From assembly GCA_017857875.1 (NCBI GenBank), contig JAFMCH010000003.1:9390-73389 (forward strand): a stretch of DNA of 64,000 bases, written 5' to 3'. Below the pieces are notes generated by a model. It worked only from the letters and a program-made list of their open reading frames with translations. It searched no databases and was not told where the DNA came from. The stretch comes from Actinomycetota bacterium. Lineage in GTDB: Bacteria > Actinomycetota > Actinomycetes > S36-B12. The translations under genes were made by a program, and so were the position numbers. This document shows positions 1 to 64,000 of the stretch, one piece after another. Position 1 is the first letter of the stretch, and every line of letters starts with the position of its first letter.

Positions 1-155
1 GGTGAGTCCTGCAGTAGTCCTCGAAAGGTCAAAGCCATCTCATCGGCAGTGGCCCGTGGATCGGTCTTGACGCGCCAAGAGCGAGTAAACACATCGCCCT
101 CGAAAAGCCCGATCACGGTGTTGGTGTTGCCGACGTCCACGGCGAGCAGGGTCAT
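1..155 (-). CDS. coaX: Type III pantothenate kinase, N-terminal part (gene runs off the window start)
   Basis: Manual minus-strand translation from ATG at 153-155 gives [39 protein letters not shown]. The DVGNTN phosphate-binding motif is typical of CoaX. The start forms an ATGA overlap with the stop of the upstream nadB-nadC ORF. Confidence 0.8.
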
Positions 156-2656
156 AGCACTTCCTCTAGGTCGGCACCAATGTCGAGCACAGCAGACGAA
201 TGCGTGAGTGCGCCCACTGCGAGGTAATCGACACCGGTCGCGGCCACCTCTGCGGCATTGTCCAGTCGTAGTCCACCCGATGACTCCAATCGAGCGCGCC
301 CTCCGGTCCGTTGGACCGCAATCGCCGTGTCAGCAACGGTGAAATTGTCGAGCAGCACCAAATCAGCACCGGCCTCAACGACCGCCTCGAGCTGATCGAG
401 CGAATCGACTTCGACTTCAATGGGAACACCCGGAAATTGTTGTCGTACAGCAGAAAAGGCGGGTACAACCCCACCAGCAGCAACGACATGATTGTCCTTA
501 ACGAGTGCCGCATCAGACAACGACATGCGGTGGTTGACTCCACCGCCGCACCGCACGGCGTACTTCTGTAACGCTCGCATCCCCGGCATGGTCTTTCGCG
601 TATCGCGGATCTTCGCGGCGCTGCCCTCAATGGCTTCAACCCACTTGCGCGTGTGGGTGGCGATCCCGGACAGGTGACTCACGAGGTTCAAGGCTGTGCG
701 CTCAGCCAGCAGCAGGTCACGCGTGGTGCCGGTGGCGGTCACAATCACGTCTCCTGCAACCACGGCCTGGCCATCATTGCGGTCGACCTGCACATCAACG
801 GAGCCACTCGCTGCGATAACAAACACCATCGCAGCGACCGGCCCACCCGCCACGATGCCCGGCTCACGAGCAACCAGTCTCAGTCGCGATCGCTGCTCAA
901 TCGGCACCGTTGCCACCGATGTCACATCAACGCCACCGGCTAGGTCTTCGGCAAGAGCGCTCGCAATCAGTTCTTCTACCGCGGTGGGATCAAGGCCGGC
1001 GTCCACGAGCATCGCAGCGACCGGTTCAGCGGGCATGGGCGTCAGATTCTCACGCCGGGTGTCCCATTGCCGCTGCGGGGTGTGTGCGGAGACGAGGTGA
1101 ATTCGCCAATGAGCGTCATCGCGCACGGGGAAATCCTCCCGCCAGTGCGAGCCCCTGGTTTCCTCTCGGAGGAGTGCATGATGCACCAGTGCTTGAGCTA
1201 CCAGGCACACATTGGTCGACTCCCAGTCTGCCGTGCTCGGTTGTCCACCAGCCCGATCCGCCAGTACGTGAAGTTCTTGTGCAGCTCTCGTCAACGACCG
1301 ACTACCGCGTAGCACCCCGGCGTTGGTGGTCATAATCATCTGCACCTCGGCTAGAGCTGCCAGCGGGAGCAGCTCGACAACAGCATGGTCGGGCACGACC
1401 GCACGCACCTGATCCCGTCGGTCAACGAGTGACTGGCCAATTCTCTCAGCGAAAACCAAACCCTCAAGTAGCGAGTTCGAGGCAAGTCGATTGGCGCCAT
1501 GTACACCGGTGCAGGCCACTTCACCGCAGGCATAAAGACCTCGAATCGACGTTCGACCTTGTAGATCCGTGCGCACACCACCGGACACGTAGTGGGCAGC
1601 AGGAGCCACCGGAATGAGGTCGTGCACCGGATCAATGCCGTGTTCGAGACACGATGCATAAATTGTGGGGAACCGCTGTTGCCACTTGTCGGCACCGAAG
1701 TCGCGCGCATCAAGCCACAGGTGTGGCACACCGTCGGCAAGCATTCGCCTCATGATTGCCCGCGACACCACATCTCGGGGTGCAAGATCAGCAAGCGGAT
1801 GCTCCGCAGCCATGAAAGTCTGCCCGGCGGTATCTCGCAACACTGCACCTTCTCCACGCACCGCTTCGGACACCAGCGGTTGCTGTCCGCGTGCCGCAGC
1901 GCCCAACCACATCACCGTCGGGTGAAATTGCACGAACTCGACGTCGGCAATCTCTGCCCCGGCCCTGATCGCAAGGGCAAGCCCATCGCCGGTTGCCACC
2001 GACGGATTCGTTGTTTGGGAGAATACCTGCCCGAATCCACCCGTGGCCAAGACAACTGTTGGCGCCAACGCAGCACCAACGCCGTCTCGGGTTCCGGTGC
2101 CGATCACGTGCAACGTCAGCCCCTGCGCTGCGCCGTCTCTATCAGTCAGTAGATCTAATGCCAGGGCTCTCTCGATCAATTCAATGCCCGGGTCTGCCCG
2201 CACGGCGGATACGAGCGCGCGACTGACCTCTAACCCGGTCGCATCACCTCCAGCGTGCGTGATGCGGTCACGCAAGTGACCACCTTCTCGGGTGAGGACC
2301 AGCTCACCGGCAGCGTCAACATCAAAATGCGCGCCGAGCGAGATGAGCCGATGCACCGCTGCCGGGCCTTCGTTGACCAATAGGTCAACGGCCGCCTCAT
2401 CACATAGTCCGTCCCCGGCGATCAGCGTGTCGTGAAGGTGCTCCCTGGGTGAGTCGTCTTCAGCAAGGGCCGCGGCGATTCCGCCCTGGGCCCATCGAGT
2501 GGATCCCTCATCAACGCTCCCCTTAGTCACCAGCAAAACACGCAGGCCGGCCCTTCGTGCATGGAGCGCGCAGGTCAGTCCGGCTACTCCTGATCCGACC
2601 ACCACAACGTCGGCGCGCACCTGCCAGGTCGGATTCGGTGCCTGAAGACGACTCAC
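152..2656 (-). CDS. nadB-nadC: Fused L-aspartate oxidase / nicotinate-nucleotide (quinolinate) pyrophosphorylase
   Basis: Single 834-aa ORF. The N-terminal ~540 aa is an FAD flavoprotein ([24 protein letters not shown], NadB-like throughout). The segment from ~[26 protein letters not shown] to the end matches the NadC pattern. There is no stop between the two modules. Confidence 0.88.
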
Positions 2657-3510
2657 GCTGGTTCGCCCAGTGACACTGGCATATTGTCGAGCAGTCTGGT
2701 GGATTCAATCTTGACAGCAACCAGTAAGCGGCCCTGCCCTTGTGGGGGCGCGGATCTAAGGTCGGTGCCGGTCACCACGACATAATCAGGCTGCAGCCCA
2801 ATGCTTTCAAGGTTTTGGCGTACGGTTAGTTCCACTGACGAAGCACCCTCATGGGCAACCTCGAGTCCGCGTTGCATTGCGGCTGGGATCGCCGCCGCAA
2901 GATGCCGGCCATCCACACTCAGATAGCGATTACGACTACTTAAGGCCAGTCCGTCTGGTTCGCGAACAGTCGGCACGCCAATCACCCGCACCGGGAAATT
3001 CAATGCCTGGACCATGGATCGGATTAGCACCAATTGCTGATAGTCCTTTTCGCCGAAGAGTCCGAAATTGGCTCGGGTCAGGTGGAAGAGTTTAGCGACC
3101 ACGGTGAGCACGCCGGAAAAATGTCCGGGGCGACTTGCGCCTTCAAGGATGTCGCCCAGGGGACCAGCAACGATCGAGACTCCGCTGGCTATGTCGTCAC
3201 GAGTGGCCGCATCCGCGTATACCTCCGACACGCTCGGGGCGAACACCACATCGGCACCATGCTGCTGACACAACTGAACGTCATCGTCGAGGGTGCGAGG
3301 GTAGATATCGAAATCCTCACCCGCACCAAACTGCAATGGATTGACGAAGATAGTCACGATGATGCGCCCAGCATCACCCACGTAACCACGGGCGACGTCA
3401 ATCAAATGTGCGTGTCCTGCATGGAGAGCACCCATCGTCATGACAACCGCCGTGCTTCCGGTAACGGGCGCCAACTGAGCGAGTTCCTCCCGCGTCACAA
3501 CGATATTCAC
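2653..3510 (-). CDS. panC: Pantoate--beta-alanine ligase
   Basis: 285 aa with the motif MGALHAGHAHLI and a PanC-like pattern throughout. It has 4-nt overlaps with both neighbours. Confidence 0.92.
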   Translation of the reverse strand: MNIVVTREELAQLAPVTGSTAVVMTMGALHAGHAHLIDVARGYVGDAGRIIVTIFVNPLQFGAGEDFDIYPRTLDDDVQLCQQHGADVVFAPSVSEVYADAATRDDIASGVSIVAGPLGDILEGASRPGHFSGVLTVVAKLFHLTRANFGLFGEKDYQQLVLIRSMVQALNFPVRVIGVPTVREPDGLALSSRNRYLSVDGRHLAAAIPAAMQRGLEVAHEGASSVELTVRQNLESIGLQPDYVVVTGTDLRSAPPQGQGRLLVAVKIESTRLLDNMPVSLGEPA

Positions 3511-4421
3511 GCGCCATCACCTAACATTGCTGGGTCATCACTGATTTCGATCAATGCCGCCACGAGGCGCGCGTGGGCGCTAGCATCCACCAGCCCTTCG
3601 CCCAGCGCGCGGTCGGTCGTCGCCCTGGCCAGCGCAAGGTAGGTGGGCGCGATTTCGGGTGCATCTGCCCAAAGCGCATCGAGGTGATCGGTCACCGTAG
3701 CGACATCACCACGCGCTAGCGGACCGGTCAGAGCACCATCACCTGACCTGAGCGCGTTATCAAGCGCCGCCTGCAGGAGCGGAGCACTTAATTTCTCTGC
3801 CTGCGTCACTCCCGCCATCCGAAGGAGTTCAAGGGTCTGGGAGACCAGCGTGATCAGGTGATTTGCACCGTGCGCCAGCGCTGCGTGATACAACACTCGC
3901 GAACCTTCGTCGACCGGAACCGGATCACCACCCATCTCAATGACCAGAGCACTGGCAACCGGAGCGGCCAGTGGATCCGCTGTGACAGCAAAAGGGCAAT
4001 TATCGAGTCGATCCAGATCCACACTTGTGCCGGTGAACGTCATAACCGGGTGTATCGCGAGCGGTACGGCACCGCATTGGCGCACCGGATCGAGAATCTC
4101 AAGACCGTGGCGCCCGGACACATGCATGACGTACTGACCCATACGCAACGAGTCTTGAATATCGGCGACCACACCGCCGATCGCATCATCGGGAACGGCG
4201 ATGATCAGCAGCTCACATTCGCGGGCCAACTCATCGGGCGACACCATCGGCACCCCGGGAAGTAAAGCCTCAGCACGTACGCGTGATAAATCACTACGCC
4301 CACTGACCGCAATGATGTGGTGGCCCACTCGACGAAGCGCCGCCCCCAACACACAACCCACTCGGCCGCTGCCGATGATGCCAACGCGCAGCCGCGTCGT
4401 ATCGACCCCTTCAGCGGTCAT
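3507..4421 (-). CDS. Rossmann-fold oxidoreductase-like protein with DUF2520-type C-terminus
   Basis: 304 aa with an N-terminal dinucleotide fold (VGIIGSGRVGCVLGAAL). It occupies the position next to panC that is conserved in actinobacterial pan/fol clusters. Confidence 0.65.
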   Translation of the reverse strand: MTAEGVDTTRLRVGIIGSGRVGCVLGAALRRVGHHIIAVSGRSDLSRVRAEALLPGVPMVSPDELARECELLIIAVPDDAIGGVVADIQDSLRMGQYVMHVSGRHGLEILDPVRQCGAVPLAIHPVMTFTGTSVDLDRLDNCPFAVTADPLAAPVASALVIEMGGDPVPVDEGSRVLYHAALAHGANHLITLVSQTLELLRMAGVTQAEKLSAPLLQAALDNALRSGDGALTGPLARGDVATVTDHLDALWADAPEIAPTYLALARATTDRALGEGLVDASAHARLVAALIEISDDPAMLGDGA

Positions 4422-4430
4422 CTGGTCAGC

Positions 4431-5468
4431 CTAGAGGTCCTGGCCACGTAGCGGCCCACCGATGTCGTGGCGCAGCCACATGAATGAACCCGGCCCGTGG
4501 ACGCGACGCACCCCCAGCACCTTATTCGCTCGACCTAGTTCGGCAAGATAGCGACGCGGATCGGTCATGGCGCGACCAGCAGAGGGCAGAAGATCGCGAT
4601 GCAGCACATCGCGCTGGCGAGTGATCGTCGTTGCAGTGTTCTGCGCCCCGGAGCTGACAATCGCCGCGCATGCATCGAGAGCTACGTGCGCGGTGATGTT
4701 GCATGAGCCATCCGGTATCGGGCGCACCTGGCGACCGCCGCGGTAAGCAGCTAGTGTTCCGGCAGCGAAATCGCCGTTCACTCGCTCCTCGCGAGTATGC
4801 CCATAGTCGATAGCGATAGCGGTGCCTTCGATCACGCGTGCGCACACCTGCTGCCAGGCGAGGTCCCGTGGCTCACCCACCTCCGCTCGCCCACGCACAG
4901 GCCACCACCACTTCTGCAGCCACTGCATCTGCGGACTCTCGGGCGCCAATGCCGGCCCCAACGATTCCGCGCCGGTGACCGGGTCAACCCACACCTCGCG
5001 AATGCATTCACCTTCATCTGCCTGCACTACCGGACAAGCAATATCGTCGAGCCACTCATGGGCGAGGATTAGTCCGCGCAGACCGTTGGGGGCGTGCGTG
5101 TCCAGCACACCCGGCGCATCGCCCTGCCACCATTCAATTGAAGTGGGCAAACCCAACGGGCGCGAACGGATATCAATGCCGATCCAGTGGACTGACTGGG
5201 CGAAGGCGATGTCTGTCGCCATTACCTGCTGCCACATGTCAGTCAACAACTGCCCTCCGCCGGCACCCACATCAACAACGCTGATCGGAGCGTCCCCCTC
5301 CAGCCTCTGCCGCACACTATGCAACACGAGCGTGAGTTCGTCCGCGACGTGAGCACTCATGGTGACCGACGTATCAAAGTGCGCAGCCGGCTGGTGGTGG
5401 TGGTAAAAATCGCAATCTCCCCATGCCTCGAACCAGGGCCTTACCGCTCGCTCACCCGCAGTCCCCAT
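4431..5468 (-). CDS. MidA/NDUFAF7-like SAM-dependent methyltransferase
   Basis: 345 aa. It has a SAM motif I (VVDVGAGGGQLL) and family-typical blocks LILAHEWLDD, IAIDYGHT and NITAHVALDA, which resemble the (A)NE..DA, DYG and DITAHV blocks of Methyltransf_28. Assignment is by eye only. Confidence 0.6.
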   Translation of the reverse strand: MGTAGERAVRPWFEAWGDCDFYHHHQPAAHFDTSVTMSAHVADELTLVLHSVRQRLEGDAPISVVDVGAGGGQLLTDMWQQVMATDIAFAQSVHWIGIDIRSRPLGLPTSIEWWQGDAPGVLDTHAPNGLRGLILAHEWLDDIACPVVQADEGECIREVWVDPVTGAESLGPALAPESPQMQWLQKWWWPVRGRAEVGEPRDLAWQQVCARVIEGTAIAIDYGHTREERVNGDFAAGTLAAYRGGRQVRPIPDGSCNITAHVALDACAAIVSSGAQNTATTITRQRDVLHRDLLPSAGRAMTDPRRYLAELGRANKVLGVRRVHGPGSFMWLRHDIGGPLRGQDL

Positions 5469-5476
5469 GTATGTGA

Positions 5477-6808
5477 CTAATGCAATCGATGGGTGGCCAG
5501 CATGCGCTGTTCTTGATCATTGACGAGCGGACGCGCAATACCGATGTCGACATGCCAGGCGACCACTTCGACAGGACCGGGCGCTACATCGAAGGACACC
5601 GTGGCCAGGCCTAAACGGCGCTGCCAGGGTCCCTCGCTCAACCGCACCGACTGCACTCGTTCATGTGGGGCAAATGCAATACGGCGCGTGATCCGACCCG
5701 ACCGCGTGACAATGAACCTAGCGGTCACCGCAAAGGCCAAGAATCGCCACTGCACCCATGCCCGCAGCCGTGCGCGGTCGGGAGCGGGAGTCCATTGCAC
5801 ATCATCTAGATCGAATCCGGGCATGACCTCAGACACCACACGCATCGCGTGCTCGCGCGGTGCAACCGGCAGCAATACGGTGCTGCCTTGTTGCTGTCCC
5901 TCGCCTTGTGTTCCCGCAACAGTCAACTGCACCCGGACCCAGTTGAATCGCCGCCACAGCAACGGCGCAATCAACTCAACAGCTTGCACGCGACCTGGCG
6001 GAACGGACCTGCTCTGGGTCTGCAGCAGGCCAAATCGCAAACGTAGCCCCTGGCGCCCACGAGCCACCGTGAAGTTGGAGTACGTGAAGAATTCGCGAAT
6101 GATCGCCAGGATCGGAATGCCGCCGGTGATGAGCGCCAGACCGAGAGCCGCCCAACCCTGGGCAAGGACCGTTATGGTCACGAACACAACGGTGAGAACG
6201 AACAATGTCATGGTGGTTGTGCGCAGGATCAACGAACCGAGGAGTCGGCCGGTGGGCACCGTCGCAAGTACGTCCGTGTGCTCAACCGACGGCACACCAG
6301 GTACGAGTGCAGGTACTTTGACAGCGTCCGTTGTGTCACCGTCGATGAGAGCTTCGTGTCGCGTCAAGATTTCTTGCTGCAGCGCGGCCGCATCTGGTTT
6401 GCGTAGATAGCGCAACACCACACGGGAGTCCCCTGTACCGGCTACCTCGACACGTAGCTCCACGAAGCCAAACAGGCGTGCCACTAGGGGCGACACGGCA
6501 TCAACGCTTTGCAGACGCGACAACTGCAGTCGCCGAGCCTGCCGCTGCAACAAACCAGAGTCAACCCGCAGGTCACCATCATCATCGAAGTAGTAACGCA
6601 GTTTCAGCCAGGCCAACGCGTTGATGCCGGCCACAAACGCTGACGCAGCAATCGCCACCAAGCCCGCCACCACAAAACCGGGGAGGGCGACTACATCACC
6701 GAAGTCAATGCCGATGACCAAAAAGCCCAGGTACAACGGAGGGATAACCCGAACTGCCATGAGGAGCGGCGTGACCGGGTGCGTGCGTTGCGGCGGCGTG
6801 GCGTACAC
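5477..6808 (-). CDS. Membrane protein with repeated bacterial PH (bPH_2) domains, YdbT-like
   Basis: 443 aa with alternating paired TM helices and soluble ~100-aa modules. It lies directly downstream of a YdbS-like gene. Confidence 0.55.
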   Translation of the reverse strand: MYATPPQRTHPVTPLLMAVRVIPPLYLGFLVIGIDFGDVVALPGFVVAGLVAIAASAFVAGINALAWLKLRYYFDDDGDLRVDSGLLQRQARRLQLSRLQSVDAVSPLVARLFGFVELRVEVAGTGDSRVVLRYLRKPDAAALQQEILTRHEALIDGDTTDAVKVPALVPGVPSVEHTDVLATVPTGRLLGSLILRTTTMTLFVLTVVFVTITVLAQGWAALGLALITGGIPILAIIREFFTYSNFTVARGRQGLRLRFGLLQTQSRSVPPGRVQAVELIAPLLWRRFNWVRVQLTVAGTQGEGQQQGSTVLLPVAPREHAMRVVSEVMPGFDLDDVQWTPAPDRARLRAWVQWRFLAFAVTARFIVTRSGRITRRIAFAPHERVQSVRLSEGPWQRRLGLATVSFDVAPGPVEVVAWHVDIGIARPLVNDQEQRMLATHRLH

Positions 6809-6813
6809 CGGCT

Positions 6814-7350
6814 CTACATGCCCGCTGATCGTTGCTCACCTCGCGCAGCCAATCGGTCGCGTAGCGCTGCGGCTTGGTCAGGCAGGAGCCCGGGGATCGA
6901 AGCATCGGTCGTCGCTGCCGCGGTATGTAGTTGCACGGTGGAAATACCAAGCCAACGATCCAGCGGCCCCGAGGTTAGGTCAACAATCTGCATCCGACCG
7001 TAGGGCACCACCACCAGTCGTCTGATCAAGATGCCACTCACCACCAGCAGGTCTTCATCTCGCTCGAGGTAACCAAAGGAGCGCACCCGACGGCCGATCA
7101 GCCACCACGCCCACGCATAGACGATGACGGCAACTATGCCCGCACCAACCGGGTACCACACCGGAATCGCCGGGATGAGTGCTATCACGATGATGGCCGC
7201 GATGATGAACAAATAGCCGAAGGTCAAGGTCAGCACCCGGGCCGTGATCAAGCGAGGGGACACCGGGATCCACGCTGATGAAGGCGAAGCGAATGCCGCA
7301 TCAAGTTCGCCCGACCGTGAATTCACGAGCACACTCTGCCACGATGCCAT
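6814..7350 (-). CDS. Small PH-domain membrane protein, YdbS-like
   Basis: Two TM helices are followed by a bPH_2-like block (GYLERDEDLLVVSGILIRRLVVVPYGRMQIVDLTSGPLDRWLGISTVQLHTA). The start is uncertain; the longest ORF reaches 7365. Confidence 0.55.
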   Translation of the reverse strand: MASWQSVLVNSRSGELDAAFASPSSAWIPVSPRLITARVLTLTFGYLFIIAAIIVIALIPAIPVWYPVGAGIVAVIVYAWAWWLIGRRVRSFGYLERDEDLLVVSGILIRRLVVVPYGRMQIVDLTSGPLDRWLGISTVQLHTAAATTDASIPGLLPDQAAALRDRLAARGEQRSAGM

Positions 7351-7352
7351 GC

Positions 7353-8525
7353 ATGGATCTGACACCCGCGTCGCCGACGCTGGTGACGACCGGTGCCGCG
7401 ATCGGTGATCTTCACCTTGATTTGGGCGAGATTCACCCCTCCGGACACGGCGGATTTCGACTGCAATGCTCGTTCAGCGACGCACCGATCAGGGTCACGC
7501 GGGCAACGCCGGTCCCGGGCCTGCTCCACCGCGGCACGGAGAAACTACTCGAGGTTCGGGACTATCGATCCGGATTGATGCTCGCTAATCGTCATGATTG
7601 GCTGAGTGCGGTGACCTCTGAGGTGACGATGGCGCTCGCCGCTGAGTCACTGCTGGGGCTCCAGGTGCCACCGCGCGCAACATGGCTGCGAACACTCCTG
7701 TGTGAAATGAATCGCGCGATGGCTGCTCTGTCGCATTTGATGGGCGTTGCCGCGCTCCCCGGTGAAGGAATAAGTCCTGTCCAGATGCCGGGAGCGGCGG
7801 CACGTGAGGCATGGCAGTTAGCGTTGGAGCGCATCAGCGGCGGGCGTCTGCATGCAATGGTCACCCGCATCGGCGGCATCGCCGCGGATGCACCAGACGG
7901 CTGGGCTGGCGACGTTCGCCGAGCTATAGACATCACCGAGCGTGAACTCCCCGTGCTCATGGCCGCCGTGCGACAGACGATCAGCGCAGTCCTCACGGCT
8001 TCGGGATACCCCCCTGATGAATGCATCGCCGTGCTATCCACCGCCGACGCAACGGGCTACGGCGTGAGCGGGCCAGTCGCGCGGGCCAGCGGTCTTGATC
8101 TCGATCTGCGCCGCGATGATCCCCCACTGGCCTATGCCGACCTACAAGATGCCCTCACCGTGATCACCGCGGACAGCGGTGATGCTGCCGCGCGCTATGA
8201 GGTCTTGGGAAATCAACTCGCCGCCGACCTGCCGCTCATAGCGGCCTGTCTTGAGCGGCTCCCCTCCGGTGAGGTCTCAGTGCCGCTGCCCAAGGTTGTG
8301 CGCGCACCCGAAGGCACCGCCTATGCGTGGCTGGAATCAGCCACTGGAATTACCGGGGTTTTCTTGGTGAGTACGGGCGAGACCACACCATGGCGGGTCA
8401 GATTGCGCACCCCTTCGTATGCCAATGTGCAATCAATGACGGCTGCGATGCCGGGTACACCACTCGGTGCCCTGCCGGTTGCAATCGGATCGTTCATGTT
8501 CGTGGTCGGCGACCTCGACCACTAG
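7353..8525 (+). CDS. Orphan NuoD / NDUFS2 (complex I 49-kDa subunit)-like protein
   Basis: The resemblance to NuoD runs the full length: HPSGHGGFRL, GLLHRGTEKLLE, PPRATWLRTLLCEMNR and a C-terminal FVVGDLDH. No other nuo gene is in the window. I trimmed the start from 7278 to the MDLTP Met to reduce divergent overlap, so it is uncertain. Confidence 0.72.
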   Translation: MDLTPASPTLVTTGAAIGDLHLDLGEIHPSGHGGFRLQCSFSDAPIRVTRATPVPGLLHRGTEKLLEVRDYRSGLMLANRHDWLSAVTSEVTMALAAESLLGLQVPPRATWLRTLLCEMNRAMAALSHLMGVAALPGEGISPVQMPGAAAREAWQLALERISGGRLHAMVTRIGGIAADAPDGWAGDVRRAIDITERELPVLMAAVRQTISAVLTASGYPPDECIAVLSTADATGYGVSGPVARASGLDLDLRRDDPPLAYADLQDALTVITADSGDAAARYEVLGNQLAADLPLIAACLERLPSGEVSVPLPKVVRAPEGTAYAWLESATGITGVFLVSTGETTPWRVRLRTPSYANVQSMTAAMPGTPLGALPVAIGSFMFVVGDLDH

Positions 8526-8531
8526 CGGCAA

Positions 8532-8819
8532 CTAACCTCCGTGCTCGCGCACATAGGTAGCAAAGCGGGCCCGCAGAAGCGCTTCGGTATCAGGATCAAG
8601 GTCGGGGTTCTTGGCAAACATCTCATGGGCCGCGCGCACTGTTTCGATGATGGTGCCACCCGTTGAACCAAGGTCCCCACCCTCGCCCTCAATGGCATGC
8701 ATACCGGGCATATGCGAGAAGACGCCGGTGAAGAAACCGATGTCTACCCGGTGCTCGGCCTTGCGAAACGCCCGATGGCGAAGCTCGTCAAATGGCAGGT
8801 CCTCAAGTACTTCGCTCAT
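8532..8819 (-). CDS. Hypothetical small acidic protein
   Basis: 95-aa ORF with coding-like composition, convergent with the NuoD-like gene. I recognise no family. Confidence 0.4.
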   Translation of the reverse strand: MSEVLEDLPFDELRHRAFRKAEHRVDIGFFTGVFSHMPGMHAIEGEGGDLGSTGGTIIETVRAAHEMFAKNPDLDPDTEALLRARFATYVREHGG

Positions 8820-8835
8820 GGGACGACCTTAGCGC

Positions 8836-9348
8836 CTACTCCCGGTCGACCCGGCACAACGATTCCAACCAGACCGCGGCAATGGTCATTGAGGCAGCCG
8901 CGCCGATGGCCACCAGGGCGGCGACCAGTGACGCAGAACCCGTGGGCGTCGAGGCATTACCGAGCAGAGCAAGGGCAATACCTGCATAGAAGCCGCCCAC
9001 GAGAGCACCGGTGCGCGACGCCGCCATCGCTAAGGCAGCCGTTCGAGCGGCCATCAGTGGCGGCATACGGCGGGGGTCCCGCAGGCCTCCGGACGCCGCA
9101 TCATCGGAGGGCACGCGCGCTAAATCACCGGCGTTCGGCCGGTCTCGGGGAGAAGCCATCAAGCGCGGCCGCGACAACATCGCCCACAGCACAATCCCGA
9201 TCGCCAGTACCCAAAGCGCAATACTGGCCGTGAGTGGCACATCGAGGATTCGACCCGCCGTCGCATCAACGACCAATACAAGCAGCCATCCCACGCCAAC
9301 ACCGGCAATGGCTATCGAAATGAGCCATACCCAACTGGTGCGCTTCAT
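8836..9348 (-). CDS. DUF3180-type integral membrane protein
   Basis: 170 aa with four predicted TM helices. It sits immediately downstream of folK with a 4-nt overlap, which is the conserved actinobacterial position. Confidence 0.6.
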   Translation of the reverse strand: MKRTSWVWLISIAIAGVGVGWLLVLVVDATAGRILDVPLTASIALWVLAIGIVLWAMLSRPRLMASPRDRPNAGDLARVPSDDAASGGLRDPRRMPPLMAARTAALAMAASRTGALVGGFYAGIALALLGNASTPTGSASLVAALVAIGAAASMTIAAVWLESLCRVDRE

Positions 9349-10196
9349 GGAATATCCAGCACCAGATCGGTGCGCTCTACACCAGATAGGTCTAGACCAT
9401 CGAGCGACACTGACTCATCGATCTCTGACCATGGAACGCACACGAAAGCACGCTCATGGGCCCTGGGGTGCGGCAACGTCAGCACGTCGTCGTGTTGCAC
9501 GAGATCGTCAAAGGCGATGATGTCAATGTCGAGACTTCGTGGCCCCCAACGAACATCACGCACACGATGCCAATCATTCTCAATGCCCTGAACAGCGGCC
9601 AATAATTGATCCGGAGACAAAGACGTAGAGATTGCCACCACTGCATTGAGAAAGTCATCCTGCTCGACTCCACCGACGGGCTTCGTGGCAAACACCGACG
9701 ATCCGCGGCCCACGCTGATACCTGGATGAGCGGCCAGCCCCTTCACAGCGCCTTGAAGCGCCGCGAAGCGATCCCCCATGTTGGCACCGAGACTCAAAAT
9801 CGCTCGATGTGTCCGAGTGCGCGTGACGCGAACGATGACATCAGTGAACGGGACTGAAATGGGCGCCTGCGGTTTGTGTACGGCTACGACAACGTGTTGA
9901 ACTCGGTCGTACTCCAAACACATAGCCGCGATCGACCCCGCAAGTTTTTCAATCAGGTCAAACGCTTCGCCGGTAATTAGCCCGTAGGTTCGATCAGCAA
10001 TCGTGCCGTAGTCGACGGTCATGTGCAGGTCGTCGCTCGCAGCAGCCGGTGCGAGGTCGAGATAAAGGTCGACGTCAACCGAGAAATCCTGCCCATCACG
10101 GCGCTCGTGGGCTAAGACTCCGTGAAAGCCGAATCCTGAAACACCACGCAACGCAATACAGTCAAGGCCATCATCCATGCCGCTTCCCTCGCTCAT
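9345..10196 (-). CDS. folB-folK: Fused dihydroneopterin aldolase / 6-hydroxymethyl-dihydropterin pyrophosphokinase
   Basis: The FolB module is CIALRGVSGFGFHGVLAHERRDGQDFSVDVDLYLDL. The FolK module is AILSLGANMGDRFAALQGAV...WGPRSLDIDII...LPHPRAHERAFV. I trimmed the start to the Met just after the folP stop; the longest ORF reaches 10430 and overlaps folP. Confidence 0.85.
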   Translation of the reverse strand: MSEGSGMDDGLDCIALRGVSGFGFHGVLAHERRDGQDFSVDVDLYLDLAPAAASDDLHMTVDYGTIADRTYGLITGEAFDLIEKLAGSIAAMCLEYDRVQHVVVAVHKPQAPISVPFTDVIVRVTRTRTHRAILSLGANMGDRFAALQGAVKGLAAHPGISVGRGSSVFATKPVGGVEQDDFLNAVVAISTSLSPDQLLAAVQGIENDWHRVRDVRWGPRSLDIDIIAFDDLVQHDDVLTLPHPRAHERAFVCVPWSEIDESVSLDGLDLSGVERTDLVLDIP

Positions 10197-10197
10197 C

Positions 10198-11073
10198 TCA
10201 CTCACTCGATCCGCTCCCTCGCCGCCAGGCCGCAGCCACGGCAATCGCGTCGCGGCTCCCCAGCACATCGTGCACGCGAACGCCCCAGACGCCCTGAGCA
10301 GCAGCCAGTGCCGTGATCGCGTCGGTGGCGTAATCACGAAACTGGGTCGGCCGCGGCACCCCGGAAGTATCGGCGAGCAGGGCACCCAGAAACCTCTTGC
10401 GTGAAGCTCCGATAAGCAGCGGATACCCACACTCCTGCAGAACGTTCAACTGCTGCAGGATTCGCCAATTGTGGTCTGCGTCCTTGGCAAAACCAATGCC
10501 GGGATCAAGCACCACACGCGACAGATCAACGCCCGCATTCTTAATTACTGCTAGTCGGTCGTCTAGTTCTTCGATTACGTCGGTCACGACGTCGTCATAC
10601 TGGGCCAAAGAACCCATGACATCGCTCGGGCCACGCCAATGCATGGCTATGTAGGGCACCGACACCGCGGCCAGCCACGGCAGCATCTCTTGATCAGCCA
10701 AACCACCACTCACATCGTTGACGATGCACGCGCCCTCCGCCACCGCCAGTCGCGCCACGTCGGCTCGCATCGTGTCGATGCTCACCGGAACGCCTGCGGC
10801 CACGAGCCCGGCAATCACCGGAGCTATCCGGTTGACTTCTTCATCCGCGTCCACCCGCGTGGCGCCCGGTCGCGTGGACTCGCCACCCACATCCACGATG
10901 TCAGCGCCGGCCCGATGCAACCGAATTCCATGGGCCACCGCATGTGCTGGGTCTAGCCATAGCCCACCGTCGGCGAAAGAGTCCGGGGTGACGTTGAGGA
11001 TGCCCAGGACCAACGTGCGGTCGAGTGCGGCAAGGACCGCAGGGAGTCCGTGTGGGTGGGGCATCTGACTCAC
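10198..11073 (-). CDS. folP: Dihydropteroate synthase
   Basis: 291 aa with [28 protein letters not shown] and the FolP pattern throughout. Confidence 0.92.
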
Positions 11074-11696
11074 CGAATGAGCAGTGTCATGGCCTCAGCG
11101 CGAGTAGCCGGATCAGCAAGGTGACCGCGAACGGTACTGGTGACGGTCTTGGCCCCGGGTTTGCGAACCCCGCGCATCGACATACACAGATGCTCACACT
11201 CAATCACCACAATGACTCCGCGCGGAGATAGAGCCTGCTCCAAAGCATCAGCGATCTGCGTCGTGAGCCGCTCTTGCACCTGCGGCCTCTTCGCGTATAC
11301 ATCCACCAGGCGAGCCAACTTCGACAGGCCCGTGATGCGGCCATCCGATGCGGGTATGTAGCCCACATGTGCGACGCCGTGGAAAGGCACCAGGTGGTGC
11401 TCGCAGGTGCTGTACACCTCAATATTGCGAACGAGGACCAGCTCGTCGTGGCCTTCGTCGAAGGTGGTCGTCAGCACATCTCGCGCCACCATGTGCAGGC
11501 CGGCGAAACTTTCGGCCAAGGCGCGGGCCACCCGAGCCGGCGTCTTGCGCAGCCCCTCGCGCTCAGGATCTTCACCTATTGCATACAGCAGTTCTCGGAC
11601 CGCGTTCTCCGCGCGCTGGACGTCGAAGGCGGCAATGGCCGGTGGTTCGAGGCCGGCACGAATCGAATCAATATCTGTCTCGACATCGTCATTCAT
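11070..11696 (-). CDS. folE: GTP cyclohydrolase I
   Basis: Contains [10 protein letters not shown], the zinc/active-site motif, and the FolE pattern. I trimmed the start to MNDDVETD; the longest ORF overlaps the ftsH 3' end. Confidence 0.9.
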
Positions 11697-13632
11697 CGTG
11701 ACCAGCCGATCCGTTCTGACCGATAGGGCCTGAGATAGACCGTGAGACGGGGCCTCGGTCATCCGGGTGACGCAGGGCCGAGCCGGTCCAGGCAGGGCGC
11801 GGCGTGCGCAGACGTAAGTCGGCAAACACCGCTTCAACCTGGGCCTTGTCGAGTGTCTCTTTTTCTAATAGTTCCAACACAAGCCGATCGAGGACATCGC
11901 GATTCGCAACCAAAATGTCGTAAGCCTCCTGGTGTGCTGTCTCGATCAAGGTTCGCACCTCTTCATCGATGGCAGCGGCTACATCCTCAGAGTAGTCGCG
12001 GGTGTGTCCCATATCGCGGCCCAGGAATACCTCCCCTTGTTCCTGGCCGTAACGGATTGCACCTAGGCGCTCGGTCATGCCGAACTGGGTCACCATCGCA
12101 CGAGCGAGTGAGGTTGCCTTTTCAATATCGTTGGAGGCGCCGGTGGTGGGATCGTGGAAGATCAATTCCTCCGCGGCCCGACCGCCCAACATGTAGGCGA
12201 GTTGATTGAGCATCTCTGATCTGGTCGTGGAGTACTTCTCCTGATCGGGCAGCACCATCGTGTAACCCAGCGCCCGACCGCGCGGCATGATCGTGATCTT
12301 GTGCACGGGATCACTGCCAGGCAGTGCGGCAGCCACAAGGGCGTGACCGCCCTCGTGATACGCCGTGATTGCTTTCTCGTGATCGTCCATTACCCGCGTG
12401 CGTTTTTGTGGGCCAGCAATCACGCGATCAATGGCCTCATCAAGGGAGGCATTGTCAACGAGCAGCCCGCCGTTGCGCGCAGTCAACAGCGCCGCTTCGT
12501 TGAGCACATTCGCCAGATCCGCACCGGTAAAGCCAGGGGTTCGTCGCGCCACCGACATCAGATCGACGCCTTCCGCAAACGGTTTGCCATTGGCGTGCAC
12601 CTGAAGGATCGCGAGCCGGCCATTGAGATCGGGGCGTTCCACCGCGATCTGACGGTCAAATCGCCCCGGTCTCAGCAGCGCCGGATCAAGGATGTCAGGG
12701 CGGTTGGTGGCGGCGATCAAAATGACTCCACTGGAGACATCGAAGCCATCCATTTCAACCAGCATTTGGTTCAGTGTTTGCTCACGCTCATCATGTCCAC
12801 CGCCAAGACCCGCGCCACGGTGGCGGCCAACGGCATCGATTTCGTCGACGAAAATGATGGCCGGGGCGTTTACCTTGGCCTGCTCGAAAAGGTCGCGCAC
12901 CCGACTTGCGCCCACGCCCACGAACATTTCAACGAAATCCGAACCGGAGATCGAAAAGAACGGCACCCCGGCTTCACCCGCCACCGCGCGGGCCAGCAGG
13001 GTCTTGCCCGTTCCTGGGGGTCCGTACAACAGCACCCCTTTGGGGATCTTTGCGCCTACGGCCTGGAACTTCGCCGGTTCAGACAAAAACTCCTTGATTT
13101 CCTGCAGTTCTTCGACGGCCTCGTCCGCCCCGGCTACATCGGCAAAGGTGGTTTGCGGCATGTCTTTGGATACGACCTTCGCCTTGGACTTACCGAAACT
13201 CATCAGGCGCGAGCCGCCACCTTGCATCTGCGTCATGAAGAAAAACAGCAACAGGATGATCAGGGCGAAGGGAAGAAGGGTGAACAGCAGGCTGACCAGA
13301 AGGTTGTCCTGTGGCACGACGATGTTGTAGCCATCGGGCAGTTGCCCACCGTCAACTTTTTCCTGCAGCAGGTTTTGTAGTTCAACTCCCTGGCCCGTAA
13401 CGAATTGACTGCGCACCTCGCTGCCATTGCGCAAGGTGAGTTCGAGGACCTGGTCGCGGTCGATGATGGTGGCCTCGCGCACCTGATTTGTCTGGATGTC
13501 TGACACTGCCTGGCTGGTACTGATCTCAGCCGGGCCACCCAGGCTCGCCACGATGCTCGACCCAAGCAGGACGAGCAGGACAACCATGCCGATCCAGAAG
13601 ATCGGCCCGCGAAAAAGCCGTTTGACATTCAT
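11689..13632 (-). CDS. ftsH: ATP-dependent zinc metalloprotease FtsH
   Basis: 647 aa with Walker A ([11 protein letters not shown]), the AAA second region of homology, the zinc motif HEGGHA and an N-terminal TM pair. Confidence 0.97.
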
Positions 13633-13679
13633 CTCGGTTACGACGGTACACGCAGGGCATGCGTTCCGCGTGGGGTCAC

Positions 13680-14234
13680 CTACCGACCGTAGACGGAGGG
13701 CTCCAGTACCCCTACTTCGCGCATGTTGCGGTAGTGCTCGGCATAGTCAAGCCCGTAGCCCACCACGAACTCGTTGGGGATATCGAAACCGACGTACTTG
13801 GGGTCAAGTTCAACCTGCACGGCGTCGGGCTTGCGCAGGAACGTGAAAACCTCGACAGAGGCGGGTCCTCGTGAGCGCAGGTTCTCAATCAGCCACGAAA
13901 GCGTGAGCCCCGTATCCAGGATGTCCTCAACAATCAACACGTCGCGACCATCAAGGTCAGTGTCGAGATCCTTCAAGATGCGCACAACCCCGGAGGACTT
14001 GGTGCCCGACCCGTAGGTAGAGATCGCCATCCAGTCCATCGTCACGTGTGATTCCAGGCATCTGATGAAGTCGGCCATCACCACCACTGCACCCTTGAGC
14101 ACACCCACGAGCAGGATGTCCCGATCGGCGTAATCCTCATCGACCTGAGCGGCAACCTCAACGAGTCGGCGCTGGATCTGCTCTTCTGTTAACAAGACCG
14201 TGGCGATGTCTTTGCCAAAGTGGTCAGTCTTCAC
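13680..14234 (-). CDS. hpt: Hypoxanthine phosphoribosyltransferase
   Basis: Contains the PRPP-binding motif ([14 protein letters not shown]) and the Hpt pattern. I chose the GTG start at 14232-14234 because a GGGAG Shine-Dalgarno lies upstream. The longest ORF reaches 14288. Confidence 0.88.
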
Positions 14235-15258
14235 GTGTTTGCTCCCGAGGATCATCCGCTGACGACACCCGCAGCCTTCCACACGCACGCTGCGCCTTCA
14301 CACCGCCGGGTAGATCTAGGGGGCCTTGCCCGTGCCAATCGCTGATTAAGGCCTCGACGGCTCGCACCTGATCAAAGGTCGTCGCAGGACCCGGGGAGCC
14401 GGCCGCGATCAGAGCTCGACGTAATAGACGAGTGCGAATGGCTCGGGGCAGATTAGTCAGCGCCTCAATGTCAAGAGTAATTGCAGCACAGGCTGTTTCA
14501 CCCGTCAGGTCGAAATCTTCCTCGGTAAGCACGCATTGCGGCCATGCGGTCTTGGCGTAGTCATCAAGCGCATCGGCGTCATCACGCAGCAGTTCCGCGC
14601 TGCGCGCCAATCCAGTCACGACCCCGCTTCCCAGTGCTCGGGTCAGTTCGGGTAGGGCGTGAAGGCGTACCCGAGTGCGGGCAAATCTCGTATCCTGATT
14701 GTGCGGATCAGCCCAGACGTACACGTCATTCACGCTGGCATGCACGACCGAGCGAGGCAGATGCAGCAGCGGCCTTCGCCACAGTCCGTCGAACTCAGCC
14801 ATCGCCCCCAGCGAGCGTGCACCCGATCCGCGAGCCAGCCGCAGCAGCACCGTTTCGGCCTGATCATCACGCGTGTGCGCGAGCGCCACCGCTGCTGCGT
14901 CGGTGCGCTGGGCGGCCTCCAGGAGGGCCGCGCGCCGTGCGTGACGAGCCGCAGCCTCCGGCCCGCCGTGGCCCGGACCCACGGCTACGGTCACCGGACA
15001 CACCTCTACTGGATCAAGGCCCCATTCACGACAGGCAGCGGCAGCACGATCAGCCACCACGGCCGAACCTGCCTGAAGTTGATGATCGACGATCACCGCT
15101 CCCACTCGGCGATCCAGCCCGCTGGCCGCCCTGGCTAATGCGAGCGAATCTGGACCACCCGAGCAGGCAATGAGCACCAATCGCTCAGCGGGAATGTCGC
15201 GAAGGCCTCGCCGCACCGCTCGGCGCACCTGCTGCTGGGCGGAGTTGGGCTCGTTCAC
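14224..15258 (-). CDS. tilS: tRNA(Ile)-lysidine synthase
   Basis: Has the PP-loop motif (ACSGGPDSLAL) and the conserved tilS-hpt-ftsH order. Confidence 0.88.
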   Translation of the reverse strand: MNEPNSAQQQVRRAVRRGLRDIPAERLVLIACSGGPDSLALARAASGLDRRVGAVIVDHQLQAGSAVVADRAAAACREWGLDPVEVCPVTVAVGPGHGGPEAAARHARRAALLEAAQRTDAAAVALAHTRDDQAETVLLRLARGSGARSLGAMAEFDGLWRRPLLHLPRSVVHASVNDVYVWADPHNQDTRFARTRVRLHALPELTRALGSGVVTGLARSAELLRDDADALDDYAKTAWPQCVLTEEDFDLTGETACAAITLDIEALTNLPRAIRTRLLRRALIAAGSPGPATTFDQVRAVEALISDWHGQGPLDLPGGVKAQRACGRLRVSSADDPREQTRED

Positions 15259-16292
15259 GGCTGCACTCGACGGACCCAGCGCCCCGGATCGGCGATCTCC
15301 TCAGATCGGGGCAGGGTTTCTGGGCTGGTCCACACGACGTTGAACCCGGCCATGCCCACCTGATCGATCACACCACGCACGAAGGCTGCCCCGTGGGTGT
15401 ACTGGCGCAGTTTCGCATCAAGCCCCAGCACCTTGCGCAAGACGCCGTCGCGACCCTTTGGCTGAGCGCGACGTTGGTCAAAGCGCGATCGCATGGCCAC
15501 CACCGAGGGGACCACACGCGGACCGACTTCATCCATCACGACATCAGCATGACCCTCCAGCAAAGACATCAACGCGGTCAGGTGGTCGAGTATTTCGCGT
15601 TGCTCAGGTGTGTGTGCCAGGTCAAGCAGCGAGGGTCGCGCTCCGGTGCGCACCGATTCGGAAAGTGTGCGCAGGATCCGCGAAAAGGCATGCCAGCCCG
15701 AGTCATCGGTCTTGCTCAGATAGGTATGCACCGAATCGGTGAAGTGCCCGCTGAGCCATGGCACCGCGGTGAACTGTAGCCGGTGAGTTTCCTCATGCAA
15801 GCACACCCACAGTCGAAAATCCTGCGGCCGCACATTCATCTCACGCTCTGCCGCAACAATATTGGGCGCCACAAGCAGTAATCGACCACCGTTGCCGTAA
15901 TCGGTAGTGAACGCCTCGTACTGCCCAAGCACCTTTCCCGACAGCCACGCCAGGATTGTGCCCATCTGCAGTGCCGTAGCGCGAGATCCGGCTTCAGCTG
16001 CCAGCACGCTGGGTTGGCGTTCTTTCAGTTTGCGTGTGAGCGGCGCCATCGCGAACTGCAGCTGCGAGATGTTGGCGCGAATCCATGCTGGTCTGCCAAC
16101 AACGACCGCATGATGTGAATCAACCGGAGCGATAAGACCGGTTAGCTCGGCAACGGGCTCGATCGCGGTGCGACTCGCCCGAGCGATATCGGCCACGATT
16201 CGTCGGGCCTCACGCAACGACACTTCCGGGCCAGCTGGAGCAAAACGGCGCCCAGTGGCCACGGCGAATTCCCAATCCACGACCTCGGCCAC
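15255..16292 (-). CDS. Zinc-dependent metalloprotease (DUF2342-type)
   Basis: 345 aa with an HExxH motif (LHEETHRLQF). It occupies the conserved actinobacterial position between dacB and tilS. Confidence 0.7.
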   Translation of the reverse strand: MAEVVDWEFAVATGRRFAPAGPEVSLREARRIVADIARASRTAIEPVAELTGLIAPVDSHHAVVVGRPAWIRANISQLQFAMAPLTRKLKERQPSVLAAEAGSRATALQMGTILAWLSGKVLGQYEAFTTDYGNGGRLLLVAPNIVAAEREMNVRPQDFRLWVCLHEETHRLQFTAVPWLSGHFTDSVHTYLSKTDDSGWHAFSRILRTLSESVRTGARPSLLDLAHTPEQREILDHLTALMSLLEGHADVVMDEVGPRVVPSVVAMRSRFDQRRAQPKGRDGVLRKVLGLDAKLRQYTHGAAFVRGVIDQVGMAGFNVVWTSPETLPRSEEIADPGRWVRRVQP

Positions 16293-16301
16293 ATGATGAC
16301 C

Positions 16302-17714
16302 CTACGCGGCGTTGCACCCACACTGGGCAAGCACCGTGGCAGCACGATCCAAGACCTCACGTGAGATGGATACATCGCTGGCGCCATCGGAAATAAAGGA
16401 GAAAACCAGCAGCCGCCCATCGCGATCAACGACACTGCCAGCCAGAGCCGAGACACCAATCAGCGTGCCGGTCTTGGCCCGCACGACGCCCACACCGGCG
16501 TAGGTTGCCGAGGTGTAAAAACGATCCGCCAAGGTACCGGTGACCCCGGCTACCGGCAGGCCACCTGGGATTGGCCAGGCCCACCACGCCCCGGGGTTTC
16601 GCACCATCACCGAAAGCACCTGAGCAAAGACCCGAGCGGGCGCGGTGTTGTCCACGGATAGACCGCTGCTGTCGTAGAGGGTGAGATCCGAGGTTGAAAT
16701 ATCAATGTCTTGCAGGGCTGCGTCTACAGCCTGGGCGGCGGTCGCAAAACTACCCGTGCCAAAGCGAACGGCTCCCGCCAGATGACCGAGCGTCTCAGCC
16801 ATAGCGTTCTTGGAATCGGTGAGCATGCGTTGCACCATTGCTGCAACGGGCACCGAGGTAGTCGAGGCAATCACCGGCGCAGCACCGACCGTACCTGCCT
16901 GCGGGGCACCCGGTTGCAGGCCACGATCGGTAAGTGCCTGCGCAAAGGCGAGCGCCGCGGTCAACGCCGGATCCGACACATAGGTAACCCCATCAGCCGC
17001 GAGCGAACCATCCACCTCGAGTGCTGACACCGGGGCCGTGACGCCTAATGCCGGGTAGTCCGCAGACCATCCTTGGGCGATCGTTGGCCCAGAAAATAAC
17101 GATGCGTCGTATCTCAATTCGATCGCCGCGTTGGGCCCCGGTCCATCAACGGCTTCCACCACAGCATCGGCGAGCTCTGCCAGCGACGAACCCTCGCCTC
17201 CAGTACTGGCCAGCGTTGGGTCCCCGGCCCCGACCAGCGTAAGCGTCATCGACACAGGGTCGTAATGGACGTTCGTAGTAATGCGACCCAGGGGACCGAC
17301 GGCATCAAGAACCGAGATCGCGGTGAGCAGCTTGACCGTGGATGCCGGTGTTCGGGGGCGCAGGCTGTCTCGCTCATACAAAACGGTGCCCGTGGCGGGG
17401 TCGAACACGACGGCACCTATCGAAGCGGCGACCGCCGGGTTTGCGAACTCGGAGTCCAGCAGACTCGCGAGTACCTCCGGGTTCGGTGCCGGGGTAGTTG
17501 GATCCGCCGTCGATGCCGGCACCAGCACCGGACCCGCGGGACCCTGTGGAGCGACCGATGTCTGGGCGATCCCGGCCGGAGCGATCAACGCACCCATTAA
17601 GGCCAATGCAGCCAACGCCAGCAACCACGAGCGGGGTCGTCGGCTAGTCTGCGTCAGATCACCGTCAGATGGGTAGACCATCGAAGGGGAGCGACGATTC
17701 ACGTTGCTATCCAC
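16302..17714 (-). CDS. dacB: D-alanyl-D-alanine carboxypeptidase/endopeptidase (PBP4 family)
   Basis: Has SxxK (PASTVKLL), an SxN-like block (SSGLSVDN), KTG (AKTGTL) and an N-terminal signal/TM segment. Confidence 0.85.
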   Translation of the reverse strand: MDSNVNRRSPSMVYPSDGDLTQTSRRPRSWLLALAALALMGALIAPAGIAQTSVAPQGPAGPVLVPASTADPTTPAPNPEVLASLLDSEFANPAVAASIGAVVFDPATGTVLYERDSLRPRTPASTVKLLTAISVLDAVGPLGRITTNVHYDPVSMTLTLVGAGDPTLASTGGEGSSLAELADAVVEAVDGPGPNAAIELRYDASLFSGPTIAQGWSADYPALGVTAPVSALEVDGSLAADGVTYVSDPALTAALAFAQALTDRGLQPGAPQAGTVGAAPVIASTTSVPVAAMVQRMLTDSKNAMAETLGHLAGAVRFGTGSFATAAQAVDAALQDIDISTSDLTLYDSSGLSVDNTAPARVFAQVLSVMVRNPGAWWAWPIPGGLPVAGVTGTLADRFYTSATYAGVGVVRAKTGTLIGVSALAGSVVDRDGRLLVFSFISDGASDVSISREVLDRAATVLAQCGCNAA

Positions 17715-17731
17715 CTCCTCGGGGTCGGCCG

Positions 17732-17766
17732 CCTAGTTGTAGGGAAGACTAGGTCACCACCTAGTT
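17732..17766. promoter_or_regulatory. CTAG-rich repeat set in the dacB/ppa divergent intergenic region
   Basis: CCTAGTT occurs at 17732-17738 and again at 17760-17766. An inverted half-site ACTAGG lies between them at 17748-17753. That puts three CTAG tetranucleotides within 35 bp. Function is unknown. Confidence 0.2.
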
Positions 17767-17778
17767 CGAGGAGGCTCA

Positions 17779-18279
17779 GTGACACCCCTGGAATTCGATG
17801 TCACGATCGAAATCCCGACCGGCAGCCGAAATAAGTATGAGATGGATCACGAAAGTGGTCGCATCCGCCTCGATCGCATGCTTTTTACGGCCACCCGGTA
17901 CCCCCATGACTACGGCTACATCGACGACACCCTCGGCCTCGATGGCGATCCCCTCGATGCGCTCGTGCTCGTGCAAGAGGCCACGTTTCCCGGGGTCGTC
18001 GTGCGCTGTCGAACCGTGGGCATGTTTCGCATGACTGATGAGGCCGGTGGTGACGACAAAGTGCTGTGCGTGCCCGTGGGCGACCCACGGTTGGAGCACG
18101 TGCGCGATATTTACCACGTCGCGGAATTCGATCGCCTTGAAATTCAGCACTTCTTCGAGGTGTACAAGGACCTAGAACCCGGCAAGTCCGTGGAGGGCGC
18201 GAACTGGGTTGGCCGTGAGGAGGCCGAGGAGGAAATCAAACGTTCCTGGGCTCGCAACAAGGAAACCCCACACCATTGA
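17779..18279 (+). CDS. ppa: Inorganic pyrophosphatase
   Basis: 166 aa with a family I PPase pattern ([24 protein letters not shown]). It has a GTG start preceded by GAGGAGG. Confidence 0.95.
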
Positions 18280-18776
18280 TGACGTCTTCGGCAGCCGCAC
18301 CCGGCTCCGGCGATGGCTGGGTCAAACTCGCTGATGGTCGCGTCTTCTGGGGCAGATTCGGGGCAGCCGGGGTTCTCTTGCGCCACCTCGACACCGAGGG
18401 TTCCCAGTGGTTTCTCCTGGCACGCAGGGCATCGTGGGTGCATCGCGGGAATGGCGAATGGTCGGTTCCTGGTGGTGCCATCGACTCCCATGAGGATCCC
18501 ATCACCGCCGCTCTGCGCGAGTTTGACGAAGAAATCGGTACCGTGCCCACCGGTTTCAGACTCGTCGGCGTGATTGAAGATGCGGTGGCACCGGGGCACT
18601 GGAGTTATCACACTTGCTGCGCGGACGTGTCTGATCGACCCCATTACGACGCCACGCTGTCGCCGGAAAACGATGACGCGCAGTGGTGGCGCCGCGAGGA
18701 CCTCGACACACTTCCGTTGTTTGCACCCTTTGCAGCACAACTACCACTGCTTCTTGAGTTGTTCGACAGCAACTAG
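18276..18776 (+). CDS. NUDIX hydrolase
   Basis: Contains the Nudix box [23 protein letters not shown]. It has a 4-nt overlap with the ppa stop. Confidence 0.8.
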
Positions 18777-19195
18777 CGCGCGCGACGTCTACTTGACCAC
18801 ACCAAGACCGCATAGGCCAACCAAAACGCGATACCAACACCGAGGTAGACCCAGCGCAAGAGTGTCCAGTCGCCAGGCAGAGTCAAGGTCAAAACCACCA
18901 TTAATCCCCCGGCGATCAACATCACCACTGCACTGCCGAGCACGGGATGATCGGGTGCACGGCGCACGAGCCACATTTGACCGCTCAATCCCACGAGTGC
19001 GGCACCCAGCATCTGCAGGGTCCAGGTGGTGTCGACAACACCGGTCAAGCCCAGTTGCCCGGCCAGCAAGCCCGGGGCGATGATGAGGGCTATGCCCGAG
19101 GCGATGAACAGCAGCGCGCCTAGTGCCAACACGATGCGAATCAGACGCGCGGCCGTGGGTACGCCCGAAAGAGCCTGCAGGTCCTGCTCTGTCAT
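18773..19195 (-). CDS. Hypothetical integral membrane protein
   Basis: 140 aa with four hydrophobic helices. I recognise no family. Confidence 0.45.
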   Translation of the reverse strand: MTEQDLQALSGVPTAARLIRIVLALGALLFIASGIALIIAPGLLAGQLGLTGVVDTTWTLQMLGAALVGLSGQMWLVRRAPDHPVLGSAVVMLIAGGLMVVLTLTLPGDWTLLRWVYLGVGIAFWLAYAVLVWSSRRRAR

Positions 19196-19218
19196 GCCCT
19201 GACGCTACTGCGATGAGG

Positions 19219-19854
19219 TCACGAAGCGGTGGTGCAACGCGCAGCAACCTGCAACTGGGATTGAAAGGATTCGGTGAGGTAGTCCACGAGCAGCGCTCGA
19301 TCAAGTGTGTCTGGGTTCCAGGCAAGGACGGTTTCTTCCATGCCAACTAGCCACCCGCGAACAACAAGTCGCACCAACGCGTCGTGACATTCATCGCCGG
19401 TCGACTCAAAACCGGCCACGGCCAGCCATCGAGGCACAAGCGCATCGCGAACCCGGGCCATGGCCTCCACCACACGCACATCACCGCCACCGGCACCGCG
19501 TACTAATGAGGTGTATCCGACGCGATTGCGCTCCACTAGTCGCACGAAACCATCGATGAGGCTGCGGATCCGCTCGTGCGGGGTGTCACCGTCCTTCACC
19601 CCGACCGGCTTAAGCATTTTCGCACCGGCCGCCTCGACGACCGCGGCATAAAAGTCACCCTTAGTCGGAAAATAATGGAAAAGCAGGCTGCGCGAAATAC
19701 CAGCTTCCAGGGCCACCTCATCGAGGGCTAGCTCATGGATCGGCCGGCGCTGCAGCAGCGTCCAGCCGATCTCCACGAGTTGACGTCGTCGGTCGTCCCC
19801 ACTCATGCGCAAGCGAGGGGTGACCGCCTCAGACGTAATGCCCACCAGACTCAC
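19219..19854 (-). CDS. TetR family transcriptional regulator
   Basis: Has an N-terminal TetR helix-turn-helix (LDEVALEAGISRSLLFHYFPTK). It lies downstream of fadB and overlaps it by 26 nt. Confidence 0.8.
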   Translation of the reverse strand: MSLVGITSEAVTPRLRMSGDDRRRQLVEIGWTLLQRRPIHELALDEVALEAGISRSLLFHYFPTKGDFYAAVVEAAGAKMLKPVGVKDGDTPHERIRSLIDGFVRLVERNRVGYTSLVRGAGGGDVRVVEAMARVRDALVPRWLAVAGFESTGDECHDALVRLVVRGWLVGMEETVLAWNPDTLDRALLVDYLTESFQSQLQVAARCTTAS

Positions 19855-22006
19855 TCAACGCCACGACCGACACCGGCGGCAAGAACCGGTCACCATAAAC
19901 CTCGGCGAGCGCGCGGGCCCGGGCAACGAAGCCCGCCGGACCTGACACCGTGCCATCGGCGCTGACGTAGCCATTGACATATTGCAGGACACCACCGGTC
20001 CACGGCGGGAATCCGATGCCGAAGATCGAGCCGATATTAGCCTCGGGTACCGACCGCAGCACGCCCTCATCGAGGCACTTGATGCTCTCAATCGCCTCAG
20101 CAAACAGCATGCGCTCCTTCATGTCGTCAAACGGCATGTCGGTGTTATCGCCACCAAAGTGCTCAGGCAGGTCATCCCATAGGCCTAGGCGCTTGCCTTC
20201 GGCGTAGTCATAAAATCCCGCGCCGGCGGCCCGGCCACCGCGTTCGTATTCCAACACCATGGCGTCAATGGCCGGGAACGATGGATGCTCGACAAACTCT
20301 GCGCCAGCCTCTGCTGCTGCCGCGCGACCCTCTTCGCGAATGCGACGCCCCAACGTCAGACTCACCTCATCGAAGAGCGCGAGCGGCCCCGTGGGATAGC
20401 CCGCCTGCAGGCCCGCCTGCTCGATGGAAGGCGCGGGAACACCCTCGGCCAGCATCGCGACCGCCTCACCCATGAACGTGCCAATCACTCGCGAGGTGAA
20501 GAATCCACGCGAGTCATTGACCACGATTGGTGTCTTCTTGATTTGCGCGGCAAAGTCGAGAGCCTTGGCAATTGCCGCATCCGAGGTCTTTTCGCCGACC
20601 ACAATCTCAAGCAGCGGCATTTTGTCGACCGGGGAAAAGAAGTGCAGGCCAATGAAATCCTCTTGCCGGCTAACGGCATTAGCTAGACCGGTGATCGGCA
20701 GTGTCGAGGTATTCGATCCGAGTAATGCATCCGCAGCAACGACAGGTTCGATCCTCCCGAATACTTCGGCCTTGAGTTCTTGACTTTCGAAGACGGCCTC
20801 AATGACGAGGTCTGCACCCTTGGCCTCATCGACAGAGTCGGCAGGGTGGATGCGCGAAAGCACCTCTACGCGCTGCTCATCGGTCATGCGACCGCGAGAC
20901 ACGGCCTTTTCGAGGAGGTTCTCCGAGTAGGCCTTGCCCTTCTCTGCCGCAGCCATTGTGGTGTCGACGAGGACAACCTCAATGTTGTTGCGAGCGCACA
21001 CATATGCGATGCCCGCGCCCATCATGCCCGCACCCATGACTAGAGCCTTGGTTGCGGTGTAACGCGGGAACCCTTCGGGACGAGCACCACCCTTGGTGAT
21101 GTGCTGCAGATCAAAGAAGAACGCCTGGGTCATGTTTTTGGCCGTCTGGCCGGTGGCCAGGCTGACGAAGTATCGGCCTTCGATCTTCTCGGCGTTTGCG
21201 AAATCAACCTGGGCGCCCTCGACGGCCGCCGACATGATGGCCAGCGGAGCCGGCATCGGTGCACCCTTAAGTTGCTTACGCAGATTGGCCGGGAACGCAG
21301 GCAACATCATGGCGAGTTTGGGCTGAGATGGCGTACCGCCCGGCATCTTGTAACCGGGGGCATCCCACTGTTGTACGGCCTCTGGGTTGGCCTTGATCCA
21401 CGCGCGAGCCTGACTCATCATCGTGTCGGGATCGGCCACGACCTCATCCACCAAACCAACCTCGGCTGCCTTCGTCGGCTTCCGGCGTTGACCCTGCAGG
21501 AGCACTTCCATAAGTGCCTTTTGTAGACCGAACATGCGAATGGTGCGCACGACGCCACCAGCGCCGGGCAACAGGCCCAGCGTTACCTCCGGCAGACCGA
21601 TTTCGCTACCGCGCGCATCTAGTGCGATTCGGTGATGACAGGCCAGGGCGATCTCTAGTCCACCGCCGAGTGCCGCACCGTTGATGGCGGCCACCACTGG
21701 CACCCCTGAGGTTTCCAAACGGCGCAGCGCACGCTTGATGCGCGCAGTTTCTGCCTCGAGGCGTTCAGCATCAGCCGGGGTGGCCTGCACGATCAGGTTG
21801 AGATCGGCACCGGCAAAGAACGTCTTCTTCGCGCTCGTGACAATGACGCCGCTGATTTCGTTCTTCTCAGCCTCAATCCGATCGAGGGTCTGTTCGAGCG
21901 AAGAAATGAACAGCTCGTTCATCGTGTTGGCCCCGGCATCGGGGTCATCCATCGTGAGCGTGACGACACCGTCAGCATCAGCATTCCAAGAAATCATGTT
22001 CGTCAT
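19829..22006 (-). CDS. fadB: Bifunctional enoyl-CoA hydratase / 3-hydroxyacyl-CoA dehydrogenase
   Basis: An N-terminal crotonase fold (FFAGADL, AAINGAALGGGLE) is followed by an NAD fold (MGAGMMGAGIA). I trimmed the start to MTNMISW just downstream of the fadA stop. Confidence 0.9.
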   Translation of the reverse strand: MTNMISWNADADGVVTLTMDDPDAGANTMNELFISSLEQTLDRIEAEKNEISGVIVTSAKKTFFAGADLNLIVQATPADAERLEAETARIKRALRRLETSGVPVVAAINGAALGGGLEIALACHHRIALDARGSEIGLPEVTLGLLPGAGGVVRTIRMFGLQKALMEVLLQGQRRKPTKAAEVGLVDEVVADPDTMMSQARAWIKANPEAVQQWDAPGYKMPGGTPSQPKLAMMLPAFPANLRKQLKGAPMPAPLAIMSAAVEGAQVDFANAEKIEGRYFVSLATGQTAKNMTQAFFFDLQHITKGGARPEGFPRYTATKALVMGAGMMGAGIAYVCARNNIEVVLVDTTMAAAEKGKAYSENLLEKAVSRGRMTDEQRVEVLSRIHPADSVDEAKGADLVIEAVFESQELKAEVFGRIEPVVAADALLGSNTSTLPITGLANAVSRQEDFIGLHFFSPVDKMPLLEIVVGEKTSDAAIAKALDFAAQIKKTPIVVNDSRGFFTSRVIGTFMGEAVAMLAEGVPAPSIEQAGLQAGYPTGPLALFDEVSLTLGRRIREEGRAAAAEAGAEFVEHPSFPAIDAMVLEYERGGRAAGAGFYDYAEGKRLGLWDDLPEHFGGDNTDMPFDDMKERMLFAEAIESIKCLDEGVLRSVPEANIGSIFGIGFPPWTGGVLQYVNGYVSADGTVSGPAGFVARARALAEVYGDRFLPPVSVVALSESGGHYV

Positions 22007-22023
22007 TGTGTGTTCTATCTCCC

Positions 22024-23238
22024 TCAGACGCGTTCGATGATTGTGGCCAGGCCCATGCCGCCACCGATGCACAAAGTGATCAGGCCGTAACGGCCACCGG
22101 TGCGCTCCAACTCGTCGAGCACGGTGCCGGTGATCATGGTGCCTGTGGCGCCCAGCGGGTGACCCATCGCGATGGCGCCACCGTTGACGTTGACCTGCTC
22201 AATGTCCAGATCGAAATCCTTCATCCACTTCAGCACGACAGCAGCGAATGCCTCGTTGAGTTCCCAGACATCGATGTCGCTAGGTGAAAGCCCTGCTGCA
22301 GCAAGAACTTTATGAGTGGCCGGTGTCGGGCCCGTCAGCATGATGGTGGGATCGGCGCCGCTCACTGCGGTAGCAACAACGCGGGCCCGCGGTGTCATTC
22401 CTGCGATACGACCGGCTTCCTCGCTACCCACCAGCACGAGTGCAGCACCATCGACGATGCCCGAAGAGTTACCGGCTGTGTGCACGTGGTTGATCCGTTC
22501 GACCCAGTGGAACTTCTGTAGCGCGACGGCATCGAAACCACCCATGTCGCCCATAGCAGCAAACGACGGCGTGAGCTTGGACAGCGACTCCATGGTCGTA
22601 TCCGGACGCATGTGTTCGTCGTGATCAAGAATGATGACGCCGTTTAAATCACGTACCGGAACTACGGATTTGGTGAAGTTGCCGCTGCTCCATGCGGCTG
22701 CAGCGCGCTCCTGGGAACGAACCGAGTAGGCGTCGACATCGTCGCGACTGAACCCCTCGATCGTGGCAATGAGGTCCGCGCTGATGCCCTGCGGCACGAA
22801 ATAGGAGTCATAAGCCGTCTCAGGATCCATCGCCCACGGACCGCCATCGCTGCCGATGGGCACACGGCTGAGCGACTCAACACCACCTGCCACGACCAGA
22901 GAGTCCCAACCGGCACGCACCTTCTGGGCGGCCATGTTGATCGACTCAAGTCCGGATGCGCAAAAGCGGTTGATCTGAGTGCCCGCAACCGTGACCGGAA
23001 GACCCGCGGCGATAGCAGCGGTCTTGGCGATGTCGGCACCCTGATCACCGATGGGGGTGACGCACCCCAAGATCACATCGTCGATCTCACTGGGATCCAG
23101 GTCAGGATGTCGGGTCTGCATCTCGTGCAACAGGCCGGTCACCAAACTCACCGGCTTCACACCATGCAGTGAGCCATTGGCTTTGCCGCGACCTCGAGGG
23201 GTGCGGATCGCTTCGTAGATAAATGCCTCGTTCGCCAT
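22024..23238 (-). CDS. fadA: Acetyl-CoA C-acyltransferase (thiolase)
   Basis: 404 aa with the active-site Cys block ([10 protein letters not shown]) and the C-terminal thiolase signatures [17 protein letters not shown] and TLCIGGGMG. Confidence 0.93.
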
Positions 23239-23281
23239 GGTGCAACTCCCCTTCGAAGAATCAGCGTGATCTGCCTGGCCT

Positions 23282-23300
23282 TATTGAGCAACTGTCAATA
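23282..23300. promoter_or_regulatory. AT-rich inverted repeat upstream of fadA (candidate TetR-type operator)
   Basis: TATTGA-N7-TCAATA lies ~45 bp upstream of the fadA start in otherwise GC-rich DNA. The arms are only 6 bp, so this is weak. Confidence 0.2.
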
Positions 23301-23358
23301 GCAACGGTACTCCTCAACGTGACGAACGACAAGGGGGTCATGGGCTACTGTCTGGCCC

Positions 23359-24204
23359 ATGGCTCGTCAATCCTGGGGACAAAGCAAGCAGCTCACCACG
23401 AAGTCGTGGGCGATCGTGAAAGAAAATCGGTACCTACTGGCCTTCCCGATTCTGGGCTTCCTCGTCAGCCTCATTCCGCTCGCTGTTTTCTGGGTTCCCG
23501 CGGCATGGTTATTCGCCACGAACAACAACATCCCCGCCGTCGTGTTGATCATCGTCGGTATCTTCGCCAACCAGATTGTGATTGCGATAGCAAGCGGTGG
23601 ACTCGTCGCCGCAACCGATAGCGAGTTGGCCGGTGGCCAGTCATCTGTGGGACACGGCATTGGCGTATCTATCACCCGGATATTTCCGCTCATCGCATGG
23701 GCGTTCATCCAAACGGTTGTGAACGTCATCGTGGGCCTGATACGGGGCAATGGCCAAGGCGGGGTCGGTGATGCGGTGCGCAATATTGCCGCCGCAGGCA
23801 TTTTGGCCCTGTGGGGCCTCATCACCTTTTTTGTGGTTCCGTTCATCGTGTTGGAAAAGGTAGGCCCCATCACGGCCATTAAGGAGTCGTCAAAGTTGCT
23901 CAAAGCCCGATGGGGGCTTCAGATTTTTGGCGGCGTGCGCATCGGTGGACTCATCGGACTGACCGCTATCTTCCCCGCCATCATTTTGATTGTCGGCGGA
24001 ATATTTCTGACCGCGAGTGACAATTGGGCGGTCGGAGTACCGCTGATCGTGGTGGGGGTCATTCTCTTGGTGATCGGCAGTCTGCTGCTGGCGACGTTGC
24101 GGGGAATATTCTCAGTCGTACTGTTCAGATATGCCAAAGACGATGCTGTAGAGGGTGGATTTACCGCCGAGGAACTCATCGGCGCGGTGCGCACGAAAGC
24201 GTGA
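23359..24204 (+). CDS. Polytopic membrane protein (DUF6159-like)
   Basis: 281 aa with ~6 TM helices and a Gly/Ile-rich composition. The family name is from memory only. Confidence 0.5.
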   Translation: MARQSWGQSKQLTTKSWAIVKENRYLLAFPILGFLVSLIPLAVFWVPAAWLFATNNNIPAVVLIIVGIFANQIVIAIASGGLVAATDSELAGGQSSVGHGIGVSITRIFPLIAWAFIQTVVNVIVGLIRGNGQGGVGDAVRNIAAAGILALWGLITFFVVPFIVLEKVGPITAIKESSKLLKARWGLQIFGGVRIGGLIGLTAIFPAIILIVGGIFLTASDNWAVGVPLIVVGVILLVIGSLLLATLRGIFSVVLFRYAKDDAVEGGFTAEELIGAVRTKA

Positions 24205-24749
24205 TTCGTATCGGCTTGCTGGGTGGTGAATGCACCGGCAAAACAACCTTGGCCGAAGACGTCGCACAATCACTCAATGGTCTCGTGGCACCAGAATACC
24301 TGCGCGACTTTGTGCGCGATTTCGGTCGACTGCCTCAGCTCGACGACCAAGAAGGCATCTTCCTCACCCAGCAGGTAACCGTTCACACGGTGTCGCGCGC
24401 AGCCGCCCACAGTCAAGTGCCGCTCGTGATCGCCGACCCCTTACCGCTGATGACCGCCGTGTACTCGCTGGTGTATTTCGACAGCAAGGAACTGATCACA
24501 CCTGGGCTGTCCGATGCGGCTAGTTACGACCTGATCGTGTGCTGCACCCGCACTGATGAATGGACCCCCGATGGCCTCCAGCGCGATGGACTCATGCGAC
24601 AAGAGCAAGCCCAGGCCGTCATTCACGACACCGTTGTGCCCCTGCTCACCGCTCGGGGGCATGCCGTGATCGTGGTGAGCGGAGACCGATCTGAGCGAAC
24701 CGCAGCTGTTAACGCAGCCATCGGCGACCTCGATATCACATCGCACTAG
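24201..24749 (+). CDS. AAA_28 / NadR-type P-loop ATPase (possible nicotinamide-riboside-kinase-like)
   Basis: The GTG at 24201 overlaps the upstream stop (GTGA). It has a Walker A motif (GGECTGKTTLAEDV). The longest ORF, from 24024, overlaps the previous gene in another frame and was trimmed. Confidence 0.6.
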   Translation: MIRIGLLGGECTGKTTLAEDVAQSLNGLVAPEYLRDFVRDFGRLPQLDDQEGIFLTQQVTVHTVSRAAAHSQVPLVIADPLPLMTAVYSLVYFDSKELITPGLSDAASYDLIVCCTRTDEWTPDGLQRDGLMRQEQAQAVIHDTVVPLLTARGHAVIVVSGDRSERTAAVNAAIGDLDITSH

Positions 24750-24826
24750 CCGCAACGCATCATCGAAGGGCTGGTTATCTTGGCCGCTGTTGACCTGGAT
24801 GCGTGGTCGCGGTCACGACGCACGAC

Positions 24827-25999
24827 CTAGCGCATTCGCTGGCCAGCGACCCACACTCCTGTAGTTAGCGGCACACCAGGACGATACGCCAGATGGATGT
24901 GGTTAGCCGCCGCCAGCGACTGTAAATCGGCACGGGCACCAGGAGCAATGATCCCGATGTCATCGCGCTGCAGCGCAGCAGCGCCGCCAGCGGTCGACGC
25001 CCAGACTGCTTCTGCCGGCGTCATTCCCATGTCGCGAACGGCAAGGGCGATGGCAAACGGCAGCGACGTTGTGTATGAAGTTCCCGGATTGCAATCGCTG
25101 GCCAGTGCCACCGTCACACCGGCATCAAGCGCCCGTCGAATATTCGGATACGGGGCACGGGTGGAGAACTCAGCACCCGGTACGAAAGTGGCAATCGTGC
25201 GGGAACTGGCGAGGGCAGCAAGATCTTCGTCACTCAGGTAGGTGCAGTGATCCACACTCGCCGCTTTCAGTTCGACCCCGAGTTGCACCCCGGGACCTGG
25301 CTGAAGCTGATTGGCATGCAAACGCAGGCCAAGACCCCGCGCTGAACATGCGGTCAAAATATGTCGGGCCTGGTCGACATCGAAAGCGCCTCGATCACAA
25401 AAAACATCAGCCCATTTCGCGTACGGCAAAGATTGCTCCAGCATGTCCCCAATCACAAGCGATACATAGGCATCTGGGTTATGTGCAAACTCCTGCGGCA
25501 CCACGTGAGCGCCTAAGAAAGTCGTTTCGCTAGTGATGGAACACGCTGCTTGCAGACTCCTACATTCATCGTGAACGGTCAATCCATAACCACTTTTGGC
25601 CTCGAGCGTGGTTGTACCTTGACCCAACGCTTCCTCGCGCAACTTTGCTGCCCGTTCCCGAAGCACCTCATCACTGGTCGCACGCGTGGCCGCAACGGTC
25701 GCACGAATACCGCCTGCCTCATAGGTATCTCCAGCCATCCGGGCGGCAAACTCCGATGATCGATCACCACCGAAAATTGGATGGGTGTGGCTGTCAACGA
25801 ATCCTGGCAGGACGCAGCAGCCATCCATATCGTGGGTCGTATCAGCGTCCGGGCACTGGGTCGATGGACCGACCCAAGCAATGCGACCATCGACGCTCAC
25901 CACCGCCGCATCGGTCACCGCGCCCAACGGCCCGGTGCCGTGCGAAGCGTCACAGGTAACGAGTTCACCAATATTTCGCCAAGCAACGACCGAGCTCAT
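24827..25999 (-). CDS. hutI: Imidazolonepropionase
   Basis: Has the amidohydrolase HxH motif ([13 protein letters not shown]) and the HutI pattern. The ATG at 25997-25999 overlaps the hutF stop (ATGA). Confidence 0.9.
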
Positions 26000-27309
26000 G
26001 ACAGATCTCCCCACACTGTGGCTAACGCGGCGGACAATTCCGCCGTCACATCGATATCGACGTGACGACCGTCGCGTACCTTCTCCACACCGGTGACGTA
26101 GACAGTCTTGATGTCAGCACCACTGGCCGCGAACACCAGCCCTGACAATGATTCAGCAGACGCTCCAGCCAGACGTCGGGAGTGTGGGTCAATCTCAACA
26201 AGGTCAGCCGGACTCCCCACGGTGATTCCGTCGCGCGTACCGATACGAGCCAGGTCAGGTCCACTGAATGTTCCGCGTCGTCCGGTGGCAAGACGCTGAT
26301 CCCATTCGATGCGCTGCATCTCCGCGAAAGGATCGATAATCGCCTGGGAATCACTACCCAAGGACAACCCACTCCCAGCATCGCGCAACAAACCGGCTGG
26401 ACCAATACCGTCAGCCAGCTCCGCTTCGGTAGTCGGACACAGACACACATGAGAGCTGCTCAGCAACTGAATATCGACTGACGACAGGTGGGTCGCATGG
26501 ACAGCGGTGAAGTCTGCATCTAATGCGCCGGCATCAGCAAATACTTGAGTAGGCGAGCGCCCATAAGCAGCAAAGCACTCCTCGTTTTCTCGGGGTTGCT
26601 CAGAAACGTGGGCGTGCAGGGGCACGTTGCGCTGCTGGGCAATAAAGGATGCGGATTCGATGTCAGTCGGAGTAACTGCTCGCACCGAATGCACGGCGAG
26701 CCCACGGCACACCGAGTCATGCTTCAGCGGGGCCGCGTTTCGCTCGATCCATCGATCAACATTTCCGTCACTGAACCGCATTTGAACACCTTCAGCGCCA
26801 ACGCCCGGAGCCGAACCGAGGTAGAGAGTGTCCAAGAGGGTGAGGCCAATGCCGCTGTGAACCGCTGCTTGGGCAAGGGCATGGGACATTTCGTTTGGAT
26901 CGGCATACGAAACCCCGCCGCGATCATGGTGAAGGTAGTGAAATTCACTGACCCGCGTGTATCCGCTTTCCACCATTTCGGCGTAGGTCGCTCGAGCAAG
27001 TGCAGCGTACGTCTCAGGTGTCAGTGCAGTGGCTAGCGCATACATCTGCTCGCGCCACTCCCAAAAAGATGCACTGCCTGAATGCGTGCGCCCGCGGATC
27101 CCGCGATGAAACGCGTGCGAATGATTATTGACAAATCCAGGAAGCACCCAGCCGGTCAGTCTGTGTGCATGAGCCGAAGGCTTGACCCCGGGCGTGATGG
27201 CCATAACGATGCCTGCATTGTCGATCTCGATAAGTACCTCAGCGCTGAGCCCCGCACCACCCAGCCACGCTTGGGCACACCAAATCTCCGTCATGGTCAC
27301 ATCTGTCAT
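25996..27309 (-). CDS. hutF: Formimidoylglutamate deiminase
   Basis: 437 aa amidohydrolase ([12 protein letters not shown]), positioned between the M20 hydrolase and hutI. Confidence 0.82.
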
Positions 27310-28505
27310 GTTCTCGTTAGGGACAGGTCGACGAGCACGCGCTCGAGCGCTTCAACTCCAGCGCGGCAATCGGACTCCTCCGCGCTCTCCTCTGGCGCAT
27401 GCGACACACCCGTAGGATTGCGAACAAACAGCATGGCTGTCCGCACGCCCGCATCCGATAACACACCTGCGTCGTGTCCGGCACCGGTATCCATCAGCGG
27501 CGCTGATGCGAGGAGACCCGAAAGATGTCCGGCGAGGGGACGATCAAAGGTTTGTTCAGGGGTGCTTGATTCGGCAAGCAGAGATACTCCACACGACCGG
27601 GCGATGTCATCGACTAAAGCGGTGAGCGTTTGCTCATCCCCTGCCCGCGCATCAAGCCAGGCCGTCACAACAGCCGGTATCGCATTGATGGCGTTAGGCG
27701 TGATCTGGACCCGACCTATTGTCGCTCGGGCCGGCCGGTTTGGTGAGTCGATTCGTCCGGCTTGAACGTGGGCGGCGTCAATCAGGGCAGCCAGGGTCAA
27801 CATCGGATCATCGCGATCCACCATGCGCGCGGTACCCGCGTGATCAGCTCGGCCCGTGATGTCGCAACGCCACCGGCCATGGGGCCAGATCCGAGTTCCC
27901 ACACCCACCGCGTGTTCAGTGTCAATGAGTGCTCGACCCTGTTCCACGTGCAGTTCGACAAACGTGTTGATATCGGCCAGACGCGCCTGATCCGCACCGA
28001 CAAGATGCGGATCGCGACCTTGGGCGTGCATCGCCTCGGCAAGAGTTATGCCGTCGTCATCTCGAAGTCCTAGTACCCGCGTCGGTTCCACTACCCCGGT
28101 CATCAATCGAGAACCAAGACATGCCAACCCAAAGCGCCCACCTTCTTCATCGGTGAAGCAAGCAAGTGCAATCGGCCGAACTGGCTGAACACCCCGGTCC
28201 TTCATCGAAGCGATGGCCGCAAAACCGCTTGCTACACCGAGTGGACCATCGAAAGCGCCACCACGCGGCACCGAATCAAGGTGAGAGCCCGTAACAATCG
28301 CATCACCATCAGCCGGGTTTCCCCACCACGCCCAACGATTGCCATTGCGATCGCATTCCACAGACAAACCCAACGAAGCTGCCGTGGCGTCGAACCATTC
28401 GGCTAGTTCCCGTTCGGTATCGGTGAGTGCGAATCGTCGGTATCCACCCGTTCGATCCTTACCGATACCAACGATCTGCTCGAGTAGATCGACCACGTCA
28501 AGCAT
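27306..28505 (-). CDS. M20-family Zn-dependent amidohydrolase (allantoate amidohydrolase / N-carbamoyl-amino-acid hydrolase type)
   Basis: 399 aa with the blocks GSHLDSVPRGGAFDGPLGV and FTDEEGGRFG. It is embedded in the hut operon with 4-nt overlaps. Confidence 0.8.
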   Translation of the reverse strand: MLDVVDLLEQIVGIGKDRTGGYRRFALTDTERELAEWFDATAASLGLSVECDRNGNRWAWWGNPADGDAIVTGSHLDSVPRGGAFDGPLGVASGFAAIASMKDRGVQPVRPIALACFTDEEGGRFGLACLGSRLMTGVVEPTRVLGLRDDDGITLAEAMHAQGRDPHLVGADQARLADINTFVELHVEQGRALIDTEHAVGVGTRIWPHGRWRCDITGRADHAGTARMVDRDDPMLTLAALIDAAHVQAGRIDSPNRPARATIGRVQITPNAINAIPAVVTAWLDARAGDEQTLTALVDDIARSCGVSLLAESSTPEQTFDRPLAGHLSGLLASAPLMDTGAGHDAGVLSDAGVRTAMLFVRNPTGVSHAPEESAEESDCRAGVEALERVLVDLSLTRT

Positions 28506-28508
28506 CGA

Positions 28509-30188
28509 CTACTCCTCACGCATGGGCACACGAACATCACGTTGTTCGGCGACCTCATCGGCACGGTCATACCCGGCATCACAATGCCGGATGATTCCCA
28601 TCGCCGGGTCATTGGTTAAGACTCGGGCCAATTTCGCTGCAGCCAATGCGGATCCGTCGGCGACGCTCACCTGACCTGCATGCAGTGACCTGCCAATGCC
28701 CACGCCACCACCATGATGCAGCGATACCCAACTTGCACCTGATGCTGTGTTCACCAGGGCATTCAGTATCGGCCAATCGGCGATCGCATCGGACCCATCC
28801 GCCATGGCTTCTGTCTCACGGTAGGGAGAAGCCACGGAGCCGCAGTCCAGATGATCGCGACCGATCACAATCGGCGCCTTCAGTTCCCCGCTCGCCACCA
28901 TTTCATTGAACAGCAGTCCCGCCTTGTCACGCTCTCCGTATCCCAGCCAGCAAATACGTGCAGGCAAGCCCTGAAACGCTACTCGCTCTCCGGCTAAACG
29001 GATCCAGCGATGAAGTTGCTCGTTGTCAGGAAACAAATCCATGATGGCCTGGTCGGTCTTAGCGATATCACTCGGATCACCACTGAGCGCCACCCAGCGG
29101 AACGGGCCCTTGCCTTCACAGAACAACGGGCGAATGTAGGCAGGAATGAAGCCCGGAAAGTCAAAGGCGCGACTATACCCACCCTGACGTGCTTCGTCTC
29201 GAATCGAATTTCCGTAATCGAACACCTCCGCACCGTTGTCCATGAAGCCGACCATCGCCTCGACGTGCTTGGCCATCGACTGGCGCGCGCGATCGGTGTA
29301 CTCCTCCGGCTTCTTGGCCGAGTAGTCATCAGACTCAGACGCTTCAATATTTTCCGGCAAGTAACTGAGTGGGTCGTGGGCGCTGGTCTGATCGGTGACA
29401 ATGTCAATCTCGACGCCTCTACGTAGAAGTTCCGGGAAGACCACTGCGGCATTGCCCACGACTCCGACGCTCAGTGCGCGACGCTCACGTTTTGCCGCCA
29501 AGCATCGTTTGACCGCGTCATCCAGGTCAGTGGCCACCTCATCGAGGTAGCGATCCTTCACCCGCTTACTCAAACGCGTGGGATCAACATCGATGATGAG
29601 GCACACTCCCTCGTTCATGGTCACTGCCAATGGCTGGGCGCCACCCATACCACCGCATCCGGCCGTCAGCGTGAGGGTGCCCGCAAGCGTGCCACCAAAT
29701 CGCTTGGTCGCCACGGCAGCGAATGTTTCATAGGTTCCTTGCAGGATTCCTTGCGTACCAATATAAATCCACGATCCTGCGGTCATCTGCCCATACATGG
29801 TCAAGCCCAGTTGTTCCAGGCGTCGGAACTCAGGCCACGTAGACCAATCCCCGACCAGATTGGAATTCGCGATGAGCACACGTGGTGCCCATTCGTGGGT
29901 CTGCATGACCCCAACGGGTCGGCCGGACTGCACTAGCATCGTCTCGTCATCACGAAGCGACGTGAGGGTACGAGTCATGGCGTCGAAGGATGCCCAATCT
30001 CGAGCGGCTCTTCCGGTGCCGCCGTATACAACCAGACGATCCGGATGCTCGGCAACTTCGGGGTCAAGATTGTTGTGCAGCATGCGCAATGCGGCTTCGG
30101 TCTGCCACGAACCCGCGGTGCGTTTTGTGCCGCGAGCCGCATGTACTACGCGAGATCCCGTGAGTGTGTCGTGCACGGTGTCAGTCAT
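28509..30188 (-). CDS. hutU: Urocanate hydratase
   Basis: 559 aa with the HutU pattern throughout ([23 protein letters not shown]). Confidence 0.95.
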
Positions 30189-31753
30189 GAAAATATCCCC
30201 TCACGTACATTGAGCGGTCCGGTCACGGCCTCAACGGCCGCCAAAACCGCGCCTGAGCGGACTAGGTCCGTGGCGATGGCAATCTCGGGAGCTAGGAATC
30301 GATCCGATCCAGGACCTGGTATCTGATGACGTAGAAGTGCCGTCACCGCATTCGTCGCATCTGCACTAGCAACAGGAGCGCGAATCTCCAGGGCACGAGC
30401 CGCAGTCATGACTTCGATGGCCACCACCGTCGCGAGACCATCAACGCTCTTACGCAATTTTCTCGCGGCACTCCAACCCATCGAGACGTGGTCTTCCTGC
30501 ATGGCGCTGGAAGGAATGGAATCAACACTTGCCGGTGCAGCGAGGCGCTTGAGGTCATGAACTATTCCGGCCGCGGTGTATTGAGCAATCATGTGGCCTG
30601 AGTCAACGCCCGCATCATGAGCCAGAAACGGTGGCAAGCCGTGGCTGCGATGTTGGTCCAGCATTCGATCAGTGCGGCGTTCACTCATGCTGGCCACATC
30701 GGCGCAGGCGATAGCGAGGAAATCAAGGACGTAACCAACCGGGGCGCCATGGAAATTGCCGTTGCTGGCCACATCACCGTCGATGGTGACAACCGGGTTA
30801 TCAATTGCTGATGCCAACTCCCAGGAAGCAACCCGCGCCGCGTGTTCCATGGTGTCGCGAGCGGCTCCGTGAACCTGCGGAGCACATCGCAACGAATAGG
30901 CATCTTGAACCCGCGTGTCATCGGGGCCCGAGTGACTAGCCACCATCGGACTACCTGACAACACCGCGCGCATAATTTCCGCACTGCGTATTTGACCCGG
31001 ATGGGGCCGCATAGCGATCAGGCCAGCAGCGAGAACAGCGTCCGTGCCGAGCAGGGCCTCGATACTCATCGCCGCGGCAATGTCGGCCGAAGTCAGTAGC
31101 ACCTCAAGATCAGCAAGGGCCAAGACCAGCATCCCCAACATGCCGTCCGTGCCGTTGATGAGAGCGAGTCCCTCCTTCTCAGCCAAGACCACCGGCTTCA
31201 ATCCCGCCGCTGCCAATGCATCGGCAGCCGAGCACTGCTGACCGGAGCCATCTCGCACCGTGCCTTCACCCATGACAGCGAGAGCAATGTGTGCCAGCGG
31301 CGCGAGATCACCCGAGCAGCCCAAGGATCCATATTCGTGAATGATCGGAGTGATCCCGGCATTGAGCATCGCGGCGTACGCTTCGGCGGTGCTCGGACGC
31401 ACACCGGTTCGACCCGTCGCCAAGGTGTGCAGTCGCAGCAGCATCGTTGCGCGGACAACCTCTCGCTCCACCTCGGGTCCTGCGCCAGCAGCGTGCGAAC
31501 GAATGAGGGACCGCTGCAGTTGGGCGCGCTGCTCGGGGGCGATATGGACAGTGGCTAAAGCTCCGAAGCCGGTGGAGATTCCATACGCCGGTGTATCAGC
31601 AGTGGCCAACGCATCGATGATGGCTCGACTAGTAGCCATGTGTGCGACCGCGTCAGCCGCGAGTCTGACCTGCGCATCACCCCGCGCAACCGCCACAACC
31701 TCGGCCGGTAATAAAGGCTGGGGACTCAACTCCACCGATGTAGTCACCTGCAC
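30185..31753 (-). CDS. hutH: Histidine ammonia-lyase
   Basis: Contains the MIO-forming ASG context ([14 protein letters not shown]) and the HAL pattern. I trimmed the start to the GTG at 31751-31753 (VQVTTSV). The 648-aa longest ORF overlaps the divergent IclR gene. Confidence 0.92.
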
Positions 31754-31801
31754 ATCTTCAAGCCCTCGTGCGCGCGCGGGGTCTGTCCACGGGCCTATTG
31801 T

Positions 31802-31817
31802 GTCTGGGATACCAGAC
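31802..31817. promoter_or_regulatory. Inverted repeat overlapping the IclR gene ribosome-binding region (candidate operator)
   Basis: GTCTGG-GATA-CCAGAC ends 15 nt before the GTG start at 31832, in the hutH/iclR divergent spacer. The arms are 6 bp. Confidence 0.25.
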
Positions 31818-31831
31818 TGAAGGAGCACCGC

Positions 31832-32590
31832 GTGGGCAAAGTACCGGCCGCCAGTCACACGCTGGCGATCCTTCGCACCCTCGCCAGCCGAGGGGCGTGT
31901 TCGGCGAGCACCCTGGCAGCAGACCTCCAGCTGCCCCGAAGCACCGTGTACCACCTGCTCGCCACTCTGCGGGAGACAGGATTCGTGGTGCATCGAGAAT
32001 CCGAACGCCGGTGGAGTCTGGGCCCCAGCGCCGTCGACGTGGGCCTGGCCGCACTTCGACAGGATCCCCGCGACATCGTTGTTCGACCACATTTGATTCG
32101 CCTCGCCGAACAGGTCAATGAAACCGTTCATCTCGGCGTTCTCCAGGGTGCGGAAGTGTTATATCTGATGAAAGAGTCCCGACCGGGAATAAGTGCCGCG
32201 CCCACCCTCATCACCGCTGTTGGAGTACGCCTGCCGGCCACAACGACCGCAAGTGGTCGCGCGATCCTGGCGCGGCTCCCGTTTGAACAGGTGCGGGCCC
32301 TCACCGCCACGCCCACAGCATTTGTCTCCCGCACCGAGCGCGGCCCCAGATCACTTTCGCAATTACGTTCAGTGCTCGATCGTGAGCGACGACAGGGGTA
32401 CAGCGTGGAAATAGGCGAAATCATGCTCGATCACGCGTCGATCGCGGCACCAATACTTGATGTTCGCCAGCAACCAACAGCAGCAGTCAGTGTGACCGTG
32501 CGCTGCAGCGAAGCAGATTTTGCCGACCGCGTTGACGACCTATCAGCCGCCGTCATCGCCACTGCGGAACGAATCAACGCGGCGCGGTAA
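31832..32590 (+). CDS. IclR family transcriptional regulator
   Basis: 252 aa with an N-terminal winged helix-turn-helix (LAILRTLASRGACSASTLAADLQLPRSTVYHLLATL) and a C-terminal IclR effector-domain pattern. Confidence 0.85.
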   Translation: MGKVPAASHTLAILRTLASRGACSASTLAADLQLPRSTVYHLLATLRETGFVVHRESERRWSLGPSAVDVGLAALRQDPRDIVVRPHLIRLAEQVNETVHLGVLQGAEVLYLMKESRPGISAAPTLITAVGVRLPATTTASGRAILARLPFEQVRALTATPTAFVSRTERGPRSLSQLRSVLDRERRQGYSVEIGEIMLDHASIAAPILDVRQQPTAAVSVTVRCSEADFADRVDDLSAAVIATAERINAAR

Positions 32591-34003
32591 TTTCCACGGG
32601 TTTGCTTCCTGCAGTGCCACCGGAAGCAGTGCATCGGGGATCGACTGCCACGCGACCGGGCGCAGGAAACGATCAATCGCGAATGAGCCCACGCTCGTCG
32701 TGTCGGGGCGCGTCGAAGCAGGGAACGGTCCACCGTGTTGCATGGCCCAGGTAACTGCAACTCCGGTCGGCCACTCGTTAAACAACACGCGACCGGCCAG
32801 GCTGGCAAGGCGATCAAGCAGCCTCGGCAGTTGTGGTTCATCACCTTGGGCTTGAACGCCGGCGGCCAATACACCCGGTAGCTCATCGAGAAGATGAGTT
32901 AACTGCTCGTCGGTGTCATACTCCACCAGCATTGCCATGGGCCCGAAGCATTCGTCAAGAAGAGCCGGGTGATCGCTCACGTGCGACGCCGATACTGACA
33001 GCAGAGTCGGGGTGACCTCGCGGGTGTCTGGATCTGTTTGTCCCACATGAATCACCTCCACCGCGTCGATGTTCATGCGCTCGGTGACTCCGGCCACAAA
33101 GGCCTTTTGGATCGCATCGGTCAACATCGACTGACCTGCGGCCTCGTCGAGTTGTGCCGCCAGTAAATCGTGCAACTCCTGATCACGCGGAACAATGAGT
33201 ACACCGGGTTTCGTGCAAAACTGACCGGCGCCCAACGTAAATGAACCAATGAACCCCGTGGCGATCTCATCCCTTCGCTCGGCCAATGCCGCGGCCGTAA
33301 CAATAATCGGATTGATACTGCCCAGTTCACCGAAAAACGGAACAGGCCGCGGTCGCTGTGCCGCGATGGCCGCAAGTGCGAGACCCCCCTGCTGACTACC
33401 TGTGAAAGCGACCGCATTGATTCGATCATCATTAACCAGATCGATCCCCGCCTGAACATCAGTGTCGATCATCGTGAGCATGCCGCTGGGCGCACCAGCT
33501 CCAGACAGCGCCTGCTGCGCCACAGCCATGACCGTTGCGCTCAATCGTGGATGCCCGGGGTTGGGCTTGACCACAACTGAACACCCTGCGGCAAGCGCCG
33601 AAGCAGTGTCATTACCCAAGACCGAGAACGCGAAAGGGAAATTACTTGCCGCGAAGACAGCCACGGGCCCCAGAGGTGTCTGCATGCGTCGCAGATCTGG
33701 TCGCGGCGGAGTTGTCGTCGGATCGGCAGGGTCAATGACAACACCCAGGTAGGAACCCTCGCGAATAGTCGCGGCCATCAGCCGCAACTGGCCGCTGGCT
33801 CGCCCGACCTCGCCGCTCAATCGCAACTGCGGAAGATGAGATTCGGTCATAGCAATGGGCACCAATTGGTCTCGCGCCTCATCGAGTGCATCGGCGAGCA
33901 CCACCAGTAGGTCTGCCCGCTGACTTGGCGACATCCGTGCCAATACTGGCGCCGCCAACTGTGCTGCGGCACAGGCTTTCTCTACCGAAACTACCGGACT
34001 CAT
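32543..34003 (-). CDS. NADP-type aldehyde dehydrogenase, alpha-ketoglutaric semialdehyde dehydrogenase-like
   Basis: 486 aa ALDH with the catalytic Cys block LGAGQFCTKPG. It is the last gene of the hydroxyproline cluster. Confidence 0.8.
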   Translation of the reverse strand: MSPVVSVEKACAAAQLAAPVLARMSPSQRADLLVVLADALDEARDQLVPIAMTESHLPQLRLSGEVGRASGQLRLMAATIREGSYLGVVIDPADPTTTPPRPDLRRMQTPLGPVAVFAASNFPFAFSVLGNDTASALAAGCSVVVKPNPGHPRLSATVMAVAQQALSGAGAPSGMLTMIDTDVQAGIDLVNDDRINAVAFTGSQQGGLALAAIAAQRPRPVPFFGELGSINPIIVTAAALAERRDEIATGFIGSFTLGAGQFCTKPGVLIVPRDQELHDLLAAQLDEAAGQSMLTDAIQKAFVAGVTERMNIDAVEVIHVGQTDPDTREVTPTLLSVSASHVSDHPALLDECFGPMAMLVEYDTDEQLTHLLDELPGVLAAGVQAQGDEPQLPRLLDRLASLAGRVLFNEWPTGVAVTWAMQHGGPFPASTRPDTTSVGSFAIDRFLRPVAWQSIPDALLPVALQEANPWKLPRRVDSFRSGDDGG

Positions 34004-34947
34004 TAACTACTCCCTATGCCAGATTGATGTCGCCGGGATAACAGGGCGCTGACCACCGCGTCCTCCCAGCCCATGCCCATACTTTTGAACACGCGGGCGC
34101 CGGTGCGTGGTGCAGGCGAGCGCACAAGCTCAAGTAGATCTGCGTCAATATCTTGCCCGCTCATGAGGCCATCGGCGATCGGCAGCGCAATGTCACCGGC
34201 CTCTCGTAACGCCGCCTCGCGATTTTCGACAGCCACAAATGCTCGCGCGACAAGCGCCCCAGGCAACTCGCGAACATCTGGGGCATGCGCGCCGACTGCA
34301 ACGGCTGCTAGGTCGTGGCCGGGGTCAGCGAAGAGAGGTTCCGTGGCCGTGGTGGCGCACACAACGATGTCGGCGCCGCGCAGGTGCGCATCAGCATCGC
34401 TAGAACGTACAAGGTCGATCTGCACGTGCGGGTGTCGTGCCCGCGCTTGAGTGAGCACGTCGGCTGCGCGCTCGGGTCGGCGGGCTACCACAATGGCACG
34501 GGTAATGGGCCACTCCGCGATGACCGCGTCGAGGTGAGCACTCCCCTGCGGTCCGCCGCCAAAAACCACCAGCGTTGACGAATTCGGATCCGCTAGCGCT
34601 CGTAGCGCCACGATGCTGATCGCCGTTGTGCGCATCACGGTAAGCGCAGCAGCGTCCATGATCACCGTGGGAGCAAGTGTCACCGGATCGAAAACAAGAT
34701 GAACGCCCTTGATGCGTGGCGGTGGGCCATCGGCATCCGCCATGATCGTCACAATCTTTATGGTCGGAATTCCCGTTGTCCTGCTTGGCATAATGAGCAT
34801 CTCGCCATTAGGTAGCTCCATGAATTCCCGCGGCGGATCCGCAAGTCCAGGCATCCCCGAGCGCAGCGCTGCTTCAAGTGCATCGGCGCATTCGGTGATC
34901 GTCGCACTAGCAAATGTGGCAGCAGCGTCAAGGTACTGGGGTATCAC
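34003..34947 (-). CDS. Ornithine cyclodeaminase / mu-crystallin family protein (possible pyrroline-2-carboxylate reductase)
   Basis: Has an OCD-like Rossmann fold (LVVFGGGPQGSAHL). I chose the GTG at 34945-34947 because it overlaps the upstream stop (GTGA). Confidence 0.7.
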   Translation of the reverse strand: MIPQYLDAAATFASATITECADALEAALRSGMPGLADPPREFMELPNGEMLIMPSRTTGIPTIKIVTIMADADGPPPRIKGVHLVFDPVTLAPTVIMDAAALTVMRTTAISIVALRALADPNSSTLVVFGGGPQGSAHLDAVIAEWPITRAIVVARRPERAADVLTQARARHPHVQIDLVRSSDADAHLRGADIVVCATTATEPLFADPGHDLAAVAVGAHAPDVRELPGALVARAFVAVENREAALREAGDIALPIADGLMSGQDIDADLLELVRSPAPRTGARVFKSMGMGWEDAVVSALLSRRHQSGIGSS

Positions 34948-36356
34948 GCGCGGCCCTGCTTGGCTACTGCTCCGAGCGGAATCGGCACGCCGATCGGACG
35001 ATTCGCCGCGGCCTTCTGCGAGGCAACCGACGTCGGGCCAGGACACAACCCCTCAACGGTGTAGGAGCACATTCGACCCTGACACCAGCCCATGCCAGCG
35101 CGAGTCAGCAACTTGATCGCACGCGCATCCGTGGCTCCGAGGTCATCTCGGGCCTCCAGCACGGTGGTAAGTGATACCTCCTCACACCGACACACCATGG
35201 TGTCACCGGTCTGTTCTGCTACCCATGCAGTAGGCGTGGGAAAAGAAAGCGCGAGTGCCTTTGCGAATCGGCGCAGATGGCCGCGTCGGCGATACAAACC
35301 CGTCATCACTTTGCTGTCGGGCTGCGTGCGCTGACCATCAGTTCGTAGCAGATGACACGCCTGAATACCGGCGATACGGCCCTCGACCGCAGCCAGGTCA
35401 ACGCCACCGACGCCCGTTGTTTCACCAGCGGCCAGCACCCTGGGCACAGAAGTCATCTGATTGTCGTCAACGCACACAGCAAGACCACCGTCAGCCGATT
35501 GCACCGCTTCGCAATCCAATTGCATCAATAGGTCAAGCTGCGCGGTGAAGCCGAAGCCGAGCGTGACGCAATCAACTTCAAAAGTGCGAGCAGACCCCTC
35601 GATCGGTCGCCATTGCTCATCTACTCGATGCACAACTGCTGATGCCACCGCCGCATCATCTTCGGCGCCATGAATCTCGGTGACGCGATGACCGGTGAGA
35701 TACGGAATGCGGTGCCGAGCCAGGATCGCCGCAAATTTAAGCGCCTCGCCTGATTTCATCAGTCCCGTCGGCATTAGTTGAGCGGCATGTCGAATCAACC
35801 GGCGAGGTTGATTTGCTTCAATCACGGCAGCGACCTCGCCACCAGCCTGCACGATCGCGGCGGTCACCGCAAGTAGAAATGGTCCGGTGCCCGTCACCAG
35901 CGTGCGTCGTCCTGGCAGTACTCCACTGCCCTTGATGAGCGACTGAGCACCACCACCGGCCATCACACCAGGCCGCTGCCACCCGGGGATAGCCAGTTGT
36001 CGATCGACGGCGCCGGTGGCAACAACAAGCACCCGCGTGGATACGGCATGAAGATCGTTGCGGTGGCGTTCATCGCCGCGCAGTCGCACCACTACTAGAT
36101 CACCATCAAGATCGGCGGCATACGCCTGCCAACCCATGTACGTCGCGATGTTCGCCCATCGTTGCGCGTCAGTCGTTCCGGCCGGAAAGTAAGGTGGGTC
36201 TTTCACTCCACGCCGGTGATACTGGCCGCCCGGTCGCGCATTGGCGTCGATCACGACGACTCGATTACCGTCTGCTGCAGCCTCATAGGCGGCACTGAGC
36301 CCAGCTGCCCCGGCACCGATTACCAGCACGTCACACTCTGCTGCTAACTCAGTCAT
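34944..36356 (-). CDS. FAD/NAD(P)-binding oxidoreductase, D-hydroxyproline dehydrogenase alpha (HcnB/opine-oxidase A-like) subunit
   Basis: Has an N-terminal dinucleotide fold (DVLVIGAGAAGLSAAYEA) and a second fold (TLVTGTGPFLLA). I trimmed the start to MTELAAE. Confidence 0.72.
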   Translation of the reverse strand: MTELAAECDVLVIGAGAAGLSAAYEAAADGNRVVVIDANARPGGQYHRRGVKDPPYFPAGTTDAQRWANIATYMGWQAYAADLDGDLVVVRLRGDERHRNDLHAVSTRVLVVATGAVDRQLAIPGWQRPGVMAGGGAQSLIKGSGVLPGRRTLVTGTGPFLLAVTAAIVQAGGEVAAVIEANQPRRLIRHAAQLMPTGLMKSGEALKFAAILARHRIPYLTGHRVTEIHGAEDDAAVASAVVHRVDEQWRPIEGSARTFEVDCVTLGFGFTAQLDLLMQLDCEAVQSADGGLAVCVDDNQMTSVPRVLAAGETTGVGGVDLAAVEGRIAGIQACHLLRTDGQRTQPDSKVMTGLYRRRGHLRRFAKALALSFPTPTAWVAEQTGDTMVCRCEEVSLTTVLEARDDLGATDARAIKLLTRAGMGWCQGRMCSYTVEGLCPGPTSVASQKAAANRPIGVPIPLGAVAKQGRA

Positions 36357-36618
36357 TAGTTGCACCACCCTGGGTGGTGATTGCATCTCCGGGTTCAACC
36401 GTCACCAGGCAGGCGCGCACATTGGGTTCACCATTGAGCATGACCAGGCAGTCGAAACACGCCCCAATGCCACAAAAGAGGCCGCGCGGCGCTTGACCGT
36501 GTCGAGTTGTTCGCCAGGCCCGGAGTCCGGTCGACATCATGGCGGCTGCGACGCTCATGCCCGGGCTCACCTGCACAGGGCGACCATCAATCACAACCGT
36601 GCAGAGCGGATCAGACAT
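36349..36618 (-). CDS. Small (2Fe-2S)-binding subunit (HcnA/opine-oxidase-like)
   Basis: ~89 aa with a Cys cluster (FCGIGACFDC...VRAC). I trimmed the start to MSDPLCTVVIDGRP. Confidence 0.72.
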   Translation of the reverse strand: MSDPLCTVVIDGRPVQVSPGMSVAAAMMSTGLRAWRTTRHGQAPRGLFCGIGACFDCLVMLNGEPNVRACLVTVEPGDAITTQGGATND

Positions 36619-37774
36619 GGAGGGCTCCAAACCTTTCGGCGGCGAATGGTTGCAGGTCAATGGATGTTGTTTGGCCCATGACAGACTGGGCAATGACGTG
36701 TCCCGTTGCGGCAGCCAGGCCTACCCCCGCACCCTCGTGACCACAGGCATGAAGAAGCCCGGGCACCCGAGCATCCGGGCCGATGACGGGCATGTGGTCG
36801 GGACAATATGGTCGAAATCCACCATAGGTCCGCATCAAGGCCACTTTTTCCAGCACCGGAAATAACTGCAGGGCTTGAGCTGCCAGCGTCGACACAATGG
36901 ACCAGTCACGCGTGCGATCAAAGCCGACCCGCTCGCGACTTGCGCCGATCAGGATCGTGCCACTTTCGGTGCCCTCTACAACAGCGGCGGTCTGCAGCGA
37001 TGCTTCATCGCTTGCCACGTTGGCCACGTATTGAGCCGAATAGACCTTTCGGTGAACGGTGGTTGGTAAGGGCTCGGTCACCAGAATAAATCCTCGACGA
37101 GGCAGGATCGGCACTTCAACTCCGGCCATCGCTGCAATCTGACCGCCCCAGGTGCCAGCAGCATTGACCACAATCGGTGCCCACAGAGTTTCACGTGCTG
37201 TCTCCACGCCCGTCACTGCGCCACCGTCGCCTTGGCGAATACCGACGACATCGGTGTTGGTGTGCAGAGTAATTCGACCAACCCGTACACCACGGGCGAT
37301 GAGGTGCGCTGCGGCCAGCATCGGCTGGGTTTGCATGTCTTGTGGGTAGTAAATGGCCCCGGCGACCTCAGGATTCAAATGTGGTTCGAGCGCCAGCAGA
37401 TCACCGCCCGTGACCTCCGTGGCGATAACGCCGGAGTCACGCTGCTTGGCGGCAAACTGCTGGAGATGTTCGAAGGTGGAGGGGTCGTAGCCGACCGCGA
37501 TGCCGCCCTTGGCTTCTAACTCACACGCCGACCCAATCACGTCAATGAGCTCTGTCCAAAGCCGTTGACTTAGTAAGGCCAGATCAAGTTCAGCTCCCGG
37601 TTCTTTATCGGACACCAGAATGTTTCCTTCACCGGCGCCAGTCGTGCCAGCTGCAACACTGCCGCGATCGACGACTCCCACACACAGGCCAGCCTCAGCC
37701 AAATAATGGGCGCAGCAGGCGCCGACTACCCCTGCACCAATCACAATGGCGTCGTAGTTCTGTCCGCTAGGCAT
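36611..37774 (-). CDS. FAD-dependent oxidoreductase, D-hydroxyproline dehydrogenase beta (DAO family) subunit
   Basis: Has the motif YDAIVIGAGVVGACCAHYLAEAG and the DAO-family pattern. The start is just downstream of the GntR stop. Confidence 0.82.
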   Translation of the reverse strand: MPSGQNYDAIVIGAGVVGACCAHYLAEAGLCVGVVDRGSVAAGTTGAGEGNILVSDKEPGAELDLALLSQRLWTELIDVIGSACELEAKGGIAVGYDPSTFEHLQQFAAKQRDSGVIATEVTGGDLLALEPHLNPEVAGAIYYPQDMQTQPMLAAAHLIARGVRVGRITLHTNTDVVGIRQGDGGAVTGVETARETLWAPIVVNAAGTWGGQIAAMAGVEVPILPRRGFILVTEPLPTTVHRKVYSAQYVANVASDEASLQTAAVVEGTESGTILIGASRERVGFDRTRDWSIVSTLAAQALQLFPVLEKVALMRTYGGFRPYCPDHMPVIGPDARVPGLLHACGHEGAGVGLAAATGHVIAQSVMGQTTSIDLQPFAAERFGALHV

Positions 37775-38432
37775 GGTGACGCGCCCAACTTCCGCGCACA
37801 TGGTCGAGGTGATGGTGCATAAGGTCTGCAGCCGCATCCGCATCCCCTCGCGCTACCGCCTCGAGCAGTTCGATGTGCTCCAGAGCAGATGGCACCAGGT
37901 TGCCCTCGGCTGCCAAGGCACCCAGGGCGTATAGGCGACTTTGAGTACGCAGAGAGTCAACGATGGTGACAAGCCGCTCATTACCTGCCGCTGAGAGCAA
38001 TCGCAGATGGAACTCGCGATCCCCCTCCAAGTAGGACACAAGATCCGCATCCATTGCGGCCACACGCACCCGCTCAGCGATCTGGCGTAGTTCGTCGAGT
38101 TCACCGGCCGCGATCGTGCCGCTAATGCGTGCGACGACAGGTACCTCGAGGAGCCGACGTACCTCAGCCAGAGCGTCTAGATCACCGGCAGACATCTCAA
38201 CCACGCGAAAGCCCTTGTTGGGGACCGCCGCCACAATCCCCTGCTGCACAAGATCAAGCATCGCCTCACGAACCGGAGTCGCGGATACCCCGAATTGTTC
38301 GGCCAACGTGGGCACCGAGTAGGTAATCCCGGGCATAAGCTCACCGGCGATGAGCGCCGAGCGCAACCGTGCTCCGACCTGTTGCCGGAGCGAAAGTCCG
38401 GCGCGGCTTTGGGTTCGCGTCAACTGTTTCAC
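37767..38432 (-). CDS. GntR (FadR subfamily) transcriptional regulator
   Basis: Has a winged helix-turn-helix (PGITYSVPTLAEQFGVSATPVREAMLDL) and an FCD-like helical C-terminus. Confidence 0.85.
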   Translation of the reverse strand: MKQLTRTQSRAGLSLRQQVGARLRSALIAGELMPGITYSVPTLAEQFGVSATPVREAMLDLVQQGIVAAVPNKGFRVVEMSAGDLDALAEVRRLLEVPVVARISGTIAAGELDELRQIAERVRVAAMDADLVSYLEGDREFHLRLLSAAGNERLVTIVDSLRTQSRLYALGALAAEGNLVPSALEHIELLEAVARGDADAAADLMHHHLDHVRGSWARHHA

Positions 38433-39430
38433 AAAACGAAGCCTTCAGGAAACGGGTCATCTGAGGCCAGAAACACCTGACTGGTGCCCATCACCCATGC
38501 TTGTCCGGTGATCGTCGGAATCACCGCGGCTATGCCAGCGACCTGCGCGTCATCGACGAGGCGGCCCGTGAATGCCCGCCCTAGAAATGATTCATTGCGA
38601 AACTCTTGCTGCAGCGGCAATTCACCGCGTGCATGCAGTTGCGCCATGCGCGCTGAAGTGCCAGTGCCGCAAGGTGATCGATCAAACCATCCCGGGTGAA
38701 TCACCATCGCGTGACGTGATTCACGCGCGGTGGAGCCGGGGGCGAGCACCTGCACATGATGGCAACCTTGAATCTCCGACTGCTCGGGGTGTATCGGTGG
38801 TGTGCTCGCATTGATCGCTGCCATCAACGCGAGCCCGCGCTCCATGATGGCGGCGGCGTTGGCTTGATCAAACTTCACGCCCAGGGATTCAGAGGTAACT
38901 ATGGCGTAGAAATTTCCGCCGTAGGCCATGTCGTAGTCGACAACGCCTATGCCGCCAACATCAACCTGCTGGTCTAGCGCATGTGAAAACGACGCCACGT
39001 TGCGCAGCGTGACTGACAGGGCTTGGCCATTTTTGACCTCGACCGTTGCCTCTACCAAACCTGCTGGAGTGTCAAGGGGAATGACGGTCACCGGCTCGGT
39101 CACGTCCACCATGCCGGTCTCCACCAGCGCGGTGGCGACCCCGATAGTGCCGTGCCCACACATGGGCAAGCATCCGGACACTTCAATGAAGATCACTCCC
39201 CACTGCGCATCTGATCTCGTAGAGGGTTGAAGAATCGCACCGCTCATCGCAGAATGTCCGCGCGGCTCGTTCATCAACAACCGCCGCAGATGATCAAGAT
39301 GGTTCACGAAGTACTCGCGCTTGGCCATCATGGTGCTTCCGGGCACCTCGCCCACGCCGCCGACGACAACTCGCGTGGGCATGCCCTCGGTGTGAGTATC
39401 AATCGTGTGCAGCACCCGCTGTGCGCGCAT
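38429..39430 (-). CDS. 4-hydroxyproline 2-epimerase / proline racemase family protein
   Basis: 333 aa. Both catalytic Cys positions are present (LPMCGHG and DRSPCGTGTSA). This Cys/Cys pair is typical of epimerases/racemases rather than the Cys/Thr dehydratases. Confidence 0.85.
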   Translation of the reverse strand: MRAQRVLHTIDTHTEGMPTRVVVGGVGEVPGSTMMAKREYFVNHLDHLRRLLMNEPRGHSAMSGAILQPSTRSDAQWGVIFIEVSGCLPMCGHGTIGVATALVETGMVDVTEPVTVIPLDTPAGLVEATVEVKNGQALSVTLRNVASFSHALDQQVDVGGIGVVDYDMAYGGNFYAIVTSESLGVKFDQANAAAIMERGLALMAAINASTPPIHPEQSEIQGCHHVQVLAPGSTARESRHAMVIHPGWFDRSPCGTGTSARMAQLHARGELPLQQEFRNESFLGRAFTGRLVDDAQVAGIAAVIPTITGQAWVMGTSQVFLASDDPFPEGFVL

Positions 39431-39433
39431 GAG

Positions 39434-40330
39434 CTAGCGGTATCCCTTGGCAAGGGCGATCTCGGTGTCCTGTCGAACCCTGGCTGCTGATTCAGGTGAT
39501 AACGGAAGCCGCGGGGGGCGGCACGCGCCACCGAAACGACCTGCCACATCCATCGACAGCTTGATGGCCTGCACGAACTGAGTCTTGGAATCCCAGCGCA
39601 ATAGTGAATGTAGATCCTTGTAGATCGGCAAGGCTGTGGCTACGTCACCAGCCATCGCCGTGTCATACAACGCACGACAGGCCGTTGGCAATGCATTGGG
39701 GTAGCCGGCAATCCACCCTCTGGCACCCGCTAAAGCCAACTCCACGACCACATCGTCAGCACCGATGATCAAATCAAGCTCTGGGGCAAGTTCAGCCAAT
39801 TCATAGGCTCGCCGGACATCGCCGCTGAATTCCTTAACCGCCACAATCAACCCCTCGGCGTGCAGTGTGGCGAGCATCTGAGGTGTGAGATCGACCTTGG
39901 TATCAAAAGGATTGTTGTAGGCAATAATCGGCAAGGACTCGCGAGCTACTTCGCGATAATGCTCGAGCACAATTCGATCATCAGCCCGGTAGGCGTTGGG
40001 TGGCAACAGCATCACCGCACTTGCACCCGCCTCGGCCGCCTGCACCGTCCAACGACGGGATTCCCCCGACCCATAGGCGGCAACACCTGCCACGACTGTT
40101 CCGTTCACCGCTGCAGCAGCCTTGACCGCAGTGTCGACCACCTGAGCGCGTTCGTCGTCGGTAAGCGTCTGGTACTCGCCCAGCGATCCATTCACGACAA
40201 CGCCATCGCAACCGTGCGTACACAACCACGCTACGTGCTCGGCGAAACGCTCAAAGTCGACGGCATCATCAGCCGTAAACGGCAGTGCCGCAGCCGTCAA
40301 GATGCCGTGCCAGGGAGTGGGAGATGTCAT
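39434..40330 (-). CDS. DapA-family lyase, likely pyrroline-4-hydroxy-2-carboxylate deaminase
   Basis: Has the dihydrodipicolinate-synthase-family pattern (VVNGSLGEYQTLT, Schiff-base Lys in VAVKEFSGD). I trimmed the start to MTSPTPW. Confidence 0.78.
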   Translation of the reverse strand: MTSPTPWHGILTAAALPFTADDAVDFERFAEHVAWLCTHGCDGVVVNGSLGEYQTLTDDERAQVVDTAVKAAAAVNGTVVAGVAAYGSGESRRWTVQAAEAGASAVMLLPPNAYRADDRIVLEHYREVARESLPIIAYNNPFDTKVDLTPQMLATLHAEGLIVAVKEFSGDVRRAYELAELAPELDLIIGADDVVVELALAGARGWIAGYPNALPTACRALYDTAMAGDVATALPIYKDLHSLLRWDSKTQFVQAIKLSMDVAGRFGGACRPPRLPLSPESAARVRQDTEIALAKGYR

Positions 40331-40396
40331 GAGTAATATATTACACACCCGCGAGGCTCGCGCTGATCCATCCCCGGCAGCCATCCGTTCGGGGAC

Positions 40397-41128
40397 TCAC
40401 GCTCGACGAAACGCCCCGGGCGTGAGTCCCAGCACCGATCGAAATTGTCGCGTAAACGAGCTTTGGTCATAGAACCCGCAAGCGGCAGCAATCTCACCGG
40501 CGGTCGCATCAGTCGTCGTGAGTAGATGCACCGCATGTTCCACCCGCAGGCGCTGCAACAGACCACGCGGTGACAATCCGAGCGTGCGTCGACACAGTCG
40601 CTCCAGTTGCGAGGTCGACAGTCCCGCAACGTCAGCTAACTGCGCGACACGCCAGGGCGCACCGGGCTCTGCGCGCACCTGAGCCAACATCCGGGCTAGA
40701 CCCGCGTGCGCCGCGTCCATCTGCGCCTTGAGATCAACCGACAGCACCAAGACTCCCACCGGCTCATCGGCATCGTCGGTGAACCGCGACTTCGAGGTCA
40801 GATACCACCCCAACTGTCCATCGCTGCCCACGATCAGCTCGAGGTGTCCGGCCAGCGCATCGCCGGTGCTAATGACATGTGCGTCCTGGGCGGCATAAGA
40901 GGCCGCCAGTTCAGCGGCAAAGAAATCATCAACGGTGCCGCCAACGATCTCGCGGGCGTCACGTCCCACCCGTTGAGCGAAACCCGAATTGACGTAGAGG
41001 TATCGACCCTCTCGATCCTTGGCCGAGGCCATGACCTGCGGTAATCCGTCGACCAGTTCGACGAATACCCGCAGGGCCGAGGGGCGATTTGGTATTTTTT
41101 CGACAGCCACGGCCCCACTGTGACACAA
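40397..41128 (-). CDS. AraC family transcriptional regulator with N-terminal PAS-like sensor
   Basis: A PAS-like block (KDREGRYLYVNSGFAQRVG) is followed by a C-terminal AraC helix-turn-helix pair (ACGFYDQSSFTRQFR). It is divergent from putA. The start is uncertain. Confidence 0.78.
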   Translation of the reverse strand: MCHSGAVAVEKIPNRPSALRVFVELVDGLPQVMASAKDREGRYLYVNSGFAQRVGRDAREIVGGTVDDFFAAELAASYAAQDAHVISTGDALAGHLELIVGSDGQLGWYLTSKSRFTDDADEPVGVLVLSVDLKAQMDAAHAGLARMLAQVRAEPGAPWRVAQLADVAGLSTSQLERLCRRTLGLSPRGLLQRLRVEHAVHLLTTTDATAGEIAAACGFYDQSSFTRQFRSVLGLTPGAFRRA

Positions 41129-41161
41129 GACAGAAACGCGGACTTCCGGTTGGGTTCGGCT

Positions 41162-44100
41162 ATGACGAGTACAACCGCCGCACCCGCGTCCGTTGATTCA
41201 CTGGCCGCAGACACCACGGTCACCAACCGGGCGATCTCTCGAGCCACGCGCCTGCTCGATGGTGCTCTGGCACAAACGAGCAGGCGCGAGCGCCGCAGCG
41301 CCCAGCGTCTGGGTCGGCTGCTGGCTGATGAAGCAGGGCGCGATCTGTTGTTGGATCTCACCGACCAGGTTTTACGTATCCGTGATCGCCACCGTGCGGC
41401 CCGACGCCTGCATGATCTGGTTGCGGGTGGTGTTCCCGCATCGCTGGGATTCATTGACGGCCTCGGGTTGCGAATGCTCGGCCTCATAGCTCCCCTCATG
41501 CCGTGGGTGGCAGAGCGCGCAGTGGATTGGCGCGTGGGTGGAGAAACCAAGGGCGTCATCCTGCCGGCGGAGAATCGGCCCTTCAGCCGCTACGTGGCCC
41601 AACGCTCGGATGCAGGATTTCGACTCAACATCAATGTCTTGGGTGAGGCCATCCTTAGCGACGCGGAGGCCGATGCGCGCTTTGACATGGTAGCTGCACG
41701 ACTTCGCCGACCAGACGTCAATTACGTATCGGTCAAGATTTCGGCCCTGTGCGCAAACCTAGATGTGTTGGCCTGGGACGACTCCCTTGACCGCATCACG
41801 AAACGACTAGCCGAGTTGTACCGAATCGCTGCCGCACATAATTCCTTTGTCAATCTCGACATGGAAGAACACCGCGATCTGGACATGTCGGTTGAGGCAT
41901 TCATAAGCGTCCTTGATCAACCAGAGTTTCATCAACTACGTGCGGGCATTGTTCTCCAGGCATATATGCCTGACTCGCATGCAGCTCTCGACCGGTTGTG
42001 CCAGTGGGCGAATGCTCGTTACGCAAACGGTGGCGCCGGAATCAAGATTCGTCTCGTCAAGGGCGCCAATCTCGCGATGGAGCAAGTGGAAGCCGAGCAG
42101 CACGACTGGCCTCAGGCTCCCTACCACACCAAAGATGATGTTGATGCCTCCTATAAGTTGATGCTGCACAACGCTTTATCCTGGGGTACCCCAGGCGCCG
42201 TCAGCCTTGGTGTTGCTTCACATAATCTCTTTGACGTGGCCTGGGCGCTGACCTTGCGTGATGAATTGAATGCCGCTGATCGCCTCGAAATCGAAATGCT
42301 GGAGGGTATGGCCCCGGCACAGGCGCGCGTGGTCCGTGATGAGTGCAACTCACTGCTGCTGTACGCACCCGTGGTGGAAAAGCGGGATCGCGACGCCTCT
42401 ATCGCATACCTTTCTCGTCGACTTGACGAGAATTCCGGACCGGAGAACTTCCTGCGAGCACTGTTTGATTTGACCCCTGATTCTCCTGCCTGGCAACGCG
42501 AAACCGATCGCTTCACACGGTCACTTAGGCGCATCCATGAAGTGCCGACAACGACGTTTCGAGTACAAGATCGCACCAGCGAGCACATTCAATTCCCCAC
42601 CGATGGTTCCTTCGACAATGTGGCTGATACCGACTTCACCACGCCCGCTAATCGTGTGTGGGCGGCGAACATTCTTTCCTCAGCCAGGCCCGCAGACCCC
42701 GCGCCAGTCGACACCATCGCCGGAGTCGATGAAGTAATTGCTCGCGCTATCAGTGCTCAGCAACAGTGGGCGGCGAGCACCTGGCAGTCACGCCGCGATC
42801 TGCTCGCCGTGATGGCCGAAACTTTGGCTGCACACCGGGGCGACCTACTCACCGTGATGGCCACCACCACTGGCAAGACTCTTCGCGAGGGCGATCCGGA
42901 GGTGAGTGAGGGCATCGACTTCGTTACCTACGCCGGACACCTCACCGTCGCGCACGAGGCTCTAGCAGCCGGTGAGAATTCGGCACTCACCTGGCAACCC
43001 CATCCGGTCACCGTTGTTGCCGGGCCGTGGAACTTTCCGTTCGCTATCCCTGTCGCCGGACTCGTTCACGCCGTGGCTTCGGGAGGCGTGGCGATTTTGA
43101 AGCCCGCCCCGGAAGCACGCGCGGTGGGCGCTCTGATCGTGTCGTTAATGCAGCAGGCCTGCGTCCAGGCCGGTGTATCCACCGATCTCGTACAGCTGGC
43201 CTGCACACCGGACACGGAGGTCGGTGCGCACCTAATCACTCACGACGACGTATCCAAGGTGATTTTGACCGGCAGTTTCGCAACCGCCGAAATGTTTCAT
43301 ACCTGGAAGCCCACCCTGCGGCTCAATGCTGAGGCGAGCGGAAAGAACTCACTAATCATCACTGCCGCAGCAGATATGGACCAGGCGATCAAGGACCTCG
43401 TCAAGTCTGCTTTCGGCCATGCCGGGCAGAAGTGTTCGGCAGCGAGTTTGGCCATCGTGGAGGCATCCGTCTTTGATGACCCGAGTTTCGCATCCAGGTT
43501 GGCCGATGCCGCTCGGTCGCTGACCACGGGTGCTGCACTTGATCCGGCGACCATCGTCGGCCCGGTTATCGCCGAACCTAGCGGCGCCCTCGCCCAAGCA
43601 CTAACGTCGCTGGGAGCAGAAGAGAGTTGGCTGGTTGCCCCGCGCGAGCTAGCCCCGCGTACCTGGACTCCGTCCGTGCGATGGAATACGCAGCCTGACT
43701 CGTGGTTCCACCTGACCGAGTGTTTTGGCCCGGTGCTGGGGATTATGCGTGCAGACAACCTCGACCACGCCATCGATCTGCAAAATGCCACGCAGTACGG
43801 ACTCACCGGTGGGCTGCACAGCCTTGATCCCGGCGAGATCGACCTATGGCTGGACCGCGTGCAAGTGGGCAATGCCTATGTCAACCGGCACATCACCGGT
43901 GCGATCGTGCAGCGACAGCCCTTCGGTGGCTGGAAGCGCTCGAGCATTGGCGCGGGCGCTAAGCCCGGTGGCCCGGGCTACCTGCACAATTTCGGCACCT
44001 GGAACTGCGCAAGCGACGACGTCGATGCGGCAACACGATCCCTGCAGTCGGCCTGGGACAACCACTTCGGCATCGATCACGATCCAACCGGACTGCGATC

Positions 44101-44446
44101 TGAGCGCAATATTCTGCGGTATCACCCACTGGATGGCGTCGTCGTGGTGTGTGACGAGAACACCCCGGCCGGACACAAAGCAATCGCCTCTGCTGCCGCA
44201 CGACTGTCAGGCACGCCGCTCATCTGGGCGGATGATGACCTTATCAACACACTGTCCACACTCAACGTTGAGCGACTTCGACTCCTGGCACCGGTCAGCG
44301 ATGACGTACTCGCTGCCGCGCACGCGGCGGGCATTGCCGTGGATGATCACCCGATGTGTTCAGTTGGTGAAATCGAACTGGGGCACTGGGTGAAGGAGCA
44401 AGCCATTTCGATCACCCGCCACCGCCATGGGCGCTTGCTGAACTAG
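41162..44446 (+). CDS. putA: Bifunctional proline dehydrogenase / L-glutamate-gamma-semialdehyde dehydrogenase
   Basis: A PRODH barrel (VSVKISAL, RLVKGAN) is followed by an ALDH module (catalytic Cys in GQKCSAAS). The longest ORF starts with GTG at 41120 and overlaps the divergent AraC start. The ATG at 41162 is offered as an alternative. Confidence 0.9.
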   Translation: MTSTTAAPASVDSLAADTTVTNRAISRATRLLDGALAQTSRRERRSAQRLGRLLADEAGRDLLLDLTDQVLRIRDRHRAARRLHDLVAGGVPASLGFIDGLGLRMLGLIAPLMPWVAERAVDWRVGGETKGVILPAENRPFSRYVAQRSDAGFRLNINVLGEAILSDAEADARFDMVAARLRRPDVNYVSVKISALCANLDVLAWDDSLDRITKRLAELYRIAAAHNSFVNLDMEEHRDLDMSVEAFISVLDQPEFHQLRAGIVLQAYMPDSHAALDRLCQWANARYANGGAGIKIRLVKGANLAMEQVEAEQHDWPQAPYHTKDDVDASYKLMLHNALSWGTPGAVSLGVASHNLFDVAWALTLRDELNAADRLEIEMLEGMAPAQARVVRDECNSLLLYAPVVEKRDRDASIAYLSRRLDENSGPENFLRALFDLTPDSPAWQRETDRFTRSLRRIHEVPTTTFRVQDRTSEHIQFPTDGSFDNVADTDFTTPANRVWAANILSSARPADPAPVDTIAGVDEVIARAISAQQQWAASTWQSRRDLLAVMAETLAAHRGDLLTVMATTTGKTLREGDPEVSEGIDFVTYAGHLTVAHEALAAGENSALTWQPHPVTVVAGPWNFPFAIPVAGLVHAVASGGVAILKPAPEARAVGALIVSLMQQACVQAGVSTDLVQLACTPDTEVGAHLITHDDVSKVILTGSFATAEMFHTWKPTLRLNAEASGKNSLIITAAADMDQAIKDLVKSAFGHAGQKCSAASLAIVEASVFDDPSFASRLADAARSLTTGAALDPATIVGPVIAEPSGALAQALTSLGAEESWLVAPRELAPRTWTPSVRWNTQPDSWFHLTECFGPVLGIMRADNLDHAIDLQNATQYGLTGGLHSLDPGEIDLWLDRVQVGNAYVNRHITGAIVQRQPFGGWKRSSIGAGAKPGGPGYLHNFGTWNCASDDVDAATRSLQSAWDNHFGIDHDPTGLRSERNILRYHPLDGVVVVCDENTPAGHKAIASAAARLSGTPLIWADDDLINTLSTLNVERLRLLAPVSDDVLAAAHAAGIAVDDHPMCSVGEIELGHWVKEQAISITRHRHGRLLN

Positions 44447-45690
44447 CCGCGCGTCTGATTGCGCCCGAGTTGATCGATCATGCGATCCACCTCGGTCAAG
44501 ATCGCACCACCAAGCACGAGCGCACCGGTATCGTCCAAAGTCTTCAGGCTCGCAGCCGATCGCATGCGTTCTTCGGCCACGGCGTCAAGGGCACGCAGGA
44601 CTCCGGTCGGCGGCTCGCCTCCCTCCCCAATCAACGTTGACATTGCTGAGGCGTGCACTTCCAGGGCAGCCCCGGTGGAGGTGAGCATCGCTCCCAGACC
44701 ATCAGGCACTGCGACATCACCGCGGGCAGTGGCATCGAACAGGCCACGAGCGATGTCGTTGACCTGGGCAGTGGTTTGCGAGATGACGGTGAACTGATCA
44801 CGAATCGCCTGGCCACGAGTTGGCCGGGAGCGCGCAGCGTTAGCCATCATCGGGCTGCCCATGGCCAGATCGTCGAGGGTTTCCCCCATCTTGCGGACTT
44901 CGACCGCAAGACTCCTGCTGGCGGTGAGCCACTCGGCGGCCTGCCTTCGCGTGCAGCCATCAGAAGTATCTCGCCCAATCTGCACCAGCAAAGCCCCCAG
45001 GCGATAACTGATATCTGATAACTGCTCTGTCACGCGCTCCTGTGGCCGCTCTGGATGAGCGATGAATGAAAATACGACTCCTACCACCACACCGATCAAA
45101 GTGGCAAAAATGCGCTGCACCACAACATCATTGGTGATGCCCTCGCCCAGCACGTAAACGAACAGAGCCATAGCGGGTACCTGCAGCGAGCCATCAGAAC
45201 CCAACCGCATGACGCGACCGATGACCAATGACACGGCAACAAGAACACCGGCCGTCCACACGTGCAAACCCCACACCTGGTAGAGCGCGAAGGCAGCGAT
45301 CATGGCAGCGGCGGTGGCGGCCACCAGAGAAACTCCGGTACGTAAGGAACGATTGAGGGATAACGCCACCGTCAACACCGAAGCGACGGCTGCGGGCACC
45401 GGGGCGGCAATTCCGACCACGGAGGCAGCGGCCCATGCAACTGCGGCGGCCACCGAGGTGACCATGATCCACCAGGCGGTGACCCAGGTGCGCGCGAGGC
45501 CGCGAGCTGAACGCCCGGCCAGGCTCGTTGGACGGAATCGCCCAGCCACATGGTCGAGGCGAGCCTGGATCGCACGCGAGAAGGTGCGAAGTAACTGTCC
45601 GGGAGTACGCGGCGAGACGCGGTGACCCGCGCTGGACGCGGCGGTACTGCTCATAACGGGGCCTCCAGGGGCATCACCAAAGTGTCGCAT
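44443..45690 (-). CDS. FUSC / aromatic-acid-exporter-like membrane protein
   Basis: An N-terminal block of ~5 TM helices is followed by a long helical cytoplasmic domain. The start is uncertain (alternative Met at 45654). Confidence 0.5.
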   Translation of the reverse strand: MRHFGDAPGGPVMSSTAASSAGHRVSPRTPGQLLRTFSRAIQARLDHVAGRFRPTSLAGRSARGLARTWVTAWWIMVTSVAAAVAWAAASVVGIAAPVPAAVASVLTVALSLNRSLRTGVSLVAATAAAMIAAFALYQVWGLHVWTAGVLVAVSLVIGRVMRLGSDGSLQVPAMALFVYVLGEGITNDVVVQRIFATLIGVVVGVVFSFIAHPERPQERVTEQLSDISYRLGALLVQIGRDTSDGCTRRQAAEWLTASRSLAVEVRKMGETLDDLAMGSPMMANAARSRPTRGQAIRDQFTVISQTTAQVNDIARGLFDATARGDVAVPDGLGAMLTSTGAALEVHASAMSTLIGEGGEPPTGVLRALDAVAEERMRSAASLKTLDDTGALVLGGAILTEVDRMIDQLGRNQTRG

Positions 45691-45725
45691 TAATGTCTCA
45701 AAAGTGTCTCATTTCCCTGGCAGGC

Positions 45726-46424
45726 TTACTCCGGCGGGGCCTGACCCAGCACACCCGAACGTCGAGCCGCCAGCACGGCGTCGTGCCGTGAGTGCACGTG
45801 GAGTTGGCGATACACATGCAAGGCGTCGGCACGTACCGTCGCGGCGCTGTAGCCCAGTCGGGTCGCAATTTGGGAGTTGGTGCAGCCCTCGGCCATTAGT
45901 TCGAGCATCTGCACCTGACGCGTGGTCAGGCGCGGGTTCAGCACAGGTTCGTCGGGCACCCCTCGGATCGGTGAATACTGGCGTAGGTGCCAGCCCAATA
46001 ATTCGGTAATCGATGACCACACCAAGGCATCGGGGTCGAGTCCACCAGGGGCGGAAAAACTTATCGCCAACGCACCAACGGTCAGTCCGCGGTCTCGCAC
46101 GGGCAAAACCATGGTGATCACACCGGCCGAGGTCATGCCATGCAGACCCGGGTATCGCTCCCCCAAATCTCGATGGCTGTCAAAGATCAGGGGTTTGCCG
46201 GTACGCACAGCATCAGTGAGCGGATTGTGGGTCCATATCGAAACCCGTGCCGTTGCACTGAGGTCATCGCTTGCATACCCATAACTACCGACGACGATCA
46301 ACTGGCCGTTCATGTCCATATGCGCCAGCACCGCCCCACGGGCGGACGCCTCGAAGAGAACCTCAAGCACGAGGCTGCGCATCAGCATCATGGAATCGGC
46401 AGCATCAGAGATCACGCCGATCAT
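45726..46424 (-). CDS. LuxR family regulator with N-terminal GAF-like domain
   Basis: Has a C-terminal LuxR helix-turn-helix (LTTRQVQMLELMAEGCTNSQIATRLGYSAATVR) and an N-terminal ~150-aa sensor-like domain. Confidence 0.7.
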   Translation of the reverse strand: MIGVISDAADSMMLMRSLVLEVLFEASARGAVLAHMDMNGQLIVVGSYGYASDDLSATARVSIWTHNPLTDAVRTGKPLIFDSHRDLGERYPGLHGMTSAGVITMVLPVRDRGLTVGALAISFSAPGGLDPDALVWSSITELLGWHLRQYSPIRGVPDEPVLNPRLTTRQVQMLELMAEGCTNSQIATRLGYSAATVRADALHVYRQLHVHSRHDAVLAARRSGVLGQAPPE

Positions 46425-46484
46425 GCGCTGCAGTGCTCGAAGGTCGTTGATGGCAGCGACTTCCTCATCTGCTCGTGCGGGTCA

Positions 46485-46519
46485 GGTTCACATCCAGGTG
46501 AGGATCACCGATGTGAACC
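46485..46519. terminator. Strong stem-loop in the 227-bp pepSY/luxR spacer (U-tail-less terminator or operator)
   Basis: GGTTCACATC pairs perfectly with GATGTGAACC. An inner GGTGA/TCACC stem closes a 3-nt loop, giving 15 bp in total with a 2-nt bulge. There is no T-run on either strand. Confidence 0.35.
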
Positions 46520-46651
46520 GCGCGCAACCACACGCAAGGGTGAATCTGTGGACTACAGGAGTCTGGAACATCTGTTCGCGGTCCTGAGCCCGGATAGTCG
46601 GGTTATAGCCATTGCTAAGCCGGCTATTTTCTATCACCAGCGCTGCCAGCT

Positions 46652-47212
46652 CTAGTCAGCCGGCTCACTCAAGAGCACACGACCTGAATTGGCATCTACG
46701 TAGACCTCTGAACTACCGCCGGAGCCCCGCACGATGACCGACCACACGACGATGCCGTCTTCCCGATCAAGATCGAATGCGGTGACGCGACCACCTGTCT
46801 GAGCCGCGAGGGCTGCCGTGATGCCCTCCTGGGCGGTCAGTGCAGGCAGGGTGCCGCGAGCGAGGTCAGACAATCGCTCGGGCTGCTCACGCAGTATCTC
46901 GCCCGTCACTGCATCAACGTAGACCTCAATACCTTCGATGTTTGGGTCGCGGACCTCAATCGACCAGGCAGAGCGACCTGCCTCATCGGTGAGGTCACCC
47001 TCAACAGCAACCCCTGCCACGGAAGCCAAGGCCACCTCTATGGCAGCGGTCACATCCAGCTGAGCATCGGTAGTTATCGGCGTGGACGTTGGCTCGGACG
47101 TCGCAGTTGCCGTGACGGTCTGCGTGATGACGGTGTCGCTCGTGCCCGAACACGCCACCAACATAAGTCCGGCAAGCCCCACCAAGGCCGTGATGCTCAA
47201 TGTGCTTTTCAT
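46652..47212 (-). CDS. PepSY-domain lipoprotein
   Basis: I trimmed the start to MKSTLSITALVGLAGLMLVACSG, which carries a lipobox (LVAC). Two PepSY-like repeats follow. It lies downstream of katG. Confidence 0.68.
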   Translation of the reverse strand: MKSTLSITALVGLAGLMLVACSGTSDTVITQTVTATATSEPTSTPITTDAQLDVTAAIEVALASVAGVAVEGDLTDEAGRSAWSIEVRDPNIEGIEVYVDAVTGEILREQPERLSDLARGTLPALTAQEGITAALAAQTGGRVTAFDLDREDGIVVWSVIVRGSGGSSEVYVDANSGRVLLSEPAD

Positions 47213-47309
47213 ACATTTCTGTCTACCCCGACCCGCGCCTTCGGGGCAAGCCACGGCACACGAACGCCGGGCAAGGTTTCCCTCACCCGGCGTTCGTGTG
47301 TACGTGTGA

Positions 47310-49514
<2,205 letters not shown>

Positions 49515-49961
49515 TTACCGGGTGATGTGGTGGGTGTGGCACTCGGGGCATCGCCCCCAGTAGGCAACCTCGGCTTCATCAATGACGAATCCTTGGTCAT
49601 TTCGGGCAGTCAAGCAGGGAGTGTCGCCGACCGCGCAGTCAACGTCGACAACGCAGCCGCAATCGCGGCAAATGAGATGGTGATGGTTATCGCCAACGCG
49701 ATCTTCGAATAACGCGGGCGAACCCTCAGGCTGAATGCGCCGCAGGAGCCCGACTTGAACGAGCACATGGAGTGCGTCATAAACCGATTGCTTCGAAATG
49801 GATCCGATCTCGGCCCGTGAGGCCTCGGCAACTTCGTCCGCCGTGATATGCGGCTTGTGTGAAACGGCCTGCATGACCGCCAGCCGTTGAGCGGTTATGT
49901 GGTGGCCGTGTTCGCGCAGCATGTCGACCCAACGATCGGTGTCGGTGCGCACATGAACCAT
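49515..49961 (-). CDS. furA: Fur family transcriptional regulator (FurA-type, upstream of katG)
   Basis: 148 aa with an HHHLIC motif and CxxC pairs. It shows the classical furA-katG arrangement. Confidence 0.9.
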
Positions 49962-49982
49962 GACCCCACCGTATCGAGAGTT

Positions 49983-49997
49983 TTGGACTCAGTCAAA
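49983..49997. promoter_or_regulatory. AT-rich imperfect palindrome upstream of furA (candidate Fur box)
   Basis: TTGGACT-C-AGTCAAA lies ~25 bp upstream of the furA start, with 6 of 7 arm positions complementary. It is the most AT-rich patch of the spacer. Confidence 0.3.
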
Positions 49998-50086
49998 GTT
50001 TACCAATGTTCGCCTATGAGGCCGCTACAGTTCGGCGTAGCGGTGCAGCGAGGAAGCACCCAGACGTATCTGAGGAGGACACCATC

Positions 50087-50362
50087 ATGAGTGAAGAGAA
50101 CCCCGTCGTCGTGCAACCGGCCAAGCCGACCGTGACCGCCAGCGGCGAACCGATCAGCCCTAAGTCCCGCGCTGTGGCGGCGATCTTGGCCTGGTTCCTC
50201 GGCATCTTTGGTATTCACCGGTTTTATGTCGGCAAGAACGGTACGGGCATCTTGATGATCGTGACGCTCGGCGGTATCGGCATCTGGACGCTGATCGACT
50301 TCGTCATGATCGTGGTCGGCTCGTTCCGAGATAAGGAAAACCGCGTTCTCGCCAACTGGTGA
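50087..50362 (+). CDS. TM2 domain-containing membrane protein
   Basis: Contains the TM2 signature AILAWFLGIFGIHRFYVGK...GILMIVTLGGIGIWTLIDF. I trimmed the start to MSEENPVV. Confidence 0.8.
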   Translation: MSEENPVVVQPAKPTVTASGEPISPKSRAVAAILAWFLGIFGIHRFYVGKNGTGILMIVTLGGIGIWTLIDFVMIVVGSFRDKENRVLANW

Positions 50363-50390
50363 TCCCGCGAAAAAGAATCGGGCGAAGATT

Positions 50391-50711
50391 TCAAGGTGAC
50401 TGGGGTTTGGCGCGGCGAGTCGCTATCGGCACCATGACGAGCATGGCCGCCCCCACCAACACCCACGAAATCACGCCCACTGATTCTTGATCGGCGAGCA
50501 GCGCGTCGGTAATGATGCGGATGCCGAAAATGCCCACGATCCAGGCTCCGGTGATGATGATCCCCGGCCCGGCGAACCAGTCGCTCATCCATTGGCGCGC
50601 CTCCCGCTTCACGCCCGTACGCTGCTGCTGAACCACCGCGCGCACGACCATGACCAAGACCGGCCACACCAAAATGGCGATCGACCCGAAGATGGCGATG
50701 AATCCCTGCAT
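50391..50711 (-). CDS. Hypothetical small membrane protein
   Basis: The ~106-aa version starting at MQGFIAIFG has three hydrophobic helices. The longest ORF reaches 50831. Both the gene and its start are uncertain. Confidence 0.35.
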   Translation of the reverse strand: MQGFIAIFGSIAILVWPVLVMVVRAVVQQQRTGVKREARQWMSDWFAGPGIIITGAWIVGIFGIRIITDALLADQESVGVISWVLVGAAMLVMVPIATRRAKPQSP

Positions 50712-50827
50712 ACGTACACAATGCCGATAGTTGGGCAAAGGCGCATGCGCGACCCCGGCATTACCGAGCGCAAGCCGAGGGATCCCCTCCAATATCGGAC
50801 AAAAAGCTCCAAAGCGGCGGGTCGTCG

Positions 50828-52291
50828 TCACTGCCGCCGGCGGCGCGAGGGCGGTGGGCGGCGCGATCCGTGGCGTTCCAACAACTCCCTCGTGGATCCA
50901 TCACCTCGAATCCGCTGACGAACTGCCCCGATTCGGCGTTTGGCCTGAGAGACCGCCGCTGAGTGATCAACAATCGGGTCGGGGTACTCGTCTCGTTTTT
51001 CGGGTGCCACTAGCCACGGTGTAGCCAGCAGATCAAGGGGAACGTCGCGCAATTCCGGGACCCACCGACGCACGAACACACCGGTCGGGTCATGATCAAG
51101 TTGTTGCTTCACCGGGTCGTACACCCGTAGGGCGTTCATCCCGGTCACACCGGACTGCATTTGAATCTGCGGCCAGTGGATGCCGGGGTCGTAGTCGGCA
51201 AACCAGCGCGCCAAAATGCCGCCGGTTGTCTGCCAGGGCAGCCACAGGTCGTACGAAGCAAATGATGTGAGCATTGAACGCATGCGAAAGGTGGTCCAAC
51301 CTGTTGATGCCAATGATCGAGCAACTGCATCAACCATCGGGTAACCAGTTCGCCCATGCGTCAACGCGTGAAGTGCGTCGTCATTAGGAGTATCCGGTCG
51401 AAGGCCATCGAACGCCGGATGCAGCGAGCGTTGTTCGATAAAGGGAGCATCCTCGAGTTTCTGGGTGAAGTGATCTCGCCATGCGAGACGTTCGGCGAAG
51501 GCAAACATGGACTTGCGTGGTGCGGCCGGTTCCCCCGCACGCACCTCCGCACGCTTGTGCACCTCTCGTGCGCTTAACGTGCCCAGTGCCAAATGAACCG
51601 ATAGGCGCGAGCAGCCGTTCCAGCCACTAACCGGGCTAGATAGATTCCGCTCATAGCCCACCGATCGCTCGGTCAGCCACGAACGCATGACCTGGCGCCC
51701 AGAGACTTCACCGCCTGGCTGGCGATCCACCATCGTCTCGACCACAACACCGAGCTCGGCGAGGTCGGGAATCGGACCTGGATCAACTCCGCTTGATCGA
51801 ATCGCCGTCGGCACCGGTACGAGTGGCAGGGAAAACTGCTGCATCCGCTGCTTGCTCCAACGATCACGCGATGCAAGACCGCGCACCGCACCACTTTGCC
51901 GATGTTCGAGGTACTGCACGCTGCGCTGTCGACACCATTGCGCCACATCTTCGTCGCGCTGCCAGGTGGTCAGCACGCCGAACTCCTCGTGTGAATGGAC
52001 TGTCGCGAAGGGATGAGCGCGATGTAGTTCGTCAAACACGTCAGTGACCTCGCCCACACGCACGATCAGCGGTGCACCGGCGGCGGCTAGAGACTCGCGC
52101 AGATCGCGCAGACTCTCACGAACAAGTTGCACGTGACGCCCGGCGGTATGTGGGTGAGTGAGAAGGCTGGGTTCAAAAATGTAGATGGGCAACACGGGCC
52201 CGCCGGTGTCGACGGCGGCACCTAACGCGACGTTGTCATGAATGCGAAGATCGCGCTTGAACCACACCACCTGCACATCGCGACGACCCAC
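50828..52291 (-). CDS. Cryptochrome/photolyase family protein
   Basis: 487 aa with an N-terminal photolyase alpha/beta domain (VVWFKRDLRIHDN) and FAD-domain blocks (WRDHF, TGYPMVDA). Confidence 0.85.
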   Translation of the reverse strand: MGRRDVQVVWFKRDLRIHDNVALGAAVDTGGPVLPIYIFEPSLLTHPHTAGRHVQLVRESLRDLRESLAAAGAPLIVRVGEVTDVFDELHRAHPFATVHSHEEFGVLTTWQRDEDVAQWCRQRSVQYLEHRQSGAVRGLASRDRWSKQRMQQFSLPLVPVPTAIRSSGVDPGPIPDLAELGVVVETMVDRQPGGEVSGRQVMRSWLTERSVGYERNLSSPVSGWNGCSRLSVHLALGTLSAREVHKRAEVRAGEPAAPRKSMFAFAERLAWRDHFTQKLEDAPFIEQRSLHPAFDGLRPDTPNDDALHALTHGRTGYPMVDAVARSLASTGWTTFRMRSMLTSFASYDLWLPWQTTGGILARWFADYDPGIHWPQIQMQSGVTGMNALRVYDPVKQQLDHDPTGVFVRRWVPELRDVPLDLLATPWLVAPEKRDEYPDPIVDHSAAVSQAKRRIGAVRQRIRGDGSTRELLERHGSRRPPPSRRRRQ

Positions 52292-52333
52292 GCCCTGAGC
52301 CTATGGACACGAGAGAGTTCTCGCCTGCTCTAG

Positions 52334-53668
52334 CTATGTGCGTCGTGGTGGTGGGTGGGTGGTCCAGTGTTTGTGGTGGAAGCGTTGGTGGAAGGTGAGT
52401 TGGGTGTTGGCGTCACCGTGCATGGTCCAGTCGCCGTGGTGGATGAGCCGGTGATGGTAGTAACACAGGCCAGCGAGGTTGATCATCGTGGTGTGGCCAC
52501 CGTGTGAGGCGTAAATAATGTGATGGACCTCATCGATGCGTTGCGCGCAGTGGGGGAACCGGCAGTGGGTGTCGCGTGAGATGACGGCTTTACGGATGTG
52601 GGCTGGCACGGCACGGACATTTTGCAGCGTGGCGATGATCTGTCCCTCAGCGTTGATCATCAGTGGGCTGATCACCCCATCACAGGCCAGACGTTGAGCA
52701 CTGGCCGCGGTGACGGCGGCATGGGGGACCCCGAACCGTTCTAGGACACCCATCGCGTGGTGTTGGGAATCAGCGAGCAAGGAATCCAACGCGATAGTGA
52801 CCGACAGTACGGGCCGGGCACCATTGACCTGGGGTAACACGTAACTGCCAGCCTCATCGCGGGCAGCTACCGCGGCGGTGACTAGGCGCTGCAAAGCATC
52901 AACATTGCGTTGACTCACCGCCACCCACGCCTCCCCCTCACATTCAAGTGCAGGTGCAGATGCAGGTGCGGGTGCGGGGGTGGTGGCATCGGGGGTGGTG
53001 GTCACATCGCGGCGGGCAGCCTCTAGGGCGTTGACAAACAGTGCCCCGACCTCAGGGGGCAACAGCCCATCGACTCGTACCGCACCATGCAGGGTGGTCG
53101 AGGCACGCAGGTAGTAGTCGTGACGGCGGTCATGGCCATCAGCATCGACCGCATCCGGGTCCACCCGATGACACAACGCGAGCAGGTCACGTTCGAACCG
53201 GTGAGGATCAGCGACCCGCGCCAGTTCCACAATATGTTCCTCCGCCTGGGTCAACATGATCCCCAACCGGGGAAACCTTTGATGGGCTTTGGCTAACACC
53301 TGCAGATGCCCCGCCGAGACCACACCATCGCCAAACGCGGCCCCCATCACCCGATACTTTCGCTGCATGATCCCCAACCGGGTCATGCGGGCGACCCCAC
53401 CACGGGAATCATTCACCCGACCAGTGATCCATGCCTGACCTGACCGGGCCCCATCCACACCCCACGCACCCTACACACAAAACCGGTCAGCCAACCGGGC
53501 CTGCGTGGCCTCGAGTTGTCTGAGCTGGGCCCCCAACGCCACCACCACCTCACCCACACCAGCACCGGGCAGATCAGCGGCATCAATATTGGCGAGCACC
53601 TCAAGGCCCTGGGCCACCATGGCGACCCCATCAGCAACACTAAAGGCACATCCCCCGTTATCGAACAT
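52334..53668 (-). pseudogene. DUF222 / HNH endonuclease gene interrupted by one in-frame TAG
   Basis: The C-terminal ORF (52334-53458) has the HNH block (HCRFPHC...DEVHHIIY...YYHHRLIHHG). The 65-aa ORF at 53471-53668 has a DUF222-type N-terminus in the same frame. The two are separated only by TAG at 53471-53473 plus 4 sense codons. Confidence 0.7.
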
Positions 53669-53765
53669 GTGTACGAGTATACGTCAAGCCACCGACAACG
53701 ACAACCCCCGACACCCACTAAAAATGTTGCAGCACAATAACTTTATCCACAGGAGAAAAGTGTCC

Positions 53766-56360
53766 CTAGGCAATCTGTCTAGTAACCAACGACTTGAAGA
53801 CACCGTCTATAGCCATGAGTTCATCGAATGTGCCCGACTCCACAGCGACTCCAGCATCGAGCACGACGATGAGATCAGCAGAACGGATAGTCGAGAGTCG
53901 ATGCGCCACGATTACGCGTGTTGCGTTGAGCTCGGTCATGGCGTTGGTGACTTCTAGTTGACTTGCATTGTCCAGCGCACTGGTCGCTTCATCAAGAATG
54001 AGAATCGCCGGTTGCCGGACAAGGGCACGAGCCAACAGGATTCGTTGAGCCTGTCCGCCTGACACGTTGCTCGGGTCAACAATTGTTTGCATCTTCATGG
54101 GCATTGCACGAATATCGTCTGCCAGCGCAGCTTTCTCGGCCGCCGCCCACGCTTTGTCCTCATCGGTTGAAGTCGCGCCCAGGATATTACGAATGATCGT
54201 GCCGCGAGTGATCGCGCCGTCTTGAACCACCACCCCCATTTGGGCACGCACAAGGGTCGGATCCAGGCTTCGCAGGTCGCGTCCATCAAACAACACCTGG
54301 CCCTGTTCAGGCGTGTCAAAACCAAGGAGCAGTCGCGTAATGGTCGACTTACCAGCGCCTGAGGGGCCGACTAGCGCCACCATCGATCCCGCTGGTACCG
54401 CGAGGTCAAGGCCCTTGAGAACTCGAGGCCCGTCATGGGTGTACCGAAACACGACGTCTCGCAACTCAATATGGCCGCTGAGTCGACCTGGATCCTGACG
54501 ACCAGCAGATACCTCCGGCAACTCCTCCATGATGGGCGCGAGCAGGTTGAACGTTGGCCCAGCATTAGCCAGGGGTGAAATGAGCGATGAAAGACCAGCG
54601 ATGGCGGCAAACACGAGTCCATAGGCGCTGGCAAAAGATAGGTAATCAGCGGTGCTGATCGGCGCGGTGTCTCCTGACCAACTCAGCAGGATGACCAAAT
54701 AGAACGCCGCCGAGGCACCTGAAGCACCGAAGATGAACCACGAACTCATGCGGCCGACGACGAGAGTTTCGCGCGACTGAGCAACTGCCTGCCGACGGGC
54801 GATATCGAAATAACGTGCTTCCATTTGTGGCTCAGCCGAGGCGAGACGGATCTTGACGATGCCACGCAACATCTGAACCATCCACCCATTGGCCTCACGC
54901 TGAGCTGCGAGTGTCAACGTTGCGTACCTTGAGATAGATCGAATCGCAATGGCGAGCACTACACTGCAAATGAACAAGAACCCTGTGCCTGCCAGCCCTA
55001 GCCTGACGTCGTAATAGAACATCAATGCGAGATTGACAACGGCGAAAACGGCCGCAAGCAACGCACTAATGACCTGGGCACTGAGAAGTGCCTGCAAACT
55101 GTCGACTGCCATGACCCGCACCGTGAGGTCACCTGAGCTGTAGCGCCTAAAGAAACTAGCGGGCAGCGAAAGCACTCTATCCCACATAGCGGCCTGTGCC
55201 GTGAGTGTGGCGCGTTGCGAAATAGCCGACACCGTGAAGTTCTGCACCATGGTGAATACGAAAGCCACACTGGCGGCAATGATGAGCGCGCCGCCAATTT
55301 GCAGGAGGCGTGAACTTTCACCGGAGGGGATGATGCTAGCGATGGTCACGTTGGTCAGCACCGGAGTGAGTAGGCCAAGCATCGCAACTCCGAAAGCCAT
55401 GAGGGCCGCAAAACCCCACAGGCCGTTCATACCTCGTGTTCCCAATCGCACAATGTCGCGAACCCGAATCGACCTGTCTTGCGCCAATGGCGGGTAAATC
55501 TCATATGCAGTCGGAACAAGCTGATCACGTACTTCAGAAGTCAGTGGCAGAGCTCGCGGGTCGGTAGGTCGTTGGATGGCATACCCGCGACCGGATCGAA
55601 ACAGTGCGACAGGTGTCGGTTTCGAACCAGGGACAATCAACGTGGCTAGATAAGAACTTCGTGACGCTTGCTCCCATCCAGGTGTCAACGTGACCGTGCG
55701 GTACCTCACTCCGCAGGTGTGTGTGATCAACCTGATCGGATCATGTGCAGCCTTGAGTTCGTCGATGGTTGGCGACTTGACTGGAAAGTTCAGGTGAGCA
55801 CCCAACATCGTCATGACTGCGATAAGCGGCTGGATAGAGGTGTCAACGACAGGGTCCTTGAGCGTGTGGCTGGAGTACTCAAAGGTCGTGAGCGCCTGGT
55901 TGTAGACGGAGAATCCCGCCTCAGCCGCTGCTTTCGCCGTGGTATCTCGCCGATTCTTCGCGTCTTCGCGAGCAGACTGCACAACGGTTACGAAGGTCGG
56001 TGCAAACTGCGCAAGCTCGGCTGACGCGAGATCGCTCGCCGAATCTCCCAACTCATCACTGACCCGAGCTGCGAAGGTCGACGTCATTTCCTGCGTGATC
56101 TCAGGAGCAGGATCAAGTAAACGAGCAACCCCACCCTGTCGCGGCACAGCGATGAGATCAAGCCCATCAGCACCTAGCGCTTGATCTCCATGGGTGAGCG
56201 TTGCCACCGGAAAGCGAACTCCACCTTCATCCCGTGAAAACAGATCTACCGTGCCAGCGGTTACTTCCACCACGCTGCCGGTTGCGGGCAGCGCGACAAT
56301 GCGTGCGTCTTCAGTGTCATGCGTGGCATTAGGTTCCGACATCGCCACCATCTCCTGCAT
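53766..56360 (-). CDS. ABC transporter permease/ATPase with non-peptidase N-terminal extension (NHLM bacteriocin-system type)
   Basis: 864 aa. About 330 N-terminal residues lack a catalytic Cys motif. Six TM helices follow, then an NBD (GPSGAGKST, LSGGQAQR, ILILDEATSALD). It overlaps the upstream ABC gene by up to 32 nt. Confidence 0.85.
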   Translation of the reverse strand: MQEMVAMSEPNATHDTEDARIVALPATGSVVEVTAGTVDLFSRDEGGVRFPVATLTHGDQALGADGLDLIAVPRQGGVARLLDPAPEITQEMTSTFAARVSDELGDSASDLASAELAQFAPTFVTVVQSAREDAKNRRDTTAKAAAEAGFSVYNQALTTFEYSSHTLKDPVVDTSIQPLIAVMTMLGAHLNFPVKSPTIDELKAAHDPIRLITHTCGVRYRTVTLTPGWEQASRSSYLATLIVPGSKPTPVALFRSGRGYAIQRPTDPRALPLTSEVRDQLVPTAYEIYPPLAQDRSIRVRDIVRLGTRGMNGLWGFAALMAFGVAMLGLLTPVLTNVTIASIIPSGESSRLLQIGGALIIAASVAFVFTMVQNFTVSAISQRATLTAQAAMWDRVLSLPASFFRRYSSGDLTVRVMAVDSLQALLSAQVISALLAAVFAVVNLALMFYYDVRLGLAGTGFLFICSVVLAIAIRSISRYATLTLAAQREANGWMVQMLRGIVKIRLASAEPQMEARYFDIARRQAVAQSRETLVVGRMSSWFIFGASGASAAFYLVILLSWSGDTAPISTADYLSFASAYGLVFAAIAGLSSLISPLANAGPTFNLLAPIMEELPEVSAGRQDPGRLSGHIELRDVVFRYTHDGPRVLKGLDLAVPAGSMVALVGPSGAGKSTITRLLLGFDTPEQGQVLFDGRDLRSLDPTLVRAQMGVVVQDGAITRGTIIRNILGATSTDEDKAWAAAEKAALADDIRAMPMKMQTIVDPSNVSGGQAQRILLARALVRQPAILILDEATSALDNASQLEVTNAMTELNATRVIVAHRLSTIRSADLIVVLDAGVAVESGTFDELMAIDGVFKSLVTRQIA

Positions 56361-58554
56361 CAGACACCATCTGCGCGTACGCTCCCGCAGCGGCCATTAA
56401 GTCATCGTGCGTGCCCCGCTCCAAAATTGCCCCAGCGTGACCCAGCACGATGATTTCATCGGCATCGCGAATCGTGCTGAGGCGATGAGCAACGATCAAG
56501 CACGAGAGGCCTCGATGGCGAAGCGCCTCATCAACGGCTTGCTCCGTAACATCGTCCAGGGCACTCGTTGCTTCGTCCAAGATGATGACGCGGGGGTTGC
56601 GCGCCAACGCTCGAGCGATTTCGATGCGCTGACACTGTCCACCGCTGAAGTTACGTCCCGTCTCGTCGACTCGGCAATCCACGCCATTGCTGCGGGCGAG
56701 TACATCGTCAAGGATCTGAGCGTCACCTAACGCTCGCTCGATCTGATCGGTGGGGATTGTGGAGTCCCACAACGTCACGTTCTCTCGAACCGTTCCTTCA
56801 AACAGCACAATGTCTTGATCAACCTTGGCGATGTAACGTTCCAACGCACCTAAAGGCCACTGCGCTAGCGGGCGTCCGTCGTACAGCACCTCACCGGTTC
56901 GTGGTTGGTACAGGCCGGCGGCAAGATTTGCCACGGTGGTCTTTCCAGCCCCTGAGCCGCCCACCAAAGCAACTCGATGGCCCGGTTTGAGTTCCAGCGT
57001 AAGGCCGTCAATCACCAGCGGGCCGTTGTCGGAGTATCCGAATGAAACATTGTCGAGCACGATGCTGCCTGTATACGGGGGCAGTGGAGCGTCGGCCGTG
57101 AGAGCCGGTCGATCGAAACGTGAGTCTTGCTCATTTGCCAAAACGTCGTCCAACGCCTGCAAGCTGGAGGTAACGATCTGGAGTTGGCCACCGGTTGCCA
57201 TCAGCGTTTGAATCGGACTGTTGAGGTTGGCGGCGAGCGCGCTCACGGCCAAAAGTCCACCGAGAGTGAATGAGCCCTCCATGACTAACCATCCGCCCAG
57301 CACCAGGATGCTCGCACTCGTCAACGAGAACAGCAGTCCAGGAAAAGCGACCAGCAATGCCGAACTCGGCACGAGAGCGGCGGTCGCGCTGACGTAATCA
57401 GATTGCTGGCCGGTCAAGCTCGTGAAGACATCGTCTTCCATGCCGGTGGACTTCACCGTCTCAATACCTTGAATGGACGCGGTAGTCGTACCACGAAGTT
57501 CGTTTTGGCGACGGATCACTCGACTTTGGGTGCTCGTTCGCTTATCCATCACGAGCCGAAGAAGCACGACGTTAGCAAACGAAAGGAGCAGCACGACAAG
57601 GCCAATGAGCCAACTGTAATAAATCAAGAGCGCCGCATAGCCGATTGCCCCGATCAGAGCGATGCCAGCAGTGCCCATTTGAGTGGCCAAGAGCGAGGCC
57701 ACGGTTGAGTTATAACCAACGCGTTGGGAGAGGTCGCCGGTCGAGCGTTCGTCATAGAACCGCAACGGCAGGTGGATCAGCCGATCGACGAAAGATGCTG
57801 TGCCAACGAGGGTCAACTTTGCCTGAAGCCGGGTTATCACTCCGTACTGGAGCAGGGTCATGCCACCACGGAGCAAACCGATAATGAGCAGGATCGACAT
57901 GAGTGTGACGAGGAGTCGACGATCAGAACTCTCGAGTACCCCGTTGATAAACAACTGGCTGACCGGAGCAAGAACCAAACCCAGCAGCATCGCGATGAGA
58001 CCGGTAGCGATCGCGAAATTTACTCCACTCTTGCTCTTGCGTAGACGTTTCCAAAGGCCCGGTGTGGCACGGTATCGATGTCCGGCAGGAACGAAAGAGT
58101 CAGACTTCGTGAAGGTGATCGCTGCACCCGAATACATGGCGGCAAAGTCTTGGGAATCAACGGTGTAGCGGCCACGCGCAGGGTCATTGACATAGAAAGT
58201 TCCGCCGTGGGCTCCCTCAAGCACCACGAAGTGTGAACGTCGAACCCAGATGATGGCTGGAGTCGACATGTCATTGAGGTCGTCGATCGTGCCGCGGTGA
58301 CCTTGAGGCTCGAGCCCGTACTGTTCGGCCGCCTGCATGATCGCGATGGCGCTGGCCCCGTCACGTGACACCCCGCAGGCCGCACGCAAGGTGTCCAGGG
58401 TCTCCCACCGGCCGAAGTACGCGAGCACCATGCCCAGGCTTGCCGCACCGCATTCGACCTGCGCTTGTTGCAATATCGTCGGCACCTTGACGCGTTCGGG
58501 GCTGGTGATCACCGCCGTGCCTGGCGCCGCCGGGGCAACATCCGGCTGGGTCAT
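56329..58554 (-). CDS. C39-peptidase-domain ABC transporter (leader-cleaving bacteriocin exporter)
   Basis: 741 aa. The N-terminal C39 domain has a catalytic Cys context (QQAQVECGAASLGMVLAYFG) and a His context (SHFVVLEG). A TM domain follows, then an NBD (GGSGAGKTT, FSGGQCQR, VIILDEATSALD). Confidence 0.9.
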   Translation of the reverse strand: MTQPDVAPAAPGTAVITSPERVKVPTILQQAQVECGAASLGMVLAYFGRWETLDTLRAACGVSRDGASAIAIMQAAEQYGLEPQGHRGTIDDLNDMSTPAIIWVRRSHFVVLEGAHGGTFYVNDPARGRYTVDSQDFAAMYSGAAITFTKSDSFVPAGHRYRATPGLWKRLRKSKSGVNFAIATGLIAMLLGLVLAPVSQLFINGVLESSDRRLLVTLMSILLIIGLLRGGMTLLQYGVITRLQAKLTLVGTASFVDRLIHLPLRFYDERSTGDLSQRVGYNSTVASLLATQMGTAGIALIGAIGYAALLIYYSWLIGLVVLLLSFANVVLLRLVMDKRTSTQSRVIRRQNELRGTTTASIQGIETVKSTGMEDDVFTSLTGQQSDYVSATAALVPSSALLVAFPGLLFSLTSASILVLGGWLVMEGSFTLGGLLAVSALAANLNSPIQTLMATGGQLQIVTSSLQALDDVLANEQDSRFDRPALTADAPLPPYTGSIVLDNVSFGYSDNGPLVIDGLTLELKPGHRVALVGGSGAGKTTVANLAAGLYQPRTGEVLYDGRPLAQWPLGALERYIAKVDQDIVLFEGTVRENVTLWDSTIPTDQIERALGDAQILDDVLARSNGVDCRVDETGRNFSGGQCQRIEIARALARNPRVIILDEATSALDDVTEQAVDEALRHRGLSCLIVAHRLSTIRDADEIIVLGHAGAILERGTHDDLMAAAGAYAQMVSDAGDGGDVGT

Positions 58555-59420
58555 TCATTGCCCCCGAATAGCAGGTCAATCGGGTGAATGTAGGCATAGG
58601 TATTCGTGATCTCGACGATCTCACCCGGAATAGGAATGGGAGATCCGTTATCGGGCCAACTATCCAAGGTCAACAGAACTCGATAGGGAAATCCACCAGC
58701 ATCGTCGAGCCACTGCTGTGCTAGCGGTTCAGAAGCGCTTTCAGCCAACATTGCCTGAAGCGAGGACGGACTCTCCCCCACGTCATCGATGGTGGCCTCA
58801 GACTGGGTTGTGACGTTGGACGACACATTGGACACGGTCACCTGAACCGTGTCGCCCTTCGTGATCGTTTCGGCAATCGTGGCCGGCACAAACGTGACTA
58901 TCTTGACTTGGCTCGACGTGTCGACAAGCGTCACGAGCGTGGCGAGCGCATCCCCGGCCTCTACACCTTGGCCCTCCTCCACATAAAACTCCGTCACCCG
59001 ACCCGAAGCACCGGCGAGAACGTCGACCGTGGGGCCGCCATCAAACTCGGCAATCGAGGCAATAACGGAGTCATCTGACTTTGGCCCGTCGACCGGGGTC
59101 GGAAGTGAGACGATGCCTGACGTGGGGGCGCTGATCACCTCACTGTGGTAGAGCGCCGAGACCGTGCCAACGGCTGATACCTGTTGAGGAAGCGAGCCCA
59201 CAAATGACCACACCAACACGACACCAATTGCAGCCAGGGTGACCCATAGTGCCCACCAGCCGTGCGGGGTCGTCGTTCGAGTGACCTCGTCAAGGGATTC
59301 TGGGCTTGCCGATGATGCGGAACCTGTTGTCGAAACTGACTCAGGCATCTGATTGATCCCTTCAAAGCCCTTCAGGTGAAGCGCATCTAGTGCGCCACTG
59401 CCCACGCCGGACGACTGCAT
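58551..59420 (-). CDS. HlyD-family / NHLM bacteriocin-system secretion adaptor
   Basis: 289 aa with a single N-terminal TM helix (WWALWVTLAAIGVVLVW) and barrel-sandwich-like blocks (SGRVTEFYVEEGQGVEAGDALATL). It forms an ATGA overlap with the C39 ABC gene. Confidence 0.78.
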   Translation of the reverse strand: MQSSGVGSGALDALHLKGFEGINQMPESVSTTGSASSASPESLDEVTRTTTPHGWWALWVTLAAIGVVLVWSFVGSLPQQVSAVGTVSALYHSEVISAPTSGIVSLPTPVDGPKSDDSVIASIAEFDGGPTVDVLAGASGRVTEFYVEEGQGVEAGDALATLVTLVDTSSQVKIVTFVPATIAETITKGDTVQVTVSNVSSNVTTQSEATIDDVGESPSSLQAMLAESASEPLAQQWLDDAGGFPYRVLLTLDSWPDNGSPIPIPGEIVEITNTYAYIHPIDLLFGGNE

Positions 59421-59595
59421 CCTAGAGGTTGCCTGCCTCGGGGCAGCCAGCCCCCATTCAGGTACTTGGTCATCGTGCGTGTTTTCACCTGCATCAGGGT
59501 CGCTCGACCAAGTAACAAGCCCACGCTGTCCTATACGTTGCCATCGGCGACCGGCGTCTACGTCAGCGCCGGCCCACCACCTAAAGGAGCATCAC

Positions 59596-59850
59596 ATGAG
59601 CAATACTTTCCACGAAACCGCCAAAGCTCTCGCCGAGAACGACGAGTTGCGCAACAAGGTCATGACCGCAGGTTCAGCTGAAGAGCGCGCTGCTGTTCTG
59701 CGTGAGGCTGGCGTACCCGTGCCCACGCACGCCGACATCAATGCTGCCCACGCCGAGGCGAACATGGCCGGAGTCGACGGCGGCAACACCACGACTTCCA
59801 TCATCAAAGCTGCTGCTCCTGCGGCAGCAGACGCTGCGGCAGCAGCCTGA
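59596..59850 (+). CDS. RiPP precursor peptide A, Nif11-type leader ending in GG, 21-aa core NTTTSIIKAAAPAAADAAAAA
   Basis: MSNTFHETAKALAENDELRNKVMTAGSAEERAAVLREAGVPVPTHADINAAHAEANMAGVDGG|NTTTSIIKAAAPAAADAAAAA. An AAAGGAG Shine-Dalgarno lies 7 nt upstream of the ATG. The helical leader with EE...REAG and a terminal double glycine fits the Nif11 N-terminal domain pattern. Confidence 0.8.
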   Translation: MSNTFHETAKALAENDELRNKVMTAGSAEERAAVLREAGVPVPTHADINAAHAEANMAGVDGGNTTTSIIKAAAPAAADAAAAA

Positions 59851-59995
59851 TCTATCGGCCTGCTAGGTGGGTGTCGCGCATGTTTTCACCCGCATCACCA
59901 TCCCTGACGAATCAACCGGGGATACCCGAGCAGTAGGTTGACACAACCGGCCGACGACCCACCCGGCGTCGTCGCATGACCAAGAGGAGAATCAC

Positions 59996-60250
59996 ATGAG
60001 CAACACTTTCCACGAAACCGCCAAAGCCCTCGGCGAGAACGACGAGCTGCGCGCCAAGGTAATGGCCGCTGGTTCCGCTGAAGAGCGCGCTGCTGTTCTG
60101 CGTGAGGCTGGCGTACCCGTGCCCACGCACGCCGACATCAATGCTGCCCACGCCGAGGCGAACATGGCCGGAGTCGACGGCGGCAACACCACGACTTCCG
60201 TCATCAAAGCTGCTGCTCCTGCGGCTGCAGAAGCTGCAGCCGCGGCCTGA
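59996..60250 (+). CDS. RiPP precursor peptide B, Nif11-type leader ending in GG, 21-aa core NTTTSVIKAAAPAAAEAAAAA
   Basis: This 84-aa paralogue differs from A at 5 residues (A13G, N20A, T24A, I69V, D79E). A GAGGAG Shine-Dalgarno lies upstream. Confidence 0.8.
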   Translation: MSNTFHETAKALGENDELRAKVMAAGSAEERAAVLREAGVPVPTHADINAAHAEANMAGVDGGNTTTSVIKAAAPAAAEAAAAA

Positions 60251-60263
60251 TCTATCGGCCGAA

Positions 60264-60306
60264 TTAGGTGGGACCTGACATCTGCGTCAGGCCCCACCTA
60301 ATTTTT
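60264..60306 (+). terminator. Intrinsic terminator/attenuator between precursor B and ycaO
   Basis: TTAGGTGGGACCTGAC (60264-60279) pairs with GTCAGGCCCCACCTAA (60286-60301), 15 of 16 positions, around a 6-nt loop. TTTTT follows at 60302-60306. Confidence 0.6.
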
Positions 60307-60334
60307 CGCACAAACTCCCTACAGGAGCGATTCG

Positions 60335-61567
60335 TTGCTCAACTTTGACCCTCTCCTTACGCCGGCAGATTTTCCGCTCCCCGTTGGTATCGCGACCGAG
60401 TCGGGTCGCCGCACGAGACCGACCGAGGAATTGCGCGCCTTCCTCACCCCCCACCTCGAGGCCTATGGCATCACCCGGGTGGCTCATCTCACTGGTTTCG
60501 ATTACGTCGGACTCAATGTGCACATGGCCGTCAAGCCACAGGGGCGGAGTCTTTCAAGCGGCAGCGGCAAGGGGGCAACACCGGACGCAAGTTGGGTTAG
60601 CGCTGTTATGGAATGTTGCGAACAATCCGTGTGGGAAACCCTCGACCTGGATCTCATGCACAGCAGCCGCACCATGATGCAGCGACTTGGCGCCACCGTC
60701 GTTGACGGTCACTCCCTCCCGCAGGTGAAGGGTGCGCACTGGCATGACGACCTGCCGGTTGATTGGACACCGGGCTGGGACATTGTCGCTGGTGAAGAGG
60801 TGTGGGTCCCAGCAGCCATGGTGATGGTGAATCAACCCGGTCGCGGCCCCCGTATGCCGTTTGTGAGTGGCTCCAACGGTTTAGCGAGCGGCGCCCACGT
60901 ACTGGAAGCCCTGTTGTCTGGTTTGCAGGAAGCAATCGAACGCGATGGCCTCACCCTGCGCACGATCATTAATCCAGCGCCCTACGTCAACGGACTAGAC
61001 ATCCTGCGACAAGCTGCTCCAAGTGTCGCCGAACGCATCGAACGTTCAGGCTTGATTCTCCAGACTGTCAATGCGACGACCGAAATAGGCGTCCCCATCG
61101 CAGCCGCGTACTTGAAGGAGCATGAGGGTGGCACTACCGGTTCCTTTAAAGGCATGGGAGCCGGGCTAAGCATGAGCACGGCCTTAGTACGAGCGGTGAC
61201 CGAAGCCGCGCAATCGCGGTGCCTCATTGTGGCCGGGGCGCGCGATGATCTGTTCGAAACCTCACGTTCTGCGTCGGTCAGCAAGCCCGCACCCAGACAC
61301 GAGATTCCCGTCGGCAACCTGGAGGCCGGAACTGATTACGCGACGGGAAGCGTTACCGGCGATATCGAATGGATGGTGACACAACTGGTCGCCTCAGGTT
61401 TCGAACGTGTCATCGTTATTCGACACACGGCTCCGGAAGATCCCGTGCAGGTTGTTCGCGTCATTGTTCCTGGGCTGGAGGGATATCCATTTTCCTCGGC
61501 CGCACCTGGCCAACGGGCCAAGACTTGGAGACCAGCAAGCGCAATGGCAGATAGCGGTGGCCAATGA
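60335..61567 (+). CDS. YcaO domain protein (ATP-dependent peptide-backbone-activating enzyme)
   Basis: 410 aa with a TTG start 7 nt after AGGAG. The YcaO blocks are SSGSGKGATPDASWVSAVMECCEQSVWE and SNGLASGAHVLEALLSGLQEAIERD. No E1-like or Ocin-ThiF partner gene is visible. Confidence 0.85.
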   Translation: MLNFDPLLTPADFPLPVGIATESGRRTRPTEELRAFLTPHLEAYGITRVAHLTGFDYVGLNVHMAVKPQGRSLSSGSGKGATPDASWVSAVMECCEQSVWETLDLDLMHSSRTMMQRLGATVVDGHSLPQVKGAHWHDDLPVDWTPGWDIVAGEEVWVPAAMVMVNQPGRGPRMPFVSGSNGLASGAHVLEALLSGLQEAIERDGLTLRTIINPAPYVNGLDILRQAAPSVAERIERSGLILQTVNATTEIGVPIAAAYLKEHEGGTTGSFKGMGAGLSMSTALVRAVTEAAQSRCLIVAGARDDLFETSRSASVSKPAPRHEIPVGNLEAGTDYATGSVTGDIEWMVTQLVASGFERVIVIRHTAPEDPVQVVRVIVPGLEGYPFSSAAPGQRAKTWRPASAMADSGGQ

Positions 61568-62979
61568 TCGGGCCAGACATCGTCTTCCTGGGCCCCTCGC
61601 TCTCGCATGCCGAGGCGCAACGAATCCTGCCCCATGCGGTCATTTTGCCTCCGGCAGCAATGGGTGACGTGCTCGCTGCATCCTTGAAGTACCAACCCCA
61701 CGCCATCGGACTCATCGATGGCACGTTCTTATCAACCATGTCTGTCTTCCACAAGGAACTGCTCTTCGCCATGGAGCAAGGCGCGTGGTTACTCGGAGCG
61801 AGCAGCATGGGTGCATTACGCGCTGCCGAGTGCGCGGCCTACGGCATGATTGGCGTGGGTCAGATCTACGAAGACCTAGCCTCGGGCCTGCTAGAAGACG
61901 ATGATGAGGTTGCCCTCACGCATGCTGATGCCGAGGCGAATTTTCGGTCACTGTCAGACGCCATGGTGACGATCCGGGCGACGCTGGCGGCCGCTAACGC
62001 AGCCAACCTCCTGACGGATGACGAGACCACGGTTCTCCTTCAGCAGCAGAAAGATAGGTGGTTTCCCGACCGGCGACTCAGCGGCGTAATCGCCGATGCA
62101 GTCGATGCAGGTCTGACCGCTAATCGAATCACGCGACTACGCGAATTCGTGCGAACAAGCCCCGTCGACCCCAAGCGACAAGATGCCATCGCATTGCTTG
62201 AACGCATGAAGTCCTTGCCGCCGGGTCGCATGCCTCAAGGAGAGCGGCCCGAAACGTATATCTCTGGAGTCTTCGCCGCTACTTTGGCTCGCGATGTCGC
62301 CGTCAGCACGAACAATGGCACGCCAGTCACGCTCGATCGACTGCGCCGCTATGCGGCGTTGCATGATCCACACTTCACAGCCGATATGTCAGCCGCCAGG
62401 CGCGCCATGGTGCTCAGTGAAATTTCACGCTGGCTGGGTGGGCAGCCAACCGAGGCAGAACGCAGCGCGGCCCGCACGCTCGTTGCCGAGAAGGTCGGGA
62501 TTAAGGAATCCGAGATAGACGACTGGGCGACAAGCGTCGATCTGCGCGACAGCGACCTTCGCCAACTCATCGGTATGGCAGCCCTCATCCATCGTGTCGA
62601 GACAAGTTGGCTGGGCCGATCGCGACTCGGCGAGATCACCACGCCATATCTGAATCACCTACGCCTTGAGGGAAGATACGCTGAACTCAAAGAGGCAACA
62701 GCCTTGCAATACGCTGCTGCCCAGGGAGTTACCTTCACACCCGCACCCTCAATTCAGCAACTGATCGGGTCGATGGTGGCCACGAGTTCCTGGCAACTTC
62801 CCACCGACATTCAGCAGTACATCGAAGCGACCGAGTTGGGATCAGTAGCTGAACTCATTGCCGCCATTGAAGTGTCGATCAAGGCTCATCAAGGGTTGTA
62901 CGGCGTTGGTCTCGTCGATGGCGAGAACGACGTGAAGATTGTCGAAGATGGCGAAGCCTTCATGTCCCGAGGCAACTGA
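61564..62979 (+). CDS. TfuA-like protein with long C-terminal extension
   Basis: Its ATG overlaps the ycaO stop (ATGA). The N-terminal ~130 aa match the TfuA pattern (IVFLGPSL...ILPPAAMGDV...HAIGLIDGTF...VFHKELLFAMEQGAWLLGASSMGALRAAE...GMIGVGQIY). The remaining ~300 aa are unassigned. Confidence 0.82.
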   Translation: MIGPDIVFLGPSLSHAEAQRILPHAVILPPAAMGDVLAASLKYQPHAIGLIDGTFLSTMSVFHKELLFAMEQGAWLLGASSMGALRAAECAAYGMIGVGQIYEDLASGLLEDDDEVALTHADAEANFRSLSDAMVTIRATLAAANAANLLTDDETTVLLQQQKDRWFPDRRLSGVIADAVDAGLTANRITRLREFVRTSPVDPKRQDAIALLERMKSLPPGRMPQGERPETYISGVFAATLARDVAVSTNNGTPVTLDRLRRYAALHDPHFTADMSAARRAMVLSEISRWLGGQPTEAERSAARTLVAEKVGIKESEIDDWATSVDLRDSDLRQLIGMAALIHRVETSWLGRSRLGEITTPYLNHLRLEGRYAELKEATALQYAAAQGVTFTPAPSIQQLIGSMVATSSWQLPTDIQQYIEATELGSVAELIAAIEVSIKAHQGLYGVGLVDGENDVKIVEDGEAFMSRGN

Positions 62980-63779
62980 TGCCGCTGATTCGACCGTCAA
63001 TCACCGACGGAACTGCACCGCTCGTGCCCCATGACCCGCTGCCGCTGTGGCGAGTCACGAATGAAGAGGTAACTCTAGGATTGCCGGGGCTTGGTGCTGT
63101 CACTGTTGATGTAGACGGCATCACCACTAACGCACCAGACGATCTCCTCCGCCAGCAGACCTGGTCTCGTCTGGGTCTGTGGGCAACCGGTCAGTGGTAC
63201 GCGCTTCACGGATACCTCGTGCTGCCAGGCGCAACAGTTGCGCGTGATACCGAAGCCACCGCGATCGTCGGTGCCTCTCGCGCAGGTTCCTCAGTTACGG
63301 CCGTGCAACTGACTCGACACGGCTACTCGATCGTCAGCGACGGGTTCACGATCATCACCGGTGAGGGCATCGCCGTGTCACACACACCACATGCAGCAAT
63401 CGACTCATTCGTTGCCGAGAACTTGTTTCCGGACATGCCAAACACGGCTCGTGCGAGCGGGGCGCAGCGGACTAACATCATCGCTCCCGGTCACGGCGAT
63501 GCGCCCCTTCGATCCTTCGTGCTTCTACGCGAAAAGGCAGGGCTGGAACACATTCAGGTTCACCAGATTAATGACTGGACGGCGGCCATCTTTCGCAATC
63601 GCATCGTGAGTCCTGTGCTCCAAGCGCCCACGCCACCAACGTCACTATTGGCCCGCATGGCAGATCTACCTGCTTGGACAGTCACCCGGAGTTACCCAGA
63701 AAGCATGGACGATGCGAAGCATTTTGCACCTCCGGCCTTAGCGCTACGAATTGACCAGGTACTCAGGGGCGGCGAATGA
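62979..63779 (+). CDS. Hypothetical protein, possibly HPr-kinase-like with degenerate P-loop
   Basis: 266 aa, with its ATG sharing one nt with the tfuA stop (TGATG). The segment LHGYLVLPG...TAIVGASRAGSSVTAVQLTRHGYSIVSDGFTII resembles the HprK C-terminal core (G.SG.GKS...L...G..L.SDD), but the Walker Lys is absent. The function call is tentative. Confidence 0.4.
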   Translation: MPLIRPSITDGTAPLVPHDPLPLWRVTNEEVTLGLPGLGAVTVDVDGITTNAPDDLLRQQTWSRLGLWATGQWYALHGYLVLPGATVARDTEATAIVGASRAGSSVTAVQLTRHGYSIVSDGFTIITGEGIAVSHTPHAAIDSFVAENLFPDMPNTARASGAQRTNIIAPGHGDAPLRSFVLLREKAGLEHIQVHQINDWTAAIFRNRIVSPVLQAPTPPTSLLARMADLPAWTVTRSYPESMDDAKHFAPPALALRIDQVLRGGE

Positions 63780-64000
63780 GCCCGACAAGCGCAACCGCGT
63801 GGCTCGCGTCCTATCCGAAATCTGGAAATACTTGGGTTCGAGCGCAACTGAGCACACTTGAGTCAGGCTCGGAACCGGCCTTGAAGAAACTCGGTCGATC
63901 ACGAGAACACGATCGCATGTCCACGTCACTGGGAGTTCCACTCGGCGATTTATCTCCGGCCGAAACAGCCGCCGTGCTGCGCCTGTCCTGGACGATTCAT
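63776..64000 (+). CDS. Sulfotransferase-domain protein, N-terminal part (runs off the window end)
   Basis: This ORF is not in the track because it is still open at the window edge. Manual translation from ATG 63776, which overlaps the upstream stop as ATGA, gives MSPTSATAWLASYPKSGNTWVRAQLSTLESG. YPKSGNTW matches the PAPS 5'-phosphosulfate-binding loop (PKSGTTW) of sulfotransferases. Confidence 0.68.
   Translation, partial: MSPTSATAWLASYPKSGNTWVRAQLSTLESGSEPALKKLGRSREHDRMSTSLGVPLGDLSPAETAAVLRLSWTIH

Follow-up and report, generated by a model that had tools for sequence, protein, structure and literature searches.

Few thioamidated RiPPs have been characterised, and the recognition of peptide substrates by YcaO-TfuA pairs is poorly understood. 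The thioamitides, which include thioviridamide and thiostreptamide S4, have an AviCys macrocycle and pyruvyl/His modifications as their hallmarks. The YcaO-TfuA pair of the thiostreptamide pathway makes iterative thioamides on an Ala-Ile-Ala stretch (PMC8153245), and in the thiovarsolin pathway YcaO, TfuA and the precursor suffice for thioamidation (PMC6511847). Malit et al., 2021 (PMC8120280) noted Nif11-like precursors in TfuA-YcaO gene clusters as a bioinformatic class; they cite Haft et al., 2010, for the Nif11/NHLP leader family and its NHLM-type exporter.

Here we analysed a 64-kb stretch of actinobacterial DNA (the window), which ends within a cassette of ~11 kb. The complete cassette comprises the exporter genes ABC2, C39-ABC1 and HlyD, one to three precursors, a YcaO, a 471-aa long TfuA, a 266-aa HPrK-fold protein (K266), a PAPS-type sulfotransferase and a convergent M20 peptidase. 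The window contains the following genes:

53766..56360, minus strand: ABC2, second ABC exporter subunit (NHLM_micro_ABC2 type) without a peptidase domain; TIGR03797 at 643.8 bits, ABC_membrane and ABC_tran (Pfam)
56329..58554, minus strand: ABC1, C39-peptidase ABC exporter; Peptidase_C39 at 7.9e-30, ABC_membrane, ABC_tran, TIGR03796
58551..59420, minus strand: HlyD-type membrane-fusion/adaptor protein; HlyD_3 at 4.6e-7, NHLM_micro_HlyD at 1.9e-19
59596..59850, plus strand: precursor A, 84 aa; leader (residues 1-63) at 59596..59784, core NTTTSIIKAAAPAAADAAAAA at 59785..59847, then the stop codon
59996..60250, plus strand: precursor B, 84 aa; leader at 59996..60184, core NTTTSVIKAAAPAAAEAAAAA at 60185..60247, then the stop codon
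60335..61567, plus strand: YcaO, 410 aa; TTG start with AGGAG 7 nt upstream, PF02624 at 3.2e-58
61564..62979, plus strand: long TfuA, 471 aa, its start overlapping the ycaO stop; TfuA domain (residues 1-218) and ~250-aa all-alpha C-terminal domain (62224..62976)
62979..63779, plus strand: K266, 266-aa HPrK/PEPCK-fold P-loop protein without the Walker lysine, its stop overlapping the sulfotransferase start
63776..64000, plus strand: PAPS-type sulfotransferase, N-terminal 75 codons; the gene continues past the window end (full length 273 aa)

Literature searches returned no description of this cassette. It shares with the class of Malit et al. (PMC8120280) a leader that appears to be of Nif11 type, the GG motif, the TfuA-YcaO neighbour and family-specific ABC/HlyD export genes; unlike that class, the present family is actinobacterial, has an Ala-rich core with a Thr/Ser patch, and carries the long TfuA, the HPrK-fold protein, the sulfotransferase and the M20 peptidase. 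With thiovarsolins (varA-varY-varT) it has in common a linear actinobacterial peptide encoded beside YcaO and TfuA, thioamidation being demonstrated there (PMC6511847) and predicted here, whereas thiovarsolins derive from a repetitive APR core and their pathway lacks the Nif11 leader, the C39 exporter and the sulfotransferase/HPrK-fold module. The YcaO-TfuA pair is also shared with the thioamitides, where it installs iterative thioamides on an Ala/Ile-rich core (PMC8153245), an activity predicted here from the genes. In contrast to the thioamitides, 34 of 36 family cores are Cys-free, the leader and export system are of another type, and the cassette has no HopA1-lyase/phosphotransferase pair and no decarboxylase, methyltransferase or oxygenase genes. 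Accordingly, neither an AviCys macrocycle nor pyruvyl/His modifications are expected. We rejected membership of the thioamitides on the grounds that cores A and B lack Cys and the cassette lacks AviCys genes.

Precursors A and B are genuine genes, far from chance expectation. Both were found on the plus strand exactly where the earlier note had placed them, each encoding 84 residues; GG at residues 62-63 and a Cys-free core of 21 residues are as it had described, but its count of 13 Ala among the 21 core residues was too high, the actual number being 11 (52%). The copies differ at five amino acids, the number that it had given: three in the leader (A13G, N20A, T24A) and two in the core (I69V, D79E). 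These changes stand beside 10 synonymous codon differences, four of them in Ala codons of the core tail (pN/pS ~0.2), and nucleotide identity is 94% in the coding sequence and 41% in the 150 nt upstream (ungapped comparison). A GGAG Shine-Dalgarno-like motif precedes the ATG of both genes by 6 nt. The sole Pfam and NCBIfam family matches are to Nif11 models, both under the curated cut-offs: PF07862 with E = 4.6e-4 for A and 3.6e-4 for B (20.8-21.2 bits against a cut-off of 23.8) and TIGR03798 with E = 5.4e-5 and 2e-5 (23.4-24.7 bits against 32.3). Spurious open reading frames are common in GC-rich DNA, and the opposite strand carries long ones that overlap the precursor region, which would fit a reading of A and B as chance, non-genic frames. 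This reading was rejected, and we assign it a negligible probability: it is refuted by comparative data, namely 36 unique homologues with a conserved leader and an excess of synonymous substitutions both between A and B and across the family, as well as by the Shine-Dalgarno motif and by Nif11 being the only family matched. We consider A and B to be tandem, diverging copies of a Nif11-type-leader RiPP precursor, with a moderate confidence that applies jointly to the whole explanation proposed below.

Among the 36 unique full-length precursor homologues recovered from public data, pairwise identity is 0.70 in the leader and 0.52 in the core. Across 19 distinct precursor genes, compared by a protein-guided codon alignment on account of a 2-residue indel in the leader, pN/pS is 0.38 in the leader and 0.52 in the core. 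Such a conserved leader joined to a variable core is a pattern typical of modified peptides. GG at the leader end is common to the family, with GAG at the same place in some lineages. A core logo built from the 36 sequences identified both the Thr/Ser patch (core positions 2-5) and the Ala-rich tail as conserved family traits: Thr occupies position 3 in 25 sequences, 31 have Thr or Ser at position 4, Ala makes up ~80% of the last five residues, and 28 cores end in Ala. The description of the core as Cys-free holds for A, B and 34 of the 36 family cores but is not universal, as the other two contain one Cys; most cores lack Tyr. The second core of L016-L018, QSGSSSPWLMPNGGGATAAAAAANDSY, is otherwise unrelated yet shows both the patch and the tail, and the protein P0001 from a Ca. 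Nanopelagicales MAG carries a core identical to that of precursor B. Precomputed Pfam records give Nif11 for P0019, for the 79-aa precursor of L028 (marked weak) and for a 127-aa protein of L030. In L005/L014 an orphan precursor copy stands well apart from all cassette genes.

We found the same cassette in ~8 lineages, represented by actinobacterial MAGs and metagenome contigs. The hosts are uncultured actinobacteria, apparently from fresh water to judge by the names of the contigs and MAGs. The flanks outside ABC2 and M20 differ between lineages. Homologous clusters keep the small ORFs, as the earlier note had anticipated: a precursor lies directly upstream of YcaO in all 15 loci whose DNA downstream of the precursor is available. 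In the window, the end of precursor B is 85 nt from the start of ycaO, and ycaO, tfuA, the K266 gene and the sulfotransferase gene follow one another with overlapping stop and start codons. This gene order supports the assignment of A and B as RiPP precursors tied to the adjacent YcaO-TfuA pair. It also bears on whether the small peptides might leave the cell with hardly any modification, as bacteriocin-like or signalling peptides of the double-glycine type, with YcaO-TfuA thioamidating another protein such as McrA or uL16. YcaOs that thioamidate housekeeping proteins do exist (McrA models; PMC13063428), and the orphan precursor would agree with such a separation. We nevertheless regard it as very improbable, given that in all 15 loci, from ~8 lineages with differing outer flanks, YcaO immediately follows a precursor, that translational coupling links the enzyme genes behind the precursors, that distant cassettes also pair long TfuAs with Nif11-type precursors, and that the conserved leader and variable core are typical of modified peptides. 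The convergent M20 metallopeptidase travels with the cassette and may trim the peptide or confer immunity, or may be no more than a conserved neighbour. Scans of the 64-kb window against Rfam and for tRNA genes were negative. The precursors and their cassette form a real, uncharacterised RiPP family, which looks like a new variant of thioamide peptides.

YcaO-TfuA thioamidation is the chemistry best supported by the sequence relationships of the cassette enzymes. The best NCBIfam match of YcaO is the McrA-glycine-thioamidation YcaO (153.7 bits), compared with 109 bits (2.2e-31, cut-off 219) for the TOMM cyclodehydratase model TOMM_cyclo_SagD, and its closest solved structure is MJ1094 (2.8e-16), ahead of LynD (2e-12). 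The TfuA domain matches PF07812 (3.2e-39) and ThioGly_TfuA_rel (197 bits), and its residues 6-218 match PDB 6xp8 (2.6e-34). For both enzymes, the top-scoring family models and structures come from the archaeal McrA thioglycine system, which also consists of YcaO and TfuA; in that system, unlike here, the substrate is a large enzyme and TfuA is short, at ~210 aa (217 aa in 6xp8). The proposal that an Ala-rich tract is a plausible YcaO-TfuA substrate agrees with the iterative thioamidation of Ala/Ile stretches in the literature (PMC8153245), and the thioamides would most plausibly lie on the Ala-rich stretch of the core. The core of L023, a distant long-TfuA cassette, is not Ala-rich, so an Ala tract is no general requirement.

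The earlier note had excluded thiazoline, lanthionine and AviCys chemistry from the absence of Cys. That argument does not reach (methyl)oxazolines, which YcaO could still make from Thr/Ser, and it is the TfuA partner and the affinities of YcaO that speak against them. YcaO would in that case be a cyclodehydratase acting on the Thr/Ser patch, and the long TfuA a substrate-binding partner rather than a sulfide donor. Such a role would suit the position of the patch by the cleavage site, where it is the most conserved feature of the core, and the YcaO matches to TOMM cyclodehydratase (2.2e-31) and to LynD/TruD (~1e-11 to 1e-12); oxazolines, moreover, can form without Cys. However, the TfuA domain is intact and close to a characterised sulfide-delivering TfuA, YcaO scores higher against thioamide-forming YcaOs, and the cassette encodes no E1-like/Ocin-ThiF partner, no azoline dehydrogenase and no RRE gene, which makes oxazoline formation quite unlikely in our assessment. 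The lack of an E1-like/Ocin-ThiF or RRE partner likewise separates the cassette from azoline-forming TOMM/cyanobactin-type systems, although Thr/Ser substrates do exist in its cores.

All cassettes retain the C-terminal domain of the long TfuA, and 62 representatives make up the subfamily that this domain sets apart. Long TfuAs adjoin Nif11-type precursors in L023, L028 and L030 as well, and on present sequence data the extension is the mark of a subfamily that tracks Nif11-type precursors, distant cassettes included. A 16-sequence profile of the domain gave marginal trigger-factor matches, with trigger-factor-C / SurA_N hints at E ~0.03-0.04, and a 5-sequence profile gave no meaningful match against the PDB. 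A word-indexed homologue search with the domain returned one match, and an AF2 model from a 2-sequence alignment was unusable (pLDDT 45). Co-occurrence and the hints at E ~0.03-0.04 make this fused all-alpha domain the best candidate for a leader- or peptide-binding module.

K266 had been called kinase-like, and with respect to its fold this description stands. Its AF2 model (pLDDT 79, pTM 0.77) gave HPrK/P as the top Foldseek match (1.9e-5), followed by PEPCK; a K266 profile matched HPrK alone in the PDB (E = 0.013), and the match to TIGR04352 had E = 1.7e-3 (17.5 bits against a cut-off of 200). As an enzyme, K266 is probably not a canonical kinase: the Walker lysine is absent in all clade members examined (P-loop GASRAGSS in K266; GASRAGSS, GASRMGCS, GPRRTGAT and GGARCGAS across the clade) and the L003 lineage lacks the gene. 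A distant homologue in L028 reads RQGKSS. The HPr-kinase homologues of paeninodin-type lasso clusters similarly place an HPrK-fold protein in a RiPP cluster, sometimes with a putative sulfotransferase (PMC8498205), but those kinases act on a C-terminal Ser, whereas the present peptides end in Ala, K266 has no Walker Lys, and neither a lasso cyclase nor a lasso protease is encoded in the cassette. A lasso-type kinase role was rejected on the absence of the Walker Lys and of a C-terminal Ser. Because K266 lacks the Walker lysine and L003 lacks K266 altogether, action of the sulfotransferase on the Thr/Ser patch is more credible than action of a kinase.

The full sulfotransferase gene (L001:3607-4428) encodes a Sulfotransfer_1 protein (PF00685, 6e-26), and its closest solved structures are Teg12, Teg14 and StaL, whose substrates are peptide natural products. 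The PAPS-binding and catalytic motifs align with those of Teg12: the PSB loop ASYPKSGNTW, the KTH His and the 3'-PB motif YIVRDPRAIVAS (RDPR..S). Teg12, Teg14 and StaL sulfate phenolic hydroxyls of non-ribosomal aglycones, and these closest solved relatives, which act on phenols, differ in substrate from the present family, whose cores mostly offer only Thr/Ser hydroxyls. O-sulfation of the core Thr/Ser patch is a plausible modification; literature searches found no Ser/Thr O-sulfated RiPP. K266 followed by the sulfotransferase appears again beside YcaO and a long TfuA in L024, L028 and the P0036 contig, all three of them from lineages at a greater distance. In L024 this module lies next to a putative LanM-type fragment (read by eye), which is compatible with another use of the sulfotransferase, with or without the HPrK-fold protein: activation of Thr/Ser for elimination to Dhb/Dha in TTTS, YcaO-TfuA still installing the thioamides. 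Such a sulfation-elimination route would parallel the phosphorylation-elimination in thioamitides and class III/IV lanthipeptides. Thioamitide clusters indeed dehydrate Thr by a phosphotransferase and a lyase (PMC8153245), and retinol dehydratase (1x8j, 3.9e-6), an enzyme of sulfotransferase fold that dehydrates via a sulfate ester, is among the structural relatives of the sulfotransferase by sequence. On the other hand, Teg12/StaL, enzymes that do not remove the sulfate again, are the closer relatives of the sulfotransferase, the cassette has no lyase-like gene of the HopA1, LanL-lyase or LanB type, and in 34 of 36 cores there is no Cys with which a dehydro residue could be captured; we judge elimination unlikely.

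The three genes divergent to the precursors have the NHLM_micro trio TIGR03796, TIGR03797 and TIGR03794 as their top matches, each under the equivalog cut-off: 788 bits against 853 for ABC1, 643.8 against 709 for ABC2, and NHLM_micro_HlyD (TIGR03794) below its cut-off for HlyD. The Nif11, exporter and TfuA/YcaO models are thus all top-scoring but under curated cut-offs, so the proteins are divergent members of these families. ABC2 is syntenic in L002, L003, L004, L013, L018, L019 and L022, and HlyD in all loci reaching that far. The N-terminal domain of ABC1 retains the C39 triad residues in QVECGAAS (Cys), RSHFVV (His) and NDPA (Asp), and ABC1 is predicted to cleave the leader and export the product. 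With the C39 Cys, His and Asp residues present and a leader that appears to be of Nif11 type, cleavage at GG is credible.

Three candidate control elements accompany the precursor genes:

59480..59496, plus strand: 17-nt box TGTTTTCACCTGCATCA, 116 nt upstream of the precursor A start codon
59881..59897, plus strand: second copy of the 17-nt box, TGTTTTCACCCGCATCA, 115 nt upstream of the precursor B start codon
60261..60309, plus strand: strong hairpin with a U-run behind it, in the gap from precursor B to ycaO, found by folding

The 17-nt box has two matches in the window, one ahead of each precursor gene, against 0.02 expected by chance, and is possibly a promoter or operator element; related loci contain no exact match. 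The hairpin has a dG of -31.3 kcal/mol (z = -5.9), and none of 200 shuffles folds as well. It is probably, from this folding, a terminator or attenuator that sets the precursor:enzyme ratio. Folding revealed no significant or comparable hairpin 3' of precursor A, and a simple consensus scan for promoters and terminators found none, the 60261..60309 hairpin included.

From the genes, synteny, domain identities and conservation observed here, we infer the following chemical steps and sites of modification. The precursor genes would be transcribed at a high level, the hairpin after copy B letting only part of the transcription pass into ycaO-tfuA-K266-sulfotransferase. The 63-residue leader would be held by the modifying enzymes, with the all-alpha C-terminal domain of TfuA as candidate binder. 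YcaO would then activate one or more backbone amides of the core with ATP, and sulfide from TfuA would yield one or more thioamides, most plausibly in the Ala-rich stretch. The Thr/Ser patch at core positions 2-5 would be modified by the PAPS-type sulfotransferase, probably assisted by the adjacent HPrK-fold protein as a non-catalytic or atypical partner, and C39-ABC1/ABC2/HlyD would cut after GG and secrete the 21-residue product. Taken as a whole, this explanation, with its Nif11-type precursors, thioamidation, Thr/Ser sulfotransfer and C39 export, is the one we favour, if with only moderate confidence. It is tempting to speculate further, though we consider it doubtful, that the cassette makes a new class of linear RiPP, with a (poly)thioamidated Ala-rich tail, an O-sulfated Thr/Ser head and a hitherto unrecognised chaperone-like (trigger-factor-C / SurA-N-like) domain of TfuA that reads Nif11-type leaders. 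If true, its product would be the first Ser/Thr-O-sulfated ribosomal natural product, as far as literature searches show.

The recurrence of the sulfotransferase and HPrK-fold pair with YcaO-TfuA in several lineages points to Ser/Thr sulfation or sulfate-assisted dehydration, for which we found no RiPP precedent. The co-occurrence of Nif11-type leaders with a TfuA subfamily that carries an extra domain offers a testable hypothesis of substrate recognition. The family forms a compact, well-delimited cassette with a Nif11-type leader, and leaders of this type have already been used for heterologous expression. Its hosts are uncultured, apparently freshwater actinobacteria, whose natural products have been little explored.

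Two tandem 84-aa ORFs, precursors A and B, are very probably genuine RiPP precursors of the gene cassette that surrounds them, which we regard as a real, well-delimited RiPP family. The features of the locus are as follows.

53766..56360, divergent from the precursors, second ABC subunit (ABC2)
56329..58554, divergent from the precursors, C39-peptidase ABC exporter (C39-ABC1)
58551..59420, divergent from the precursors, HlyD-type adaptor
59480..59496 and 59881..59897, 17-nt box TGTTTTCACCYGCATCA, ~115 nt 5' of each precursor ATG
59596..59850, + strand, precursor A ORF, 84 codons, GGAG upstream with a 6-nt spacer
59996..60250, + strand, precursor B ORF, 84 codons, GGAG upstream with a 6-nt spacer
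60261..60309, between precursor B and ycaO, strong hairpin with a U-run after it (-31.3 kcal/mol, z = -5.9)
60335..61567, downstream of precursor B, YcaO
61564..62979, start overlapping the ycaO stop, TfuA of 471 aa
62224..62976, C-terminal extension of TfuA, ~250 residues
62979..63779, start overlapping the TfuA stop, K266, a 266-aa HPrK/PEPCK-fold protein
63776..64000, start overlapping the K266 stop, first 75 codons of a sulfotransferase within which the window ends
~64590..65915 in window numbering (L001:4421-5746, on an identical public contig), convergent, directly after the sulfotransferase, M20 metallopeptidase (PRK07906-like)

Both precursors translate as MSNTFHETAKAL...MAGVDGG followed by the core NTTTS(I/V)IKAAAPAAA(D/E)AAAAA, with GG at residues 62-63, a 21-residue core and no Cys, all as an earlier note had read them. 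Its five A/B differences were recounted as three in the leader (A13G, N20A, T24A) and two in the core (I69V, D79E), but the 13 Ala that it had counted among the 21 core residues number 11 (52%). Fifteen codons differ between A and B, 10 of them synonymously (pN/pS ~0.2), and the Ala codons of the core tail carry 4 of the synonymous changes. Nucleotide identity reaches 94% over the CDS, whereas the 150 nt upstream are unalignable without gaps. The synonymous excess and the CDS-limited similarity are what two protein-coding paralogues would show, and speak against a repeated DNA element or an ORF arisen by chance. The TGTTTTCACCYGCATCA box occurs exactly twice in the window, once per precursor gene, with 0.02 copies expected by chance; an exact match is absent from the related loci, and the box could serve as a promoter or an operator. 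The hairpin at 60261..60309, which a simple terminator scan did not detect, is plausibly an attenuator, such as would leave more precursor than enzyme mRNA.

With precursor A as the query, a search of proteins yielded 20 relatives, the best (93% identity) from a Candidatus Nanopelagicales MAG, and scans of genome and metagenome contigs yielded 21 loci. Synteny mapping by tBLASTn of all cassette proteins onto the loci revealed a common order, shared by about eight lineages: ABC2-ABC1-HlyD flank one to three precursors on one side, and on the other come YcaO, long TfuA, K266, the sulfotransferase and a convergent M20. The absence of the small ORFs from homologous clusters would have counted against the earlier reading; instead, YcaO follows the precursor within a few hundred bases in all 15 loci with downstream DNA available. 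The flanks past ABC2 and past M20 are unrelated between lineages, thus defining the limits of the cassette. In all clade loci long enough to show it, M20 comes next after the sulfotransferase; since it is kept where the DNA further out varies from lineage to lineage, the map suggests that it belongs to the cassette. One locus (L003) is an exception in that it has no K266 and its sulfotransferase is located upstream of ABC2. An orphan precursor paralogue (L005:5580-5828 and L014:6793-7041) has the core NTNPSIPIAVGCSVAAASAN with one Cys, and tBLASTn over the whole fetched locus gave no cassette genes; it shares its MAG with the cassette-bearing contigs L006 and L007. On a 'Bifidobacterium breve' MAG contig the precursor is broken into two frames (L008:3426-3682), by a frameshift or an assembly error. 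Judging by the isolate names, this label and 'Bifidobacteriaceae' for L003 look doubtful for lake-derived MAGs.

Elsewhere the window carries ordinary chromosomal genes (folate genes, ftsH, tilS, hut genes, putA, katG, photolyase). A DUF222 and HNH endonuclease gene of the actinobacterial 13E12-repeat type (52334..53458, - strand) adjoins the ABC2 end, is absent in the other loci and may indicate that this junction is variable or mobile. At 152..2656 (- strand), a single 834-aa ORF carries L-aspartate oxidase domains (FAD_binding_2, Succ_DH_flav_C) together with both quinolinate phosphoribosyltransferase domains, an apparent NadB-NadC fusion.

The core logo that the earlier note had called for was built from 36 unique full-length precursors, and in it the Thr/Ser patch and the Ala-rich tail both emerge as family traits. 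Leaders are more alike than cores (mean pairwise identity 0.70 versus 0.52), and the cores span 18-36 residues, contain 41% Ala and are Cys-free in 34 of 36 cases. Thr occupies core position 3 in 25/36 and Thr or Ser position 4 in 31/36, while Ala has a frequency of ~80% at each of the five C-terminal positions. The second precursor of three loci (L016:587-844, L017:879-1136, L018:8373-8630) has an otherwise unrelated core, QSGSSSPWLMPNGGGATAAAAAANDSY, that retains the Ala run and an N-terminal Ser patch. In a codon alignment of 19 distinct precursor genes, pN/pS came to 0.38 in the leader and 0.52 in the core, values that are crude as pS is near saturation. Judged from this conservation, patch and tail, the two features that the earlier note had picked out, are selected family traits, and the pattern is compatible with two distinct sites of recognition or modification.

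Thioamidation is the best-supported chemistry, and on sequence matches and analogy we consider it fairly probable. The YcaO best model is McrA-glycine-thioamidation (153.7 bits, against 109 for TOMM cyclodehydratase), its nearest solved structure is M. jannaschii MJ1094 (2.8e-16), then LynD (2e-12), and the TfuA N-domain matches the solved TfuA 6xp8 at 2.6e-34. In the thiovarsolin pathway, thioamidation needs no more than precursor, YcaO and TfuA (PMC6511847), and the YcaO-TfuA pair for thiostreptamide places thioamides one after another along an Ala-Ile-Ala stretch (PMC8153245), so that the Ala-rich tract would be a precedented substrate. Membership of the thioamitides themselves is ruled out by the lack of Cys and of AviCys machinery.

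The TfuA extension is present in every cassette at 43-57% identity. An exhaustive HMMER search recovered 62 representative proteins at 50% clustering, a 'long TfuA' subfamily in which, with few exceptions, it lies at residues ~225-470 of a ~470-aa TfuA. Genomic context was looked up for five long TfuAs, three of which have a Nif11-type precursor. L023 combines YcaO and long TfuA with an 83-aa precursor whose leader is homologous (MSNTY...AAGVPTPTKSDINAYV) and whose different core contains Cys-Cys; L028/L029 carry the whole cassette again, with a 79-aa Nif11 precursor of core NTMVHTPFSYNITYTTAAIVAMD; in L030 a 127-aa Nif11 protein adjoins the long TfuA. The extension thus tracks this leader type. 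L024-L026 and the P0036 contig, from a more distant lineage, hold a set of K266-like protein, sulfotransferase, YcaO, long TfuA and C39-ABC. The extension has no Pfam family, and an AF2 model from two sequences reached a pLDDT of only 45. Trigger-factor C-domains were the only PDB matches of a 16-sequence profile (E = 0.042), and three individual members matched SurA_N or SurA_N_3 at E ~0.03, Pfam families akin to the trigger-factor C-domain. Both results point, if weakly, in one direction, to an all-alpha peptide-chaperone module. A fusion protein of 804 aa (L027:3007-5421) consists of a long TfuA and, C-terminally, an O-methyltransferase; it is encoded beside a cNMP-binding protein and a C39-ABC exporter, on a 10.5-kb contig with no detectable YcaO. 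A gene fragment (L024:2-1651) upstream of a distant variant of the module (K266-like protein, sulfotransferase, YcaO, long TfuA, HlyD and C39-ABC) has GxxGxAG-type motifs and by eye reads like a LanM/LanC-type lanthipeptide synthetase.

The full sulfotransferase, taken from the identical public contig L001, has 273 aa and matches PF00685 at 6e-26. Among solved structures it is closest to Teg12, Teg14 and StaL, which are sulfotransferases of glycopeptides, and with its PAPS-binding loop ASYPKSGNTW, KTH histidine and RDPR..S motif all aligning with Teg12 it looks catalytically competent. The kinase-like enzyme of the earlier note is K266. HPr kinases were the only PDB matches of a K266 profile (E = 0.013, over the P-loop region), and an AF2 model (pLDDT 79, pTM 0.77) has HPrK/P (1.9e-5) and PEPCK as structural matches, in agreement with an HPrK fold. 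However, the P-loop (~residues 98-105) reads GASRAGSS where HPrK has GDSGVGKS, and the Walker lysine occurs in no examined member of the clade (GASRAGSS and variants), which weakens the kinase idea. We therefore take K266 to have an HPrK fold but probably not to act as a canonical kinase in this clade. A distant homologue (L028:6465-7160) keeps RQGKSS, and the comparison suggests that a former kinase has taken on a scaffolding or otherwise non-canonical role. Wherever present (the window family, L024, the P0036 contig and L028), K266 lies directly upstream of the sulfotransferase, and the two most likely form a functional pair. The earlier note's idea that the sulfotransferase acts on the Thr/Ser patch still stands as a proposal; that a sulfate is retained there is tentative and somewhat doubtful. 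Lasso peptides are the sole precedent for HPrK homologues phosphorylating RiPP precursors, with putative sulfotransferases in the same clusters (PMC8498205); a lasso-type phosphorylation system was rejected for the cassette.

The best NCBIfam matches of HlyD and both ABC genes are three "NHLP/Nif11 bacteriocin export" models, and Cys, His and Asp are all in place in the C39 domain of the exporter. In the pathway that we propose, YcaO and long TfuA would carry out leader-guided thioamidation, the sulfotransferase with K266 would modify the Thr/Ser patch, the C39-ABC system would cleave at GG and export the peptide, and M20 might serve in trimming or immunity. Gene content, domain identities and conservation are the observed basis of this scheme, from which we infer all of its chemistry. 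The interpretation in the earlier note is reasonable and partly supported.

Thioamide-type clusters that have a Nif11 leader are already known bioinformatically as a general kind; Malit et al. (PMC8120280) report no product. Our literature search found no paper on this actinobacterial precursor family, on its Ala-rich/Thr-patch cores, on the long-TfuA subfamily or on a K266-sulfotransferase module beside YcaO-TfuA. The cassette is a genome-mining lead, and it would be of greater interest if Ser/Thr sulfation or a leader-reader domain in TfuA were to hold true.
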